Source: a virus
Lineage: Duplodnaviria > Heunggongvirae > Uroviricota > Caudoviricetes
IMG/VR virus record: IMGVR_UViG_3300044638_003984
Reading direction: 5' to 3' (one strand)
Length of the DNA stretch: 51,166 nt
A program made the position numbers and the translations under genes. Below are positions 1 to 51,166 of the stretch, one piece after another. Numbering within the stretch: position 1 is the stretch's first letter; every line of letters begins with the position of its first letter. The notes under the pieces were generated by a model. It worked only from the letters and a program-made list of their open reading frames with translations. It ran no database searches and was not told the origin of the DNA.

Positions 1-2
1 CC

Positions 3-1385
3 AACATAAGCACAACAATTAATACCTTCTATTTTTGTTGTGTTTGAAAATTCAACATCAATACTGTTGAGATATTCAACAAATCTACTCGATTCTGATT
101 GCCAATCAGAATAATTATACAACAAAACAGTTGATTCGTTTTGAATTAACCAATCAATAAGGTGTCTTGAAGATTCTTCTAAAAATCTACCATACATTAT
201 TATTGATAGGTCTATGTTTTTTTGTAACCAATCTGCAGATTTATTGAAAATATTTTGATTATAAAATTCACCAAAAGAAATATTTAAACCTATTCGATCA
301 AATCTTTCTTTATCTAATTCAACACCATATATATCTTTAATATCAAATTGTTTAGATATTTTCTTCAGTAATTCCGCATTACCGCAACCAAAATCTATAA
401 CATTCTTGAAAGATATTTGTGATTGCGTTAGTGCTTCAATAAGAATATTGTGACTATATTCCATAGATTCCAAAGAATAAAAACCATTATCTTTCCATAA
501 ATTATTTATGTTCAACGATCTCTTAAAGGATTTAGATTGCGTTATCTTTATTTTCGATTTATTAATATAAGGAAATGAAGTACCAGATGCTCCAAGTTCT
601 GGGTATGAGAAACCTTCTCTTTTGACTTCATATAATTCAGCTGTTGCATCTGTTCTTGAGGATATCTTTAATATCGGCGATTTTATTTCCGCAATTCCAT
701 GTAATGCAGACCAACTTACAGGCCAATCTAACATTTCTTCAATTACATCGATATCTTCATCATATCCTAAAGAACGACCAAATTCTAAATATTTTCTTCC
801 CAATTCATATGTATGTTGACAATTAAAAGAACATGGAAGATGACTAACAGCTCTAATACCAATCCATCTTAGAAGAATATTACATTCCTTTGGTCCAACA
901 GTACCTGCTAAACTCATTGGATAAGTGGTATCTACGAATTGCTCATCTACCCAATATTTCTTGAAGAAATCCGTACAACATTTCGGATAACCTAATAATC
1001 TACCAATTTCTTCATCATTATTAGTATTCCAAGCAGATAACCAAGAATCAACATAATCCTTATGTAAGAGGACGCATCGAACTGTGTAATTATACTTATC
1101 CGTTGTAATCTGTGATGTATTACTATATTGATCGGTTGCTTTTGTTTTGATTAGAGGTATTAATCTAAATTCTGAAGAAGAAAGAGATATTTGTTTGTCT
1201 ATGAAGTCAGAATGAGACATAGAAGTCAAATTGGCAGGTTTAATACCTACCAATACTAATTCTTGTTCTATGTTTTGGAATGCTTGCGAAGCTTTCTGTA
1301 TTTTGGGTTCCCAGAAACTTTTTGCTGGTTCACTAACCCAAATAATGCGTGTCCAATCGTGCAATAAAAAATTCAATCTATTCAT
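3..1385 (-). CDS. DUF483-like Cys-motif domain fused to a class I SAM-dependent methyltransferase domain (3' end runs off the window; absent from the ORF track)
   Basis: Hand translation from the ATG at 1385 is open for 461 codons to the window edge (MNRLNFLLHDWTRIIWVSEPAKSFWEPK...). It contains IGRLLGYPKCCTDFF (GYPKCC at 975-992), HLPCSFNC, and SAM-binding motif I VIDFGCGNAELL (381-395) followed by IYGVELD. Confidence 0.85.
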   Translation of the reverse strand, partial: MNRLNFLLHDWTRIIWVSEPAKSFWEPKIQKASQAFQNIEQELVLVGIKPANLTSMSHSDFIDKQISLSSSEFRLIPLIKTKATDQYSNTSQITTDKYNYTVRCVLLHKDYVDSWLSAWNTNNDEEIGRLLGYPKCCTDFFKKYWVDEQFVDTTYPMSLAGTVGPKECNILLRWIGIRAVSHLPCSFNCQHTYELGRKYLEFGRSLGYDEDIDVIEEMLDWPVSWSALHGIAEIKSPILKISSRTDATAELYEVKREGFSYPELGASGTSFPYINKSKIKITQSKSFKRSLNINNLWKDNGFYSLESMEYSHNILIEALTQSQISFKNVIDFGCGNAELLKKISKQFDIKDIYGVELDKERFDRIGLNISFGEFYNQNIFNKSADWLQKNIDLSIIMYGRFLEESSRHLIDWLIQNESTVLLYNYSDWQSESSRFVEYLNSIDVEFSNTTKIEGINCCAYV

Positions 1386-1397
1386 ATAGATTACTTA

Positions 1398-1985
1398 TTA
1401 AGCAGTAGAATCTCCATGTACAAATTGTGGATAATCTATATGTGTATCATAAAATCCAGTTTCTATATCTGCATGTTCTGATGATGTATCAGAGAAATCT
1501 TGGTGAGATCCAAGATTCAAATAAGAATCAACGTGTAAACCGGGGACCGTAGAGAAGTCATTATGATTTGTATATGAGTCCCCATGTGCCCCACTATCTG
1601 AATGTGTTGAAGACAGATCTTCATGATCAGAATAACTACCATTATCGGTGTGCCCATCATCTTGATGATAAGTGACTTTATATTTCTGCGATCCCGTCGA
1701 ATATGTTGTTGATATGCAAAGTTTAGAAGATTCTATCCAAATAGATCCATTGATAGAAGAATCAATTCCAGTTGGTGTTGATAACGAATAATAATTTAAT
1801 ATTCTTTCATAGTTAGAAGAATCGATATATCTTATGAATAAATCCGAATCAGTCCAAATTGATCCTGGAATAGCTCCACTTCGATAATCGCCAATGGAAC
1901 CGAGATATCGATATGTTTGTCCATATTGTGGGCTGAAGTATAAATAATCTCCTTCAACCCATAATGATCCTATTGTTATTGCCAT
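1398..1985 (-). CDS. His-X-Asp repeat protein with an N-terminal domain carrying three GS(L/I)W motifs
   Basis: All 11 histidines lie in the C-terminal 89 aa and each is in an H-x-D triplet. The gene directly follows the tail fibre gene. Confidence 0.85.
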   Translation of the reverse strand: MAITIGSLWVEGDYLYFSPQYGQTYRYLGSIGDYRSGAIPGSIWTDSDLFIRYIDSSNYERILNYYSLSTPTGIDSSINGSIWIESSKLCISTTYSTGSQKYKVTYHQDDGHTDNGSYSDHEDLSSTHSDSGAHGDSYTNHNDFSTVPGLHVDSYLNLGSHQDFSDTSSEHADIETGFYDTHIDYPQFVHGDSTA

Positions 1986-1991
1986 ATATTA

Positions 1992-1999
1992 TATTTATG
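1992..1999 (-). promoter_or_regulatory. T4-type late promoter variant (CATAAATA) upstream of the HxD gene
   Basis: One mismatch to the T4 late consensus TATAAATA. It overlaps the tail fibre stop codon, 7 nt before the ATG. AT-rich DNA makes a chance match possible. Confidence 0.45.
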
Positions 2000-4900
2000 T
2001 TGCCCAGTAATTTGTTCCGACTGGAATTACCAATCTATATGAAGAACCAGAACCAGAAACCTTTCCTGTAAATACTGCTTGTCCAGAACTTCCTGGTGCA
2101 GATGTTCCAACACCAAGACTACTAAATTGTATGTTCTTTGTTGATGTGTAACTAGTCCAATTATTTTCTGTTAAGATAGTATATGCAACGGCTCCCATTG
2201 ACCATCCACCAACTTTAAGATCAGTTCCGTCTAATCCAAAGTATACTGCACCTACCCCTGGTCTGTGGAAGGCCATAAATGCTGCATTTGTTCCAGAACC
2301 ACCATAAACTTCAATACCACCTAATGAACCAGTGGATGTTGCTAAGCCTGTTCCTGGGGCAGTTGATTGAGAAGCACTAGCTAGTATTCTACCAGAGAAC
2401 GAACCAGTTGTAGCATTCACGCTTCCACCTGAAAGATTAGTTGCTGTTGTAGCTGTAGTTGCGTTTCCTGATAATGTAGCTGTAATTGTTCCAGCTGAGA
2501 AGTTACCAGAAGAGTCTCTTAACACAATTTGACTTGCGCTATTAGTTGAAGAAGCTGTAATTGTAGCAGAGTTGGCTTGTCCAGATATAGTTGAAGCTTG
2601 GCCATTTATGTTCATTGTTTGGCCACTTATAAATGAAGCAACTTTTGCAGCAGTTGCAGATCGGAAATAATTATCTCCAAATTTAGCCATAATATATGTT
2701 ATCGTACCAACACTAATATCATCAGTAGAATTAACATAATTTGCATTAATATATCTAGCATTAAAATCGCCATTTCCATCCCTCAAAACAATCTGGTTTG
2801 CAATATTAGAAGCAGTAGCAGTAATTGTAGCTGAATTAGCTTGCCCTGAAATATTAGATGCTGTAGTTGCTGTAGAAGCGTTTCCAGAAAGGTTTGCTGC
2901 AATTGTTCCTGCGGAGAAGTTACCAGAAGCATCTCTTGTAACTATTGCGTTTGCTGTATTGGCTGAGGTTGCTGTAGTTGCAGAGTTTGGAATAGAAGTT
3001 AAAGAAGCACCTGAACCGGAGAATAATCCAGCTGTAATTGTTCCTGCAGAGAAGTTACCAGAAGCATCTCTGAGAACAATTTGAGATCCAATATTAGAAG
3101 CAGTAGCAGTAATTGTAGCCGAATTAGCTTGTCCGGAAATGGAAGTAGCAGTTGTAGCGGTAGATGCATTTCCAGATAGATTTGCTGTAATTGTTCCTGC
3201 AGAGAAGTTACCAGAAGCATCTCTAGCAACAACATTAGAGGTACCAGAAGTTGATGCATTTACTGCAATAGTTACTGCAGAAGATCCATTGTATGAACCA
3301 CCAGTTAAGAAAGAACCTATTGTCAATGTTGCTAAATTAGATCCTAGTGCTATTCCAGATATTGTAGAATTGACTAATGCAGAATTTGGGATAGTAGTTA
3401 ACCCAGCACCCGAACCAGAGAATGTATTTGCTGCAATTGTGCCGATAACTTGTAGAGCTTGAGATGGTGTTGATGTTCCTATACCAATTCTATTGTTTGT
3501 TGCATCTACAAACAATGTAGGATCGGTTCCTGAATTTGTATCAACAGTTAGGGCAGATATGGTTGCTCTTGTTCCATCAAAAGTAAAGTTTGATGAACCT
3601 GTTAAAGTTCCTGAAGAATTATATTGAACTTGTGTATTAGAACCTCCAACTGAGGCAACGTTAATACTACCACCAAGAGAAACTGAAGTACCATTTATTG
3701 TAATAGAAGAATTCGCTAATTTATTATTAGCAATCGATCCAGATAACATATCATTTGTTACAACACCCGTACCAATAGTTGTTGTTAGAGATACATTACC
3801 AGAACCATTAAATGAGACAGCAGTTGCAGTTACATTTCCAGTTAATGAGAACGTTCTGGAATTCTGTAGAGTAGTTGCTGAAGAAGCTGTTCCATTTAGT
3901 GTTGCTGTAATTGTTCCTGCAGAGAAGTTACCAGAAGCATCTCTAGCAACTATTGCACTAGAAGTATTGGTTGAAACTGCACCAACAGCTGAGTTTGGAA
4001 TAGAAGTTAAAGAAGCACCTGAACCGGAGAATAATCCAGCTGTAATTGTTCCTGCAGAGAAGTTACCAGAAGCATCTCTCACAACAATACTGTCAGATGC
4101 ATATAATACTGTTCCGCCAGAACCAAAGGCAACAGTTGATGAATCCGTTCCAGTAAATGTTAGGGAATTTGAAATAGTTAGAGATTTATTGGCAGATAAT
4201 GTTAATGATGAACTAGATCCCAAAGCTAAAGTTGCTGCAGATGCTGGGGGAGTTATATTAATATTATTGTATGTCTTATTTGTTAATGCTTCAGAACCAG
4301 CTAAAGTTGCAAGAGTACCTGTTGTTGGAAGAGTTACATTAGATGTATCAGATAGAGTAAGTGTTAGGGCATATGCCCCAGATGTTATTAAATTACCATC
4401 AAGAGTTATTGTCTTTCCTGCATTATTAACACCAGTTCCACCATATTGACCAGTAATTACTGTTGCATTCCATGTTCCAGTTGCGATAGTACCAACAGAT
4501 GTTAATGAAGAATTGATTACACTTGAACCTAGAGTTGTAGAAGATAATGTGGAAGTACCATTTATTCTATACACGCTTCCAGTAGTGATATTGATGTCAC
4601 CAGAAATATCTACTTTATAAGATGGAGAAGATATTCCTATACCGACATTGCCAGAACTTGAGAATGTAGCAATAGCAGTGCCAGCAGAATTATTGTTGTT
4701 CCAAGTACCACAAAACACATCCAAGCAGTAGTTTGCGCTGGTGTCATGGCGAGGCTGTAATCTAGCCATGATAGAGTTTGTATATCCACCATTGGTGTTT
4801 GCATTCCAGGTCAGAGCCGCCCCACTTGTGGCCACTGTGTACACCATGTTGGTGCCAGCACTAAGAGTGACATCGCCGTTGAGGCCACCGACAGCACCAC

Positions 4901-6569
4901 CGACAGCACCTACATGTAGTGTGGTTAATGGACTCGTCGTTCCAATACCGACCTTACCATCAATACCAATTCTTAAGACAGATGTCGATGAACCGCCAGA
5001 TGTTTCGAAAGAAGCAATTGCTCCAGTATCATTTAAACCATCATTTCTTGATACGACTCTTAATGTTTTGCCAGAATTAACTCCAGAAGATCCTCTATCA
5101 TCTAGGATATAAACCCCATCTGCAGATCCACCAGAAGTTCTTGAGAGATTAATAAATGTATTAACTGTATCTGTATTGTTGGATACAGCGAACAATCCAT
5201 TAGTTGTAGTAGAAGTTCCTATGGCTATAGCACCATCTGAAGCAATTCGAATTCTTTCTGTACCACCAGTAGAAGCTGCAATTGTATCTTCAGCTGGGAA
5301 CCAGAAACCAGTATTAAGATCACCAGTATTAGTTATGGAAGGAGCAGAAACAGATCCATCTCCAAATGCCCCAACACCAGCTACAGTTAATAATGCATCT
5401 GGATTAATTGTTCCGATACCAATTTCACCAGTTGATATTATTCTTATTCTTTCTACACCACCAGTAGAAGCTGCAATAGTATTTGATAGCGGGAACCAGA
5501 AACCAGTATCTAAATCTCCAGTATTTGTAATCGATGGAAATCCAGTAGCACCATCACCAAAGGCACCAACTCCGGATACAGTTAATAATGCATCTGGGGA
5601 TGTTGTACCTAAACCTAGTCTATTATTAGTATCATCCCAATATAGATTTGTTGTATCCCATGTATACGAATCAGTTGGTGAACCAAATAATACAGCACCA
5701 GTAGGAACATCTGGTGTAATTGCAGATATTTTAATTTTCTTTAATGAAGAAGAATCATATACAAGAAGATAATCAGTTGCTCTTGTTGTATCTGTTAATG
5801 ACGTAATTTCTGATTTGTTTTCGATCGATCCGATAGTTAATGACGCAATCACATCAGAATACATTTGTGGTGTAAGTACTGCACCAGTTCCACCACTAGT
5901 TGGTGTTATTGTGATTGTTGGTAGAGAAGAATAACCATAACCACCATCAACTACCGTCTTACCATTTATATTACCAGATCCAACTGTAACTGTTGCTCTA
6001 GCATTTCTACCAACGAATAACCAATTATTTGCCAAACCATTTGAATGTAGAGGAACTATTGAATTATTCGGAATTGCTGTTGTTGCTTTATAGAATTTGT
6101 ATGATACACCTGTTGCACCAGGAATAGCGAATGCGCTCGAAACAATAGTTCCTGCATTGAATCCAGTAGATCCAACAACAGAATCAATAGTTGTTCCAGT
6201 TGCACCAGGAAAACCAGTAGATCCAACATATGGATTTGAAAAAGTAATAGTTGGGGCAGCAGAATAACTTATACCAGCGTCAGTAATTTTTATATCTCTT
6301 ACAATTTGATTATTAGATGGAATTGTTACTGTTAGATCGCCTAAATTTTGATAGGGTGAATCTGTATTATAATAAGTTCCAAAAGCTTTATTTGTATTAG
6401 TTAGAGATGGAGAATATTGACCCCAATAGACAATAAATTCTCCAGTATTAAATGGTTCTACAGTAGTAAGTGTACCTTTTCCAACTAACTCAAATTGTTC
6501 AAATCCTTCATTTACTTTAGAAGCCCATTGATTAAGAGTATCACTATTTTTTAATCTTGGTAAAGACAT
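1995..6569 (-). CDS. Long tail fibre protein (1524 aa), modular
   Basis: N-terminus MSLPRLKNSDTLNQW is typical of T4-like fibre attachment segments. It has repeated 'G.VGIGT.SP' beta modules and seven RD(A/S/G)(S/N)G(N/D)F(S/N)A repeats, is Gly/Ser/Thr-rich, and lies after the baseplate genes. Confidence 0.85.
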   Translation of the reverse strand: MSLPRLKNSDTLNQWASKVNEGFEQFELVGKGTLTTVEPFNTGEFIVYWGQYSPSLTNTNKAFGTYYNTDSPYQNLGDLTVTIPSNNQIVRDIKITDAGISYSAAPTITFSNPYVGSTGFPGATGTTIDSVVGSTGFNAGTIVSSAFAIPGATGVSYKFYKATTAIPNNSIVPLHSNGLANNWLFVGRNARATVTVGSGNINGKTVVDGGYGYSSLPTITITPTSGGTGAVLTPQMYSDVIASLTIGSIENKSEITSLTDTTRATDYLLVYDSSSLKKIKISAITPDVPTGAVLFGSPTDSYTWDTTNLYWDDTNNRLGLGTTSPDALLTVSGVGAFGDGATGFPSITNTGDLDTGFWFPLSNTIAASTGGVERIRIISTGEIGIGTINPDALLTVAGVGAFGDGSVSAPSITNTGDLNTGFWFPAEDTIAASTGGTERIRIASDGAIAIGTSTTTNGLFAVSNNTDTVNTFINLSRTSGGSADGVYILDDRGSSGVNSGKTLRVVSRNDGLNDTGAIASFETSGGSSTSVLRIGIDGKVGIGTTSPLTTLHVGAVGGAVGGLNGDVTLSAGTNMVYTVATSGAALTWNANTNGGYTNSIMARLQPRHDTSANYCLDVFCGTWNNNNSAGTAIATFSSSGNVGIGISSPSYKVDISGDINITTGSVYRINGTSTLSSTTLGSSVINSSLTSVGTIATGTWNATVITGQYGGTGVNNAGKTITLDGNLITSGAYALTLTLSDTSNVTLPTTGTLATLAGSEALTNKTYNNINITPPASAATLALGSSSSLTLSANKSLTISNSLTFTGTDSSTVAFGSGGTVLYASDSIVVRDASGNFSAGTITAGLFSGSGASLTSIPNSAVGAVSTNTSSAIVARDASGNFSAGTITATLNGTASSATTLQNSRTFSLTGNVTATAVSFNGSGNVSLTTTIGTGVVTNDMLSGSIANNKLANSSITINGTSVSLGGSINVASVGGSNTQVQYNSSGTLTGSSNFTFDGTRATISALTVDTNSGTDPTLFVDATNNRIGIGTSTPSQALQVIGTIAANTFSGSGAGLTTIPNSALVNSTISGIALGSNLATLTIGSFLTGGSYNGSSAVTIAVNASTSGTSNVVARDASGNFSAGTITANLSGNASTATTATSISGQANSATITATASNIGSQIVLRDASGNFSAGTITAGLFSGSGASLTSIPNSATTATSANTANAIVTRDASGNFSAGTIAANLSGNASTATTASNISGQANSATITATASNIANQIVLRDGNGDFNARYINANYVNSTDDISVGTITYIMAKFGDNYFRSATAAKVASFISGQTMNINGQASTISGQANSATITASSTNSASQIVLRDSSGNFSAGTITATLSGNATTATTATNLSGGSVNATTGSFSGRILASASQSTAPGTGLATSTGSLGGIEVYGGSGTNAAFMAFHRPGVGAVYFGLDGTDLKVGGWSMGAVAYTILTENNWTSYTSTKNIQFSSLGVGTSAPGSSGQAVFTGKVSGSGSSYRLVIPVGTNYWAT
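2983..4079. repeat. 89-bp exact direct repeat (2983-3071 and 3991-4079) within a family of shorter RDASGNFSAGTI-coding repeats
   Basis: gagtttggaatagaag...ccagaagcatctct is identical in both copies, 1008 bp apart and in frame. Confidence 0.9.
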
Positions 6570-6826
6570 TATTGTTCCTTATTCTTACATAAGCATAATA
6601 ATAATTGTTTAATTTCAGATATCTCTTGCTTAAGAGTATTTATATCATGTACAGAATTCTGTAAATAATGTATTTCTTCTTTGATCGAATTCAAATAATC
6701 TAATTCAAATTTTCTTTTTAAAGTTTTTTTTCTGAATTCTTCTCTGGCTATATCATCAGTTACTAATATAGCCTTTGAAGAAGTATCTCTAACTAATTTA
6801 TCAACTTCAGTGTTTATTAACGACAT
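6569..6826 (-). CDS. Small coiled-coil virion-associated protein
   Basis: 85 aa with a heptad-like C-terminus. It sits between the DUF4815-like gene and the fibre, as in T4-like cyanophage layouts. Confidence 0.7.
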   Translation of the reverse strand: MSLINTEVDKLVRDTSSKAILVTDDIAREEFRKKTLKRKFELDYLNSIKEEIHYLQNSVHDINTLKQEISEIKQLLLCLCKNKEQ

Positions 6827-6827
6827 A

Positions 6828-9800
6828 TTAAATCAATCTATCCAAAGCAATTGCTCTGAAGTCTGCTATTTTAGGAATTACTGTTGTGTCTGAAGATAAG
6901 AACACAATCTTTATTGCAAATTGATTGAATGATTTATAAACCACCCATCCATTCTGTGCACCATAAGAAATATTTGCAGGATATGCATCACTATCTGGTC
7001 TAAAGATATATTCTTTAAAATCTAAGTTATCTAGAGAATATGAATTATCTCCAGGATATTCTTTTTGCATTTCAATCCATGATTTGTTTGATAGAATATC
7101 AGTGTCTTCTGCAGCCTTTATCTTATAATAAACTTTGATATCTGTTCCTGGTAATCTTACTGCAGTTAGATAAACTTTTAAGTAATCCGCTGGAGATTGC
7201 AGAACCACTGGTCGAGTGATATACTTCGAAGCTGCAACACCACCTGTAGGGAATGTTTCAGATAGAGAATAAACTGTAGCACCAGAACCAATAGAAGATG
7301 CTCCAACTAGTGTACCAGTTGCTCCTCCTATTGCATAACCAGAACCAAGAGCTCCTCTTTGAACTGTTATACCAGTTGCACCAGAATAACCCCCACCAGA
7401 TGTGACATACATATATTCAGAATCTATCTTAATCAAAGAACCATTCTGGATATATTGTGTAGAATTCACACCAATTACTGTAGAATTAAATCCTGTAGCA
7501 CCAGTTGTTGTGGTTGTTGTTTCGGTAATATTATTGATATCATTTTGAATAGTGATAAAATTATTCTTTTCCATATCAATTACTGGAGACACATGATTTG
7601 ATGTAACATTTCCAACTACTCTATGTTTAAATGATTCGGCATTAGCAACAATTTCTCTTCTACCAGAGAATTCATAATTCTTATTAGTTAAGAATGTTGT
7701 ATATGATGAGTCAAGAGAAGACCCATCTGGTTTAGAGATAAACGAACTAGTAACTGTTGTATTTGGGAATTCGATTGTTGATAATCCCACCCAAATTACA
7801 TCAGCATATCCATCACCAGAAGTTTTTCCAGTAAATGTCACATTTCCACTTACAGTACCAGAATTGACAACAGTTAATGTTATATTAAAACCATCAATGT
7901 ATAGTATTTCAGCAGAAGAACCTATTCCTGTTCCAGAAACGGATTGACCGACAGAAAGATCATCAGTATTATTAACTGTTATGATATATGAACCAGAAGA
8001 TCCTGTAGCCGTCTTTGTTCTTGTTTGAACAGTAGCATAATCAGTAAGTACTGCAGTAAAAGATCCTTCTGTGAATGAACATCTCTTTAAATTAAATTTC
8101 AGATCTTGAGTTTGTTCTGCAGTCCATGTAGAAGAATTTTGTGATTTAAATAGAGATCCAACATAAGGTTGTTGTGTAATTAGATCATTAGAATCAACTT
8201 TCTTCTGACCAATTTCAGCAATCCAAGCTTCATAATTTTGTGAATTTGCTAAAATCACTATAGAATATTCGCCAGGTTCAAGATATACGATTGATGGGAA
8301 TTGGAAATTGGTTGCCGTTGAAGCAGTAGCACTTACATTAACAGAAGCGGGTGCTAGTGTTTTTTCTGCGAAAGGAAGAATTGTTGTAGATGAAGGATAT
8401 CCATTTACAGTAGGTCTAATCTGCACAGTAACTGGGATAGAAGAATCCTTAGTTTTAAAGAATACATCAACAGAATCTAAGAATAATCCATTAGGAAATA
8501 TAGTTGGATCTACAAAGAATGTTTGTGCCAATGGATCCTGAGGAACTGGAATCTGAGGTTCAGGTGTTCTGATGTTTATAGATTCTGTTTGTTTGTGTAA
8601 CAGAATTCCATTTGCTGTATATCTTGCTTGAGCAAATGTCGTTTCTAATGCTTTATTATTTTCAGAATTATCTGATAATCTTAGAATTCTATCACCAACT
8701 AAGAACGTTGCATCTGGAATTGTAAATGTTCCAGATATAGAACCAGACGCATCTGTAATGTTTCCTGATGTCCATGATACATATCTAGAAATTAAAACAT
8801 CATCAAAGAATGGATACAGTACAGTTCCTGGTTTTAGACCAGTAGCAGAAAATGATATTGTTTTCGATCTCATCCATTGCGATGAAGAAACGTCTACAAC
8901 TCTATCTGCAAATCTTACAGTATTTGTTCTTGTATTTAATTGTTGTTGATTTTGAACTCTTGTTCCAGTCGTTGTTATTGCTGGAAATGGAGCAGCAGGA
9001 ACAGTACCACGTATTTCAGCTGTAGCTGTTACACCATTTCTCCAATTTCTCCATTGCGCTCTTCTAGTATTATCTGGTCCAACATTTCCTGTTCCTGAAG
9101 GAACATTAACTTCTTCATATCTCCAATCAGAGATATCAAACATCCCATTTCTAGGATCTAGATTAACAGTTGCTGCAGGTCGACCTGCGCCCAATTGGGC
9201 TCTCATGAATAGATCTTCTGCGTCTTCAGTTTCGCCATTGAAATTTGTTTCCCAAGAGTTCCATCTTGAACCAGAGAAATCAATACCTGTTTGGATATTA
9301 TCATTAGTACCATTCATATTAATGATATTTTCAGGTCTAATTCTTTCGTCCTTCCAAAAATCTACAGAAGGTGAAATAGTCATCGTTCCTCTCCAAGAGA
9401 AGACGGCATAAGGATTTACATTCACTGCTTGTGAAGCAAATGGTTGTTCAATAAAATTTGATGTAGTGAATGATCTAGATAATAGTGAACCTCTTAAAGT
9501 ATAACCAGATGATTCGGATGTTTTTAGAAACAGATCATAATTCTTATTATAGAATCTTGGTCTTGCTTCTTGACTTCTTTCATCGATAGAACAACGATAA
9601 TCTAAGTTAGTAACATCACCAACACCGTGTCCAGTAAATGTATCAACCACAAATCCATTTTTGAATCTATCGTTACCATTAGCGTCAGTTACATCAAGAG
9701 AAGCTGTTTCTCTTTCTAACATATTCAATAGAGAATAATATTCAATCTTTTCGATTCTCTTCTCTATTCTTCCAATATCCCTCATTGTGTATCTCTTATT

Positions 9801-12503
9801 ATCAATATAATTCAATTCAATATCTTTATTATTGAATGTGTATGGATTATATTTGATTCTGTAGAGAGTCATTCCATTATCTAAATCATCTGGTTCCTTA
9901 GGATTTAGATTTGCATTACCCTTCAGAACTTTAAAAGATCTATCTGTAGTTGCAACAATCTTATCAATTCTTGGTAACCAGAATGTAACATCAGCATTCA
10001 TATTGGAACCAGAAATTGGAAGTACTGTTGATTCATATGGTCCAGAACCTATTAAAGCCGAGGAAGAATTTCTTACAGGTCTAAAATCTACACAGTTTCT
10101 CAAATCAAAAGTCTTACCTTTTGAAGAAGTAAAAGATGGAATTAGATCATATGAAGGATATGAATCAACATTAAAATAACCAGAACCAGTATGAGTGAAA
10201 TATTCAAAGAATACACTTATTGCACCAGTTACTGTTTGTCCAGGAGCTAACGATAGAGTGCTGTATTCATAAGTAAAGTCACGTTGTCCATTATCAAAAA
10301 TAAATTTATTAGTCACGTCTTTTGTTGGGTCAAACCAATCAGATTGTGAAGTTGAATTTAAAATCTTATGTATTCTCAAACCATCTGGAACAGTTAGGGA
10401 TAAAATATTATCAGTTACAATTGCTGTTGAAAAGTATTTTCTTCCTGAAGCAAGTGAATTTGTATTATATGTATAAGAAGAAGTTGGTGGAGCTATTTCA
10501 TAATATGAAGATGCATCTGGAATAGCCAAGAAACCTGTTGCCCCAGATATAGTTGCAATCTGAGTGGTTTCATCATAAGCAGTAATTAAGAACCCAGTAG
10601 CGCCAGACATAACACCAGTTCCAGCAATAATCTTAATTAATCCATCTTTATAATAATCAGTTGTTGAAGTATTTGCTGTTGATGCCAGACGAATTGTGGT
10701 CGGTGTATTGGGTCCAATTCTAGCATAACCAGTATTAGTTTTTGGATTTACTAGAGTTTTAACTCTTGGAGTTGTAGAATTAGGATTTACAGTATATACT
10801 ACTGCAACGTTTGTTGGTCCAGTTGCACCTAGATTGATTGTACCAGTTCTATTAACATTAGAAAGTGATAATGTAAAATTAGTTATTTGTTCTCCACTTA
10901 AAGTGTTGACAACCAAATAATGTGTTTCTTTTGTTGTTGTATCAGTTCCAGTTTGAAGAGTTTCATTTGTTCCAACAGTCCAAGAAAAACTAGTAGTAGA
11001 AGCTTGTGTATATACACCCTTATATTGATAATCTGTATCTGTAGATACAGTAAATGTTCCAGGATTTAGTGGATCTTCAAGACGGAAAGTTCTGATAGTT
11101 TGCAAACCTGTTTCAAATACATAACTTGCAGTATCAGTTCCGTATAGAACACCAGTTGATCCTGAAGCTGGAGCAACTAGATCAAATTTCTTTGTTGTTC
11201 CATTAGATGATCTTAAAGATCTAACATCTGTGAAACCTGCACCTGCAGTTAAATAGATTGCAAATAGATATAATCTGTATCTAGGAACAGCAGATACAGT
11301 TGAATCGTACTGAATAGAAGAAACTCTACAAGTTCCAATTTGTGATCCGGCTGCATTATAGAAATATAATGTTTCTAGAGATGAGATATCAGGATATCCT
11401 CCAACTACTGTTACAATAACATAATTTCCATAATTCATTCCAATATCGAAACCGTTTTGTGTTTGATCATCGGAATTAGATCTTGGTTTATCTAGATCTA
11501 GATATTGTCTTGCAATAGTTTCGAATTCGTACCCTTTAACATAAGCTTTACCAGGTTCGATATAAGCTCTCAATTTATTTGTATCTGATGGATGATTCTG
11601 AACATCTAACAAGAAAGGTTTCACAGTATAATCGCCAGATTCATCAAAAGTTCTTCTTGCTAGAGTCTTTTCGATTTCAGAGTAAATAGGTCTTGTTACT
11701 TGCTTATATAATTGCCCTTCTCTAACTTCTAGAAGATCGATAAATTTATCAGCTTCTTCAGTGAAGTCTAAAGCTTTTGAAGTCAATGTTAGATTAACTT
11801 TTAATCTATGTGCACCAGGTGCAGCATAATTATAAGAACCTGTCGCATTATCTAACAGAGACTCATCATCTCCCTCATCAATAAATGTGATTTCAGATAA
11901 GAGACCTGCTTTCGCATTAGCTAATCTAGTATATTTTTCTAGATAAGTTGTTTGTTGTGGACAAATTACAAAGAATCCTTTTGTATAGAATATACCATTA
12001 TCGATAGAAGCTGTAGAAGATGGACCACTAATAACTCCAGAAGCAGCTGCTAAACAAGATCCGCCCTCCGCAGCATTAATCGTTTCACTATATTCATCAA
12101 AATCAGTACCATTGAGTGGTTCAACAATAAGAGTTTTAGGATCAGATCCTTCTTTTTCAGCAATAGCAACAACTAAAGCTTGTGCTCCAGTAGTTCCGCC
12201 TGTTATTTTCTTATTAAGAAAACTGGAAATAATAACTTCATCGCCATTATAATTATCTTGAATCTTAATATATTTTCTAGTCTTGACATTAATTGTTGTC
12301 ATTCCACCGACAACAATTGAACCTTCTTTAAAGATATGATTTCCAAATCTTTCTACTTGAGTTTGAAGAATAGACTGCAATTGATTCAATTCTCTAGCTT
12401 GTACTGCATATCCAGGTCTAAATAAAACACGTAGAAAATCTTTAGTCTCTGGTGAGTAATCGTCCCAATATGGTGATGAATTTAATTCTGAAATTGCTGG
12501 CAT
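6828..12503 (-). CDS. DUF4815 / VrlC-like large baseplate-associated structural protein
   Basis: N-terminus LNSSPYWDDY...RVLFRPGYAVQARELNQLQSILQTQVERFGNHIFKEGS, plus ARRTFDESGDY, RYTMRDIG, RFKNGFVVD and DPLAQTF motifs. Confidence 0.85.
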   Translation of the reverse strand: MPAISELNSSPYWDDYSPETKDFLRVLFRPGYAVQARELNQLQSILQTQVERFGNHIFKEGSIVVGGMTTINVKTRKYIKIQDNYNGDEVIISSFLNKKITGGTTGAQALVVAIAEKEGSDPKTLIVEPLNGTDFDEYSETINAAEGGSCLAAASGVISGPSSTASIDNGIFYTKGFFVICPQQTTYLEKYTRLANAKAGLLSEITFIDEGDDESLLDNATGSYNYAAPGAHRLKVNLTLTSKALDFTEEADKFIDLLEVREGQLYKQVTRPIYSEIEKTLARRTFDESGDYTVKPFLLDVQNHPSDTNKLRAYIEPGKAYVKGYEFETIARQYLDLDKPRSNSDDQTQNGFDIGMNYGNYVIVTVVGGYPDISSLETLYFYNAAGSQIGTCRVSSIQYDSTVSAVPRYRLYLFAIYLTAGAGFTDVRSLRSSNGTTKKFDLVAPASGSTGVLYGTDTASYVFETGLQTIRTFRLEDPLNPGTFTVSTDTDYQYKGVYTQASTTSFSWTVGTNETLQTGTDTTTKETHYLVVNTLSGEQITNFTLSLSNVNRTGTINLGATGPTNVAVVYTVNPNSTTPRVKTLVNPKTNTGYARIGPNTPTTIRLASTANTSTTDYYKDGLIKIIAGTGVMSGATGFLITAYDETTQIATISGATGFLAIPDASSYYEIAPPTSSYTYNTNSLASGRKYFSTAIVTDNILSLTVPDGLRIHKILNSTSQSDWFDPTKDVTNKFIFDNGQRDFTYEYSTLSLAPGQTVTGAISVFFEYFTHTGSGYFNVDSYPSYDLIPSFTSSKGKTFDLRNCVDFRPVRNSSSALIGSGPYESTVLPISGSNMNADVTFWLPRIDKIVATTDRSFKVLKGNANLNPKEPDDLDNGMTLYRIKYNPYTFNNKDIELNYIDNKRYTMRDIGRIEKRIEKIEYYSLLNMLERETASLDVTDANGNDRFKNGFVVDTFTGHGVGDVTNLDYRCSIDERSQEARPRFYNKNYDLFLKTSESSGYTLRGSLLSRSFTTSNFIEQPFASQAVNVNPYAVFSWRGTMTISPSVDFWKDERIRPENIINMNGTNDNIQTGIDFSGSRWNSWETNFNGETEDAEDLFMRAQLGAGRPAATVNLDPRNGMFDISDWRYEEVNVPSGTGNVGPDNTRRAQWRNWRNGVTATAEIRGTVPAAPFPAITTTGTRVQNQQQLNTRTNTVRFADRVVDVSSSQWMRSKTISFSATGLKPGTVLYPFFDDVLISRYVSWTSGNITDASGSISGTFTIPDATFLVGDRILRLSDNSENNKALETTFAQARYTANGILLHKQTESINIRTPEPQIPVPQDPLAQTFFVDPTIFPNGLFLDSVDVFFKTKDSSIPVTVQIRPTVNGYPSSTTILPFAEKTLAPASVNVSATASTATNFQFPSIVYLEPGEYSIVILANSQNYEAWIAEIGQKKVDSNDLITQQPYVGSLFKSQNSSTWTAEQTQDLKFNLKRCSFTEGSFTAVLTDYATVQTRTKTATGSSGSYIITVNNTDDLSVGQSVSGTGIGSSAEILYIDGFNITLTVVNSGTVSGNVTFTGKTSGDGYADVIWVGLSTIEFPNTTVTSSFISKPDGSSLDSSYTTFLTNKNYEFSGRREIVANAESFKHRVVGNVTSNHVSPVIDMEKNNFITIQNDINNITETTTTTTGATGFNSTVIGVNSTQYIQNGSLIKIDSEYMYVTSGGGYSGATGITVQRGALGSGYAIGGATGTLVGASSIGSGATVYSLSETFPTGGVAASKYITRPVVLQSPADYLKVYLTAVRLPGTDIKVYYKIKAAEDTDILSNKSWIEMQKEYPGDNSYSLDNLDFKEYIFRPDSDAYPANISYGAQNGWVVYKSFNQFAIKIVFLSSDTTVIPKIADFRAIALDRLI

Positions 12504-12512
12504 TTAATCCTC

Positions 12513-14507
12513 TTAGAATTGAATAATAACTCTAATATCTTCAATTTGTTCGACGTATCTTGAGAGCGGAGTTCTATTTTCTACATATATCACAGTTCCA
12601 GTATTTGGATGAACACCAACATCAGTAATACTTGATGTAGTAAAGGTAGAAGAACCAGTTGTAGTTGAAGTCGCTGCGAAATACGGATAATTTACAGATG
12701 CAGTACCAGTTCCGGAACCAACACCGGTGGCAGTGAATGTTACTCCTACATTATTCGAGGCCGCTCCGATCAGCGTGAAATCAGTAGTTCCGACTGTAAC
12801 AATAGTATATGTAGAACCTGATACAAAGTTACCTGCTGTTGATGCTACTGTATTTGTAAGATTAGTTATATAAACTTTCTTATTAACAGTATCGTGTTGT
12901 ACAACTGTTCCTTTTGCTGTTTCAGAATTAACAGTTCCTTGATAAATTGTAGTGTCTGCTGGAATTACTGCTGTTCCTGATATCGTCTCATAATTTAAAA
13001 TGAGGCATTGATTGATAACAGAAGAAGTAGCTAAGAATCCGTAATAAGATGTATTATCTGGAAGAACGTCGAATGGTTCTGTGACAGTTAATAGTTTTGT
13101 TGATCCTACATAATCTTCGACTGTTCTCAATTGTCCTCTACCTTTTCCAGAGTATATATAAATTTTCTTCCCATTGTGGAAATCGTTTACTGCAGAATCT
13201 GTTGAAGAAAGCGTCATCTGTGATGTGGTTAAACCAGAAGTTCTTGCTTGTGCTTGTTTCAATGATCCATAGATTAATGGGTCAATTATAATGCCAATTT
13301 TTCTATATTCGTTCGATGATACAATTACACCACCTTCGTCGCCAGAAAATTTAGTTTTTGATAGTAGATTAAATGCACCCAATTCTACTACAGGATCCGA
13401 ACCATGTCCACCAAATGGAGATATAATTGCCTCAGCTGCAGCTCCAGAACCGGATCCTCCAGAAAATGTAATAGAACATTCACTATAACCTGAACCTGCT
13501 GCAAATATTTGAATTTCCCTTAAAGCATTACTTGACATTCTAGCAATAGCAATCAATCCAGAACCATTTCCGGTTGCAACAACTTTTGGTGAAATGAATG
13601 CTCTCAAGCTTCCAGTAACCGAACCGCTCAACGTTAATGTATTTGTGGAACCAACATAATCAGTTACTTCTACAACTTCTTGTACAACACCAGAACCATT
13701 TTTAGTGTATAGATAACATCCATTATAAACATCATTTGTTCCACTTGGAGAACCAGAAGTTATAGCTATAGAAGCTCCTGAACCGCTGTAAGTGAACCCT
13801 TGTGTATTAGTTGTATTAGAATCATCTGTTGCTGGTAATATATTTGTGTAAGACGATCCTGAATTTGTTACTTTGATATTATACACACCACCAGGAACGG
13901 CATTAGTAATGATATCCCAATTGTCAGTTCCATCATCTTCAGTTAGGGTACGAACTGGAAACCAATCAGTCGTTAAGAATTCCGAAGCATCTAGAGGCTT
14001 CAGAGTATACATATATTTCCAGATATAACCATCTGATAGTGGTGTGTATGTATCAGATCCTATAAATGCCACTGTAGTTGGTTCTACTGTAGAAGCAACT
14101 CCATAAGGATTAGAAGGAGTTGCTCCATTATCTACACATTTATACACTCTATAATCATCAGATACCACATAAAAAGGATAATATTCATTTGTTGAAATTG
14201 TTCTCTTAGTTAGAAGATCAGATAGATCTACTTTATCAGAATACGCTTGATATCTTCTATTTTCTTGCCAACGATATAAACGAATTACATTTACGCAATT
14301 TGAAATAGAAACTCTCTTGAGATATAACATTTCATCATGCGCTTCTGGTTCAAGGGTAAATGTATCGTAAACAGAAGGTGGTGTTAAATCGCCTTCAGTC
14401 CAACTAGTTGGCTTAGAAACAAAGAAATATACTGATTCGTCTTCGACTGTATTCTTGAAATTATTAAGATTTTTGTGTCTCAAAGAAGAACTTAGAACTG
14501 TAGGCAT
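12513..14507 (-). CDS. gp8: Baseplate wedge subunit gp8
   Basis: YRVYKCVDNG, DGYIWKYMYT and PFGGHGSDPVVELGA motifs; C-terminal YVENRTPLSR..EQIEDIRVIIQF. Confidence 0.85.
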   Translation of the reverse strand: MPTVLSSSLRHKNLNNFKNTVEDESVYFFVSKPTSWTEGDLTPPSVYDTFTLEPEAHDEMLYLKRVSISNCVNVIRLYRWQENRRYQAYSDKVDLSDLLTKRTISTNEYYPFYVVSDDYRVYKCVDNGATPSNPYGVASTVEPTTVAFIGSDTYTPLSDGYIWKYMYTLKPLDASEFLTTDWFPVRTLTEDDGTDNWDIITNAVPGGVYNIKVTNSGSSYTNILPATDDSNTTNTQGFTYSGSGASIAITSGSPSGTNDVYNGCYLYTKNGSGVVQEVVEVTDYVGSTNTLTLSGSVTGSLRAFISPKVVATGNGSGLIAIARMSSNALREIQIFAAGSGYSECSITFSGGSGSGAAAEAIISPFGGHGSDPVVELGAFNLLSKTKFSGDEGGVIVSSNEYRKIGIIIDPLIYGSLKQAQARTSGLTTSQMTLSSTDSAVNDFHNGKKIYIYSGKGRGQLRTVEDYVGSTKLLTVTEPFDVLPDNTSYYGFLATSSVINQCLILNYETISGTAVIPADTTIYQGTVNSETAKGTVVQHDTVNKKVYITNLTNTVASTAGNFVSGSTYTIVTVGTTDFTLIGAASNNVGVTFTATGVGSGTGTASVNYPYFAATSTTTGSSTFTTSSITDVGVHPNTGTVIYVENRTPLSRYVEQIEDIRVIIQF

Positions 14508-14529
14508 GTTTTATTTAATCCCTTTTAAC

Positions 14530-14537
14530 TATTTATA
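14530..14537 (-). promoter_or_regulatory. T4-type late promoter TATAAATA upstream of gp8
   Basis: Perfect consensus, overlapping the gp7 stop codon, 23 nt before the gp8 ATG. Confidence 0.7.
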
Positions 14538-17500
14538 ATGGATATGTTTTAATGATACAACCAATTGGTTGGTTTATAGATTTCCATCCAGAATACATTT
14601 CTGAACCAGTAGAACCAATTATATTGATATTAGAATTATTCTTAGATCTAGACAAATAATTTGTATTATTCAATTCATCAGATTCTTCATCTTTTTCTAC
14701 ATACAATATCTTATTTATACGATCGTATTTGATAACTCTCATCTTATTGAAAACGAGAGGATCTGATATTGACTGTTGCAATAAAGTTTCGCCATATTCG
14801 AAGATTGGTTGAGGTTTACCAGTAAATGTAACTGTAAAAGATAATGTATCTATTGTTGGTTTATCTAGATATATTTTAGTTCCGGATATTTCTTTTATCT
14901 TTGTATTAATATTAATTCCAGAACCAGAAACTGATTGTCCAACATACAAATTATTTCTATCAAAAGAAATATCATTTAGAGTAATATAATCTAAACCAGA
15001 TATACATGAACATGTGGTTGTTATAGTTGTATTATCGATATAATATTGATAATTACCAAACATAGAATATCTTGATATCGAATCAACACTTACGGCAGAA
15101 TTTAGGGGCGATAAAATAATTTTAATATTCGCACCAGTTCCAACTATTCCTGTTGCTCCAGGAGATATAACAACTTTTGGTTCATAAATATAACCTCTTC
15201 CGCCATTTGTTGGAACTATACCCGTAATTTTTCCTGTACCATCTACACTAGTAATAGTAGCAGCAGCACCAGTACCATAACCACCAGAAAACGAAATTGT
15301 GTTTGCAGTACTATATCCTACTCCTCCAGAAGAGATGCTTAAAGAAAGTATACTGCTACCATAATGATCGTCATTATAATTTGCACCAGAAGGTCCAGTT
15401 GCTCCACCAGGATAAGGATATAGATCAGGATAAATGAAGTATGTTGAATTGCCAGGTGTTATAGTTCCTGTAGGATATCCATAACATTCAACTGTATTTG
15501 TTATCTCATCATATTCTTTAATGTTAAGTACACTATTCGTTCCATCTCCTGAAGAAATAATTAAATTGAAATTCTTATAAAGATCGTTTTGAGGATGTAA
15601 TTTGTGATCTCCAGAACCAGGTGCAATATTAATAAATCCAGTAGCACCTGTTGCTCCTGATATAGCATTATTGTATGTATCAGCCAATTGGATATTATTC
15701 GAATCTACAACAATTACATAATATGAATTTCCTGAAGATAAACCAGTTATATTTGAGTTACCATTATTATTATAAGTTAATCTATTTGCTGTAGTTAACT
15801 CATGTATAGGAATGTTAATCATATAACCAGTCGCACCTACTGATCCTGCAGGTCCTGTTGCTCCAATGATAGCAGTGGAACTATCAAATGTATATTTTGT
15901 AATTCCAGTTGCACCAAGGATTCCTGTGGCACCAGTTAATGGATTCAAAATATAAGCCAAATCATATTCAGATAAACCAATAGATAAACCAGTTGCACCT
16001 GGATCGGGAACTAAGAATGATCCGTAATTTGAAGATGATATCAAATAATTTTGTATCATTCTGAATGATAAAGAACCATTTGTTCCTGGATCAACTGTAG
16101 ATGATAGAATAATTGTTTTGGTAGTTCCATCATAATCAGTAACAGTTCTTATTTGTTTTGTAGTGTCTGGAAAAGTTATGATAATTGTATATCCAATATA
16201 TTCGTCATCTTGATCGGATAACCCAGTTTCTCCTAAATCTAATTCAGAAAAAACAACTGATGGTGTTATAACCACGGTACCAAATATATTTTGGAAGAAA
16301 TCTGGAATACCTGTTCCAATATTTCGCACGATATCATTAACAGTTGGACCTAACATAGATTTTCCTGGATCCAATTCAGAAACAACAGGAAGAATGGATG
16401 TTTTGGCGTGATCTATTGGATAATATTCTAATCTAGCAGTACCAGATAATTGAGAACCAAAAGTATGTGTTGGACCAGTCGACCCAGAAGTTGTGCCTGA
16501 AGATATGACTCTATACCAATTCCCATTTGATTTCAGAATATCATCGGCAGAAACACCAGTAGAACCAGACCAAAAACGATAACCCGGATCATAATTAGTG
16601 AGATAAGTTTTACCATTTATTGCAGTTGCTGGTCCAATAATTGGTGTAATAGAATAATTTGTAGTGAAACCAGTTGCACCTGATATTGTTACTGTGGGAG
16701 AGATGAAGTAATCTGTACCAGTATTTGTTATATCAACAGAAGAAATAAAAACGCCTGTAGAACCCCAGGATAGAGTTACTGTTCCTGAGGCATTTGCTCC
16801 AGTTGCTCCAGTAAATACAAGAGAATATCCACCAGGAGTCATATAATTAGAAATACCAGCATTAGAAATAATACAATCTATAATTCCAACAGTGTGAACT
16901 GGTCCAGTTGAACCAAACTCAGCACTAAAATTAGCTATAGAATTACCTGTTATCTTATAGAAGTTTGAACCGTTATATATTATATCTCCATTATATCCAA
17001 CAAATGGAGGATAATATTGTAAGATCATTGTTCCATTAGGATATGATCCTTCTATATGAGTTGGTGGGTTTGTTCCAGGTTCTCCAGCTTGTGTTACTAG
17101 ATAATAATTCTCATTCCAGTTAACAATATCATTTAGCACAAATCCAGTGGCTCCAGTTTGTTGCCATAATTTTGGAGTAGTTTCTATTCCAGGATACCAA
17201 TGATATGGATCAAAAGAATCTCTTACAAATTTATTTCTTCTACTTAGAACTGAGGTGAATGTTTGGATGTATTCATTGTAATCTGTTTCTATTAAAATTT
17301 CTTGTCTTCTATAAATTCTAACAATAGATCCTTGTGGTAATGCTGGAGAAAATTCTATTGTATTAGCATCTTGCATAGTAAAATCAGTACCATATTTTTG
17401 CAAAACACCATCTACATAAACAGTCAAGACTTTATCTGCAACACCAGATAGAATCAACTTAGCCGTTCCATTTGTTTGTTCGCCACTAGTGATAGATGGT

Positions 17501-20500
17501 GGTGTCGATCCAAATGTTCCTGGCCCAGAAACAATAAAGACATAATCATCAGATCCGGATCTTAAAAATATCTTAGTTGGATTTTCTAAAGTTCCTACAG
17601 AAACAATATCTCCGGCTTGCCATTCTGTTCCATTATTCAATAAAGAAGCAATATCGAAAGTCGATTGACCTAATGGATCAGTTACAAAATAAGTGTATTG
17701 TTCATAATAAGCATTATAGTTATCTCTCTCATCGTATAGAGATTCATCTCTAACAGATAGAATTCTAGAAAAATATCTTAGACCAGCAGGATGTATTGTT
17801 TTTTCTAAGATTGTTCCGAAGATTCTAGCAGATTGATCTGAAATAATCTCATATGAGAAATCTTGATAATATTCTGAATCTTGAATCTTCTTTGCTGAAG
17901 AAGGCTGTCCATCAGTTCCAATATAATCACCATCATATTTCAATAATCCAGAAAAATTAGCAGTAAATTCTGCTCCTTGACCACCTTCTGTATTCGAAGC
18001 AGTAATATTTGGTTGAGTTTGATAATTAAAACCGAAATTTTGAATCTTATAATCTGTAATAGAATTAACCGAAACTTGTGATAACGAATGAATTTGATGT
18101 AAACCAGTAGATCCTAATGAAACCAATAATCCTGTAGTTCCTGCAATAGCACCTGCGTAAGTTGTGTATAACTGAACGCCAGTTGACCCAGTTATTCTTG
18201 CGTAATAAGTTACACCATCATTTAGACCTAATGCTCCAGTTGCGCCTGCAGGACCAGTTGTTCCATTAAATGAATATAATAACCCACGTCCAGTCTTGAA
18301 ATTGTGTGGAGTTTTGAATGTTATTGTCTTTGAAGATACATCTACATATGGTGTTTCTAATAACTTAGATAGAGAATGAACTTTTGTTCTTTCAGATAAA
18401 TTATTCGATTCAACAGAAACCAATGATCCAGTAGTTCCTGCAATAGCACCTGCGTAAGTTGTGTATAACTGAACGCCAGTTGACCCAGTTATTCTTGCGT
18501 AATAAGTTGCGGATTCTTTTAATCCAATTGGTGATAGATATAATTTATGTGTTTGTACAGTTCCTGATTGAGAAAGTCCTATTAATCCTGTCGATCCTAG
18601 AGTAGAATTAAAGTAAGAATCATATAATCTTACATATCTTCCACGAATATCAGAATACATTTTCGCAGTTGCTTCTGCGTTTCCAGATGAAAATGTAATT
18701 GTAGGATTAATTCCATAACCAAAACCATGATCGGTAATTGTGATTGAAGTAATACCAGTTGCGCCATTAATTAATCCAATATTTGCTGTTGCTAATGCAT
18801 TACGTCCTATAAATTCCCAATAACCTGTTGCACCAATACTATGAAGTGGCGTTGATGTAGAATTAGGAACTAATGCATAAGATCTGTAGAATTTAGTAGA
18901 TACACCAGTCGCACCAGGAATCGCAAAATTGACTCCGATTATTGTTCCCTGAACAAATCCTGTCGATCCAATATTAGATCCAGTCGCACCAATGAAGAAA
19001 CCAGTTGCACCATTATAGAAACCAGTTGCGCCTGTCGCTCCAGTAAATGGATTTGAAAATGTTATAACTGGTGCAGAAGTATAACCAGAACCTGGTTCTG
19101 TAATTTCCACTTCTGCAACAATCTTAGAATCATCGTTAAATGAAATTCTTACCCAATAAGTCTTATTATCATTTAAACCTATTACACCAGTAGCACCTTC
19201 AGGACCAGTTGCACCAGCAAACGAATAAATTACTCTATCCCCATCAGAGTAATTATGTAGATTATCTAGAATAATACAATCATTTTGAGCGTCAACATTT
19301 GAAATTATATCGAATTCTGCAATAGGAGTGTCTATTTCACTGTTATTCAAAGAATACACTACGGAATCGCCGTTACTATAATTATGTGATGTGTTGAATG
19401 TTATAGTCTTTGAAATAGTATTCACATCAGTTTTAATATCAAAAGATTTAGAGACTTCTCCAAATTCACTTGAAATATTTAAATATTTTGGCTCATCGAT
19501 TACAGTTCCTACTTCAGTTACTCTTGCTAAGAATGATGAATCTGTGATAATCTGATCATCTATAGAATAATTTATGCCGCCATCTAAGATATTCAAGGAA
19601 GAAATACAAGGACGAATTACAGCAATAGATTGTTCTGATCTAGTTTTAGCATAAGAATAAACTTTAATTTCTTCATCATTTTCAAAAGTACCATTAATTT
19701 CATTTAATCTTAGTTCCAATGTCAATCCGCCGCCAGCTGCCACATCAACAACAGATTGAATTGTTGCAGTTGCACCTGAATCAACACCAATAATCCTTTC
19801 GCCCAGATAAGATTCAGTGAATGATTCTTCGGTTTCTGAAGGATTTGATGGATTAACACGTATAACAAAATCTTCCGACCATTTTCCATCAGATACTCTG
19901 AGCATATCTGTTTTAGGATAATAGATTTCTACATCTGAATCGAATAGAATTCTGAACAAGAATTGAATTGATTTCTCTGCACCCTTTGAATTATAGAATT
20001 GTTTGATGAACTTAATGAATTTTCTAACATCAACTTCTCTCGATTCAACTAAGTTATCTGTCTCAAGATACAATTTATCAGGAATATTTGGAATTAATTC
20101 TCTTCTTAAAGATTGTATACATCTCTCAATAGTTTCATCAATATCTCTAGAATATTGTGCTGCAGTTACAGAAGCATTCAATCCACCAAAATCTGTTGTG
20201 GTTACAGTTTCTAAAACAGCTCCAGATCCTCCGCCACCAGTTATAACAGCTTTAGGTTCTTCTTCTTTAGTATATCCAGAGCCAGGATTTGTTATGACAA
20301 TTTTCTTAACTGCACCAGAATCTAAAATTGGTGTAGCACCTGCTCCTGATGCGGAACCTGCTCTTGGATCAGTTATATATTGGCCAGAATTATTCTTTGT
20401 AGCGAAATATACAACAACGGATTCCGGTCCGCCTTCTGTTACATATTTTGAAGAAACATTAGCAAAAGAATAAACTCCTGTTGCTCCGGAATGCCATGGT

Positions 20501-21072
20501 CCTGCAGTAAATTTGTGGGTTTGATCAATTATTGTAGAAGATAGATTTATTAAACCAGTTGATCCAACAGATAAAGCACTTGTTCTATCATAATACATTT
20601 TAACAGAGGTTGGTGAAGCAACACCAACCCAATAAGTTTGATTGTCAGTTAAACCAATTATCCCTGTTGAATTAGATGGTCCTGTTGCTCCATTAAATGA
20701 ATATATCACTTCATCGCCGCTGGATAGATTGTGTGAAGTACCAAAAGATATCACATCAGTCGAACCGTTAGCTGAAGTTGTTGAAAATGTTTTTGTAATT
20801 GAAGAAGAAGTTGTTGATTCAGTTACAGAATAAATCTTATTATTGAAACTAAATCTTTGTCCTTTTGTATATGATGTATTTCCAGCCCATTCAGATACAG
20901 GATTGTAACCAGATCCGCCTTCTATAACTTTAACAGCAATTATCTTTCCTTCTTCAGAATCTAAGAAGGAATAATAATGTTCCATTAATTCTAAGAAAAG
21001 AGGATATTCTTCTCTGATATATTGAGGAATCTGAGATTTGATGAAAAATTTCTTTTTATGAGGAATATGCAT
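14533..21072 (-). CDS. gp7: Baseplate wedge initiator gp7-like, greatly expanded (2179 aa)
   Basis: IKSQIPQYIREEYPLFLELMEHYY, FYNSKGAEKSIQFLFRILF, YYPKTDMLRVSDGKW, KKIQDSEYYQDFSY and IHPAG motifs; located between gp6 and gp8. Confidence 0.8.
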   Translation of the reverse strand: MHIPHKKKFFIKSQIPQYIREEYPLFLELMEHYYSFLDSEEGKIIAVKVIEGGSGYNPVSEWAGNTSYTKGQRFSFNNKIYSVTESTTSSSITKTFSTTSANGSTDVISFGTSHNLSSGDEVIYSFNGATGPSNSTGIIGLTDNQTYWVGVASPTSVKMYYDRTSALSVGSTGLINLSSTIIDQTHKFTAGPWHSGATGVYSFANVSSKYVTEGGPESVVVYFATKNNSGQYITDPRAGSASGAGATPILDSGAVKKIVITNPGSGYTKEEEPKAVITGGGGSGAVLETVTTTDFGGLNASVTAAQYSRDIDETIERCIQSLRRELIPNIPDKLYLETDNLVESREVDVRKFIKFIKQFYNSKGAEKSIQFLFRILFDSDVEIYYPKTDMLRVSDGKWSEDFVIRVNPSNPSETEESFTESYLGERIIGVDSGATATIQSVVDVAAGGGLTLELRLNEINGTFENDEEIKVYSYAKTRSEQSIAVIRPCISSLNILDGGINYSIDDQIITDSSFLARVTEVGTVIDEPKYLNISSEFGEVSKSFDIKTDVNTISKTITFNTSHNYSNGDSVVYSLNNSEIDTPIAEFDIISNVDAQNDCIILDNLHNYSDGDRVIYSFAGATGPEGATGVIGLNDNKTYWVRISFNDDSKIVAEVEITEPGSGYTSAPVITFSNPFTGATGATGFYNGATGFFIGATGSNIGSTGFVQGTIIGVNFAIPGATGVSTKFYRSYALVPNSTSTPLHSIGATGYWEFIGRNALATANIGLINGATGITSITITDHGFGYGINPTITFSSGNAEATAKMYSDIRGRYVRLYDSYFNSTLGSTGLIGLSQSGTVQTHKLYLSPIGLKESATYYARITGSTGVQLYTTYAGAIAGTTGSLVSVESNNLSERTKVHSLSKLLETPYVDVSSKTITFKTPHNFKTGRGLLYSFNGTTGPAGATGALGLNDGVTYYARITGSTGVQLYTTYAGAIAGTTGLLVSLGSTGLHQIHSLSQVSVNSITDYKIQNFGFNYQTQPNITASNTEGGQGAEFTANFSGLLKYDGDYIGTDGQPSSAKKIQDSEYYQDFSYEIISDQSARIFGTILEKTIHPAGLRYFSRILSVRDESLYDERDNYNAYYEQYTYFVTDPLGQSTFDIASLLNNGTEWQAGDIVSVGTLENPTKIFLRSGSDDYVFIVSGPGTFGSTPPSITSGEQTNGTAKLILSGVADKVLTVYVDGVLQKYGTDFTMQDANTIEFSPALPQGSIVRIYRRQEILIETDYNEYIQTFTSVLSRRNKFVRDSFDPYHWYPGIETTPKLWQQTGATGFVLNDIVNWNENYYLVTQAGEPGTNPPTHIEGSYPNGTMILQYYPPFVGYNGDIIYNGSNFYKITGNSIANFSAEFGSTGPVHTVGIIDCIISNAGISNYMTPGGYSLVFTGATGANASGTVTLSWGSTGVFISSVDITNTGTDYFISPTVTISGATGFTTNYSITPIIGPATAINGKTYLTNYDPGYRFWSGSTGVSADDILKSNGNWYRVISSGTTSGSTGPTHTFGSQLSGTARLEYYPIDHAKTSILPVVSELDPGKSMLGPTVNDIVRNIGTGIPDFFQNIFGTVVITPSVVFSELDLGETGLSDQDDEYIGYTIIITFPDTTKQIRTVTDYDGTTKTIILSSTVDPGTNGSLSFRMIQNYLISSSNYGSFLVPDPGATGLSIGLSEYDLAYILNPLTGATGILGATGITKYTFDSSTAIIGATGPAGSVGATGYMINIPIHELTTANRLTYNNNGNSNITGLSSGNSYYVIVVDSNNIQLADTYNNAISGATGATGFINIAPGSGDHKLHPQNDLYKNFNLIISSGDGTNSVLNIKEYDEITNTVECYGYPTGTITPGNSTYFIYPDLYPYPGGATGPSGANYNDDHYGSSILSLSISSGGVGYSTANTISFSGGYGTGAAATITSVDGTGKITGIVPTNGGRGYIYEPKVVISPGATGIVGTGANIKIILSPLNSAVSVDSISRYSMFGNYQYYIDNTTITTTCSCISGLDYITLNDISFDRNNLYVGQSVSGSGININTKIKEISGTKIYLDKPTIDTLSFTVTFTGKPQPIFEYGETLLQQSISDPLVFNKMRVIKYDRINKILYVEKDEESDELNNTNYLSRSKNNSNINIIGSTGSEMYSGWKSINQPIGCIIKTYPL
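18134..18508. repeat. 78-bp exact direct repeat (18134-18211 and 18431-18508) inside gp7
   Basis: Both copies encode TYYARITGSTGVQLYTTYAGAIAGTT and are 297 bp apart. Confidence 0.9.
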
Positions 21073-21075
21073 TTA

Positions 21076-22896
21076 TTACTCTACTCTCATATTTATGTTC
21101 ACATCAGTATCGACGATTGCTAGAATATTATTTCTAGCTGACGCAACTGTGTATTCAACAGGTTCTGCAACAACATCTAAAGTGTTGTCTGTATTGACAA
21201 CAGATGATGGTTTTAAATTTGTTATCTTAACTAAACCTGTATTATAATCTATCGTCCCTGCATTAGTTTTAACAATAACTTTGTTGCCTGAATCTATTTT
21301 GTAAATTCTAATTAAACCAGTTGAATCATCTTCTAAGAAGAATTCGTCATTAGTAGCACCCAACGTGGAATCATTTAAAGCTCTAAATCCGGTAGCAGAT
21401 CTGAATGTACTTGCTCTTAAAGTATTTTGAAAATCTATAGTGTATGTAGATGTAACATCGATATTTACATTGACATTTTTTCTTAATTTGATAAGAGTAT
21501 AATTTGAGATAATTGAATTAGCAGTTTTATCGATTTCGTTTACGAATTTAGAATAAGAAAATCTAGTTCCAAATTTTATCAATTCTTCTGAATTATACGA
21601 CATAATCTTATCTAAGATAAGTGATTTCAATTCGGCAGAAGTATATATCGTTCTTTTCGCATTATATAGAACGGAAGTATTTATCTGTATAAAAGTGTAA
21701 TCTGCATCAACAATTTCCGGAATCACAGTCAATATATTCTTTGTTTCTAATATATTGGTTAATATTTCTTGTTTTACTGCATTTGTAATTCTAAAACCAT
21801 TTTTAGGTTTGAATGATATGAATACTTTTCCGTAAATTGGTGGAATATTTTCTTGTCCTCCCCAAACTGAGATAGATTCCGCTTGAGGATAATCTCTTTC
21901 TAGAAAGAATTTGTAATCTTCCGCTGTTACTGCTCTTCCTTGAGTTGTAAAATTATTCAAAGCATTAATACGAATAGATTCTATCGATTCTTCAGAAGCT
22001 CCACCATATGTAGTCTCTATGTTATCGAAGACGATATCAGAAGAACCAAATGATTCTAATCCGATTCCTCTACCAGCACCTATAGTATCTGACAGAGTCA
22101 ATTTAGATATTCCGTTTGCTTTATCGCCAGAAGAAGTTTGGAATGAAATAATGATAGTTCCTGATTCTGGCTTCATTCCAAGAACACCATCACCAAATTG
22201 TATTACATAATTTCTATTAGTAGATTCAAATAGATAAAAGATTTGTGATTCGGAATCTAAGATAGTTATATCTGAAACAAGATTATAAGTTTGTAGATCT
22301 CCAGAAGTTCCAGCTTCTTGATTATAAACTTCGATAGATTCTGTATCTATATTGAAATTATTGATATAAAACTTATCTACTGGATTTCCATCAGCATCTG
22401 TTGCGTTGTATTGTATGGATAATCTCGTTCCTTCACGCAATTCAACATCAGTAAAAGTATATCTATTTCCATCTGATATAGCTGATACTGCTTTTGTTGG
22501 TTGGAATATATAAGTCGTCCCATCAATATCACCGACAAATTTAATTGTTTTATCTAATGTTAAGGAACTATTAAGAGGATCTGTTGTTGGAATTCTAAAA
22601 GATATTTTTGTTTTTGACGACTTCTTAGATCTTGGCGCATAACCTAAATTCTTTGCAATAGAAACAACTGAAGATCTTAATTGAGCAGTGTCAATGAAAT
22701 TTTCATTCATTGCCATATTAAGATATACTGCATTATAATGTGTATTATAAGCAAGTATATCCATAACAAGAGATAAACCAGATCCTTCGTAATTGTAATC
22801 AGTAAATGATGAATTATTCGCAATAAATGCAGCAATATTACCACGAATTGTTTCGAAATCTAATTCTGAAACTAAATTTACTGTTTTATTCGCCAT
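21076..22896 (-). CDS. gp6: Baseplate wedge subunit gp6
   Basis: SELDFETI...FTDYNYEGSGLS...DILAYNTHYNA...AQLRSSVVSIAKNLGY and RAVTAEDY motifs. Confidence 0.95.
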   Translation of the reverse strand: MANKTVNLVSELDFETIRGNIAAFIANNSSFTDYNYEGSGLSLVMDILAYNTHYNAVYLNMAMNENFIDTAQLRSSVVSIAKNLGYAPRSKKSSKTKISFRIPTTDPLNSSLTLDKTIKFVGDIDGTTYIFQPTKAVSAISDGNRYTFTDVELREGTRLSIQYNATDADGNPVDKFYINNFNIDTESIEVYNQEAGTSGDLQTYNLVSDITILDSESQIFYLFESTNRNYVIQFGDGVLGMKPESGTIIISFQTSSGDKANGISKLTLSDTIGAGRGIGLESFGSSDIVFDNIETTYGGASEESIESIRINALNNFTTQGRAVTAEDYKFFLERDYPQAESISVWGGQENIPPIYGKVFISFKPKNGFRITNAVKQEILTNILETKNILTVIPEIVDADYTFIQINTSVLYNAKRTIYTSAELKSLILDKIMSYNSEELIKFGTRFSYSKFVNEIDKTANSIISNYTLIKLRKNVNVNIDVTSTYTIDFQNTLRASTFRSATGFRALNDSTLGATNDEFFLEDDSTGLIRIYKIDSGNKVIVKTNAGTIDYNTGLVKITNLKPSSVVNTDNTLDVVAEPVEYTVASARNNILAIVDTDVNINMRVE

Positions 22897-22897
22897 G

Positions 22898-23293
22898 TTA
22901 TCTGACTCTTTCTAAATTGACTCTTACTGATACCGGATCTTGAATATTCACAATATAGAAATAAATTTCTACATCAATGGAATTTAAATCTGAAGTTTCT
23001 TTTACATCTACTCTAATCAATTTTGCTCTTGGCTCAAAATTATTTATAACATCTTGAACAGAAGTCTCTATTATAATTGAAGTTTCTGATGTAATATTTT
23101 CAAAGAGAGAACCATATATTGCAGAACCTATTTCTGGATGAAATAATCGTTCAGAGAATTTCGTTAGAACAAGATGTTTAACAGATCTCTTTACAGCATC
23201 TATATCTGTTAAGGTGTATATATCTTTTGTTTTTGGATTTTTGGTGAAGGAAAGATCGATATCTTTGTATCTATTTTGGATAGTCGAAGCCAT
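22898..23293 (-). CDS. gp25: Baseplate wedge subunit gp25
   Basis: YKDIDLSF.KNP..KD....D..AVKRSV..L...ERLFHPEIGS...INNFEPRA. Confidence 0.95.
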   Translation of the reverse strand: MASTIQNRYKDIDLSFTKNPKTKDIYTLTDIDAVKRSVKHLVLTKFSERLFHPEIGSAIYGSLFENITSETSIIIETSVQDVINNFEPRAKLIRVDVKETSDLNSIDVEIYFYIVNIQDPVSVRVNLERVR

Positions 23294-23304
23294 ATTCGTA
23301 TTTA

Positions 23305-24195
23305 TTATGATAGAAATGGTAATGTTGGAATACTAGAAAGTGTATTGGAAGCTGTATTTAAAGTATCAATTGTTGTATTGATTGAAGCGTAAATTGTATA
23401 ATATTCAGAATTTCTAGGATCTATTGCTGCTGGTAATTTAGGAATTTTCTTATCGCCTTTTCTTTTCTCATCAAATAGTTTATCTATTTTCTTGAAATTA
23501 TTTGCAATAGCTTTGACATTATTTACTGTTGCTTCCATATTATTTGCTATATTAGCAACAGCAGCTGCAGTATTTGCAACATCATTAACTACATTTAATG
23601 CTGAATTCACATTTGTAATCACTCCAGTCGCATCAACTCCAAAAGAATTTATTGTACTTGCCAAAGAATTCATTGTAGATAATGAATTTGCAATACTCGC
23701 AGCATTATTATTAATATATTCGTTCATTTGATCGATAGAATCTTGCACTTCTGCTGTTGTATTATTTACAGTTATTCTTTGTTCATTCGAATCAACAACA
23801 TCAACCCAATAATCAGAAGTTCTTGTCAATGATGCTGATTGAATCGTAAGTGTTGATGTGACATTATTTATAGCAAATAGTGATTGTTGAAAATTTGAAG
23901 GATTTAGATTTGTTGTTAGTGATTGTAATGTATTTGCTGTATTTTGTATTTGCGATACTTGTGATACTGAAGCAGTCAATGCAGAAGATAACTCATTAGA
24001 AACTAATCCTCTACGTTCTAATAAAGAAATTGAATCGAATGCAGCGGAACTAATTGATCTCCATGAAACGGGTCTATTGATGAATGGTGCAATTATATCT
24101 GCAATTTCTTGAGCCTGCGCAGCAGCATCTAGGATCTTCAACAATTTCGCATTATTGATTGGAAAAGAAAATGTTGGTAATTTCGGTAATGGCAT
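23305..24195 (-). CDS. Hypothetical Ser/Thr/Asn/Ala-rich helical protein between gp5 and gp25
   Basis: 296-aa ORF tightly packed in the operon, with amphipathic helical repeats. Confidence 0.7.
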   Translation of the reverse strand: MPLPKLPTFSFPINNAKLLKILDAAAQAQEIADIIAPFINRPVSWRSISSAAFDSISLLERRGLVSNELSSALTASVSQVSQIQNTANTLQSLTTNLNPSNFQQSLFAINNVTSTLTIQSASLTRTSDYWVDVVDSNEQRITVNNTTAEVQDSIDQMNEYINNNAASIANSLSTMNSLASTINSFGVDATGVITNVNSALNVVNDVANTAAAVANIANNMEATVNNVKAIANNFKKIDKLFDEKRKGDKKIPKLPAAIDPRNSEYYTIYASINTTIDTLNTASNTLSSIPTLPFLS

Positions 24196-24199
24196 ATTT

Positions 24200-25579
24200 T
24201 TATGGATCGAAAGTTAACTTTATTGGGGGTAATGGATTTTCTTTTGGAAATTTTCTTGTAACAATCGGCGATTCTAAATTTATTCTTTTGAAAGATTTAA
24301 GATTGATTATATTTGTCAATGAAGTTAAATCTAATGACCCACCAGCAATTATTTTTGTTTCTAATTTTGAACCAACTGATGTAGAGATATCAGATTGAAC
24401 TGTTGTATTAGTCGAACTATCAATTACTGTTTTAATTCCAGAAGAAATATTAGATTTAACTGATGAATACAAATAACAATTTGTTTGCGAAGTTATATTC
24501 ATATTTAAGATAGAAGATAATCCCATAGATCGATTGGAAACTAAACTTATGTTTCCTTCTTTTGTAGTTGTAGTAAAATTTTTCTCTACTGTGGTATTCA
24601 TACTTTCAGCACAATTCAATGTTATACTTCCACCAGATGTGAGATTAATATCTTTCTTTGCAGTTAGACTGATATTTTCTTCGCAAAATATCGTTGTATT
24701 TTTCTTTGCATGAATAGTCAATTTTTCATTCGCTTCTACGTTTATATCGTTTCCAGAGTATACATTGACTCTTCCTTCTGCAGTTATATTAACAGATCCT
24801 CTAACAAAGATATTATCATCATCTAAGATAATTGTATAATTCGTTCCATTGATCTTTGTTATCTTATGAGCTTTTCCTTCTTCTTCATAAACTTCATAGA
24901 AAGTTCCGCATGGGTGATATTCATGTATTCTTCTATGATCTTTAGTATCATCCCATTCTTTTACTATTCCACGTTCAGTTTGGAATACTTTATTAAATGG
25001 ATATTTTGCTTTGTATGGTGGGTTTGGTTCTAACCATGCAGTATCTTGACCTTTTGGTCTAGGTTTACCATCGTTAGAAACTTCTTCAAGCGCAACTTTA
25101 ATTGGTTTACCTTCATTAGCAAGCGAATTCTTTCTTATTTCGATTACTGTTTCTTCTATCTTTTCTGCTCTTGCTAATCTATTGGTATCAGATTCACCAA
25201 TATAATCATCTTCAGGATAATGATTGAATGGATCAGAGAACCCAATGTTAGGTCGTGTTCTTTCTTGTGGAATACCGCCAATAGTTCCAAAAACTACAGG
25301 TTCTTGACAATTATCTCCATCTCTAAAGAAACCAACAACCCAAGTTCCTTCAACTGGTCCAACAGGAGTATCTCCAATTCCATTCATTGATGCAGAAGTT
25401 ATGGGAAGAATCGGAAATGCCCAAGGTAAATCCTCTGTGGGAATTTTAGTTTTATCTTCTGTATGTAATCCAAGAATTCTCACACGAACCCGACCCAATT
25501 TCAATGGGTCGAATCTATCTTCAACAACTCCTTGAAACCAAACAAACCGATCATATCCTAAGAAACCATTAGCAATCAT
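24200..25579 (-). CDS. gp5: Baseplate central spike gp5 (OB fold and beta-helix; no lysozyme domain visible)
   Basis: WFQGVVEDRFDPLKLGRVRVRILGLH, LPWA, EGTWVVGFFRDG and YPFNKV...EWDDT...RIHEYH motifs, then beta-helix repeats. Confidence 0.9.
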   Translation of the reverse strand: MIANGFLGYDRFVWFQGVVEDRFDPLKLGRVRVRILGLHTEDKTKIPTEDLPWAFPILPITSASMNGIGDTPVGPVEGTWVVGFFRDGDNCQEPVVFGTIGGIPQERTRPNIGFSDPFNHYPEDDYIGESDTNRLARAEKIEETVIEIRKNSLANEGKPIKVALEEVSNDGKPRPKGQDTAWLEPNPPYKAKYPFNKVFQTERGIVKEWDDTKDHRRIHEYHPCGTFYEVYEEEGKAHKITKINGTNYTIILDDDNIFVRGSVNITAEGRVNVYSGNDINVEANEKLTIHAKKNTTIFCEENISLTAKKDINLTSGGSITLNCAESMNTTVEKNFTTTTKEGNISLVSNRSMGLSSILNMNITSQTNCYLYSSVKSNISSGIKTVIDSSTNTTVQSDISTSVGSKLETKIIAGGSLDLTSLTNIINLKSFKRINLESPIVTRKFPKENPLPPIKLTFDP

Positions 25580-25580
25580 A

Positions 25581-26939
25581 TTATCCGACCTGCTTTCTCA
25601 GTGTTTCTTTACAACATTCGATAGTCATATTATATTGCACTTTTGTTATCGTGTGTCTTATATGTGTTATGAGTAAATTACCTTTATAATACTCATCAAA
25701 TTTAGTTTCACCACCAGGTTCTGGAGAAGGTAGATCGAAATAAACAACATCTCCAGACTCTAGAGTACAATCTCCTGGTAGAGTTATTCTAATCTTAAAT
25801 AAATCAAGTGAAGCCAATCTATGTGTTCTTATAGAAGATATTCTTTCAGTAAAGTTTGGATTTTCTAATGTTCCTGTTGAATTATAAATGATTAAAGAAT
25901 CTTTATAATCTTTAGAATCAAATCTTTTTCTTTTAGAATCATATACTCCAGAATACATTTTATTTTCTTCTAGATGATTTAATGAATCGAATTTATCTTC
26001 ATAATTGAATACAGTTTTCGTCCATTTCTTATTAGTAATATCGTGTGTTAGAAGTGTATTATTAAACAACCCATTTGCATTATTTGTGATGGTATTAAAT
26101 GAATTTACAACTTCATAATTGTATGCATTTGCATATTCGAAATTAGATCCTAGATTCTGATCTATATTTCCTGGTCGAAAATATATAATTTTTCTTGGGG
26201 CATATGTTAGCATATCATCTAATGAAAGAAACCAATATTTGCTGCTCGTTTGATCTGTGAATCTACTTAAAGTATAATTTTTTCTATCGGAAGATGTTTG
26301 TCCATCATTGTATAACGTCTGGAAGAAAAAGAAAGTTGGTTTGCCGTATGTTTCTGAAACTGCTCTCGAAGCCAACCAATTAATAGTCTTTAATGGAGTC
26401 CAATTAGGAATAATAACATTCGAAATACCAACTGTTTTTTCAATCTCATACGTTGTTTCTGTGTTAAAATCTAAGAATATTTTTTCGAGAATATTTGAGA
26501 TAGTATTATTAGTAAACGATTTAGATATTCGAATATTTCTATCAAGAACAAATTCTTCTGATGTAAAGTGTATTTCGTATGATTGTGCACGCTCATTAAT
26601 CATGGTTCTATTTTTAATATCAATTATTCTGCCAACAAACGTGAAGGATTTGGATCTCTTCTCACCAGAATCTTTATTCTTACTGATTGGTTTCTGAGAA
26701 GTATGCTCACCAACAGAAACTTGTATTACGATTATCTCATTTCCCATAATAGGAAGCGAGTTAGAACCAGATATTAAATTCAAAGCATCATCAACAGAAA
26801 CCCATCCTGTTAGTGTTGGTGAATATATAGATTCAAATATATTGATTTCAGTGAAAATTGCGCTGATGTCAATCGTTCCTGTTTCCGAAATCAATGTTAA
26901 TGATTTTATGTCAAAATTACCTGCTTGTATCTTTGCCAT
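25581..26939 (-). CDS. Baseplate hub protein (gp27-like position)
   Basis: EINIFESIYSPTLTG, VIIPNWTPLKTINWL, FFFFQT and LPGD..LESGDVV...YYKGNLLITHIRH motifs; syntenic between gp53 and gp5. Confidence 0.7.
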   Translation of the reverse strand: MAKIQAGNFDIKSLTLISETGTIDISAIFTEINIFESIYSPTLTGWVSVDDALNLISGSNSLPIMGNEIIVIQVSVGEHTSQKPISKNKDSGEKRSKSFTFVGRIIDIKNRTMINERAQSYEIHFTSEEFVLDRNIRISKSFTNNTISNILEKIFLDFNTETTYEIEKTVGISNVIIPNWTPLKTINWLASRAVSETYGKPTFFFFQTLYNDGQTSSDRKNYTLSRFTDQTSSKYWFLSLDDMLTYAPRKIIYFRPGNIDQNLGSNFEYANAYNYEVVNSFNTITNNANGLFNNTLLTHDITNKKWTKTVFNYEDKFDSLNHLEENKMYSGVYDSKRKRFDSKDYKDSLIIYNSTGTLENPNFTERISSIRTHRLASLDLFKIRITLPGDCTLESGDVVYFDLPSPEPGGETKFDEYYKGNLLITHIRHTITKVQYNMTIECCKETLRKQVG

Positions 26940-26940
26940 T

Positions 26941-27549
26941 TTATTGTGTTAGTGATCTAAATGTGTCTTCAAAAGTTTGAATGTAAGATGAATTGCAAAC
27001 TAAGATATTTCTTTTTGCTTCATTGGTTTCAAATTCTATATCATAATTACTCTTAGGGTATTTCATAGTTCGACCATTTTCAGTTAATGGTCTTGAAGTT
27101 TGAGAATCTATATCAGTATATAGATAATTCACAAGAGGAACTTCAATGAAATATTCTGCATCTTCTAGAGGATCATCGGAATATCTATCATAAGCTTCTC
27201 TTATAAAATATTTGTGAGTAGTTTGTGCTGCTGAAATTGTTCCATATTCATCTACAATATATTGTTCAAATTCACCATAAGAAAGTGGAAAATCATAAAA
27301 TCTATCTAATCTATTATTGATAATCATAATAGTCCAATAGTAATTTGGATTACCATATAATGAGTTGGAAATTGTTTCGATATTTTCGCCATCTTTTATA
27401 ACATACTTGTAGTAGATGGATTTATCGTCAATGAGCGATTCTCTTCTAACAATTCTTACAGTGATATTTTTAAGAAGAAGATCGATGTTACCTGATGTGT
27501 CTAAGAAGTTTGGATATAGAACGTATGGAAATGGTGAGAAATATGACAT
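26941..27549 (-). CDS. gp53: Baseplate wedge subunit gp53
   Basis: YFSPFP, Y.IKDGE..E.I...LYG...YYWTIMIINN...F.DFPL. Confidence 0.9.
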   Translation of the reverse strand: MSYFSPFPYVLYPNFLDTSGNIDLLLKNITVRIVRRESLIDDKSIYYKYVIKDGENIETISNSLYGNPNYYWTIMIINNRLDRFYDFPLSYGEFEQYIVDEYGTISAAQTTHKYFIREAYDRYSDDPLEDAEYFIEVPLVNYLYTDIDSQTSRPLTENGRTMKYPKSNYDIEFETNEAKRNILVCNSSYIQTFEDTFRSLTQ

Positions 27550-27551
27550 AT

Positions 27552-28412
27552 TTAATATTCTTCGTTCTGTTGTTCAAAATCGTCTTGTGTTAAAATTTCT
27601 GTTTCTTGAAAATCCATAACAAGTTCAATTTCTACTGGTGCTCCATCAGAATCTTTGAAAGTTACAAAATTTTTACCACCACCATAAGAAACTTGTAAAT
27701 TTTTAAGAATACATTTCTTAGTTCTGAACAAATATGTGTTATTCTTACCAGAATTAAAAAATAATAATTCAAACTCTGATGGATATTTAAATAAAAAACT
27801 TCCTAATGTTAATTCTGGATGCATTGATGCTTTCAATGTTTTAATTATGTTCTTTATTGCTTCAGAATCAGATTTTTTCTTTGCTATCAAATTGTATGTG
27901 ATTTTAAAATCTCTAAACTTAACACCATTCAATAGTAATTCTTGGTGTGGATTTATAGCTAAACCTGTTATGGCCGAAGACGCTTGACCTATTTCTTTAG
28001 TCGGAATACTTTTAAAAAACTTATCTAAACCTGATGCAATTACTGCTTTTGTTGAGTTCTTCCCTAAAACTTTGGATAAAGTATCAGCTACTGCACCAAC
28101 ACTTTTACCAATTAATGATGAACCCAAACCAGTTAGAGAAACGTCTTCATATGAGACCGAATAATTTGTTGCAATTGACAGCGGTGTTGGTAAAAAAATT
28201 GTTGTTTTAACTGAACTTGTTTGCGATTTACTTCTTATATTAGATGCTTCTGGCTGGCCTAAGAAAATATTATTCATTGGTAATCCATCAGCATTATACA
28301 CACCAACTTGAGAAAAATCGATATTAGAAGCAGTTGTTTCATATATTTTTATGCACAATTGATTTGTACCAAATCTCTCTTGCATATTTGTAGGATAAGT
28401 AATTTTTTCCAT
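27552..28412 (-). CDS. gp48: Baseplate tail tube cap gp48
   Basis: TIFLPTP...TNYSVSY, AINPHQELL.NGVKFRDF, FKYPSEF and C.L....V.Y...P.E.EL...FQETEILT motifs. Confidence 0.85.
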   Translation of the reverse strand: MEKITYPTNMQERFGTNQLCIKIYETTASNIDFSQVGVYNADGLPMNNIFLGQPEASNIRSKSQTSSVKTTIFLPTPLSIATNYSVSYEDVSLTGLGSSLIGKSVGAVADTLSKVLGKNSTKAVIASGLDKFFKSIPTKEIGQASSAITGLAINPHQELLLNGVKFRDFKITYNLIAKKKSDSEAIKNIIKTLKASMHPELTLGSFLFKYPSEFELLFFNSGKNNTYLFRTKKCILKNLQVSYGGGKNFVTFKDSDGAPVEIELVMDFQETEILTQDDFEQQNEEY

Positions 28413-28416
28413 ACTC

Positions 28417-28854
28417 TTATTTATTGAATAGTTCTTTCTCTGTTAATACAAGAAAATTCATATCATATTTCTTAGCAAAGTCTTTTGCAGCATTCCATTT
28501 TGCTTGATTTATTACATAAGTGTGTACAGAAGATATATATGATTCTGTTATTCTCTTAGGTCTTTTTGGTTCAATAGTTTGATTATATGGTTTGACTTCA
28601 ATCAAATATTTCTTCAATGATCCTTCTTTTGTTCTCGCTTTAAAATAGAAATCAACAAAATATCTATGCATCCTATTATCTATTGGAGATAGATAAGGCA
28701 CAATAACCTCTTCCGATCCGTATTCTAAAATAGATTGATTGTGGTCTAGATACTTCAAAAATCTCAATTCCCAGGTAGATCTCCAGATAATATTGGATGA
28801 ATCTCCTTTATATTTTTGTGGGTATTTTGGAGTGTATTTTCCCGAATATGCCAT
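28417..28854 (-). CDS. gp4: Head completion nuclease gp4
   Basis: MAYSGKY.PK.P.KYKGD..NIIWRS.WE...SEE..VPY.SP.D...HRYFVDF...IEVKP..Q...NQAKW.AA. Confidence 0.95.
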   Translation of the reverse strand: MAYSGKYTPKYPQKYKGDSSNIIWRSTWELRFLKYLDHNQSILEYGSEEVIVPYLSPIDNRMHRYFVDFYFKARTKEGSLKKYLIEVKPYNQTIEPKRPKRITESYISSVHTYVINQAKWNAAKDFAKKYDMNFLVLTEKELFNK

Positions 28855-28859
28855 ATTTG

Positions 28860-28874
28860 TATTTATTATAAATA
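28860..28874. promoter_or_regulatory. Back-to-back late promoters: AATAAATA on the - strand (28860-67) and TATAAATA on the + strand (28867-74)
   Basis: Both lie in the 27-bp gap between the divergent gp4 and tube-paralogue genes. Confidence 0.7.
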
Positions 28875-28881
28875 ATAAGAT

Positions 28882-29517
28882 ATGAAATCATTAAACGACT
28901 TCAAAGCGGATTTAGAAAAATTTGGAACAGTCAGACAATCTAGATTCGACATATTACTACCTAACGAAACTGTTAATCTATCATTTCGCTGCGAATCTTT
29001 AAATATTCCTGGAATACAAATTCTAACAACAGATTTTCATCTATATGGCGGCGAACCAATAGTTAAGATTCCAAATGGAAGAGCAAATGATGAAGTTCAA
29101 ATGACTTTTTTGGTAATGTCCGATTTAAGAGATAAGTATTGGTTTGAAGAATGGTTACACAAAATCTCTAATTTTGAGAATAATAATGTAGAATATTATG
29201 ATGATGTTGCTAAAGATATTTGGATTAATGTATATAATGAAACACCAAATCCTAAACCTACAGATGCATTGGTTACGCCATTAGGTGGATCTGCGCAAAG
29301 AGTGACATTCGAAGGACCAGACACACTAAAACAAGTGTATGTAGTAAAATTAACTAACGCAATTCCAACTAGAGTCGAAATGATTCAAGTATCTTGGGCG
29401 GATACTGATCAATTAATGAAATATACAGTTAATTTTTCATACGAATCATTAAAAATAGAATCTTATGCAAATAGAACAGGAAAAACTTTTCAACATTTAG
29501 ATAAAGTACAAAAATAA
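28882..29517 (+). CDS. Tail-tube-fold baseplate protein (gp54/gp19-like paralogue)
   Basis: R..RF.I...LSFRCESLNIPG...YGG...KIP...MTF...FEEW...Y..D, and L.NA.PT......SW...DQ.....V.F.Y. Confidence 0.7.
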   Translation: MKSLNDFKADLEKFGTVRQSRFDILLPNETVNLSFRCESLNIPGIQILTTDFHLYGGEPIVKIPNGRANDEVQMTFLVMSDLRDKYWFEEWLHKISNFENNNVEYYDDVAKDIWINVYNETPNPKPTDALVTPLGGSAQRVTFEGPDTLKQVYVVKLTNAIPTRVEMIQVSWADTDQLMKYTVNFSYESLKIESYANRTGKTFQHLDKVQK

Positions 29518-29526
29518 GGATAAATT

Positions 29527-30246
29527 ATGTTACCTAAATTATCGCATCCAAGTTATGAAGTGAAGATACCTTCTAACAAAAAGATTTATAAATTCAGACC
29601 ATATACAGTTAAAGAACAAAAGTTTTTGCTTATGATGCAAGATTCCGATTCAATCGACGATTTAACTAGATGCATTACGGATCTCATAGAATCTTGTTCA
29701 TTGACACCAATTTCTACTGATAAGTTGACTTATTTTGATATAGAATATTTGTTCTTGAAGATTCGTTCAAAATCAGTTGGTGAATCATCAACAGTCTCTT
29801 ATAAATGCAATAATCAAATTGATGGCGAACTTTGTGATACTGTAAATGAATTGGAAATTTCATTGGATGACGTTGAAGTATCTTTCGAGAATTCTATTCC
29901 TGGAGAAATCAAATTAACTGAAGATATCTTTATTAAATTAAAATATCCAAACGCAAAATCTGCAAAAGCATTAGAACTATATAACGTAACAAAAGATATA
30001 GATTATCTAACAGAAGCCATCAATGAAGATTTGGAATCTATAATGGATTCCGAAAAAATTTATGACGATTTCACACAAGAAGAATTAAAAGAATTTCTAA
30101 ATTCTTTAGATTTAACTGTATTCAAAAATATTCTTCAATATTATATCAATACACCAAAATTAACAAAAAATGTGCAATTTAAGTGTAGAAAATGTGATTA
30201 CTCTGAAACAATTATTCTATCTGGTTTATCGGATTTTTTCGTATAG
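29527..30246 (+). CDS. gp26: Baseplate hub assembly protein gp26
   Basis: MLPKL..P.YE..IPS.....KFRPYTVKEQK.LL...FDIEYLFLKIRSKSVGE, two Cys pairs, and a C-terminal GL.DFF. Confidence 0.9.
   Translation: MLPKLSHPSYEVKIPSNKKIYKFRPYTVKEQKFLLMMQDSDSIDDLTRCITDLIESCSLTPISTDKLTYFDIEYLFLKIRSKSVGESSTVSYKCNNQIDGELCDTVNELEISLDDVEVSFENSIPGEIKLTEDIFIKLKYPNAKSAKALELYNVTKDIDYLTEAINEDLESIMDSEKIYDDFTQEELKEFLNSLDLTVFKNILQYYINTPKLTKNVQFKCRKCDYSETIILSGLSDFFV
30234..30240 (+). other. Candidate -1 ribosomal slippery site T TTT TTC at the end of gp26
   Basis: X XXY YYZ heptamer two codons before the gp26 stop. The -1 frame is open from here into gp51. Confidence 0.55.
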
Positions 30247-30266
30247 CAATTAATAATGATAATTTG

Positions 30267-30425
30267 ATGAATTACTATATCAGTAATTTTACTATGGCAC
30301 AATTCTATCACTATTCTCTTTCTGAACTTGACGATATGTATCCTTGGGAAAGAGAAGTATATTTGTCATTACTAAACAAACATATACAAGAAGAAAACGA
30401 GAGAAGAAAGAATGCCAAAAATTAG
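30267..30425 (+). CDS. gp51: Baseplate hub assembly protein gp51 (52 aa; absent from the ORF track)
   Basis: Hand translation MNYYISNFTMAQFYHYSLSELDDMYPWEREVYLSLLNKHIQEENERRKNAKN has the NYY..NF...YSL.E...M.PWERE.Y..LL...I.EEN signature. Confidence 0.85.
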   Translation: MNYYISNFTMAQFYHYSLSELDDMYPWEREVYLSLLNKHIQEENERRKNAKN

Positions 30426-32892
30426 AAATACAAAAGATAAATTGAATAACTTGATGGATGTATTGGTCGCAAATTCAGAGCGCACCAATAAATCAATCGA
30501 ATCAATATCAGAACAGATTTCTTCTCTCTCAGATCTTCTAGTTGCTGAAAGAACTCTTTCAACAAAACAATATCGTAAAGAATCTATATTAAAACAACGT
30601 TCCCTAAAATTAGAAACAGCAAATAAAGCATTTCAAGATGAGTTAGATGAAATAAAATCTAAAAGAAGACAAATACAATCTGAAATTAATTCTATTCTTG
30701 AAGAAGAAAGAAGAATACAAAAACAAGAAAGAAAAGCTGAACAAGAAAAATCGACTTATTATAGTAGAACAGCAAAAAGTGAATTTGAATCTGGCAATCT
30801 GATAAGTGGGTTGTTCTTATCATTTCTAGGAAGAAACGAAAAGACTGCAGAAGGAATTCAAGAAGAAAATAAACAAGCTGATAAAGAAGAAAGAGATCTA
30901 AGAAAGAAAAACCTAATCGATGAATTGACTGCTCTTAAAGAAGAAAGAAAACAGTTAAGAAATGATATTAAACGAGCATTCTCAGATGGTTTTGAACCAC
31001 TAGTTAATTTAACTACATCAAAATCAGTTATTCAAGAAAATACTCAAACTCAAGATATGATCTATGAGATGAGAGATAAAACAAAAGAAGATAATTATAA
31101 TAAACAAATTTTAGATAAAATTACAACTATAGATGATGATGTCACTAAGATTGAAAAATCGTTATTGGATCTCAATAAGAATATAAATACAACCACATCT
31201 AATTCTGGTATAGTAGATCTATTATCTTCTGCAAATCAACTCAAAAATTTACCAAGATTATTGAGACCATTAACACAAATATTAAGACCGCTTATGAATG
31301 TACTATCTCTTCCAGTTTTGGGTGGGATTGCTGGAGCAGTAGCATCATTCAGCGGTTTCTTTTCTTTATTAAATAAAGATCAAGATCTATACAATAAAAG
31401 AAAAGAAGAAGAACAGAAGTCAAAAGTAGAATCTGCAAAACAACAAACTGCAAGAGAAGATGCAATAATAAGAAGAGATGTAGATATAGAAATACAAGGA
31501 ATAGAAGCTCGTGGAGCTACTATAACTCCAGATATTTTAGAATCTTATGCTAAGACATACGAACAGAAAGGAGAAAAAAAGAAAGCATTAGCATATAGAG
31601 AAAAAATCAAAGAATTAAAACCTAAAGAACAACAAATACTACCACCAACAGCTGAAGAAGCAACATATGACGCTGCTGATTATGATATGAAATTAGAGAA
31701 AGAATCAGAAGCAGTTATGGTTCAATCTCTTACTCCATCAACAGCAACTGTTGCAGAAAAAATATCCGAAGAATTACCGCTGTATAAGGCACCAGTACCA
31801 ACTAAATTAGAACAACCAACAGTTCAACCCACAAAAACATTTGTAGCAAAAAAACAAAATGTTCCTACTAAATCTAGTATTTCAGCTCCAAAAGTTGGTG
31901 TAATTAAACCAAATATGGAAATTGGTATTATAGACAGAGCATTGGGTGCGATTGGATCTATTATTCCCACAAGCTTCGGAAGTTTAGGAACTCCTGCTAT
32001 GGCAGCAACTACCATTCCACCAAAATATAAACCACAACCCATTATTCCTGTCAATAAAGAAGATAAGTTCGACTCATTAGTTAGAAAGTTTTCTATATCA
32101 GAATCACAAGGTAATACTGGAATAATAAATTCAATTGGAGCTGCAGGTAAATATCAATTCTTAGAATCTACTGCAATGGAACAAGTCAAAAAAATTGCTA
32201 AAGAAAGACCTGACATTGCTAAAAAATTCGAAGGAAAGACTTTTGCAAATTTACAGAATAATGAAGAATTTCAATCTCGTATTAAAAGAGGAGAAATCAA
32301 GAATGTATCTGAATTTATAAAAACAAATTATCCGGATAGTATATCCGCAACAGTTGCTTCATTATCGAATGAAGAGCAAGAAGCATTATATAAAAAATTC
32401 ATACAACCTTTAATTGAAATAAAAGGAAAAGAAAATATAACATTCGGCGATATAAAGTCATATGGGTTTGCTTCTGGTAAATATCCAGAAGCATTAAAAA
32501 AAGGAAATATGAATCTACCAATGTATGATGTTAAGAAAAATGCGGAAACTTTTAAACAAAATAAAGAGTTCTTTAACTGGGATACAAATAAAGATGGAGT
32601 GTTAACTGCACAAGAATTGTATGATGCTACATCTAAGATGGAACCAAAAGTAAAACAGGTGGAAACTCAAACACCAAATATTGGTTCCAAAATATATTCT
32701 GCATCAGTTATGAATAAAGAATTGAATTCATCAATGAATAATGGGGCGACTATTATCGCCCCACAAACTAATATCGTAACAAACAATACTCAAACTGCTA
32801 ATAAAAATGTAAGAGAAAAACCACAAGAACCTAATAACACTGCATTCTCATATATAGTCAATGCATTGACTTATTATGGTTTTAGATCTTAG
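30412..32892 (+). CDS. Tape-measure (gp29-like) protein with a C-terminal lysozyme-like domain
   Basis: Coiled-coil N-terminus, a hydrophobic segment (VLGGIAGAVASFSGFF), SESQGN...GAAGKYQF and WDTNKDGVLTAQEL motifs; follows gp26/gp51. Confidence 0.6.
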   Translation: MPKIRNTKDKLNNLMDVLVANSERTNKSIESISEQISSLSDLLVAERTLSTKQYRKESILKQRSLKLETANKAFQDELDEIKSKRRQIQSEINSILEEERRIQKQERKAEQEKSTYYSRTAKSEFESGNLISGLFLSFLGRNEKTAEGIQEENKQADKEERDLRKKNLIDELTALKEERKQLRNDIKRAFSDGFEPLVNLTTSKSVIQENTQTQDMIYEMRDKTKEDNYNKQILDKITTIDDDVTKIEKSLLDLNKNINTTTSNSGIVDLLSSANQLKNLPRLLRPLTQILRPLMNVLSLPVLGGIAGAVASFSGFFSLLNKDQDLYNKRKEEEQKSKVESAKQQTAREDAIIRRDVDIEIQGIEARGATITPDILESYAKTYEQKGEKKKALAYREKIKELKPKEQQILPPTAEEATYDAADYDMKLEKESEAVMVQSLTPSTATVAEKISEELPLYKAPVPTKLEQPTVQPTKTFVAKKQNVPTKSSISAPKVGVIKPNMEIGIIDRALGAIGSIIPTSFGSLGTPAMAATTIPPKYKPQPIIPVNKEDKFDSLVRKFSISESQGNTGIINSIGAAGKYQFLESTAMEQVKKIAKERPDIAKKFEGKTFANLQNNEEFQSRIKRGEIKNVSEFIKTNYPDSISATVASLSNEEQEALYKKFIQPLIEIKGKENITFGDIKSYGFASGKYPEALKKGNMNLPMYDVKKNAETFKQNKEFFNWDTNKDGVLTAQELYDATSKMEPKVKQVETQTPNIGSKIYSASVMNKELNSSMNNGATIIAPQTNIVTNNTQTANKNVREKPQEPNNTAFSYIVNALTYYGFRS

Positions 32893-33692
32893 AAGAAAGA
32901 CTCTAAAGTAGAACCAACAGTTTGTACCTTTGGAGTCTTATCTCTTAGTCTTAATTCAGCATGACCAGTAGTCTTTCGTACATAATAAGTACAATAATTT
33001 GGATACTTCGCTGCTAAGAACTTAGCAGAGGTATCGATTCTTTCTGCTGTTCTTGTTTCCTGCATACCACCAGGTTCCTTGTAATAAGCAGATTCAACAG
33101 TGAGATAATTCACTCTAAGAACAATCCCATCATTGTCATAATACTTTAGAGTGCGTTCGAAGTCTTCCTTATCTTCAAGTTCTACCATAGCAACGTCAGA
33201 ATGACGATTAATAGTTCCATAACAAGAACCAATGATATAATATAGACCTTCACCAATATTATCTTTCATGAAGAATGGATTAGAAGCAGCATAGATCCCC
33301 CAAATCCAAGATCCTTTTTCTTCACAAGTATTAAATGCCAGATCAATATACTTCAGAAAATCAGTAGTTTCTACTAAAGTCTTTTCGTCTTGTCTAAAAT
33401 TAATAGCAACCAGATCGTCATCACACCAAACAATCTTCTGAAGGTGATCAAAGTATTTCACAATGAAGTTACGATTACCTGCAAGTGTAGGAACAGAATC
33501 AACAAAATTTGGAAGATATTCAGGATCAGACAAAACACAAGAAGCACTATATTCTTGTTTTTCTGATGGATCTGATAAGAAACAATAGATAGATGTAGGA
33601 TCAACACCATTTCTCTTTAGAGTCTGAAGTGTTTTAGAAGCGAAAGCTTCAGCTCTTCTATATGATGGAACTGCGAAAACGATATTATTCAT
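32889..33692 (-). CDS. TET/JBP-associated GT-A glycosyltransferase 1
   Basis: AVPSYRR, WCDDDL (DxD), WGIYAASNPFF, EDKEDFERTL and YYKEPGGMQ motifs. Confidence 0.75.
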   Translation of the reverse strand: MNNIVFAVPSYRRAEAFASKTLQTLKRNGVDPTSIYCFLSDPSEKQEYSASCVLSDPEYLPNFVDSVPTLAGNRNFIVKYFDHLQKIVWCDDDLVAINFRQDEKTLVETTDFLKYIDLAFNTCEEKGSWIWGIYAASNPFFMKDNIGEGLYYIIGSCYGTINRHSDVAMVELEDKEDFERTLKYYDNDGIVLRVNYLTVESAYYKEPGGMQETRTAERIDTSAKFLAAKYPNYCTYYVRKTTGHAELRLRDKTPKVQTVGSTLESFF

Positions 33693-34449
33693 TCAATTTA
33701 CTCCATTTCACTTTTTTATGTAGCGATTTACCAAATCCATTATATTGAATTATTAGATTAGGATTATTCCATTTTTCTTCTATATATTTAATATTATTCA
33801 ATAAATTTTCTTCTTTCCTAATATTTAGATCATAACCACCAACTCCGTTATTTTTGTAATTGCCACGATTAATCATATGAAAGTTTACAAGAAATTTATT
33901 GAATTTCAATAGACCACCATATTTAATATGGTGCGCCACAACATAATCGAAATCTTCTATACAAGAAACATCGTTATCGAATCTAACATTATCTTGTGAT
34001 TTATGTAAAATAAACTGACCGCTGATCATACCTTTCTTTGAAATAGAATCGTTGGCATAAAATGGATTTGTGTTAGAAGTTACTCCAGCGATATAATAAG
34101 GAGAAACAGATAATTGTGAATACATTTCGTCGATAATTTGAGACAAATGCATATCTTTGGATTTCTTCTTACCATTCACAATATCTAACACCTTAGAAGA
34201 TATCCAATCATCATCCATTGTAACACAATATGTATTTCTATTAAAGGAGAAATCTAAAGCAGCATTCAACTGCTTCGATTTCATTGGAAGTGTTCCTTCA
34301 ACAGGAATTACATTTTTTGCACCAGCTTCTTTATATGAATTTTCGCTTCCCTTTGGAACAAACCAAAAGTGTTCTACATCAGACAATACTTTTGACATTA
34401 CAGGAACTGTAAAAGACCTATTTGCAGATTGAATCGTATATGTAATCAT
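33685..34449 (-). CDS. TET/JBP-associated GT-A glycosyltransferase 2
   Basis: IQSANR, TMDDD, N.FY, EDFDY..AHHIKYGG..KFN and N.GVGG motifs; paralogous layout to the adjacent GT. Confidence 0.65.
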   Translation of the reverse strand: MITYTIQSANRSFTVPVMSKVLSDVEHFWFVPKGSENSYKEAGAKNVIPVEGTLPMKSKQLNAALDFSFNRNTYCVTMDDDWISSKVLDIVNGKKKSKDMHLSQIIDEMYSQLSVSPYYIAGVTSNTNPFYANDSISKKGMISGQFILHKSQDNVRFDNDVSCIEDFDYVVAHHIKYGGLLKFNKFLVNFHMINRGNYKNNGVGGYDLNIRKEENLLNNIKYIEEKWNNPNLIIQYNGFGKSLHKKVKWSKLNE

Positions 34450-35756
34450 TAGATATCCAATACACCTGCTTTTCTACCATAAATCTTTTCTTCAATCTCG
34501 GCAGCAAATTCATGCAGACCATTATCTACTAGATATTTGTACCATTCTTCAGTATATTCCCATCCAGCTGATACACCATTCCATCTTTCATGCCAAAGAG
34601 GATGATTCTTATTCTTTCTTCTAGACTCGATGAAATTGTATCTAGTATCTTCATAAGTCTTAGACCTACAATCTGCCATTTTCTCACGCATATAACATAC
34701 AATAGAAATTCTTTCATGTAAACCGGATTCTGAAGAGATTGGCGTGTTACCATGAATCTCATGAATATCCATAGCAAGAAAATCGCCAGGCTTCACTGAA
34801 ACAGCTGCACGATATTCAGGGAAGATTAAATAACAACCATTCCAATCAACACCATTATAAGTTGTAGTTAGATTGCCAAATCCACCCTTGAAATCACCAG
34901 CATCTCTATGCGCCGCAGTACGATAATTCTTATTCACTGTTACAGTTGTATAAACAGATTCACCAATTCTGAAGGCTGGATCTAGATGAGACATAGCTTC
35001 TTTTTGAACTTCAAATCTTCCTGGAACCAATTCTCGGAATTGTTCAGAAACAGCTTCAATAAATGGAATTGCTTTTTCAAACTTCTCTTTATTATTAGCT
35101 GTATATGATGTTAGTCTACAATACGGTATCCTCGGATATTTGTCGTAGGAACCCGCAATACCAGAGAATACAGGATTAGCATAAGAAGTATCAGAGATCC
35201 AATCATTAATAATTTCTACTTCTTTCATACGTTCTTCATATGATAGAAGAGCAGTCTTATGAACCCAAGAATCAAAATCAAATCCTTCTGGTCTCTTAAG
35301 AGTTAACCAGACTCGACCTCGTGCAGAAACTTCTTCCGGATTCTTCTTGAATTTTTCATAAGCTTCAGCAATTGGATCTTCAGATGTAACTGTAGTCATA
35401 GAACCAGATAAGATATCAATCAATCTTTCTTGAAGAGCTGTAACCCAATCTCTTCTAGTAGATTTTTCAGTTCTAGGACCAGCAGCAATACCACGATTTT
35501 GAGATTCACCAGCAGCTTCTTTCAAACCTTCATAAGCCATCTGCACTAGCTCTGGTGGAAATACTCCTTTTCTAAATTTAAGAAGTAGATTATGTTCACC
35601 ATTTTGGATAACATTTCCTTCTGCATCAATCGTATGTTCTAGAGGTTTGTATACATCACAATCTTCTTCAATCAACATATCATAATGATTATCGTCTAAA
35701 AAATGACCGAGAATTGATTCATCAGGATATTTCTTTTCTAAATAAATAGTTTTCAT
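34449..35756 (-). CDS. 2-oxoglutarate/Fe(II) dioxygenase of the TET/JBP family
   Basis: YTTVTVNKNYRTAAHRDAGD (HxD), PGDFLAMDIHEIHGNT (distal His) and RISIVCYMRE (2OG-binding Arg). Confidence 0.85.
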   Translation of the reverse strand: MKTIYLEKKYPDESILGHFLDDNHYDMLIEEDCDVYKPLEHTIDAEGNVIQNGEHNLLLKFRKGVFPPELVQMAYEGLKEAAGESQNRGIAAGPRTEKSTRRDWVTALQERLIDILSGSMTTVTSEDPIAEAYEKFKKNPEEVSARGRVWLTLKRPEGFDFDSWVHKTALLSYEERMKEVEIINDWISDTSYANPVFSGIAGSYDKYPRIPYCRLTSYTANNKEKFEKAIPFIEAVSEQFRELVPGRFEVQKEAMSHLDPAFRIGESVYTTVTVNKNYRTAAHRDAGDFKGGFGNLTTTYNGVDWNGCYLIFPEYRAAVSVKPGDFLAMDIHEIHGNTPISSESGLHERISIVCYMREKMADCRSKTYEDTRYNFIESRRKNKNHPLWHERWNGVSAGWEYTEEWYKYLVDNGLHEFAAEIEEKIYGRKAGVLDI

Positions 35757-35772
35757 AAGAACCCTTTATATT

Positions 35773-35812
35773 ATTATACCTTATATGTGTTGGTGTGGCA
35801 AGCTTGCCACAC
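35773..35812 (-). promoter_or_regulatory. Sigma70-like promoter TTGCCA-N17-TATAAT for the TET operon, with the -35 inside a perfect 20-bp palindrome
   Basis: -10 at 35773-78, -35 at 35796-801; palindrome GTGTGGCAAGCTTGCCACAC at 35793-35812. Confidence 0.7.
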
Positions 35813-35818
35813 ATATAT

Positions 35819-36067
35819 TTAGACGGACGTTTCCCAAGCCATATTACAAATTACCCAATCAGTTACACAATTCTCTTTAGTTATAAGATGTTGTTTGTTT
35901 ACAGCAATCATTCTAGAACACCAATAATCCCAATATTGAATAAGTATTTCACTTTCAGAAAGTGTTACAACTTCTGGAATCATCTGGTTATTCGCATCAA
36001 TTGTATAATCAGCAAAAGACCAATATCTCATTCTGGAATTTTCCATTCTCCATCTTCTGTACGACAC
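35819..36067 (-). CDS. Hypothetical protein
   Basis: 82-aa ORF in the operon; the start is uncertain. Confidence 0.55.
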   Translation of the reverse strand: MSYRRWRMENSRMRYWSFADYTIDANNQMIPEVVTLSESEILIQYWDYWCSRMIAVNKQHLITKENCVTDWVICNMAWETSV

Positions 36068-36426
36068 TTAATTATTTTGGCTTTCTTTTCTTCGCCATCT
36101 ATCATGACTCTAATATCGAAATCTTTACATTCAATTTTGGAATTATCTTTATAAATCACTTCTTTAGATTTTGTACTTCTACCAATAACAAATCCCAAAA
36201 CACCAACACCCAAACCTATTGCGGTTGCGGCACCTGCAGAAATACCAGGACCAGTATTGTAATAATTACGTGTGTATCTTCGATCCCTGATTGGCGTATA
36301 ATGTCTTGAATTATAATGATAACGATAATGATTTCTATATCTAGAATGTACCCATCTATCTGCATATGATGGGATTGATATTAAAAATAATAGAATTAAT
36401 TTAAGCGATAACAGAATCTTGTACAT
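36028..36426 (-). CDS. Secreted or membrane protein (signal peptide, Arg/Tyr/His-rich segment, glycine-zipper helix)
   Basis: MYKILLSLKLILLFLISIPSYA; GISAGAATAIGLGVGVLGFVIG. Confidence 0.65.
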   Translation of the reverse strand: MYKILLSLKLILLFLISIPSYADRWVHSRYRNHYRYHYNSRHYTPIRDRRYTRNYYNTGPGISAGAATAIGLGVGVLGFVIGRSTKSKEVIYKDNSKIECKDFDIRVMIDGEEKKAKIIKCRTEDGEWKIPE

Positions 36427-36718
36427 AATCCTTAATCTCTTCTTTCTTTAAGATCTTAACAGCAAAGATGTTCTCTAACAGAAAACTTCGATAAGCAGTC
36501 TTATTTAGATCAAAAGCAGAAAAGACATAGGCATTTGGTTTTCTAATCTTATCCGTCTTTCTTTCATACACAGGAATCATACTTGGATTTGTTGTGCAAG
36601 TCATGACTCGTGTCTCTCCATCTTTCTTAACGAAGGAGACGACACAAACATTTTCTAATAGAGACTTAGATAACCAATTTCGATATTCGATCATCTCTTC
36701 AACAGTTTTAAATGTCAT
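36401..36718 (-). CDS. DUF2693 / WYL-like SH3-barrel protein conserved in T4-like phages
   Basis: V.VSFVKKDGETRVM.CT....IP...AFDL....YRSF..EN. Confidence 0.7.
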   Translation of the reverse strand: MTFKTVEEMIEYRNWLSKSLLENVCVVSFVKKDGETRVMTCTTNPSMIPVYERKTDKIRKPNAYVFSAFDLNKTAYRSFLLENIFAVKILKKEEIKDYVQDSVIA

Positions 36719-37045
36719 CTATTTATTTTCCTTATCACCAAAATAACTTTTATGCTGTTCAATTACTTTTTGAATATTTAATGTATCGTTAGTATGATTT
36801 AGATGGATTAAAAGAATAATGTTATGAATTGCTTTATACAGATCTTTAACATTGTTTCCATCTTTCTTTCCATAACGTGCGAGATATTCAATTGCATTTG
36901 AAATATAGGACGATTCTCCGTGTCCGATTGCCATAATAAGATCATTTACTTGTATATCTTTACCGTTAACATAATGTAATTTATAAGTTGATTCAATATA
37001 ATTCTCAACATCAATGATAATTTCTTTTTCATTGTATTTAAACAT
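36719..37045 (-). CDS. DUF3310-family protein
   Basis: YIESTY..HY...IQ..D.I...GHG....N..EY..RYGKK.G.N.KDL.KAIH. Confidence 0.75.
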   Translation of the reverse strand: MFKYNEKEIIIDVENYIESTYKLHYVNGKDIQVNDLIMAIGHGESSYISNAIEYLARYGKKDGNNVKDLYKAIHNIILLIHLNHTNDTLNIQKVIEQHKSYFGDKENK

Positions 37046-37046
37046 T

Positions 37047-37265
37047 TTAAAAATGAACGATTCCTTTCAGATGCGTACGCTCTTCCTTATAATTGAATTG
37101 CCAAGAACGAACTAAAGCAGGAATAGAATGAATAACTGCATTCTGTATCGCTTCTAGTTCAACGAACATCTTACCAAGCCAATAGAAGCTTGTATAATTA
37201 GTAGTCAATGCAACCACCACATGAACAATCAGAAACACCATAGTCAAACCAACAATCATATTCAT
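37047..37265 (-). CDS. Small membrane protein
   Basis: Hydrophobic N-terminal helix; 72 aa. Confidence 0.6.
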   Translation of the reverse strand: MNMIVGLTMVFLIVHVVVALTTNYTSFYWLGKMFVELEAIQNAVIHSIPALVRSWQFNYKEERTHLKGIVHF

Positions 37266-37277
37266 AATAATAGTATC

Positions 37278-37763
37278 CTATACACCCCATAAATTGTCAA
37301 CGTCTTCTTTTTGTTCTTCGGGTAAGATCGTCAACATTACTTTACAACTTCTGAACATATATCTAACCTTTTCTTCATGTAAGTGATAGATGCTATCCTT
37401 ATCCTTGAATGCCATCACGTTTTTTGGTGAAACAATTACTCTCTTAATTCCAGACTGTATTATTCCACGACCACAATCTACACAAGGGAAATGAGATACA
37501 TACATATCACAATCAAGTAGACTAACACCCATTCGTGCTGCGTTATATATAGCATTCCGTTCAGCATGTTCAATCCAATAATATTTCTCAGGTTTGGCCC
37601 ACTTTTCTTTATCTTTGTCATTAAATTCTCTAGGAAATCCATTATATCCAGTTGTTCTAATCTCATGATCCGGTCCTACAATAATTGCAGAAGTCTTTGT
37701 AGTATCCTTGGATTTCAAGGATACTACATCTAACATATTTACGAAATATTGATCCCAAGTCAT
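37278..37763 (-). CDS. cd: dCMP deaminase
   Basis: SKD..K..A.IV......TGYNGFPR, HAERNAI and PCVDC zinc motifs. Confidence 0.9.
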   Translation of the reverse strand: MTWDQYFVNMLDVVSLKSKDTTKTSAIIVGPDHEIRTTGYNGFPREFNDKDKEKWAKPEKYYWIEHAERNAIYNAARMGVSLLDCDMYVSHFPCVDCGRGIIQSGIKRVIVSPKNVMAFKDKDSIYHLHEEKVRYMFRSCKVMLTILPEEQKEDVDNLWGV

Positions 37764-37770
37764 ATTACTC

Positions 37771-38790
37771 CTAGAAAATAGGAATTGTTGTGAAATAAGA
37801 CTTATCTCTATTAAATCTCAAACCAAATCCAGCTAATGCTGGTCTAGTGGTTTTAATCTTCACAGAACCAGTTTTTCCTTTTGTTAGAGGGAAAGCTACA
37901 TCTAGAGTCAGAGCAGTTTGTCCCTTTGCAGGAAGAGTTACTTTATCGGTATGAACAACATTACCTAGATTATCATAAAAATTAAATCCTACTTCTTGTG
38001 GATAATTTAAATAATTCACTAGAGCAAGACCAGTTGAGAACGACCCATAATTATCATATGGCATGGTAAATGAATCACGGTTTGGAATTGAACTCGGAAC
38101 AGTTCCTTCGAATACAGAATTTGAATATGTTGCTTGTGCAACAACACCAGAACCATATACAGTCTTAATATCCAAAGAACCTGTCTTCAGTGTAACTGTA
38201 TCTGACATAACAACATCAGTAGATCCGTTTCCGGGAACAACCACAGAATATTCTGACATATAATTTCCATTAACAAAGAATGGCGAATTTGTTCCAGAAG
38301 GATCATAAAATTTCAAAGTAACTAAACTAATCCAATTAGATGTGTTAGTTAGTCTTACAGTTGTTGTCCATCCACCACCAGATGCGATATGTGGAATCGT
38401 AGGATCTGTTGAAGTAGTAAATGTTCTCGAATCGATTACTGTAAGATTAATACCAACAGAAACAGAAAGTGATGGAACATTTTGTGTAAACGAGACGGGA
38501 ATACTGTATGTTCCTACAGATAAACCATTATTTACAATAGACATCTTTACAATCTGATTTGTTCCTGGTGGAAGAAATCCTTGTACTGGCCAAACAAGAA
38601 CAGCTTGCTGGTTAGATGGAACGATTGTAGTAAATGCGAATGAACTCGCATTTGTTGAAATCGTTACATCAGGTACAGCAACAATCGAATCTGTTGCTAA
38701 ATCAAAAGTCACATTCACGCTTGACGGCGACAGAGTGGGTTGTGCTAAGATCAACCCAATACTAAAAATACTTGTTAAAAAAAACTTCAT
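37771..38790 (-). CDS. Secreted beta-sandwich protein (Ig/BACON-like domain plus a C-terminal domain of a type recalled from Acidobacteriota)
   Basis: Signal peptide MKFFLTSIFSIGLILAQ; PHIASGGGWTTTVRLTN; C-terminal ALAGFGLRFN...FTTIP. Confidence 0.65.
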   Translation of the reverse strand: MKFFLTSIFSIGLILAQPTLSPSSVNVTFDLATDSIVAVPDVTISTNASSFAFTTIVPSNQQAVLVWPVQGFLPPGTNQIVKMSIVNNGLSVGTYSIPVSFTQNVPSLSVSVGINLTVIDSRTFTTSTDPTIPHIASGGGWTTTVRLTNTSNWISLVTLKFYDPSGTNSPFFVNGNYMSEYSVVVPGNGSTDVVMSDTVTLKTGSLDIKTVYGSGVVAQATYSNSVFEGTVPSSIPNRDSFTMPYDNYGSFSTGLALVNYLNYPQEVGFNFYDNLGNVVHTDKVTLPAKGQTALTLDVAFPLTKGKTGSVKIKTTRPALAGFGLRFNRDKSYFTTIPIF

Positions 38791-38978
38791 TTTTTCTCCT
38801 TATAATCATTCACATAAAATCCAGACCCATTAAATTTAATACCGCAGGTACTTGGAATTTTTTTTACAGAACACTCAGGATTCTCACATCCCGGATAACC
38901 AGTAATATCTTGATCCATTTTCAAGATTATCTCGAATTCTTTATTGCATACTTGACACTTAAAATCATAAATTGGCAT
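38787..38978 (-). CDS. FmdB-family zinc-ribbon protein
   Basis: MPIYDFKCQVC...FE...C...C...K..S..GIKFNGSGFY.ND. Confidence 0.85.
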   Translation of the reverse strand: MPIYDFKCQVCNKEFEIILKMDQDITGYPGCENPECSVKKIPSTCGIKFNGSGFYVNDYKEKK

Positions 38979-39357
38979 CTTGTTTTCCTTTCAAATATCT
39001 TTCAATATTTAAGTAAGAAATATAATGTCGTTTTGGATTTCTTGTTCCATAATGTTCTGCGATAAGATCACACATTCGTTCAGAACCAACAGGATTTAAA
39101 GAATGTACTATACAGACATCAATAGGCCAGCGATTATTCTCTTTCATCCACAGAACGAAATCATACCCAGTTTTATTAGGAGATACATATGTCTCATCTT
39201 CATTATGGACATAATGATCTTCTGCTAGATCATGGTCTAACCAAGCTTCTTGAATCTCATTCTCTTGCATAATCTTTACTGCTTCATCATAATTCTTGGC
39301 AATCTTCCATTCACCAATGAATGGACAAGGACGAACATCATCTAACCAAAGTTTCAT
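38965..39357 (-). CDS. Cyclic-phosphate-processing receiver domain protein
   Basis: KLWLDDVRP, WLDHDL, KTGYDFV.W and VHS.NPVG motifs. The start is moved to the ATG at 39357, which overlaps the upstream stop as ATGA. Confidence 0.75.
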   Translation of the reverse strand: MKLWLDDVRPCPFIGEWKIAKNYDEAVKIMQENEIQEAWLDHDLAEDHYVHNEDETYVSPNKTGYDFVLWMKENNRWPIDVCIVHSLNPVGSERMCDLIAEHYGTRNPKRHYISYLNIERYLKGKQDANL

Positions 39358-39614
39358 ACATACTCTTTCTTTAAAACAGAACCACAATGTTCGCATTTCG
39401 TATAATTAACGAACGTTATATATTCTAAAGCATGATATGGACTTAATGTATAGTTCTGTGGTGATAATCTCTTCTTAACACCCTTCGAATCAATTCGATA
39501 TGGAACATAATTCATAACCAATGAACCATAATCATCATTATAGGATTCGTTTAGAATCAAATAAGTTACTTCTTCACCATCTTCAATTCTAGTTTTTCTG
39601 TTTGTTTCTTCCAT
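39354..39614 (-). CDS. Hypothetical protein with a C-terminal CxxC
   Basis: 86-aa ORF overlapping its neighbours by a few nucleotides. Confidence 0.6.
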   Translation of the reverse strand: MEETNRKTRIEDGEEVTYLILNESYNDDYGSLVMNYVPYRIDSKGVKKRLSPQNYTLSPYHALEYITFVNYTKCEHCGSVLKKEYV

Positions 39615-40023
39615 ATAATATATATAACCTATTATCCATTATAGCTTGTTTTTCAGTTAAAGTCAATTTCTTGAGAAACTTCTTGATCGTATCTTCCGTT
39701 CCACCTTTTCGATCTTCAGCAACAATAGCAATCAAAATATCAGAATCTCTAGCAATAAGTGTATTGCGTGCATATGCAATCTTAGCATATGCTGCTTTGT
39801 ATGGAATGTGTGGATCTAGATCTTGTGTATTTGGATAATGTACTATAATTGATATCGAAAAATCTTTCGCAATAATCTCTGCAAATGAATCGGCACCATA
39901 TTTACAACCACCAGAAACGAATTGATCCTCTTCTCCTATTTCTATATTTGTTAGAAGATTGTAGAGCTTTATGAGATCTTCCTTCGTATTTCTTTTTCTT
40001 GAACCAATAATTCCAATATTCAT
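39589..40023 (-). CDS. SLOG superfamily protein (DprA/YspA/DUF2493-like)
   Basis: IGIIGSR, VSGGC.YGAD..AE, RN..IA.DSD.LIA and GGT..TI motifs. The start is placed at MNIGIIG. Confidence 0.75.
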   Translation of the reverse strand: MNIGIIGSRKRNTKEDLIKLYNLLTNIEIGEEDQFVSGGCKYGADSFAEIIAKDFSISIIVHYPNTQDLDPHIPYKAAYAKIAYARNTLIARDSDILIAIVAEDRKGGTEDTIKKFLKKLTLTEKQAIMDNRLYILYGRNKQKN

Positions 40024-40122
40024 AAAATTAATGTCCCGTGATTGAAATGGCTCACGGGACAAGAAGCCTCAACGTTACATAGTAACAAGCAACCTGTTGG
40101 TATTACCCAACATTACTATTAT

Positions 40123-40341
40123 TTAACCATTACTGATGAAGTCGTTCAACTTCTCCGCTTCAGCAATAATCTGCTCTGTAGTTGGCAAATTAGGAAGATT
40201 GGGATAATCAATGATCTTTCCTTCACGATTTGAATGATACTCATCAATCAGAGCTTCTCTTGTTTGCATGACTGGAACTTCCAGTACATCCTTGGCCAAC
40301 TTCAATACTTCTAAACGAACTTCATATGGCGTCATTCCCAT
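40123..40341 (-). CDS. Conserved T4-like phage hypothetical protein
   Basis: TPYEVRLEVLKLAKD...PTTEQIIAEAEKLN.FIS; AAGGAG RBS before the ATG at 40341. Confidence 0.75.
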   Translation of the reverse strand: MGMTPYEVRLEVLKLAKDVLEVPVMQTREALIDEYHSNREGKIIDYPNLPNLPTTEQIIAEAEKLNDFISNG

Positions 40342-40469
40342 ATATTCTCCTTGTGTGTTTTTTTGTGTGTTTGAGATTGTCATAAACATCATTAGAAGTT
40401 ATCTAGAAATTTCTAATTCTGTCTATTCGTGGTAGCCAATCTCCTGCATACTTTTTAGACTTCTGTACG

Positions 40470-40540
40470 AATTATGGCCTGGATTCGAACCAAGAACTCC
40501 GGAGTTGCCGTCCGGCGTTTTTCCGTTAAACTAACATTAT
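40470..40540 (-). pseudogene. Degenerate tRNA-Cys(GCA)-like sequence
   Basis: D arm, a perfect CCGGA/TCCGG anticodon stem, TTCGAAT T-loop and U discriminator are present. The loop is CG-GCA-AC (G33), the acceptor stem has two mismatches, and there is no CCA. Confidence 0.6.
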
Positions 40541-40562
40541 TGTACACATCAACCACAATCTT

Positions 40563-40638
40563 TGGAGCTACGAGTCAGAATTGAACTGACAACCTCACGC
40601 TTACAAGGCGTGCGCTCTACCAGTTGAGCTATCATAGC
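40563..40638 (-). tRNA. trnT: tRNA-Thr(UGU)
   Basis: GCTATGATAGCTCAACTGGTAGAGCGCACGCCTTGTAAGCGTGAGGTTGTCAGTTCAATTCTGACTCGTAGCTCCA; full cloverleaf with CCA. Confidence 0.95.
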
Positions 40639-40639
40639 A

Positions 40640-40807
40640 TTATTTTTTCTTTCTCTTACAAGAACAATCACATAAACATTTCTTCACACATGGACATTTA
40701 TCTACACAACATCCATGCGGAGTACAAAACTTTGGAATATTTGCATTCGATACATTAATCGAACACAATACAAAGGCAATTAAGATTGTATTTAAAATAA
40801 TTCTCAT
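40640..40807 (-). CDS. Secreted cysteine-rich peptide (55 aa; absent from the ORF track)
   Basis: Hand translation MRIILNTILIAFVLCSINVSNANIPKFCTPHGCCVDKCPCVKKCLCDCSCKRKKK; GGAG RBS 5 nt upstream of the ATG. Confidence 0.75.
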   Translation of the reverse strand: MRIILNTILIAFVLCSINVSNANIPKFCTPHGCCVDKCPCVKKCLCDCSCKRKKK

Positions 40808-40905
40808 ATCACTCCATTAACTTGTTTGTGGATCTTTTAAGTCGTTGAGTTACGATTATCTCCTTACCCTGGGTGACTAGTGCCAGGAGCCTCATCTTGA
40901 ATAGT

Positions 40906-40913
40906 TATTTATA
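40906..40913 (-). promoter_or_regulatory. T4-type late promoter TATAAATA upstream of the Cys-peptide/tRNA-Thr unit
   Basis: Perfect consensus immediately after the stop codon of the 40916-41158 gene. Confidence 0.7.
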
Positions 40914-40915
40914 TC

Positions 40916-41158
40916 TTAAATTTTCTCCAGTTTAAATTCGGCTTTACCCAAAATATCAGCCCAGGTGTTATGATACGCAATGGCATGTTTGGTAGCAGCA
41001 GGGTTATGCTCGCTCTTGTTGGAAGTCATCCATTCCAATACCCAACGTAGATGACTAATTTGGGCTTCTTTCACAGTAGCTTCCCAAGTGTTTTGGCTGA
41101 GCTCAGCTATGTCTGCATCTGAGTCAATTTCTACATCAATTATGATTCGGTATTTCAT
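40916..41158 (-). CDS. Hypothetical protein
   Basis: 80-aa ORF abutting the ligase gene. Confidence 0.65.
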   Translation of the reverse strand: MKYRIIIDVEIDSDADIAELSQNTWEATVKEAQISHLRWVLEWMTSNKSEHNPAATKHAIAYHNTWADILGKAEFKLEKI

Positions 41159-41160
41159 AA

Positions 41161-42471
41161 TTAGATCTTTTCTCCGTCACCAAATCCACGCCATGTAATG
41201 AACCGTGGAAAGCGAAGCGAATAAGTACCATCTTGATTCTGGGTAATGGCATCCGCACGAATTTCGGCTACCTTACCGATTACATCTTTACTAGACCAAA
41301 TCTCGGATCGCTGTTCATCACTGAATCCGGAACCAACATTCACTCGAATGTTCTTACCAGATTCAACTCCCTCACAAACAATTGCTCCGAGAGAACCAGC
41401 ATTCTTACCAGTTCCTTCTTCAATATCAACCACTTCAAGAGAAACATCGATGAACGGCTTCAACTTCAACCAAGAAGCGGATCGCTTGCATTCATAAGGA
41501 GCGGAAGGATCTTTGATCATGATTCCTTCATAACCACCTTCGATAGCTTTCTCGTTCATCTCACGGAAGATCTCACGACCAGTTGTCGTATTGAGATCTA
41601 CGATCTGATTTGAAAGAATCTTGATATTAGGAGTATGTTCTTGTACAAGATCGTACCAGATAGAAAGCGATTCGCTGCGAATTTCCTGAGAGACATCACA
41701 ACGACCAGCAATAAATTCTTGCATAGGAATCATATCAAAGAGATGTAATACAGCATCATCAGTTTGAACATTTTCTTTACGATTCAACTGCTTCATTAGA
41801 TCCTGGAATTTCGCAGACATAATTTCGCCATCAAATACCCAAGGATCAGAAAAGAACGAAGAAATACCAACAAACTGTTCACGAATCTTTGGAAAATTAT
41901 CTAGTTCTTTTCCATTACGTGAAAACTGGACGACACGACCATCAGGATAAACAAACGTCAAGACACGGACGCCATCTAACTTCACTTCCAACATCTTGGT
42001 CCCAGTCATCTTTGTTTGCTGATCTATAGAATCCTGAGCAAGCTGACAAGAGAAAGTTGGAACGATATACTTATCGGATGCCGACATATTCTTCACAACT
42101 TTATTCACAGTCTTCTCAGAGACGCCACAACGAAGATCTTTGGTCAAGATCAAACGATACCAATTATTCCATTCGTCTTCCGTAGCCATGGACATGAGAC
42201 GAACAATCTCTTGTTTCGCAGCATTACCAGTAAGCTTGCGATTTAAAAGCTTGGAAAGAAGTCCAGCAAATTCGGACCAAGGAAGACCGGATCCATTTCC
42301 AGTCTTCTCTGGAATCTGTTTAACACCGAAAGTCATCATACCATCTAAGGCATAACGAATTCCATAAAAGAGAATATCATTCTTATCACGTGCCTCTCGT
42401 TCAAGAATTGCTTCCTTACCAAGACGAGAGTTATCGGATTGCAAAGCACGAATGACTTTAGACGGAACCAT
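41161..42471 (-). CDS. lig: ATP-dependent DNA ligase (T4 gp30-like)
   Basis: EVKLDGVR (KxDG), FDGEI, LFD, EGIMIKD, KRSASWLKLK, NVGSGFSD and SLRFPRF motifs. Confidence 0.95.
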   Translation of the reverse strand: MVPSKVIRALQSDNSRLGKEAILEREARDKNDILFYGIRYALDGMMTFGVKQIPEKTGNGSGLPWSEFAGLLSKLLNRKLTGNAAKQEIVRLMSMATEDEWNNWYRLILTKDLRCGVSEKTVNKVVKNMSASDKYIVPTFSCQLAQDSIDQQTKMTGTKMLEVKLDGVRVLTFVYPDGRVVQFSRNGKELDNFPKIREQFVGISSFFSDPWVFDGEIMSAKFQDLMKQLNRKENVQTDDAVLHLFDMIPMQEFIAGRCDVSQEIRSESLSIWYDLVQEHTPNIKILSNQIVDLNTTTGREIFREMNEKAIEGGYEGIMIKDPSAPYECKRSASWLKLKPFIDVSLEVVDIEEGTGKNAGSLGAIVCEGVESGKNIRVNVGSGFSDEQRSEIWSSKDVIGKVAEIRADAITQNQDGTYSLRFPRFITWRGFGDGEKI

Positions 42472-42519
42472 TAAATAATCTCCTTAATTTCTTCGAAGTA
42501 CGAGCTTGAAAAGTCAATA

Positions 42520-42834
42520 CTACCAGTGAAAAAGACCCCTCTTTTTTTCACCATTTGCATAAACTATCAAAACGTCTCCATCTTCAGCAAATTCAAGAGG
42601 ATCACCCCAAAGAGACGGGACATCATCGCCAAGATCATCAGACCACTTGCTGGACCAGCGATCACCGCAACAAGGGCAGTCAACGCCAGAATCACAACCA
42701 TCGAAATAAACACCATCTACTTCTAAAACACGCTTGTTCGCATCTTCGGCGTTTTCCGCCTCAACAACAACAACTTTTGCTGGAGGATCATCAACACCGA
42801 AAGAATTGTTTTGTTTAAAGTTAAAGAATTTCAT
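42520..42834 (-). CDS. Conserved phage hypothetical protein (DCPCCGDRW motif), probably leaderless
   Basis: F.QNNSFG...YFDGC..G.DCPCCGDRW. The ATG lies 6 nt after a TATAAT box, so the longer ORF-track start only reads through the promoter. Confidence 0.8.
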   Translation of the reverse strand: MKFFNFKQNNSFGVDDPPAKVVVVEAENAEDANKRVLEVDGVYFDGCDSGVDCPCCGDRWSSKWSDDLGDDVPSLWGDPLEFAEDGDVLIVYANGEKKRGLFHW

Positions 42835-42840
42835 ACTTTC

Positions 42841-42869
42841 ATTATACCTTTTCTGGGTTTGGTTGTCAA
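42841..42869 (-). promoter_or_regulatory. Early sigma70 promoter TTGACA-N17-TATAAT
   Basis: Perfect consensus, followed by GAAAGT-ATG. Confidence 0.9.
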
Positions 42870-42900
42870 GCATTTTGAGAAAAATATATTCCCTTTGTTT

Positions 42901-43095
42901 TCAGTAGTTTAGCGATCGAGCTTCGACAAGAAGGCTCGTTGCTCCATCTGTAGTTCGTAGTTCGCATACGCAATTTTGTGGGCGCAACGACAGGTCGGCA
43001 GTTTGACGTTCATACAAGCGAATTAAAGCACGGCGGACACAACGTTCGTCATTCGCAAGTTTCTGGCGAATAGCTTCTTCTGTGTACGTTTCCAT
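42901..43095 (-). CDS. Hypothetical protein, possibly a truncated member of a phage family (V.RAL.RLYERQTAD)
   Basis: Leaderless ATG after its own promoter; the C-terminal half looks non-conserved. Confidence 0.5.
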   Translation of the reverse strand: METYTEEAIRQKLANDERCVRRALIRLYERQTADLSLRPQNCVCELRTTDGATSLLVEARSLNY

Positions 43096-43101
43096 ACTTT
43101 C

Positions 43102-43130
43102 ATTGTACCGTGTTCAGATTGAAGTGTCAA
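43102..43130 (-). promoter_or_regulatory. Early sigma70 promoter TTGACA-N17-TACAAT
   Basis: Followed by the same GAAAGT-ATG as the 42841 promoter. Confidence 0.85.
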
Positions 43131-43209
43131 GGAATTTTGGAAATTTATATTCCGTTTATTTTCAATGACTTGACTACCACTCCTTGCGCCCTACACATTC
43201 CCCAATCTA

Positions 43210-43467
43210 TTAACGATTAGATTTCCTAATAACTTTAAGATCTTTGACATTGAATAATTTCGTATTCATAATTCCTTGATTGACAAGTTTCAATCGAACG
43301 TAGTGAAATTGTAGGATTTTGCAATCATAATCAAAACCTCGAACATAACAGATTTTCTCTACAATACCAACAGAGTCTTCTTTCTTTGTGCCATCATTCA
43401 GAGTGATCTTAGTTCGAACAACATCTCCAATTTTGATATTCATGTTAGCTCTAAGATTCGTTTCCAT
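43210..43467 (-). CDS. Hypothetical SH3/KOW-like small protein
   Basis: IKIGDVVR motif; the start may be the ATG at 43443. Confidence 0.55.
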   Translation of the reverse strand: METNLRANMNIKIGDVVRTKITLNDGTKKEDSVGIVEKICYVRGFDYDCKILQFHYVRLKLVNQGIMNTKLFNVKDLKVIRKSNR

Positions 43468-43676
43468 ATGGTTCGTCTTGTATGTTGATCTGTATTTGTT
43501 GTTTCGAAAAAAATATTATTGAGTTGAGTCATATGTTCGAAACATAAATCAACAGTTGCGTGAATAATTCTACCATCGATCTGATCGACATGTGGAATTG
43601 TGATTCGTTTTGCTTCTCTTTTTCTAGCTTCTATTTTTGGACAAACATCACAAGCATAAATCTTAATTTCAGCCAT
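43440..43676 (-). CDS. Hypothetical protein with a CxxC and a distal C-x-x-H
   Basis: CDVC...DLCFEH; GAGG RBS upstream. Confidence 0.6.
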   Translation of the reverse strand: MAEIKIYACDVCPKIEARKREAKRITIPHVDQIDGRIIHATVDLCFEHMTQLNNIFFETTNTDQHTRRTIWKRILELT

Positions 43677-43690
43677 ACGACCTCAAATTT

Positions 43691-43767
43691 TGGTAGCTGC
43701 GGTGGGATTCGAACCCACACTTTACGGATTTTAAGTCCGTTGCCTCTGCCGATTGGACTACGCAGCC
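43691..43767 (-). tRNA. trnL: tRNA-Leu(UAA) with a short variable loop
   Basis: GGCTGCGTAGTCCAATCGGCAGAGGCAACGGACTTAAAATCCGTAAAGTGTGGGTTCGAATCCCACCGCAGCTACCA. Confidence 0.9.
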
Positions 43768-43773
43768 ATTTAT

Positions 43774-43809
43774 GGAATAACGACTAATCTGTAAACTAGT
43801 CGTTATTCC
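43774..43809. repeat. 13-bp perfect inverted repeat between tRNA genes
   Basis: GGAATAACGACTA-N10-TAGTCGTTATTCC. Confidence 0.8.
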
Positions 43810-43814
43810 CGATG

Positions 43815-43889
43815 TGGTCCCACTAGGACTTGAACCTAGAACCCTCCCGTTATGAGCGGGACGCTACTAACCAATTGAGCTATGGGACC
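43815..43889 (-). tRNA. tRNA with CAU anticodon (probably Ile2/lysidine type, otherwise Met); no encoded CCA
   Basis: GGTCCCATAGCTCAATTGGTTAGTAGCGTCCCGCTCATAACGGGAGGGTTCTAGGTTCAAGTCCTAGTGGGACCA; C4-G69 and C5-G68 pairs match TilS determinants. Confidence 0.85.
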
Positions 43890-43898
43890 GAATTATTT

Positions 43899-43985
43899 TG
43901 GTGGGGATGGAGGGAATCGAACCCTCACGCCCTTGCGGGCACTGGAACCTAAATCCAGGGCGTCTGCCAATTTCGCCACATCCCC
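43899..43985 (-). tRNA. trnL: tRNA-Leu(UAG)
   Basis: Class II cloverleaf with a CTGGA-TTTAGGT-TCCAG anticodon arm, a GCAA-capped variable arm and CCA. Confidence 0.95.
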
Positions 43986-44009
43986 AATATATTTACTTAT
44001 ACAATATTT

Positions 44010-44134
44010 TGGTATCGGGAGATGGAATTGAACCATCTCAAGTCTATTCATCTAATTAGTTATCCTAGGTTCTGACTTCAACCCTTCGACGCCACGGAAG
44101 TTAGCCGCCGCTCTATCCAATGAGCTATCCCGAA
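44010..44134 (-). ncRNA. 125-nt tRNA-like RNA with about 49 extra nt between the D arm and the T arm
   Basis: Acceptor stem TTCGGGA/TCCCGAT, D arm GCTC-ATTGGATA-GAGC, T arm GATGG-TTCAATT-CCATC, and an ACCA end; the middle segment is 71 nt. Confidence 0.75.
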
Positions 44135-44150
44135 ATATACAATAGCTTTC

Positions 44151-44552
44151 TCAAATTGTTTTGAATTCAAGAACTCGTCCGTTATCAGTAATTATAACAT
44201 ACAATTCTTTGACGTTTCTAGTAGTGATGGATTTAATGTAAATATTTGCTTCAAAATTACCAAGTTGGATAATATCTTCTGTGTTGTTATTCTCGTTACA
44301 CCAAACCTGATGAGCTAAAATTTTCTTATTTTTCTTTTGTTCCTCGAGCCAATTGAAACACAACAGAAAAAATTCATGTCTAGTCTCTGTGTTATTAACT
44401 ACACGTCCATGTCTCTTAAACCATTCGCGAATCACATCTTGTAATTCATATACTATCCATTTTTGTTTCTTTGGTTTGGCGATTACATCCAATGAGTTGA
44501 GTAGTAGATATCGTCTTGTCATAAATTCTATATTCTCGAGAATCTCTACCAA
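44151..44552 (-). CDS. Hypothetical protein
   Basis: 133-aa ORF; the start is uncertain (TTG at 44552 or ATG at 44522). Confidence 0.55.
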   Translation of the reverse strand: MVEILENIEFMTRRYLLLNSLDVIAKPKKQKWIVYELQDVIREWFKRHGRVVNNTETRHEFFLLCFNWLEEQKKNKKILAHQVWCNENNNTEDIIQLGNFEANIYIKSITTRNVKELYVIITDNGRVLEFKTI

Positions 44553-44684
44553 TCAATATTGGTATTGTATTTGTCAGCCGGAAACAATCCCTTTTTGTGC
44601 AAGTCATTTGCAACAGTTTGGATGTCTGGATAAAAAAATAAGGTCTACCATAAGTATTCTCAACCAGTTCGAATGTTCATAATA

Positions 44685-44972
44685 TTAACGTTCTGTAATA
44701 GTTACAGTTCCTTCAAACAAACCATATGTAGATTTTTCGTGAAAAATATGAGTCTTAGGCTTTTCTCCTGCTTCACGCTTTCTAGTCAAAATCCAAAGGT
44801 TTGCACTACTAGTTGCACCGCCGACACTTTTCCAAGTAATATTTTCTAATACTTCGCCAGGAGGCAGATCGATCTTCATATCACCACCAAATTGATTAGT
44901 GTGTGAATTTTCTGTACAACCTGTCAACAAACATGACGCCAAAATAATACTACAAAGAATCGTACTTTTCAT
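44685..44972 (-). CDS. Conserved phage lipoprotein
   Basis: Lipobox-like LLTGC; FGG.M.I.LPPGE.L.NITWK...LW.LTR....E.P....F.EKS.YGLFEGTV.I.E. Confidence 0.75.
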   Translation of the reverse strand: MKSTILCSIILASCLLTGCTENSHTNQFGGDMKIDLPPGEVLENITWKSVGGATSSANLWILTRKREAGEKPKTHIFHEKSTYGLFEGTVTITER

Positions 44973-44975
44973 AAA

Positions 44976-45098
44976 TTACACTTCTTTCGAAATCAAGACA
45001 AAGAACTCGTCGTCCTGGTCAACAATCTCCCAACCAGCATCGAATAGTTTCTTGTCGAAATCATTTGCATGAATCCACTTCTGAATCGTTCTTACCAT
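44976..45098 (-). CDS. Small hypothetical protein (40 aa; absent from the ORF track)
   Basis: MVRTIQKWIHANDFDKKLFDAGWEIVDQDDEFFVLISKEV; it fills the gap exactly, and its start overlaps the upstream stop. Confidence 0.6.
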   Translation of the reverse strand: MVRTIQKWIHANDFDKKLFDAGWEIVDQDDEFFVLISKEV

Positions 45099-45283
45099 TT
45101 GTTTGAAACTCCTTCAAGATATTCTACTGCAGAGAAGAAATCTGCAAAGTATTGTTTTGAGTTATTGATAACTGAGAGGGAAATCCATTGCTGCTCATCA
45201 AAAAATTGACCACGCCAGATACAGCCGATCGCCCTACCAGTCGAGTCGAAAACAATTTTCCCATCTTTGATCTTTACTTCCAT
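45092..45283 (-). CDS. Hypothetical protein
   Basis: 63 aa, with an AGGTGA RBS and its own promoter. Confidence 0.65.
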   Translation of the reverse strand: MEVKIKDGKIVFDSTGRAIGCIWRGQFFDEQQWISLSVINNSKQYFADFFSAVEYLEGVSNKW

Positions 45284-45300
45284 TCATCACCTACTATTCA

Positions 45301-45329
45301 AGTATACTAAATTTTTTGGTGGGAAGCAA
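45301..45329 (-). promoter_or_regulatory. Early sigma70 promoter TTGCTT-N17-TATACT, with the -35 in the loop of a GGTGGG/CCCACC hairpin
   Basis: 17-nt spacing; upstream AAAAATATTTT tract. Confidence 0.7.
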
Positions 45330-45351
45330 GCCCACCCAAAATATTTTTCGG

Positions 45352-45453
45352 TTACTTCCTGCGGAGGCAGGTCGTCTCGGCGATGTCCAGGAAGTCTTCC
45401 CGATCAGAAGCGAAAGTCAGAATCTTCGCAAGCTTCAGAACCATACGAAGGCT
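45352..45453 (-). pseudogene. Orphan duplicate of the AAA ATPase C-terminus
   Basis: Translates to SLRMVLKLAKILTFASDREDFLDIAETTCLRRK*, 18/32 identical to the ATPase end SLRSVIKAAQILAFSENKEDFHDIMMTTGFRR*. Confidence 0.85.
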
Positions 45454-45468
45454 AGAAAATTAAATTTA

Positions 45469-45515
45469 TATAAATAAAATGAGGGAATAAAGTGTTATCA
45501 GCACTGTAATCCCTC
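45469..45515 (+). promoter_or_regulatory. Late promoter TATAAATA (45469-76) plus a leader hairpin (45481-45515) for the homing endonuclease
   Basis: GAGGGA...AGTG-TTATCAG-CACT...TCCCTC stem-loop directly after a perfect late consensus. Confidence 0.75.
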
Positions 45516-45543
45516 TAAACACAAACTAAGGACTAGTTAGCTT

Positions 45544-46380
45544 ATGTCTAATACTATTTATTGCACTTACCTCACAATTTATTCTGGGAACAAACTTCCT
45601 ACATTTTATATTGGATCTACTTCTGTCGAAAAAATCGAACAAGGTTATCGTGGTTCAGTTTCTTCAAAACGATATCAATCTATATGGGAAAAAGAATTAA
45701 AATTTAATTCTAACTTATTCAAAACAAGAATAATAACAAGACACAATACGAGAGAAGAAGCTCTAGAAAAAGAAAAATATTTTCAGAAATCTCTTAATGT
45801 TGTGAAATCGCCTATGTACATTAATTGCGCATATGCGCAATTAAATGGTTATGCTGGAATGGATGTTAGTGGAGAACTAAACCCAATGTTTGGCAAAACA
45901 CATTCTGAAGAAACAAAAAAACTTATAACTGAAAAGTCTATAGGAAAAATACTGTCATCGGAGACAAAAAAGAAAATTTCTATTTCCAATAAAGGAAGAA
46001 AACTTTCAGAAAAATGTTGTTTAGAAAAATCAATTAGAATGCGTGGAGAAAATAATCATATGTTTGGAAAACCTCTGTCTGTAGAAAGAAAAGTCGCAAT
46101 TTCTGAACGTAATAGAAAGAGAAAAGGCGAAAAAAGAAATCCGCTTAGTACAGAACAAAAAGTTCAAATTGCAAGAAATAAAAGAAGTAAGCTACAAAAA
46201 TTTTGTTTTATTCACGAGTCAGGTTTAATAGAATTAGATATTACTAGACCAGACTTACGTGACAAATACCCAGATCATAAACTTCATATTGGTAATCTCA
46301 GTTCTGTATGTTCAAAGAAAGTTACTCATTACAAAGGATGGTCCCTTCTTATTACCGACGAAAACCAGTCGTCATCATAA
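45544..46380 (+). mobile_element. Free-standing GIY-YIG (Seg-like) homing endonuclease with NUMOD3 DNA-binding repeats
   Basis: YCTY...FYIGST...YRGS, catalytic Glu in EEALEKE and the YIN motif; NPMFGKTHSEETK repeats; very AT-rich and antisense to its neighbours. Confidence 0.85.
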
Positions 46381-47335
46381 TATCGTGGAAGTCTTCCTTA
46401 TTTTCCGAGAAGGCAAGAATCTGCGCCGCTTTGATGACAGAACGAAGCGACAAATCCCGCATTTTCTGATAATTCGTCTTCACGTACGACACGAGGAAAG
46501 TCGTATCCGATTCGTCAAGACCAAGGGTGTAAGCCATATCCGAATTCTTCAGAACGTCTTCGATTCGCAGGATGTACTCACGAGTCGAACCAAAGTTCAG
46601 ATCAATATAGAACGAACGGGAAATGAGAGCCTGGAAGTGTGGCGCCATCATCTTGCCCTGAGCGATCGCAGTTTCAAAATTCTTGTTCGTGATGAAGATC
46701 ATCGAACCACGATATTCAAATTCATTCGGAATCGCTTCGCCCAACTCGTCAACGAACATCTTTTCTGAAGCCCAGGAGATCACCCGCCGCTTCGACGAAT
46801 CAAGAGCTGCCTTCAGGATATTCATCGCAACTTCATCATCGAATGCCGAATCAGCGTCGTCGATCAGGATAACAGCATTGTCGTGACGATTTTCCCACAG
46901 AGCCTTGAAGAGACCAGTCGCCTTCACGAAGCCAGTGATCTTCTTGTACTTGATCTCGCCGTCCATCTCAGCACGCTCCAACATACCTTCGATCGTGTAG
47001 GTCTTACCGATACCAGCCGGACCAGAAACGATCATCGAACGAACCTTACCAGAAATGACACCCGAAGCCATCCGATCAAGCGTACGGAACCGCCGACGCT
47101 GGCAGTCAAGAATTTCCTCGTCGCTTACTTCAGAAGTCGCTTGATGAGAAGTGGTGTCGGAACCCGAAACGAATTCAGAAATGTCGTAGACTCCACGACC
47201 AATCTTATTCTTCGTCAAGAAGCCAGGATTCACACCATACTTGTTTGCGACAGACATAAGCTGGTCACGATTGACATTCGTTCCAAAAGAAGCAACCAGT
47301 TCGTTGATCAGAGAGATCTTTTTCGTGTCATTCAT
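46352..47335 (-). CDS. AAA-family ATPase conserved in T4-like phages
   Basis: Walker A SGPAGIGKT, Walker B ILIDDAD, LKAALDS, FEYRGSMIFITN and ALISR motifs. Confidence 0.85.
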   Translation of the reverse strand: MNDTKKISLINELVASFGTNVNRDQLMSVANKYGVNPGFLTKNKIGRGVYDISEFVSGSDTTSHQATSEVSDEEILDCQRRRFRTLDRMASGVISGKVRSMIVSGPAGIGKTYTIEGMLERAEMDGEIKYKKITGFVKATGLFKALWENRHDNAVILIDDADSAFDDEVAMNILKAALDSSKRRVISWASEKMFVDELGEAIPNEFEYRGSMIFITNKNFETAIAQGKMMAPHFQALISRSFYIDLNFGSTREYILRIEDVLKNSDMAYTLGLDESDTTFLVSYVKTNYQKMRDLSLRSVIKAAQILAFSENKEDFHDIMMTTGFRR

Positions 47336-47343
47336 ACAAAACC

Positions 47344-47372
47344 ATTATAGCGTATCCAATAGACTATCGCAA
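47344..47372 (-). promoter_or_regulatory. Early promoter TTGCGA-N17-TATAAT, near-leaderless, for the ATPase
   Basis: The ATG lies 8 nt after the -10 box and there is no Shine-Dalgarno sequence. Confidence 0.8.
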
Positions 47373-47406
47373 GCAAATTGCGAAAATATTTCAAAATATT
47401 TCTTCC

Positions 47407-47687
47407 CTTTAGAATCAATAACTTGCAAGGATCGCTTCGCAAGTCATTCAAAACAAAGAGATTCCTGGAATCACTATTAAATACATACGAGTTCTTTCTG
47501 GATTCCTGTATCGTCTTGGAGATCGCAATCTGATCTGGGTGAGGTAACGGGTGCCGGAAAGTCGTTTCTGAATTTCCTGTGAGGAATGATTTTGGATGCA
47601 GGCTGCATCCATAATCGTGGAGCCTATTGGCTGTCAGGAATATTCGCTTTAGAATCAACGACTTGCATCAAACCATTGAAAATAAAG
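47407..47687. repeat. Four copies of a roughly 20-bp motif CTTT(N6)AA(N2)ACTTG arranged as two inverted pairs
   Basis: 47407-27 and 47647-67 are 19/21 identical and 240 bp apart. Inverted partners lie at 47439-58 and 47669-87. Confidence 0.7.
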
Positions 47688-47709
47688 AGAATATTCTTTC
47701 GAAAAAACT

Positions 47710-47737
47710 TTGCTCTGAGATTGAATCGAGGTATAAT
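47710..47737 (+). promoter_or_regulatory. Early promoter TTGCTC-N16-TATAAT, leaderless, for the hexapeptide-repeat gene
   Basis: The ATG at 47744 lies 6 nt after the -10 box. Confidence 0.7.
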
Positions 47738-47743
47738 GGTTCT

Positions 47744-48373
47744 ATGGAATTTGAACAACTGAAATCTATCTTTCCTGACGCAACGCTCGAGACCTGGCAC
47801 TGCCATCCGAACGGAGGAGGCTGGGTCCAGAATTCAGCGATAGTAGAGGATACATCGTTCGTTGGACCGAACGCTTTGGTCTTTGGGAACGCTCGGGTCT
47901 CTGGGACCGCTTCGGTCTTTGGGGACGCTTCGGTCTTTGGGGACGCTTGGGTCTCTGGGACCGCTCGGGTCTCTGGGACCGCTCGGGTCTCTGGGACCGC
48001 TTCGGTCTTTGGGGACGCTTGGGTTTCTGGGACCGCTCGGGTCTCTGGGACCGCTCGGGTCTCTGGGACCGCTCGAGTCTCTGGGAACGCTTCGGTCTCT
48101 GGGGAAGCTTTGGTCTTTGGGAACGCTTCGGTCTCTGGGTTCGCTTCGGTCTCTGAGGAAGCTTTGGTCTATGGGAACGCTTTGGTCTTTGGGAACGCTT
48201 CGGTCTCTGAGGAAGCTTCGGTCTCTGGGTTCGCTTCGGTCTCTGGGGACGCTTCGGTCTCTGGGGTCGCTTCGGTCTCTGGGAACGCTTCGGTCTCTGG
48301 GTTCGCTTCGGTCTCTGGGGACGCTTGGGTCTCTGGGTTCGCTTCGGTCTCTGGGGGCGAAGTCTTGAGATAA
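47744..48373 (+). CDS. Hexapeptide-repeat (left-handed beta-helix) protein
   Basis: WHCHPNGGGWV N-terminal motif, then 26 G-x-A-x-V-(S/F/Y) type repeats. The start is moved to the leaderless ATG. Confidence 0.85.
   Translation: MEFEQLKSIFPDATLETWHCHPNGGGWVQNSAIVEDTSFVGPNALVFGNARVSGTASVFGDASVFGDAWVSGTARVSGTARVSGTASVFGDAWVSGTARVSGTARVSGTARVSGNASVSGEALVFGNASVSGFASVSEEALVYGNALVFGNASVSEEASVSGFASVSGDASVSGVASVSGNASVSGFASVSGDAWVSGFASVSGGEVLR
47885..48352 (+). repeat. 26 x 18-bp tandem coding repeat, GC-rich
   Basis: Consensus GGG NNC GCT TCG GTC TCT. Confidence 0.95.
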
Positions 48374-48386
48374 ATTATATAAAGAC

Positions 48387-48415
48387 TTGACTAACTTGAC
48401 TTTCTACGCTATAAT
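48387..48415 (+). promoter_or_regulatory. Early promoter TTGACT-N17-TATAAT
   Basis: Near-consensus, followed by GAGT-ATG-TAG. Confidence 0.75.
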
Positions 48416-48473
48416 GAGTATGTAGCGGTTTTAAGTAATATCAATATCAGTTAACACTAGTTACTGAAAGGGA

Positions 48474-48695
48474 ATGTGTATGATGAAGTATTCAATGAAA
48501 CAACAGCGTATGTTCATTATTGAACCTGATACTGATTTTGGATTTTCTTATAAGATTCAGATATCTGAAGAAGATGATATTAACTTCATTAAGATCCAAT
48601 ATCTAGAAGGAGATAATGTAATTTCTGAAACAAGATTAGATCCTGAGTGTATTCATCTTATTATCGATGCACTAGAACAGATGATGGAGAATTAA
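48474..48695 (+). CDS. Hypothetical acidic protein
   Basis: 73-aa ORF; the true start is probably 48480 given the RBS spacing. Confidence 0.65.
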   Translation: MCMMKYSMKQQRMFIIEPDTDFGFSYKIQISEEDDINFIKIQYLEGDNVISETRLDPECIHLIIDALEQMMEN

Positions 48696-48820
48696 TGTCT
48701 ATCTTAAATAGACTTTCAATATGGTTCTGTCGTGAATTTCATCATGAAATTACTCGACCAGTATTCGGAAGATATCACTGCATTAAGTGTGGAAGGGAAT
48801 ATAAGTCTCCTTGGAAATAA
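48695..48820 (+). CDS. Small Cys/His zinc-binding-like protein (41 aa; absent from the ORF track)
   Basis: MSILNRLSIWFCREFHHEITRPVFGRYHCIKCGREYKSPWK; TAATG start/stop overlap with the upstream gene. Confidence 0.75.
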   Translation: MSILNRLSIWFCREFHHEITRPVFGRYHCIKCGREYKSPWK

Positions 48821-48825
48821 TACGT

Positions 48826-49317
48826 ATGAATACCATTTGCAATACAGACGACACGATTGACTCGCGAGATCTATGCAGTCAGCTCCAGCTATTGAAGGAT
48901 GACTTAGAAAGCGAGTATGAAGACTTTATTCTGGAGTTGAGTAATTTATCTGATCAGTACATGAGCCTCATGGATAAGTGGGACATGGTTGAGATACTAA
49001 AGGAGGGGTACTCCTTAGACACATACAAGGATGAGTGCAAGTCAAAACTGATTGACGAGTGGAGATCGATCAAGGATTTTATTGACGAGATCGAGTCCGA
49101 GCGTGGATACGAAGAGACCTATCGCCATGGCGTCACGCTGGTTCACGACAACTACTTCGATAAGTATATCGAAAAAGACCATAACTCCCTGCGGCCACCG
49201 CATAAAGAGAGCTGGCCGTATAATCACATTGACTGGGTGAAAGCCGCTAAACAGCGTCGACAAGACTTCGCTGAGTTGACCTGGGACGGAAATACTTATT
49301 TAGTAGAGAGGGTTTAA
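48826..49317 (+). CDS. Conserved acidic phage protein, distantly ArdA-like
   Basis: NTDDTIDSRD, GVTLVHDNYF..Y, WPY.HIDW..AA and DGNTY motifs; the ATG at 48826 is preferred over the TTG. Confidence 0.6.
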   Translation: MNTICNTDDTIDSRDLCSQLQLLKDDLESEYEDFILELSNLSDQYMSLMDKWDMVEILKEGYSLDTYKDECKSKLIDEWRSIKDFIDEIESERGYEETYRHGVTLVHDNYFDKYIEKDHNSLRPPHKESWPYNHIDWVKAAKQRRQDFAELTWDGNTYLVERV

Positions 49318-49396
49318 TGAATAAGCGAACTATAACTATCCATCAGATATGCATTCAAAAAGCTTGTTTAAGAGTTGTTTAGAATAAATATGAATT

Positions 49397-49540
49397 ATGC
49401 AAACAATAAAGATAGAGATCCCAAAGATTAATATTGGGAAGATTCGATCTGGTGTTATAGCTGGATCAGTTATTAAAACGAAGAAAGAGAAAGCCAAGAA
49501 TTGGCGAAAAAGAAAACATAAGAGGAAGTATGCGGATTAG
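49397..49540 (+). CDS. Small very basic protein (47 aa; absent from the ORF track)
   Basis: MQTIKIEIPKINIGKIRSGVIAGSVIKTKKEKAKNWRKRKHKRKYAD; AATAAATA lies just upstream. Confidence 0.5.
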   Translation: MQTIKIEIPKINIGKIRSGVIAGSVIKTKKEKAKNWRKRKHKRKYAD

Positions 49541-49904
49541 CGAAACAACTACTGACAAGAGCAAGATTGGGTTCAAAGATGCATTCCACGTTCCAGGTAT
49601 TGCTGTTACTTCAGATTTCGAAATTAAACCTGGAACGTATGTTAAATTCTCAGGTTCTTCGATGAAGAAAGTGACAGAAGTCACTGGAGCTGGTCAATTC
49701 CATGGGATTGTTGATCCATTTGTTGATCATTTGATCCCTCCTGGAGAGATTTTCTATGTCATCGTTCATCCGAGTATGAGCAATAATTTGCGTCACGAAT
49801 TCACAATTGACATCTCACTTGCGAAAAACGAACGTGTGTGGACAGAACAGGATGAAGAAGACTCAGATTATCTGAATGATTCATGTAGAGGTTGTTACAA
49901 TTAA
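49530..49904 (+). CDS. Conserved phage hypothetical protein
   Basis: KDAFHV, KPG..V, GIVDPF...GE.F....HP.....LRHEF pattern. Confidence 0.7.
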   Translation: MRISETTTDKSKIGFKDAFHVPGIAVTSDFEIKPGTYVKFSGSSMKKVTEVTGAGQFHGIVDPFVDHLIPPGEIFYVIVHPSMSNNLRHEFTIDISLAKNERVWTEQDEEDSDYLNDSCRGCYN

Positions 49905-50113
49905 TGATTATTCCAAATAAGAAATCTGATGAATCTATCCAAGATCATCAGATTTCTTTTCTATTGGCGTATGGTGCGATCAAGAAAGGGGAAATGTGGT
50001 TCATTCCACCTTTTCCTAATATTAAAGAATTCTATACCAAAACAAGTAACTTGTATATGGCATATACAATCGCTCTTGATGGTGTTAAGTTATTGAAAAA
50101 GAATCAAGGTTAG
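49904..50113 (+). CDS. Hypothetical protein
   Basis: TAATG overlap with the upstream stop. Confidence 0.55.
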   Translation: MIIPNKKSDESIQDHQISFLLAYGAIKKGEMWFIPPFPNIKEFYTKTSNLYMAYTIALDGVKLLKKNQG

Positions 50114-50928
50114 ATCTTTAACAAATCACTAAAAGAATACATATCTTTCATGAAAATAGATGGTGAATCAAGAACACTTGATTCTAGATCCCCTTCTCTT
50201 CGTGGAAGATATTTTATTTTAAACGAACAGTTATTTGTTCTGCAGAATTCTTCGGCAATCTGTTTTACAGTATAACCTTTTCCGTGTCCTAGATTCTCAA
50301 TACGATTTGTTGGCGAATCTAATGAATCGGCGATGGCTGTACAAATTTCCATCACATGGACATAATCTCTGACAGCAGTTCCGTCTGGAGTATTATAATC
50401 ATATCCATAGAGATTGAAATTTCCAGTCTCTTTTGCTTTAATCAGATTGAAGAATAATCCATCTGGATTAGTTGGAGGAAATTTGCCATTCGTTCCGATT
50501 ACATTATAGAAACGGAATATATTGAATGGGATGGATCTAGATGTGCAGTAAGAGCGAACAATATCTTCTGCACATCTTTTCGATAGAGAATATGGAACGA
50601 TAGGAGACGCTGCAGTTCCTGTCGATGCAAATACAAATGATTTGAATGATATGTTTTCTAGAATTCTGAGAGTACCATTCAGATTTGTATTGTAATACTG
50701 TATTGGATTAGAAACTGATTCATTTACACGTACCAAAGCAGCTAAATGAATGACTGTGTCATAAGTATTCAACATTGACAAATCAGATGATGTGATATCT
50801 AATGTTAGATGATCTTTTTCTTGTGTATAAATGATGTCGAGGCCATGAACATCATGGCCTCTTTCTTTAAGTGAATATTTTAGATGGCTACCAATATAGC
50901 CTTGCGAACCAGTAATCAATATTTTCAT
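50110..50928 (-). CDS. NAD-dependent epimerase/dehydratase, UDP-glucose 4-epimerase (GalE)-like
   Basis: ITGSQGYIG Rossmann motif, HLAAL..V.ES, YSLSK (YxxxK), FRFYNVIG, YNTPDGTAVRDYVHV and PRREGD motifs. Confidence 0.85.
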   Translation of the reverse strand: MKILITGSQGYIGSHLKYSLKERGHDVHGLDIIYTQEKDHLTLDITSSDLSMLNTYDTVIHLAALVRVNESVSNPIQYYNTNLNGTLRILENISFKSFVFASTGTAASPIVPYSLSKRCAEDIVRSYCTSRSIPFNIFRFYNVIGTNGKFPPTNPDGLFFNLIKAKETGNFNLYGYDYNTPDGTAVRDYVHVMEICTAIADSLDSPTNRIENLGHGKGYTVKQIAEEFCRTNNCSFKIKYLPRREGDLESSVLDSPSIFMKDMYSFSDLLKI

Positions 50929-50932
50929 ACTA

Positions 50933-51160
50933 TTACTTATTGTATTTTGACTTCATCTCATCTAATTGCTCTTCAATTTCCCAACGTTCTTTCATTGCGA
51001 ATTTCTTAAAGAACATGAGATCTGAGAGAGCAGAATCATATAACTCTTGAGTGATATCTCCTTGAAGTCTCAAGAATTCGAATATATTGACAAGTCGAAA
51101 CCAAGCAGTTTCTTTCATGTCATTCAATAGTGGTTCTACACAATTAGAACATCTAGTCAT
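50933..51160 (-). CDS. Hypothetical protein
   Basis: 75-aa ORF abutting the epimerase gene. Confidence 0.55.
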   Translation of the reverse strand: MTRCSNCVEPLLNDMKETAWFRLVNIFEFLRLQGDITQELYDSALSDLMFFKKFAMKERWEIEEQLDEMKSKYNK

Positions 51161-51166
51161 AATATC

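Follow-up and report, generated by a model that had tools for sequence, protein, structure and literature searches.

A His-x-Asp repeat protein encoded behind a phage tail-fibre gene is linked to a radical SAM enzyme and a DUF483-methyltransferase, and may be their substrate

Why does a phage carry, right after its tail-fibre gene, a small gene whose product holds every one of its histidines in the same three-residue motif? The question is raised by IMG/VR record IMGVR_UViG_3300044638_003984, a 51,166-nt stretch of DNA (hereafter the window) from an uncultured phage of a T4-like lineage, in which a minus-strand gene (1398..1985) encodes a 195-aa protein (P0001, hereafter the HxD protein). A first-pass annotation, made without database searches, had proposed that this protein consists of a folded carrier domain and a multi-site core which is crosslinked or methylated by the enzymes encoded immediately downstream, and that it decorates the fibre tip or the virion. 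The analysis described here leads us to lean, by a modest margin, towards the view that the HxD protein is the substrate of a phage-encoded maturation module, composed of a radical SAM (rSAM)/SPASM enzyme, a DUF483-methyltransferase and a 179-aa protein, acting by the mechanism that we propose below. That the HxD array is an enzyme substrate at all is likely, as an inference; that the product is a His-Asp cyclophane is a more doubtful proposal, made by analogy, and the chemistry is untested.

The motif itself is shown. All 11 histidines of P0001 stand in H-x-D triplets within residues 107-190, which read in order HQD, HTD, HED, HSD, HGD, HND, HVD, HQD, HAD, HID and HGD, with spacers of 2-8 residues from each Asp to the next His, and the same array (residues 107-192; 1410..1667, minus strand), where the proposed modification sites lie, also holds YSD (118), FSD (164) and FYD (178). 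The preceding domain (residues 1-106; 1668..1985, minus strand) has no His, and GS[LI]W occurs in it three times, at residues 6, 41 and 80. Two descriptive claims of the first-pass annotation, namely an array in residues 107-192 with 11 His all in H-x-D, spacers of 2-8 residues and additional YSD and FSD, and a His-free N-terminal half with three GS(L/I)W repeats, therefore held when checked against the ORF and by motif count. The density of the motif is far above chance: shuffling the C-terminal 95 residues of P0001 100,000 times never gave 11 HxD, and the largest number reached was seven. P0001 has no HxS and no HxH motif.

In the AlphaFold2 model, residues 1-110 form an all-beta, single-chain three-repeat unit with block-mean pLDDT values of 86-98, while the HxD array has no fixed structure (pLDDT about 50). 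The C-terminal end is again modelled with higher values (block means of 85 for residues 181-190 and 76 for residues 191-195) and forms a strand at residues 187-191; the conserved P-x-[FY]-V motif at this end (YPQFV, residues 185-189; 1419..1433, minus strand) is a beta-strand in the model. Because of this pLDDT pattern, the array looks like a long excursion between the folded domain and the C-terminal strand, and the model fits the proposed arrangement of a folded carrier domain plus a multi-site core. What the folded domain is could not be read from similarity searches. Foldseek found nothing in the PDB at E ≤ 0.001, the only match among the AFDB clusters was one uncharacterised homologue, and neither the HxD protein nor its N-domain had a match in Pfam, PHROGs or NCBIfam. 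A wide fold search with the model returned weak beta-prism II lectin rows, the best being LLPA (Z 4.6, rmsd 4.0, 89 aligned residues), and these matches are too weak to call a beta-prism II lectin fold for the N-domain.

The HxD protein is a member of a family. A phmmer search of 1.84 billion representatives gave 88 matches, so that the family comprises at least 88 clusters of the same architecture: in most matches an HxD tail, of widely varying length, comes after three G[ST]xW repeats, and the arrays extend to 50-70 repeats. G6, S7, W9, G41, S42, W44, G80, S81 and W83 are nearly invariant, and most of the proteins end in QPxxVG(P). Among 1585 tail histidines in 55 distinct members, the residue at +2 was D in 82% and N in 16% (97% D or N); T, S or G usually fills the middle position of H-x-[DN], successive histidines most often stand 5 residues apart, and F-x-N and Y-x-D occur in the tails as well. 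The closest relatives are 64% and 41% identical in the phmmer search and have the same partner and rSAM genes downstream. When cultured phages were searched by tblastn, the only matches were the Thermus phages phiMa and Cumys; in the phiMa protein, phiMa_29, 53 of 53 histidines are in HxD.

The genetic setting of the HxD gene points to the tail fibre. The gene directly upstream (1995..6569, minus strand) encodes a 1524-aa, repeat-rich, fibre-like protein with PHROG matches to structural proteins and tail fibres, and closes a T4-type baseplate operon with gp5, gp6, a gp7-like wedge protein, gp8 and a DUF4815 giant. The fibre and HxD ORFs share a frame, and we considered that read-through from one to the other might occur, but two TAA codons intervene. 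The second in-frame TAA lies in the 9 nt that separate the fibre stop from the HxD start (1986..1994, minus strand), and therefore the HxD gene is truly split from the fibre gene. The first-pass annotation had also placed a late-promoter-like sequence ahead of the HxD gene. This claim found no support: CATAAATA is present at 1992-1999 on the minus strand, but it overlaps the fibre stop codon, occurs four times in the window where six are expected by chance, and differs from the T4 late consensus TATAAATA, so it gives no ground for calling a promoter.

The end of the fibre protein connects the two genes more closely. Its C-terminal motif, LVIPVGTNYWAT (1998..2033, minus strand), is a conserved junction to the HxD module: at most loci the product of the gene immediately before the HxD gene has [LI]V[IL]PVGx[DN]Kx[AV]T as its C-terminus, and in family members in which the two parts are fused (P0018, P0025, P0034, P0047 and others) the PVG motif stands 10-12 residues ahead of the first GSxW. 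Some recognised tail-fibre proteins, among them a 1186-aa J-like fibre and a collagen-like one, also carry an HxD array at the C-terminus; these fusions are shown. Since the PVG motif is common to the split and fused forms, we regard the window's fibre and HxD protein as the split form of one polypeptide, a relation that puts the HxD protein at the fibre's C-terminus. This placement is likely, as an inference from the fusions and the PVG motif. Whether the protein is part of the virion is less secure; we think the balance tips slightly in favour, solely on the strength of the fusions to tail-fibre proteins and without proteomic evidence, and the decoration of the virion or fibre tip proposed in the first-pass annotation stands only on that inference.

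The enzymes that might act on the array lie downstream, across the edge of the window. The partner gene (3..1385, minus strand) begins 12 nt past the HxD stop and continues past the end of the window. Three IMG/VR contigs contain an exact match to a 47-mer of the window, and one of them, IMGVR_UViG_3300020550_000014 (L008), reaches 9.9 kb further left than the window and has zero codon differences from it in the HxD gene and in the 461 partner codons that the window contains. On L008 the operon runs HxD gene, partner (476 aa), a 179-aa ORF and an rSAM protein (383 aa), with a 12-nt gap between the HxD and partner genes, a 4-nt overlap between the partner and the 179-aa ORF and a 17-nt overlap between that ORF and the rSAM gene; past the rSAM gene follow a SegE homing endonuclease in the opposite orientation and then T4-like replication genes. 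The prediction that an rSAM/SPASM enzyme with CxxxCxxC would be found just left of the window therefore held, as read on L008, whose HxD and partner genes have no codon difference from those of the window. The 179-aa ORF was assigned to no family and had no usable match in a wide homology search, and we consider its product a lineage-specific member of the module. A megablast search of 12 kb against cultured phages gave no match.

The enzyme class of the rSAM protein is clear. The protein of the window's own phage (L008) matches Pfam Radical_SAM at 2.2e-17, carries CX3CX2C (C12/C16/C19) and has eight SPASM cysteines that are invariant (C240, C245, C265, C299, C302, C308, C312 and C328; 34 orthologues). 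It begins directly with the cluster motif, having no N-terminal recognition domain, and it has no HxD tail of its own. Its NCBIfam matches rank as anSME, DynA, AmcB, PapB, YhhB, XyeB, GrrM and HxsB, all far under their cut-offs: the top match, TIGR03942 (anSME), scores 92.6 bits against a cut-off of 349, followed among others by AmcB (72/425), XyeB (41/450) and HxsB (TIGR03978; 41/370). Against the curated triceptide synthase families (XyeB, GrrM/OscB, YhhB, AmcB and FxsB) it reaches 32-72 bits where the cut-offs are 310-450, so the enzyme is related to these families but lies outside each of them; the comparison with triceptide and Hxs systems drawn in the first-pass annotation has to be read with this in mind, as the enzyme is below the curated threshold of every named family of either kind. 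In a profile search of solved structures, the nearest relative was anSME (PDB 4K36; E 1.2e-22, full length, residues 4-356) and the second near relative was the triceptide synthase domain of ChlB (E 4.4e-16). The best curated or solved relatives, namely anSME, DynA, AmcB, PapB, YhhB, XyeB and ChlB, all act on peptides or proteins.

These matches raise the possibility that the array is indeed the substrate of the rSAM enzyme and undergoes a chemistry other than crosslinking, such as an anSME-like C-beta oxidation of Asp/Asn, an epimerisation or another C-H functionalisation, followed by methylation. In favour of this, anSME is the sole full-length relative among solved structures and the top NCBIfam match; the enzyme resembles anSME in lacking a recognition domain at the N-terminus and in that its substrate would be a whole protein; and the module includes a methyltransferase and, in some lineages, a HExxH hydroxylase-like protein. 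Against it, an aromatic-x-polar triplet repeated many times, with F-x-N and Y-x-D besides H-x-D, is the hallmark of triceptide substrates (PMC11499958), the cyclophane synthases AmcB, YhhB, XyeB, GrrM and ChlB are prominent among the matches, and the anSME motif C/S-x-P-x-R is absent from P0001. We consider this alternative unlikely without being able to exclude it.

The partner is made of a DUF483-like Cys/His domain (residues 1-270) and a class I SAM methyltransferase (from residue 285). Pfam DUF483 (PF04467) matches residues 95-194 with 31.7 bits, over a gathering cut-off of 25, whereas the Pfam methyltransferase matches of the window's copy are weak and just under the cut-offs. C136, C137, H182, C185 and C189 are invariant, and the motif I residues D331, G333, C334 and G335 are nearly so. 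AlphaFold2 modelled the protein as two domains with a mean pLDDT of 90; Foldseek matched it to methyltransferases with a probability of 1.00, and the nearest solved methyltransferases by profile are the plantazolicin N-methyltransferases (BpumL; E 8.5e-12). No fold match was obtained for the DUF483 domain in these searches, the fold searches with the partner being filled by its methyltransferase domain. Because the methyltransferase part is absent from the partner in phiMa and in two other lineages, we regard the DUF483 domain as the core partner.

Does the partner contact the HxD protein? When partner residues 1-290 were modelled together with the HxD protein, the ipSAE was 0.62, compared with 0.01 for the best of three controls; the former value is reached by 58 of 80 solved complexes and by 2 of 110 mismatched pairs. 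The three runs disagree on most contacts, only 1-23% of which are common to them, and the pLDDT of the partner was at least 52; furthermore, several predicted interface residues (62-68) vary between near-identical phages in which the partner is invariant. Binding of the partner to the HxD N-domain is thus a possibility that the model predicts and supports and that is not shown.

The association of the HxD genes with both enzymes was examined in two directions. For the forward direction, the N-domain alone, a query without any HxD, retrieved 44 IMG/VR loci, which include 29 distinct loci with at least 3 kb of downstream DNA; loci were scored as HxD-positive when they had at least five Hx[DN], and an rSAM gene was counted when it started within 1.5 kb. 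By this measure 28 of the 29 loci were HxD-positive, and 27 of these 28 carried both an orthologous rSAM within 1.5 kb and the partner. The sole HxD-positive exception, L012 (40 Hx[DN]), had no rSAM within 7-8 kb. The single homologue without any HxD, L039, had neither the rSAM nor the partner and serves as a natural negative control for the association. An HMM scan gave one orthologous rSAM match per IMG/VR locus, and gene-by-gene inspection of four loci chosen as seeds or exceptions (L008, L002, L005 and L010) likewise found one rSAM in each.

For the reverse direction, searching bacterial and archaeal genomes with a profile of the rSAM enzyme yielded 80 loci, of which 28 have an orthologous rSAM and 52 have unrelated SPASM enzymes. 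An ORF with at least five Hx[DN] was present at 19 of the 28 orthologue loci and at 2 of the 52 non-orthologous loci (Fisher p 9e-10); at the other nine orthologue loci the nearby ORFs that were scanned had just 2-4 Hx[DN]. The partner was present at 26 of the 28. Several of the bacterial substrates are peptides of 63-155 aa encoded immediately upstream of the rSAM gene, some of them (63-77 aa) precursor-like, and others have an 'RRxLIxAGWxVPV' leader and a few HxD units. Leader plus HxD units would be the classic anatomy of a precursor peptide, an inference made from sequence alone.

Linkage is thus shown, and the composition of the module varies. In phiMa the order is HxD (phiMa_29), rSAM (phiMa_28) and partner (phiMa_27), unlike the HxD, partner, 179-aa ORF and rSAM of the window's phage; the annotated start of the phiMa rSAM is too far downstream, and the true ATG at L001:6924 restores CxxxCxxC. 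L010, a distant member, has a HExxH-like protein, an rSAM and a methyltransferase partner. An aKG-HExxH-like protein, of a type known as peptide beta-hydroxylase, is found inside the module in three lineages. The co-occurrence of an HxD protein, a DUF483-like protein and an rSAM gene, on which the first-pass reading depended, held over unrelated phage lineages and in bacteria. Modification by the downstream enzymes is in this way supported by linkage and enzyme class, and the chemistry itself remains an inference.

The same three genes have been seen before. In the only paper on the module that we found, an 'rSAM module' of an rSAM, a DUF483 protein and a third protein was described in Cumys, phiMa and prophages, and a role in DNA modification was guessed (PMC11437467). 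One could accordingly suppose that the rSAM and the DUF483-methyltransferase modify DNA and that the HxD protein is an unrelated neighbour; that paper proposes DNA modifications of unknown kind and points out that in some cyanobacteria homologues lie beside genes for deazapurine DNA modification. We hold this to be very unlikely. The third gene of the module encodes the HxD protein, whose repeats go unremarked there; the SPASM architecture and all close curated relatives speak for peptide or protein substrates; the nearest solved methyltransferases are RiPP N-methyltransferases; and in bacteria short HxD peptides are encoded directly upstream of the rSAM gene.

A comparison of alleles between the window's phage and two close relatives, L007 and L009, shows where the module varies. 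There are 0-2 non-synonymous changes in 461 codons of the partner and 0-1 in 384 codons of the rSAM, compared with 21 in 195 codons of the HxD gene. None of these 21 hits a motif His or Asp (p about 0.02), and one allele change, Y118H, makes a twelfth HxD. Non-synonymous and synonymous codon changes in the HxD gene number 21:9 and 21:25; these ratios are more in keeping with an allele that has diverged or recombined than with dN/dS > 1, and positive selection on the gene is not shown. In L007 the last large domain of the fibre (window 2066-2608) is swapped. Divergence of the HxD gene together with the swap of a fibre domain would fit a host-interaction cassette, which we mention as a possibility.

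The same data can be turned to two other explanations. The HxD protein could be an unmodified metal-binding fibre tip or adhesin, comparable to the HxH iron sites of T4 gp37, with the enzymes acting elsewhere. His and Asp are classic metal ligands, a gene behind the fibre gene occupies the position of T2-type gp38 adhesins, and the HxD gene diverges between near-identical phages as the counts above show. However, the array is linked to the rSAM and the partner in both directions and both enzymes are absent where the array is absent; the protein has no HxH, and the model shows a single-chain N-domain with an unstructured array and no trimeric needle. Metal binding and enzymatic modification are, in addition, not mutually exclusive. 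An unmodified metal-binding tip with no role for the enzymes is therefore very unlikely in our judgement.

Alternatively, the HxD protein could be a fibre-assembly factor, that is, a split-off C-terminal chaperone domain that helps the fibre tip to fold and is then left out of the finished particle. Assembly chaperones are often encoded immediately behind fibre genes and co-vary with the tip, and C-terminal fibre extensions are in some phages intramolecular chaperones that are cleaved off. The module is such an extension in other phages, and the swap of the last large fibre domain in L007 could be read in the same sense. On the other hand, it would be unusual for a transient chaperone to have a dedicated and conserved maturation system of two enzymes, arrays of 50-70 repeats are hard to explain in this way, and neither a protease nor an S74 domain was found. 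We regard an assembly factor as unlikely.

Returning to the preferred reading, in which the HxD protein is modified by the module, the mechanism that we propose is as follows. The three-repeat N-domain would hold the protein at the C-terminus of the 1524-aa fibre and may double as the recognition element for the partner. The rSAM enzyme would, with the help of the DUF483 partner, take a hydrogen from every H-x-D unit. The His-directed triceptide synthases suggest, by analogy, a link from His-C2 to Asp-C-beta as the most likely outcome, which would give up to 11-14 small rings, and the methyltransferase domain would add methyl groups. The product would be a stiff, acidic and possibly metal-chelating array of loops on the part of the fibre that contacts the host. 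Several observations count against this explanation: the substrate would be a folded 195-aa protein instead of a short leader-core peptide, and the best full-length alignment of the rSAM is to anSME, which is an oxidase and no crosslinker. The scores of the rSAM far under every curated cut-off, the L012 locus without an rSAM in reach, the nine orthologue loci with just 2-4 Hx[DN] and the disagreement between the complex runs count against it as well.

Known systems resemble the module in part. Triceptide systems, like the HxD loci, encode together an rSAM with SPASM and a substrate with repeated aromatic-X-X in which His can be the aromatic residue; His-C2 to C-beta crosslinks are established for HtkB (H-T-K) and HaaB (H-A-A), which are rSAM/SPASM three-residue cyclophane synthases (PMC11499958), and an aKG-HExxH-type protein accompanies some HxD lineages as it does ChlB-type systems. 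They differ in that the repeats here are H-x-D/N on a folded, fibre-tied protein of 195 aa (up to 1186 aa when fused) and not on a short leader-core peptide, that the rSAM has no N-terminal recognition domain and is below every curated cut-off, and that a DUF483-methyltransferase partner is obligatory. In the HXS antiphage system, HxsA, a His-Xaa-Ser repeat protein, is matured by the rSAMs HxsB and HxsC together with HxsD (PMC13128918). There too the His-x-X repeats belong to a protein rather than a small peptide, rSAM enzymes carry out the maturation, and it is the mature protein that functions, as we propose for the HxD protein. That system, however, serves bacteria in defence; it has five HxS repeats, two rSAMs and a peptidoglycan-binding domain, and the reported mass change is +8 Da (PMC13128918). 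The HxD module, by contrast, is encoded by phages, counts 11 HxD repeats (about 70 at most) and no HxS, and relies on a single rSAM and a different partner.

The rSAM and anSME (PDB 4K36) share a layout in which CX3CX2C stands at the extreme N-terminus and the SPASM domain holds two auxiliary clusters, and the proposed substrate of the rSAM is, like that of anSME, a whole protein; anSME, by contrast, oxidises one Cys/Ser of C/S-x-P-x-R to formylglycine, and P0001 lacks that motif. The Thermus phage module (PMC11437467) consists of the same three gene families, differing in phiMa by gene order and by a partner without a methyltransferase domain. T2-type gp38 and T4 gp37 are alike in having a small gene after the distal fibre gene, a scaffold motif alternating with variable spacers, and His motifs on the fibre tip; the HxD protein has no sequence or fold similarity to them, no glycine-rich motifs and no HxH, and gp38 and gp37 need no modifying enzymes. 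Our literature searches brought up nothing on HxD arrays of phages or on tail proteins modified by an rSAM, and no demonstration of rSAM-dependent enzymatic modification of a virion protein. The module is accessible to experiment, as the Thermus phages phiMa and Cumys, which carry it, are in culture.

A bolder reading can be given, to which we assign rather less than an even chance: phages would apply RiPP-type radical chemistry to their own particle, building at the tip of the tail fibre a chain of His-Asp cyclophanes with pre-organised imidazole/carboxylate pairs that might chelate metal; the modified array would touch the host and determine host range, and bacterial enzymes of the same family would make short, secreted HxD peptides. 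One chemistry would then serve both peptide natural products and the armour of virions.

If the preferred, more modest reading is true, it would add a new layer to tail-fibre biology and to the evolution of host range. With H-x-D, a new class of probable cyclophane substrates would be added, in which folded proteins carry as many as about 70 sites in one array. DUF483 would gain a role, and the structural genes of phages would be connected with RiPP chemistry and with the logic of HXS defence that was described recently.

The radical SAM/SPASM enzyme (rSAM) encoded with the H-x-D (HxD) array proteins often carries HxD units of its own, with two to seven of them lying within the last 45 residues in 30 of the 34 distinct orthologues from IMG/VR loci (for example, L029:8987-10222, L031:9835-11163 and L019:8677-10020), usually as HGDxPHGDSHGDHTD. 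The four orthologues without HxD units in these residues are those of the T4-like lineage to which the window belongs. Self-modification, a built-in substrate mimic and a metal-binding tail are all possible roles, none of them established. In Thermus phage phiMa, the deposited start of the rSAM gene phiMa_28 (L001:6924-8174) lies 114 nt too far downstream, and for this reason the cluster motif, CNLACTYC, is missing from the annotated protein. With the earlier start, the ORF opens 9 nt past the stop of the HxD gene.

The gene content of the module also varies. Some phages have two to four consecutive HxD-array genes ahead of a single rSAM gene (L013:4612-10000 and L019:7280-8660), including arrays with abundant H-x-N and F-x-N. 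Three lineages encode within the module an aKG-HExxH-type, peptide-beta-hydroxylase-like protein (L005:12036-12971, L010:8641-9384 and L031:8697-9539), whose match to TIGR04267 (E 1.6e-7) is under the cut-off. The window's phage lacks it and has an unrelated 179-aa ORF in its stead.

In the fibre gene directly upstream of the HxD gene, an approximate RDASGNFSAGTITA repeat is present in many copies (window 2600-4100), and self-similar segments are 83-100% identical by BLAST, showing that internal duplication has been recent. In L007, a contig of a close relative, the last large fibre domain (window 2066-2608; residues about 1321-1501 of 1524) is swapped for a shorter unrelated segment, while the rest is 98-99% identical to the window and the final 23 residues, including the PVG motif, are retained.

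Elsewhere in the window, a 435-aa protein (34449-35756, minus strand) has a 2OG-Fe dioxygenase domain of the Tet/JBP type (E 2.2e-22), and this match points to oxidative modification of the phage's DNA bases.

In Acidobacteriota and other bacteria, HxD peptides of 63-155 aa precede an orthologous rSAM (L062:5764-5973, L070:5761-5952, L068:5719-5952, L060:8693-9022 and L078:8277-8546), some with a conserved, twin-arginine-signal-like leader, FSRRxLIxAGWxVPV. These bacterial loci appear to represent a peptide version of the phage system.

Follow-up and report, generated by a model that had tools for sequence, protein, structure and literature searches.

A GIY-YIG endonuclease gene next to a foreign 3' end of a phage NrdC.10-like ATPase gene: a probable occupied allele of a homing element

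Introduction

Insertions that bring an endonuclease gene together with a replacement for the end of the gene they enter are known from fungal mitochondria and from yeast. In the yeasts Torulaspora and Lachancea, WHO elements combine an endonuclease with a replacement 3' end, and the old end is displaced (Coughlan et al. 2020, PMC7282813; Osborne et al. 2026, bioRxiv 10.64898/2026.08.13.744650). In fungal mitochondria, mORF gene hybrids have been described for atp6 of Allomyces macrogynus and for atp6, atp9, cox2 and nad3 of Glomus (Beaudet et al. 2013, PMC3630166; Paquin et al. 1994, as cited there). In phage T4, the free-standing SegA-G and Mob endonucleases spread by intronless homing (Edgell et al. 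2010, PMC2988022; for SegB, PMC2330249), in which donor sequence on the flanks is co-converted after a double-strand break; homing there can also be one-sided, with illegitimate repair (Parker et al. 1999, as cited in PMC2988022). The cases treated in that T4 review are either clean co-conversions or split genes (nrdA/mobE, gene 60/mobA, gene 43); it describes no displaced duplicate gene end, and the string 'duplicat' is absent from its text. In the literature open to search, we found no phage report of an endonuclease that carries a replacement gene end.

The locus described here lies in a 51,166-nt stretch of DNA from a virus of the Caudoviricetes, which we call the window, and it comprises an ATPase gene with a foreign end, a free-standing endonuclease gene and the displaced native end of the ATPase gene. 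Its likeness to the WHO elements extends to several points: the mobile unit joins an endonuclease gene to the 3' portion of the host gene that lies immediately upstream; on integration this portion of the host gene is replaced and the gene is not interrupted; the old 3' portion is displaced downstream (in WHO, as a fragment that starts from the site of cleavage); divergence is far greater in the 3' part than in the 5' part, and the two parts disagree in their phylogenetic relationships; and occupied and unoccupied alleles coexist. The differences concern the enzyme (LAGLIDADG of the intein-like, HO-related type with a zinc finger, versus GIY-YIG with NUMOD3 here), the host gene (a nuclear gene of a eukaryote versus a phage gene), the size of the replaced part (about 400 bp, half the gene, versus 119 nt), the antisense orientation of the endonuclease gene, which here overlaps the host gene end, and the clusters of successive elements found in yeast, none of which was seen here. 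On this comparison, the window element appears to work like a WHO element while standing outside the WHO protein family.

With the mitochondrial hybrids the locus shares an insert that carries a foreign C-terminal coding piece as well as an endonuclease ORF, and a native C-terminus that stays downstream and matches a close relative, whereas the one in use is diverged; the Glomus atp9 case also involves a GIY-YIG enzyme. However, the mitochondrial mORF shares the strand, and often the reading frame, of its host gene, whereas the window endonuclease gene lies on the opposite strand, has a putative promoter of its own and resides in a virus. As in T4 intronless homing, a free-standing GIY-YIG gene is found between, or at the edge of, phage genes, and the same route of spread is proposed here; as in one-sided homing in T4, where junctions can form at little or no homology if one flank lacks it, the right junction has almost none.

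Results

The ATPase ORF (46352..47335, minus strand, 327 aa) matches phrog_1250 in a profile search (E 1.4e-84), AAA and AAA_16 in Pfam (PF00004 at 26.5 bits, above the cutoff) and T4 NrdC.10 by tblastn (38% identity, E 1e-58), and it carries a Walker A motif (GPAGIGKT), a Walker B motif (ILIDDAD) and the conserved RELSLR..K C-terminal helix. These matches identify it as a T4 NrdC.10-like AAA ATPase of phrog_1250. T4 mobD was considered as a parallel and rejected, as the T4 homologue is nrdC.10 and nrdC.11 separates nrdC.10 from mobD.

Codons 1-288 of the gene (46471..47335, minus strand) form a native body that is 98.1% identical in nucleotides to L001, the closest endonuclease-free contig, while the 3' tract in use (YQKMRDLSLRSVIK...GFRR and its stop; 46352..46470, minus strand, 119 nt) is a foreign replacement of the type found in another ATPase, P0003, and belongs to the insert defined below. 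Residues R293, S296, L297, R298 and K302, invariant or near-invariant in the family, are all retained in the replacement tract, and the protein is 327 aa long in the occupied allele versus 328 aa in the empty one; with its length normal and its conserved C-terminal residues present, the ATPase would thus stay functional in form.

A second version of the gene end, the orphan (45352..45453, minus strand), holds the displaced native last 33 codons, SLRMVLK...CLRRK, and a stop. Two in-frame stops just upstream of it (I, stop, I, stop, FSSLR) preclude that it belongs to a longer ORF. The family C-terminal HMM matches both copies (E 3e-17 for the end in use and 5e-16 for the orphan), so that the two ends are homologous and not alike by chance. 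Between them lies the endonuclease ORF (45544..46380, plus strand, 278 aa), convergent with the ATPase gene, its last 29 nt (46352-46380) being antisense to the end of the in-use tract.

The original prediction, made by a model from the letters alone, had placed an endonuclease gene between two versions of the last ATPase codons, overlapping the one in use on the opposite strand, with an orphan 900 bp away; all these elements are where it put them, the distance from the in-use stop to the orphan start being 898 bp. Its count of 18 shared residues out of 32 was also obtained here, with 41 of 96 nucleotides different (43%, or 57% nucleotide identity). It had further stated that the copies differ at most synonymous positions, but a different codon is used at only 9 of the 18 conserved residues, which is half, and its wording of a 'recoded' replacement terminus is correct as to replacement and overstated as to recoding, since the tract is a diverged foreign allele rather than a synonymous rewrite. 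The GC contrast runs in the direction predicted and the value for the ATPase gene holds (47.6%, against about 50%), but those for the orphan (52.9%, against about 60%) and the endonuclease gene (30.8%, against about 22%) do not; the window mean is 34.6%.

Contig L001 is 98.1% identical to window positions 47758-46471 and 96.8% identical to 45453-44000, and it is contiguous across the insertion site. The product of its ATPase gene, P0004, is 99% identical to the window protein in the body and ends in the orphan sequence (39 of 40 residues); at the nucleotide level the orphan is collinear with L001 1309-1410, with one mismatch in 102 nt. An alignment of this kind had been proposed, with the expectation that the orphan would be the contiguous terminus of endonuclease-free relatives because it was the stranded ancestral end, and in L001 this is the case. 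Against L001, the window contains an insert of 1017 bp (45454-46470), which comprises the foreign end of the ATPase gene together with the endonuclease gene and leader. At the left junction (46470..46471) the crossover lies within a shared GAATT that borders on the strongly diverged tract, and at the right junction (45453..45454) the leader is joined to the S codon of SLR with at most 1-2 nt of junction homology. Insertion at the LSLR codons, as originally envisaged, is thus accurate for the orphan, which starts exactly at the S of SLR, but not for the replaced tract, which starts seven codons upstream, at 46470. The most highly conserved of the ATPase family's C-terminal motifs is flanked by the breakpoints. 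Between the junctions, the empty allele has 20 nt (L001 1289-1308; codons STRMREL, as in the family consensus) that the window lacks, and L001 cannot therefore be a deletion product of it. Downstream, the context as a whole (45092..45338, minus strand) is unchanged, judging from alignment and gene order in the endonuclease-free relatives L001-L003: a 63-aa gene (45092-45283, minus strand) has the same surroundings there, and a GC hairpin (45318-45338) is conserved and the same in endonuclease-free relatives. These alignments establish the insert, its borders and the native origin of the orphan. The unoccupied allele was found in L001 and two further contigs and the occupied one in at least 17, which shows the two to be polymorphic in nature.

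The end in use has a different affinity from the rest of the gene. It shares 35 of 39 amino acids with P0003 versus 20 of 39 with P0004, whereas the P0003 body is 95% identical to the window protein and the P0004 body 99%. Informative sites change from L001 type to L002 type at a point between gene columns 860 and 866, and they assign the body, the orphan and the downstream flank to the L001 type and only the in-use tract to the P0003 type. L001 and L002 are 83-100% identical along the gene body and 55-60% identical in the last ~110 nt. Among the closest 20 relatives, the ends are orphan-like (23-39 of 40 residues) and only P0003 has the in-use type, which resembles ends from the 60%-identity group. 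The alignments thus show the end in use to be a foreign allele of P0003 type. P0003 is encoded by L002 and L003, which are endonuclease-free and more distant than L001 (88% versus 98% nucleotide identity) and in which this type of end is native; such a tract can therefore exist and spread without an endonuclease gene. According to the original prediction, endonuclease-free relatives ending in the in-use sequence would have spoken against it; L002 and L003 literally end in this way, but given the informative sites, the two more distant contigs mark the type of the donor allele and do not refute an insertion. The in-use tract is ~90% identical to L002, no closer than the rest of the gene (88%), and is thus not a recent copy from the sampled L002 lineage.

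Separately, columns 61-120 of the ATPase gene are also L002-type, a mosaic exchange elsewhere in the gene.

The endonuclease gene encodes three stretches of NUMOD3 (PF07460, E 2.6e-16), matches the homing endonuclease family phrog_314 (E 2.6e-24) and has a profile match to the DNA-binding domain of I-TevI, the endonuclease of the T4 td intron (1I3J, E 0.0023). From the sequence alone, Pfam GIY-YIG (PF01541) scores far under threshold (E 0.31), and a PDB search with the single protein sequence gave no match. In an AF2 model, however, residues 1-100 have pLDDT 89-98 and the order b-b-a-a-b-a, and Foldseek against the PDB returned the I-TevI catalytic domain as the best match (1LN0/1MK0, probability 0.99-1.0, TM 0.60 by target), followed by the GIY-YIG nucleases PD-T4-3, Slx1 and UvrC. 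As modelled, the N-terminal domain has the GIY-YIG catalytic fold, a three-stranded sheet with flanking helices. Across 30 endonuclease homologues, Y9, Y13, G15, Y22-I23-G24, E77 and N94 are invariant; of the arginines considered for the catalytic position, R70 is nearly invariant and R36 is not conserved. The likeness to I-TevI thus covers the catalytic domain and the NUMOD3-type linker or DNA-binding segment, whereas sequence identity is ~20% and the window gene is not intron-borne; the C-terminal 60 residues gave no match and were modelled with low confidence. No paralogous endonuclease gene was found elsewhere in the window. At the DNA level, the sole match among GenBank phages is 93 nt of Proteus phage PM2, inside the endonuclease gene.

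The leader of this gene (45454..45543, plus strand, 90 nt) is the only non-coding part of the insert and is without similarity to L001, L002 or L003. It contains a T4 late-promoter-like motif, TATAAATA (45469-45476), 67 nt upstream of the gene, and a hairpin (45481-45515; -18.4 kcal/mol, z -2.4), and AAGGA precedes the ATG. Since motifs of the TATAAATA type are not above chance in the window (10 found versus 7.9 expected), its presence gives a weak hint of a late promoter for the endonuclease gene.

Sixty index blocks contain the exact endonuclease protein, and the 17 contigs examined, from JGI, ENA, NCBI and Logan samples, all have the same layout; among the occupied contigs compared, there are no variable sites between 45200 and 46600. 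A donor, in the sense of this endonuclease gene in another context, was not found, the exact protein always occurring in the same layout, and an exact 26-mer of the leader is absent from metagenome_contigs and viral_contigs. The nearest relative of the endonuclease is 46% identical. None of 80 endonuclease relatives from metagenome_contigs (at most 54% identity) has an ATPase homologue beside it. In 80 IMG/VR loci, plain tblastn detected no duplicate gene ends beyond window-type loci; an HMM scan then revealed a short orphan that it had missed. This lies in L056, a distant locus (ATPase 42% identical) in which a different, Seg-like GIY-YIG gene converges on the ATPase end and overlaps it, and in which a nine-codon orphan, KFARVTCCK and a stop, comes directly after the endonuclease gene and corresponds to the ends that are native in L053 and L076. 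By these matches, L056 is a second, independent case of an endonuclease with a displaced gene end. L043 has only a remnant of the L056-type endonuclease gene together with a replacement-type end, and in L079 the corresponding position behind the ATPase gene is occupied by an HNH_3 gene.

Discussion

We consider it likely that the window represents the occupied allele of a homing element composed of the endonuclease gene and a travelling 3' end of its host gene. The recipient would have been a T4-like phage of L001 type whose ATPase gene was broken near the conserved RELSLR codons. Repair would then have copied a 1017-bp donor segment in which the last 39 codons, of P0003 type, were accompanied by the oppositely oriented endonuclease gene and its leader, with a homologous crossover on the left side, where donor and recipient first became alike again, and a direct joining of the donor segment to the recipient's own SLR codons on the right. 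This right-hand join could have arisen by illegitimate end-joining in a one-sided homing event or, alternatively, the donor may already have carried such an orphan as a homology arm. The ATPase gene would thereby have stayed intact and kept its normal length while gaining a foreign end, and its native end would lie dead 898 bp downstream. Presumably, the window endonuclease itself made the break: taking its target site from the junctions alone, it would cut the orphan-type allele near them, and the in-use tract, at 57% nucleotide identity to the native end, would escape cutting. Allele-specific cleavage has been demonstrated for yeast WHO6 (PMC7282813; bioRxiv 10.64898/2026.08.13.744650); for the window enzyme we infer it. 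The mechanism is supported by published precedent for each of its steps, in T4, in yeast WHO elements and in fungal mORFs.

The endonuclease gene might instead be a passenger, which came along when co-infecting phages of L001 type and P0003 type recombined illegitimately for reasons unrelated to it; it would merely have sat behind the donor ATPase gene, and the enzyme might be inactive or target another site. The non-homologous right junction, the occurrence of P0003-type ends without an endonuclease gene and the lineage mosaicism at columns 61-120 would all suit such an origin, and it is by inference that we link the exchange to cleavage by the endonuclease. However, this gene end acquired the same architecture independently in L056, with a different GIY-YIG gene, the place is taken by an HNH gene in L079, the breakpoints bracket the family's most conserved C-terminal motif, and the endonuclease ORF is intact with its invariant motif residues present, all of which makes a passenger unlikely.

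A tandem duplication of the ATPase 3' end, followed by insertion of the endonuclease gene and divergence in place, could also leave two direct copies separated by such a gene. We hold this to be very improbable, as the copies differ at 43% of nucleotides whereas the flanks differ from L001 by only 2-3%, and as one copy is L001-like (1 of 102 nt different) and the other P0003-like (~90%), which implies two pre-existing alleles. In phages, endonuclease genes of this family frequently reside in introns, and the orphan is oriented as the ATPase gene is, so that the insert might be imagined as an intron, or the protein as containing an intein, with the true C-terminus formed by splicing to the orphan. 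Yet there is no group I or group II match at E <= 1 in 43000-48000, a permissive Rfam scan having given only three tRNAs; the endonuclease gene runs antisense to the ATPase gene; the insert has no more than 90 nt of non-coding sequence; and two stops precede the orphan. Since the end in use is a full-length natural allele with a stop of its own, neither splicing nor an intein is needed, and splicing of either kind is scarcely credible; the absence of both had been predicted and is upheld. Finally, although both allele types are present in metagenomes, an assembly chimera of two strain variants has a negligible chance of explaining a layout that recurs unchanged in at least 17 contigs, some of them 50-115 kb long, which stem from independent samples and assemblers; the layout is thus not an artefact.

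The homing reading gains interest from a comparison, provided by nature, of the site before and after insertion: L001, which is empty, and the window, which is occupied, differ by 2-3% in the flanks and together show how a free-standing phage endonuclease gene enters a coding region without an intron, an intein or splitting of the gene. It joins three literatures that do not cite each other, those on T4 intronless homing, fungal mitochondrial mORFs and yeast WHO elements, and it confines the site at which an uncharacterised enzyme presumably cuts to ~30 nt. More tentatively, and with some doubt on our part, phages may hold a third class of homing element, in which a free-standing endonuclease gene and a resistance-conferring end of a neighbouring gene move as a unit and the displaced end serves as the right-hand homology arm. 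If so, this class would stand alongside intron-borne and plain intergenic endonuclease genes; repeated invasion (GIY-YIG twice, HNH once) would drive the unusual diversity of the C-terminus of NrdC.10-like ATPases, in an arms race such as that demonstrated for WHO elements and FBA1 in yeast; and the foreign ends without an endonuclease gene in P0003 and L043 would be footprints left after its loss. For annotation, the arrangement explains short 'hypothetical' ORFs that are called behind endonuclease genes, and it advises caution, as gene ends adjoining such genes may differ in history from the gene bodies.

As a minor observation, a 30-aa ORF at 45352-45444, within the orphan, is called as a gene in three contigs.

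Results

The AAA ATPase gene (46352-47335, minus strand; 327 aa; phrog_1250 at E 1.4e-84, the Pfam AAA model also being passed) encodes a protein with 38% identity to T4 NrdC.10, and its homologues are present in thousands of T4-like phages. The original prediction that two copies of its 3' end flank the endonuclease gene is confirmed. The end in use corresponds to a full-length natural allele, complete with stop codon, and retains R293, S296, L297, R298 and K302. It has 18 of 32 residues in common with the orphan copy (45352-45453, minus strand), which reads SLRMVLKLAKILTFASDREDFLDIAETTCLRRK up to a stop codon and has two in-frame stops upstream; the family C-terminal profile matches both copies (E 3e-17 and 5e-16). 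Their nucleotide sequences differ at 41 of 96 positions, 9 of the 18 conserved residues being encoded by differing codons. The anticipated GC contrast was also found (orphan 52.9%, ATPase gene 47.6%, endonuclease gene 30.8%, window 34.6%), at values 7-9 points away from those first quoted. In three public contigs (L004, L006 and L009) the orphan is called as a 30-aa gene (45352-45444, minus strand); this call lacks a visible ribosome-binding site and most plausibly represents a gene fragment.

The endonuclease gene (45544-46380, plus strand; 278 aa) has its last 29 nt antisense to the final nine ATPase codons. Pfam recognizes NUMOD3 alone (E 2.6e-16), with the GIY-YIG model far under threshold (E 0.31), and PHROGs assigns the protein to homing-endonuclease families. 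In an AlphaFold model made with 30 homologues, residues 1-100 reach a pLDDT of 89-98 and show strands and helices in the order expected for a GIY-YIG fold. The top Foldseek matches in the PDB are to the I-TevI catalytic domain (1LN0, 1MK0; probability 0.99-1.0); further matches are to other GIY-YIG nucleases and to the I-TevI DNA-binding domain, which a sequence profile also detects. Y9, Y13, Y22-I23-G24, E77 and N94 are invariant across the 30 homologues, and the final 60 residues are unique to the window protein. By predicted fold and sequence matches, we take the protein to be an I-TevI/Seg-like GIY-YIG enzyme.

In two endonuclease-free lineages, the 63-aa and 40-aa genes found in the window follow 68 nt past the ATPase gene. 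In the closest contig (L001, protein P0004) the ATPase body is 99% identical to that of the window and ends, contiguously as had been foreseen, in the orphan sequence (39/40); in the more distant lineage (L002 and L003, protein P0003) the body is 95% identical and the end is the in-use sequence (35/39). L001 aligns with the window at 98.1% over 47758-46471 and at 96.8% over 45453-44000, and these blocks lie 20 nt apart in L001 and 1017 nt apart in the window, which identifies the latter as a genome of the L001 type into which 45454-46470 has been inserted. Since the 20 nt of L001, which encode the family consensus STRMREL, are missing from the window, the window is the derived state, from which L001 is not obtainable by deletion. 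The window orphan is preceded by the AT-rich leader of the endonuclease gene. With 1 nt of 102 different from L001, it is no more diverged than the flanks, which marks it as the recipient's own gene end, stranded as predicted, and makes the insertion recent relative to the 2-3% by which L001 and the window diverge.

Informative sites and alignment place the window with L001 up to ATPase gene column 860 and with L002/L003 from column 866 to the stop. Similarity to the P0003-type gene gives way at the penultimate codon (after CGG) to the antisense endonuclease ORF. Because identity between L001 and L002 is 83-100% along the ATPase body and falls to 55-60% only over the last ~110 nt, the in-use tract is a discrete, strongly diverged allele. 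Judged by its relationships, this allele is foreign to the window's clade, since the next twenty ATPase relatives always have an orphan-like end (23-33 of 40), and the in-use type has YxK, FSENxEDF and TTxF in common with a group whose bodies are only ~60% identical. Two details of the original prediction did not hold: the "recoded" terminus is this foreign allele and not a product of synonymous recoding, and the insertion is not exactly at LSLR, the replaced tract starting seven codons before SLR. Near the 5' end of the gene, a short patch (47216-47275; columns 61-120) matches the L002 type at every position and L001 at 90%, over six consecutive informative sites, suggesting that the two lineages also exchanged a small mosaic segment here in a separate event.

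A scan of 80 IMG/VR loci with ATPase homologues yielded further endonucleases at the same gene end. At L056 (IMGVR_UViG_3300011334_000558), a distant ATPase homologue (3387-4265; 292 aa) converges, with a 20-nt overlap at its end, on a Seg-like GIY-YIG gene (4246-4917, minus strand; 223 aa; phrog_314 at 2e-10, PF19835 at E 0.003). Directly behind the latter, on the ATPase strand, lies an orphan of nine codons, KFARVTCCK and a stop (4936-4965, plus strand), with 86-90% identity over 28-29 nt to the native ends of the endonuclease-free loci L053 and L076. The in-use end, KFAQVTCARS and a stop, differs from the orphan at the third position of nearly every codon in common. By this layout L056 represents a second, independent occurrence at this gene. 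Its closest relative (86%), L043 (IMGVR_UViG_3300005758_000213; 3040-3120), has a replacement-type end (VTCARF and a stop), and antisense past that stop there are only ~12 codons resembling the L056 endonuclease C-terminus (AERKLRNERT versus AELRLRNEHK, each with a stop); L043 probably represents what is left once the endonuclease gene has been lost. At L079 (IMGVR_UViG_3300047476_000521; 4212-4820), an HNH_3 gene (E 9e-13) and another ATPase homologue are convergent, with a 57-nt overlap at the end of the latter. No orphan was detected at this locus, whose enzyme represents a third endonuclease lineage.

Discussion

The empty-site comparison supports the original interpretation of a cassette that brings its own gene end. 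We propose that a double-strand break in an L001-type ATPase gene, near the RELSLR codons, would have been repaired from a donor whose ATPase gene was of P0003 type and had the same endonuclease gene lying convergently right at its end. Endonuclease-free phages with the in-use type of end, which the original prediction had counted against itself, do exist (P0003); they mark the donor type. On the left, the crossover falls within a GAATT common to both allele types, at the very point where these turn alike again, and strand invasion starting inside the 57%-identical tract would first succeed there. The right junction, of the leader with the S codon of SLR, has at most 1-2 nt of homology and may have formed in either of two ways. 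First, one-sided homing in the first event could have been completed by illegitimate joining, as is documented in T4 for introns flanked by homology on a single side (PMC2988022, citing Parker et al. 1999). Second, the orphan could already have been present in the donor and have served as the right-hand homology arm. A search of contigs for the endonuclease, its relatives and its leader did not find the donor genome. Given the layout, the enzyme would be expected to cut the native allele and to spare the in-use tract.

The same design is known from yeast WHO elements, whose mobile unit joins an endonuclease gene to the 3' half of FBA1, which confers resistance; on each integration this half is exchanged and the old one shifted downstream, and the 3' half evolves fast with a discordant phylogeny (PMC7282813; bioRxiv 10.64898/2026.08.13.744650). 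It is likewise known from the mORF "gene hybrids" of fungal mitochondria (Allomyces atp6; Glomus atp6, atp9, cox2 and nad3), where the original C-terminus persists downstream and is the one that matches the sister species, the inserted one being diverged (PMC3630166). The window shows every testable structural feature of this design. WHO proteins, however, combine LAGLIDADG with a zinc finger, and the GIY-YIG enzyme of the window is accordingly no member of that family. The open-access phage papers searched describe free-standing endonuclease genes as causing co-conversion or split genes, and none was found to report a duplicated gene end left displaced. The window provides a phage example of a known homing-element design, for which there is a clean empty/occupied pair and, in L056, a further case that arose independently at this gene.

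A reading in which the endonuclease gene is a mere passenger is hard to reconcile with the presence of three different endonuclease genes at the NrdC.10-like ATPase end, two of them, as the loci are laid out, with displaced ends. Tandem duplication followed by divergence in place is rejected, each copy having its own close relative elsewhere. Insertion without intron or intein, as first proposed, stands: a permissive Rfam scan of 5 kb found no ribozyme, the ORF is antisense and the non-coding part of the insert is only 90 nt, and neither splicing nor an intein is necessary with a full-length in-use end that has its own stop and the conserved residues. An assembly artefact is dismissed by the same layout in 17 of 17 contigs read (JGI, ENA, NCBI, Logan; up to 115 kb). 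Sixty blocks of the sequence collection have an index entry for exactly this endonuclease protein, and 45200-46600 has no variable site across the compared contigs, positions farther out being variable.

A GC-rich hairpin (45318-45338, minus strand; GGGTGGGCTTGCTTCCCACC) lies just 3' of the native ATPase stop and is kept in L001 and L002. Because in the occupied allele it is now ~1 kb past the in-use stop, the ATPase message there probably runs antisense through the endonuclease gene. Three tRNA genes (43694-43985, minus strand; Rfam 56-63 bits) are found 1.4 kb downstream of the orphan. On the other side of the ATPase gene, a 248-aa ORF (47627-48373, plus strand) encodes Gly/Ser/Ala/Val-rich repeats (..VSGTARVSGTASVFGDAWVSG..) at ~60% GC, in a genome of 35% GC; a related repeat array is present in L002, and in a comparison of ten contigs that are nearly identical elsewhere, 48000-48400 and 48800-49200 account for most of the variable sites.
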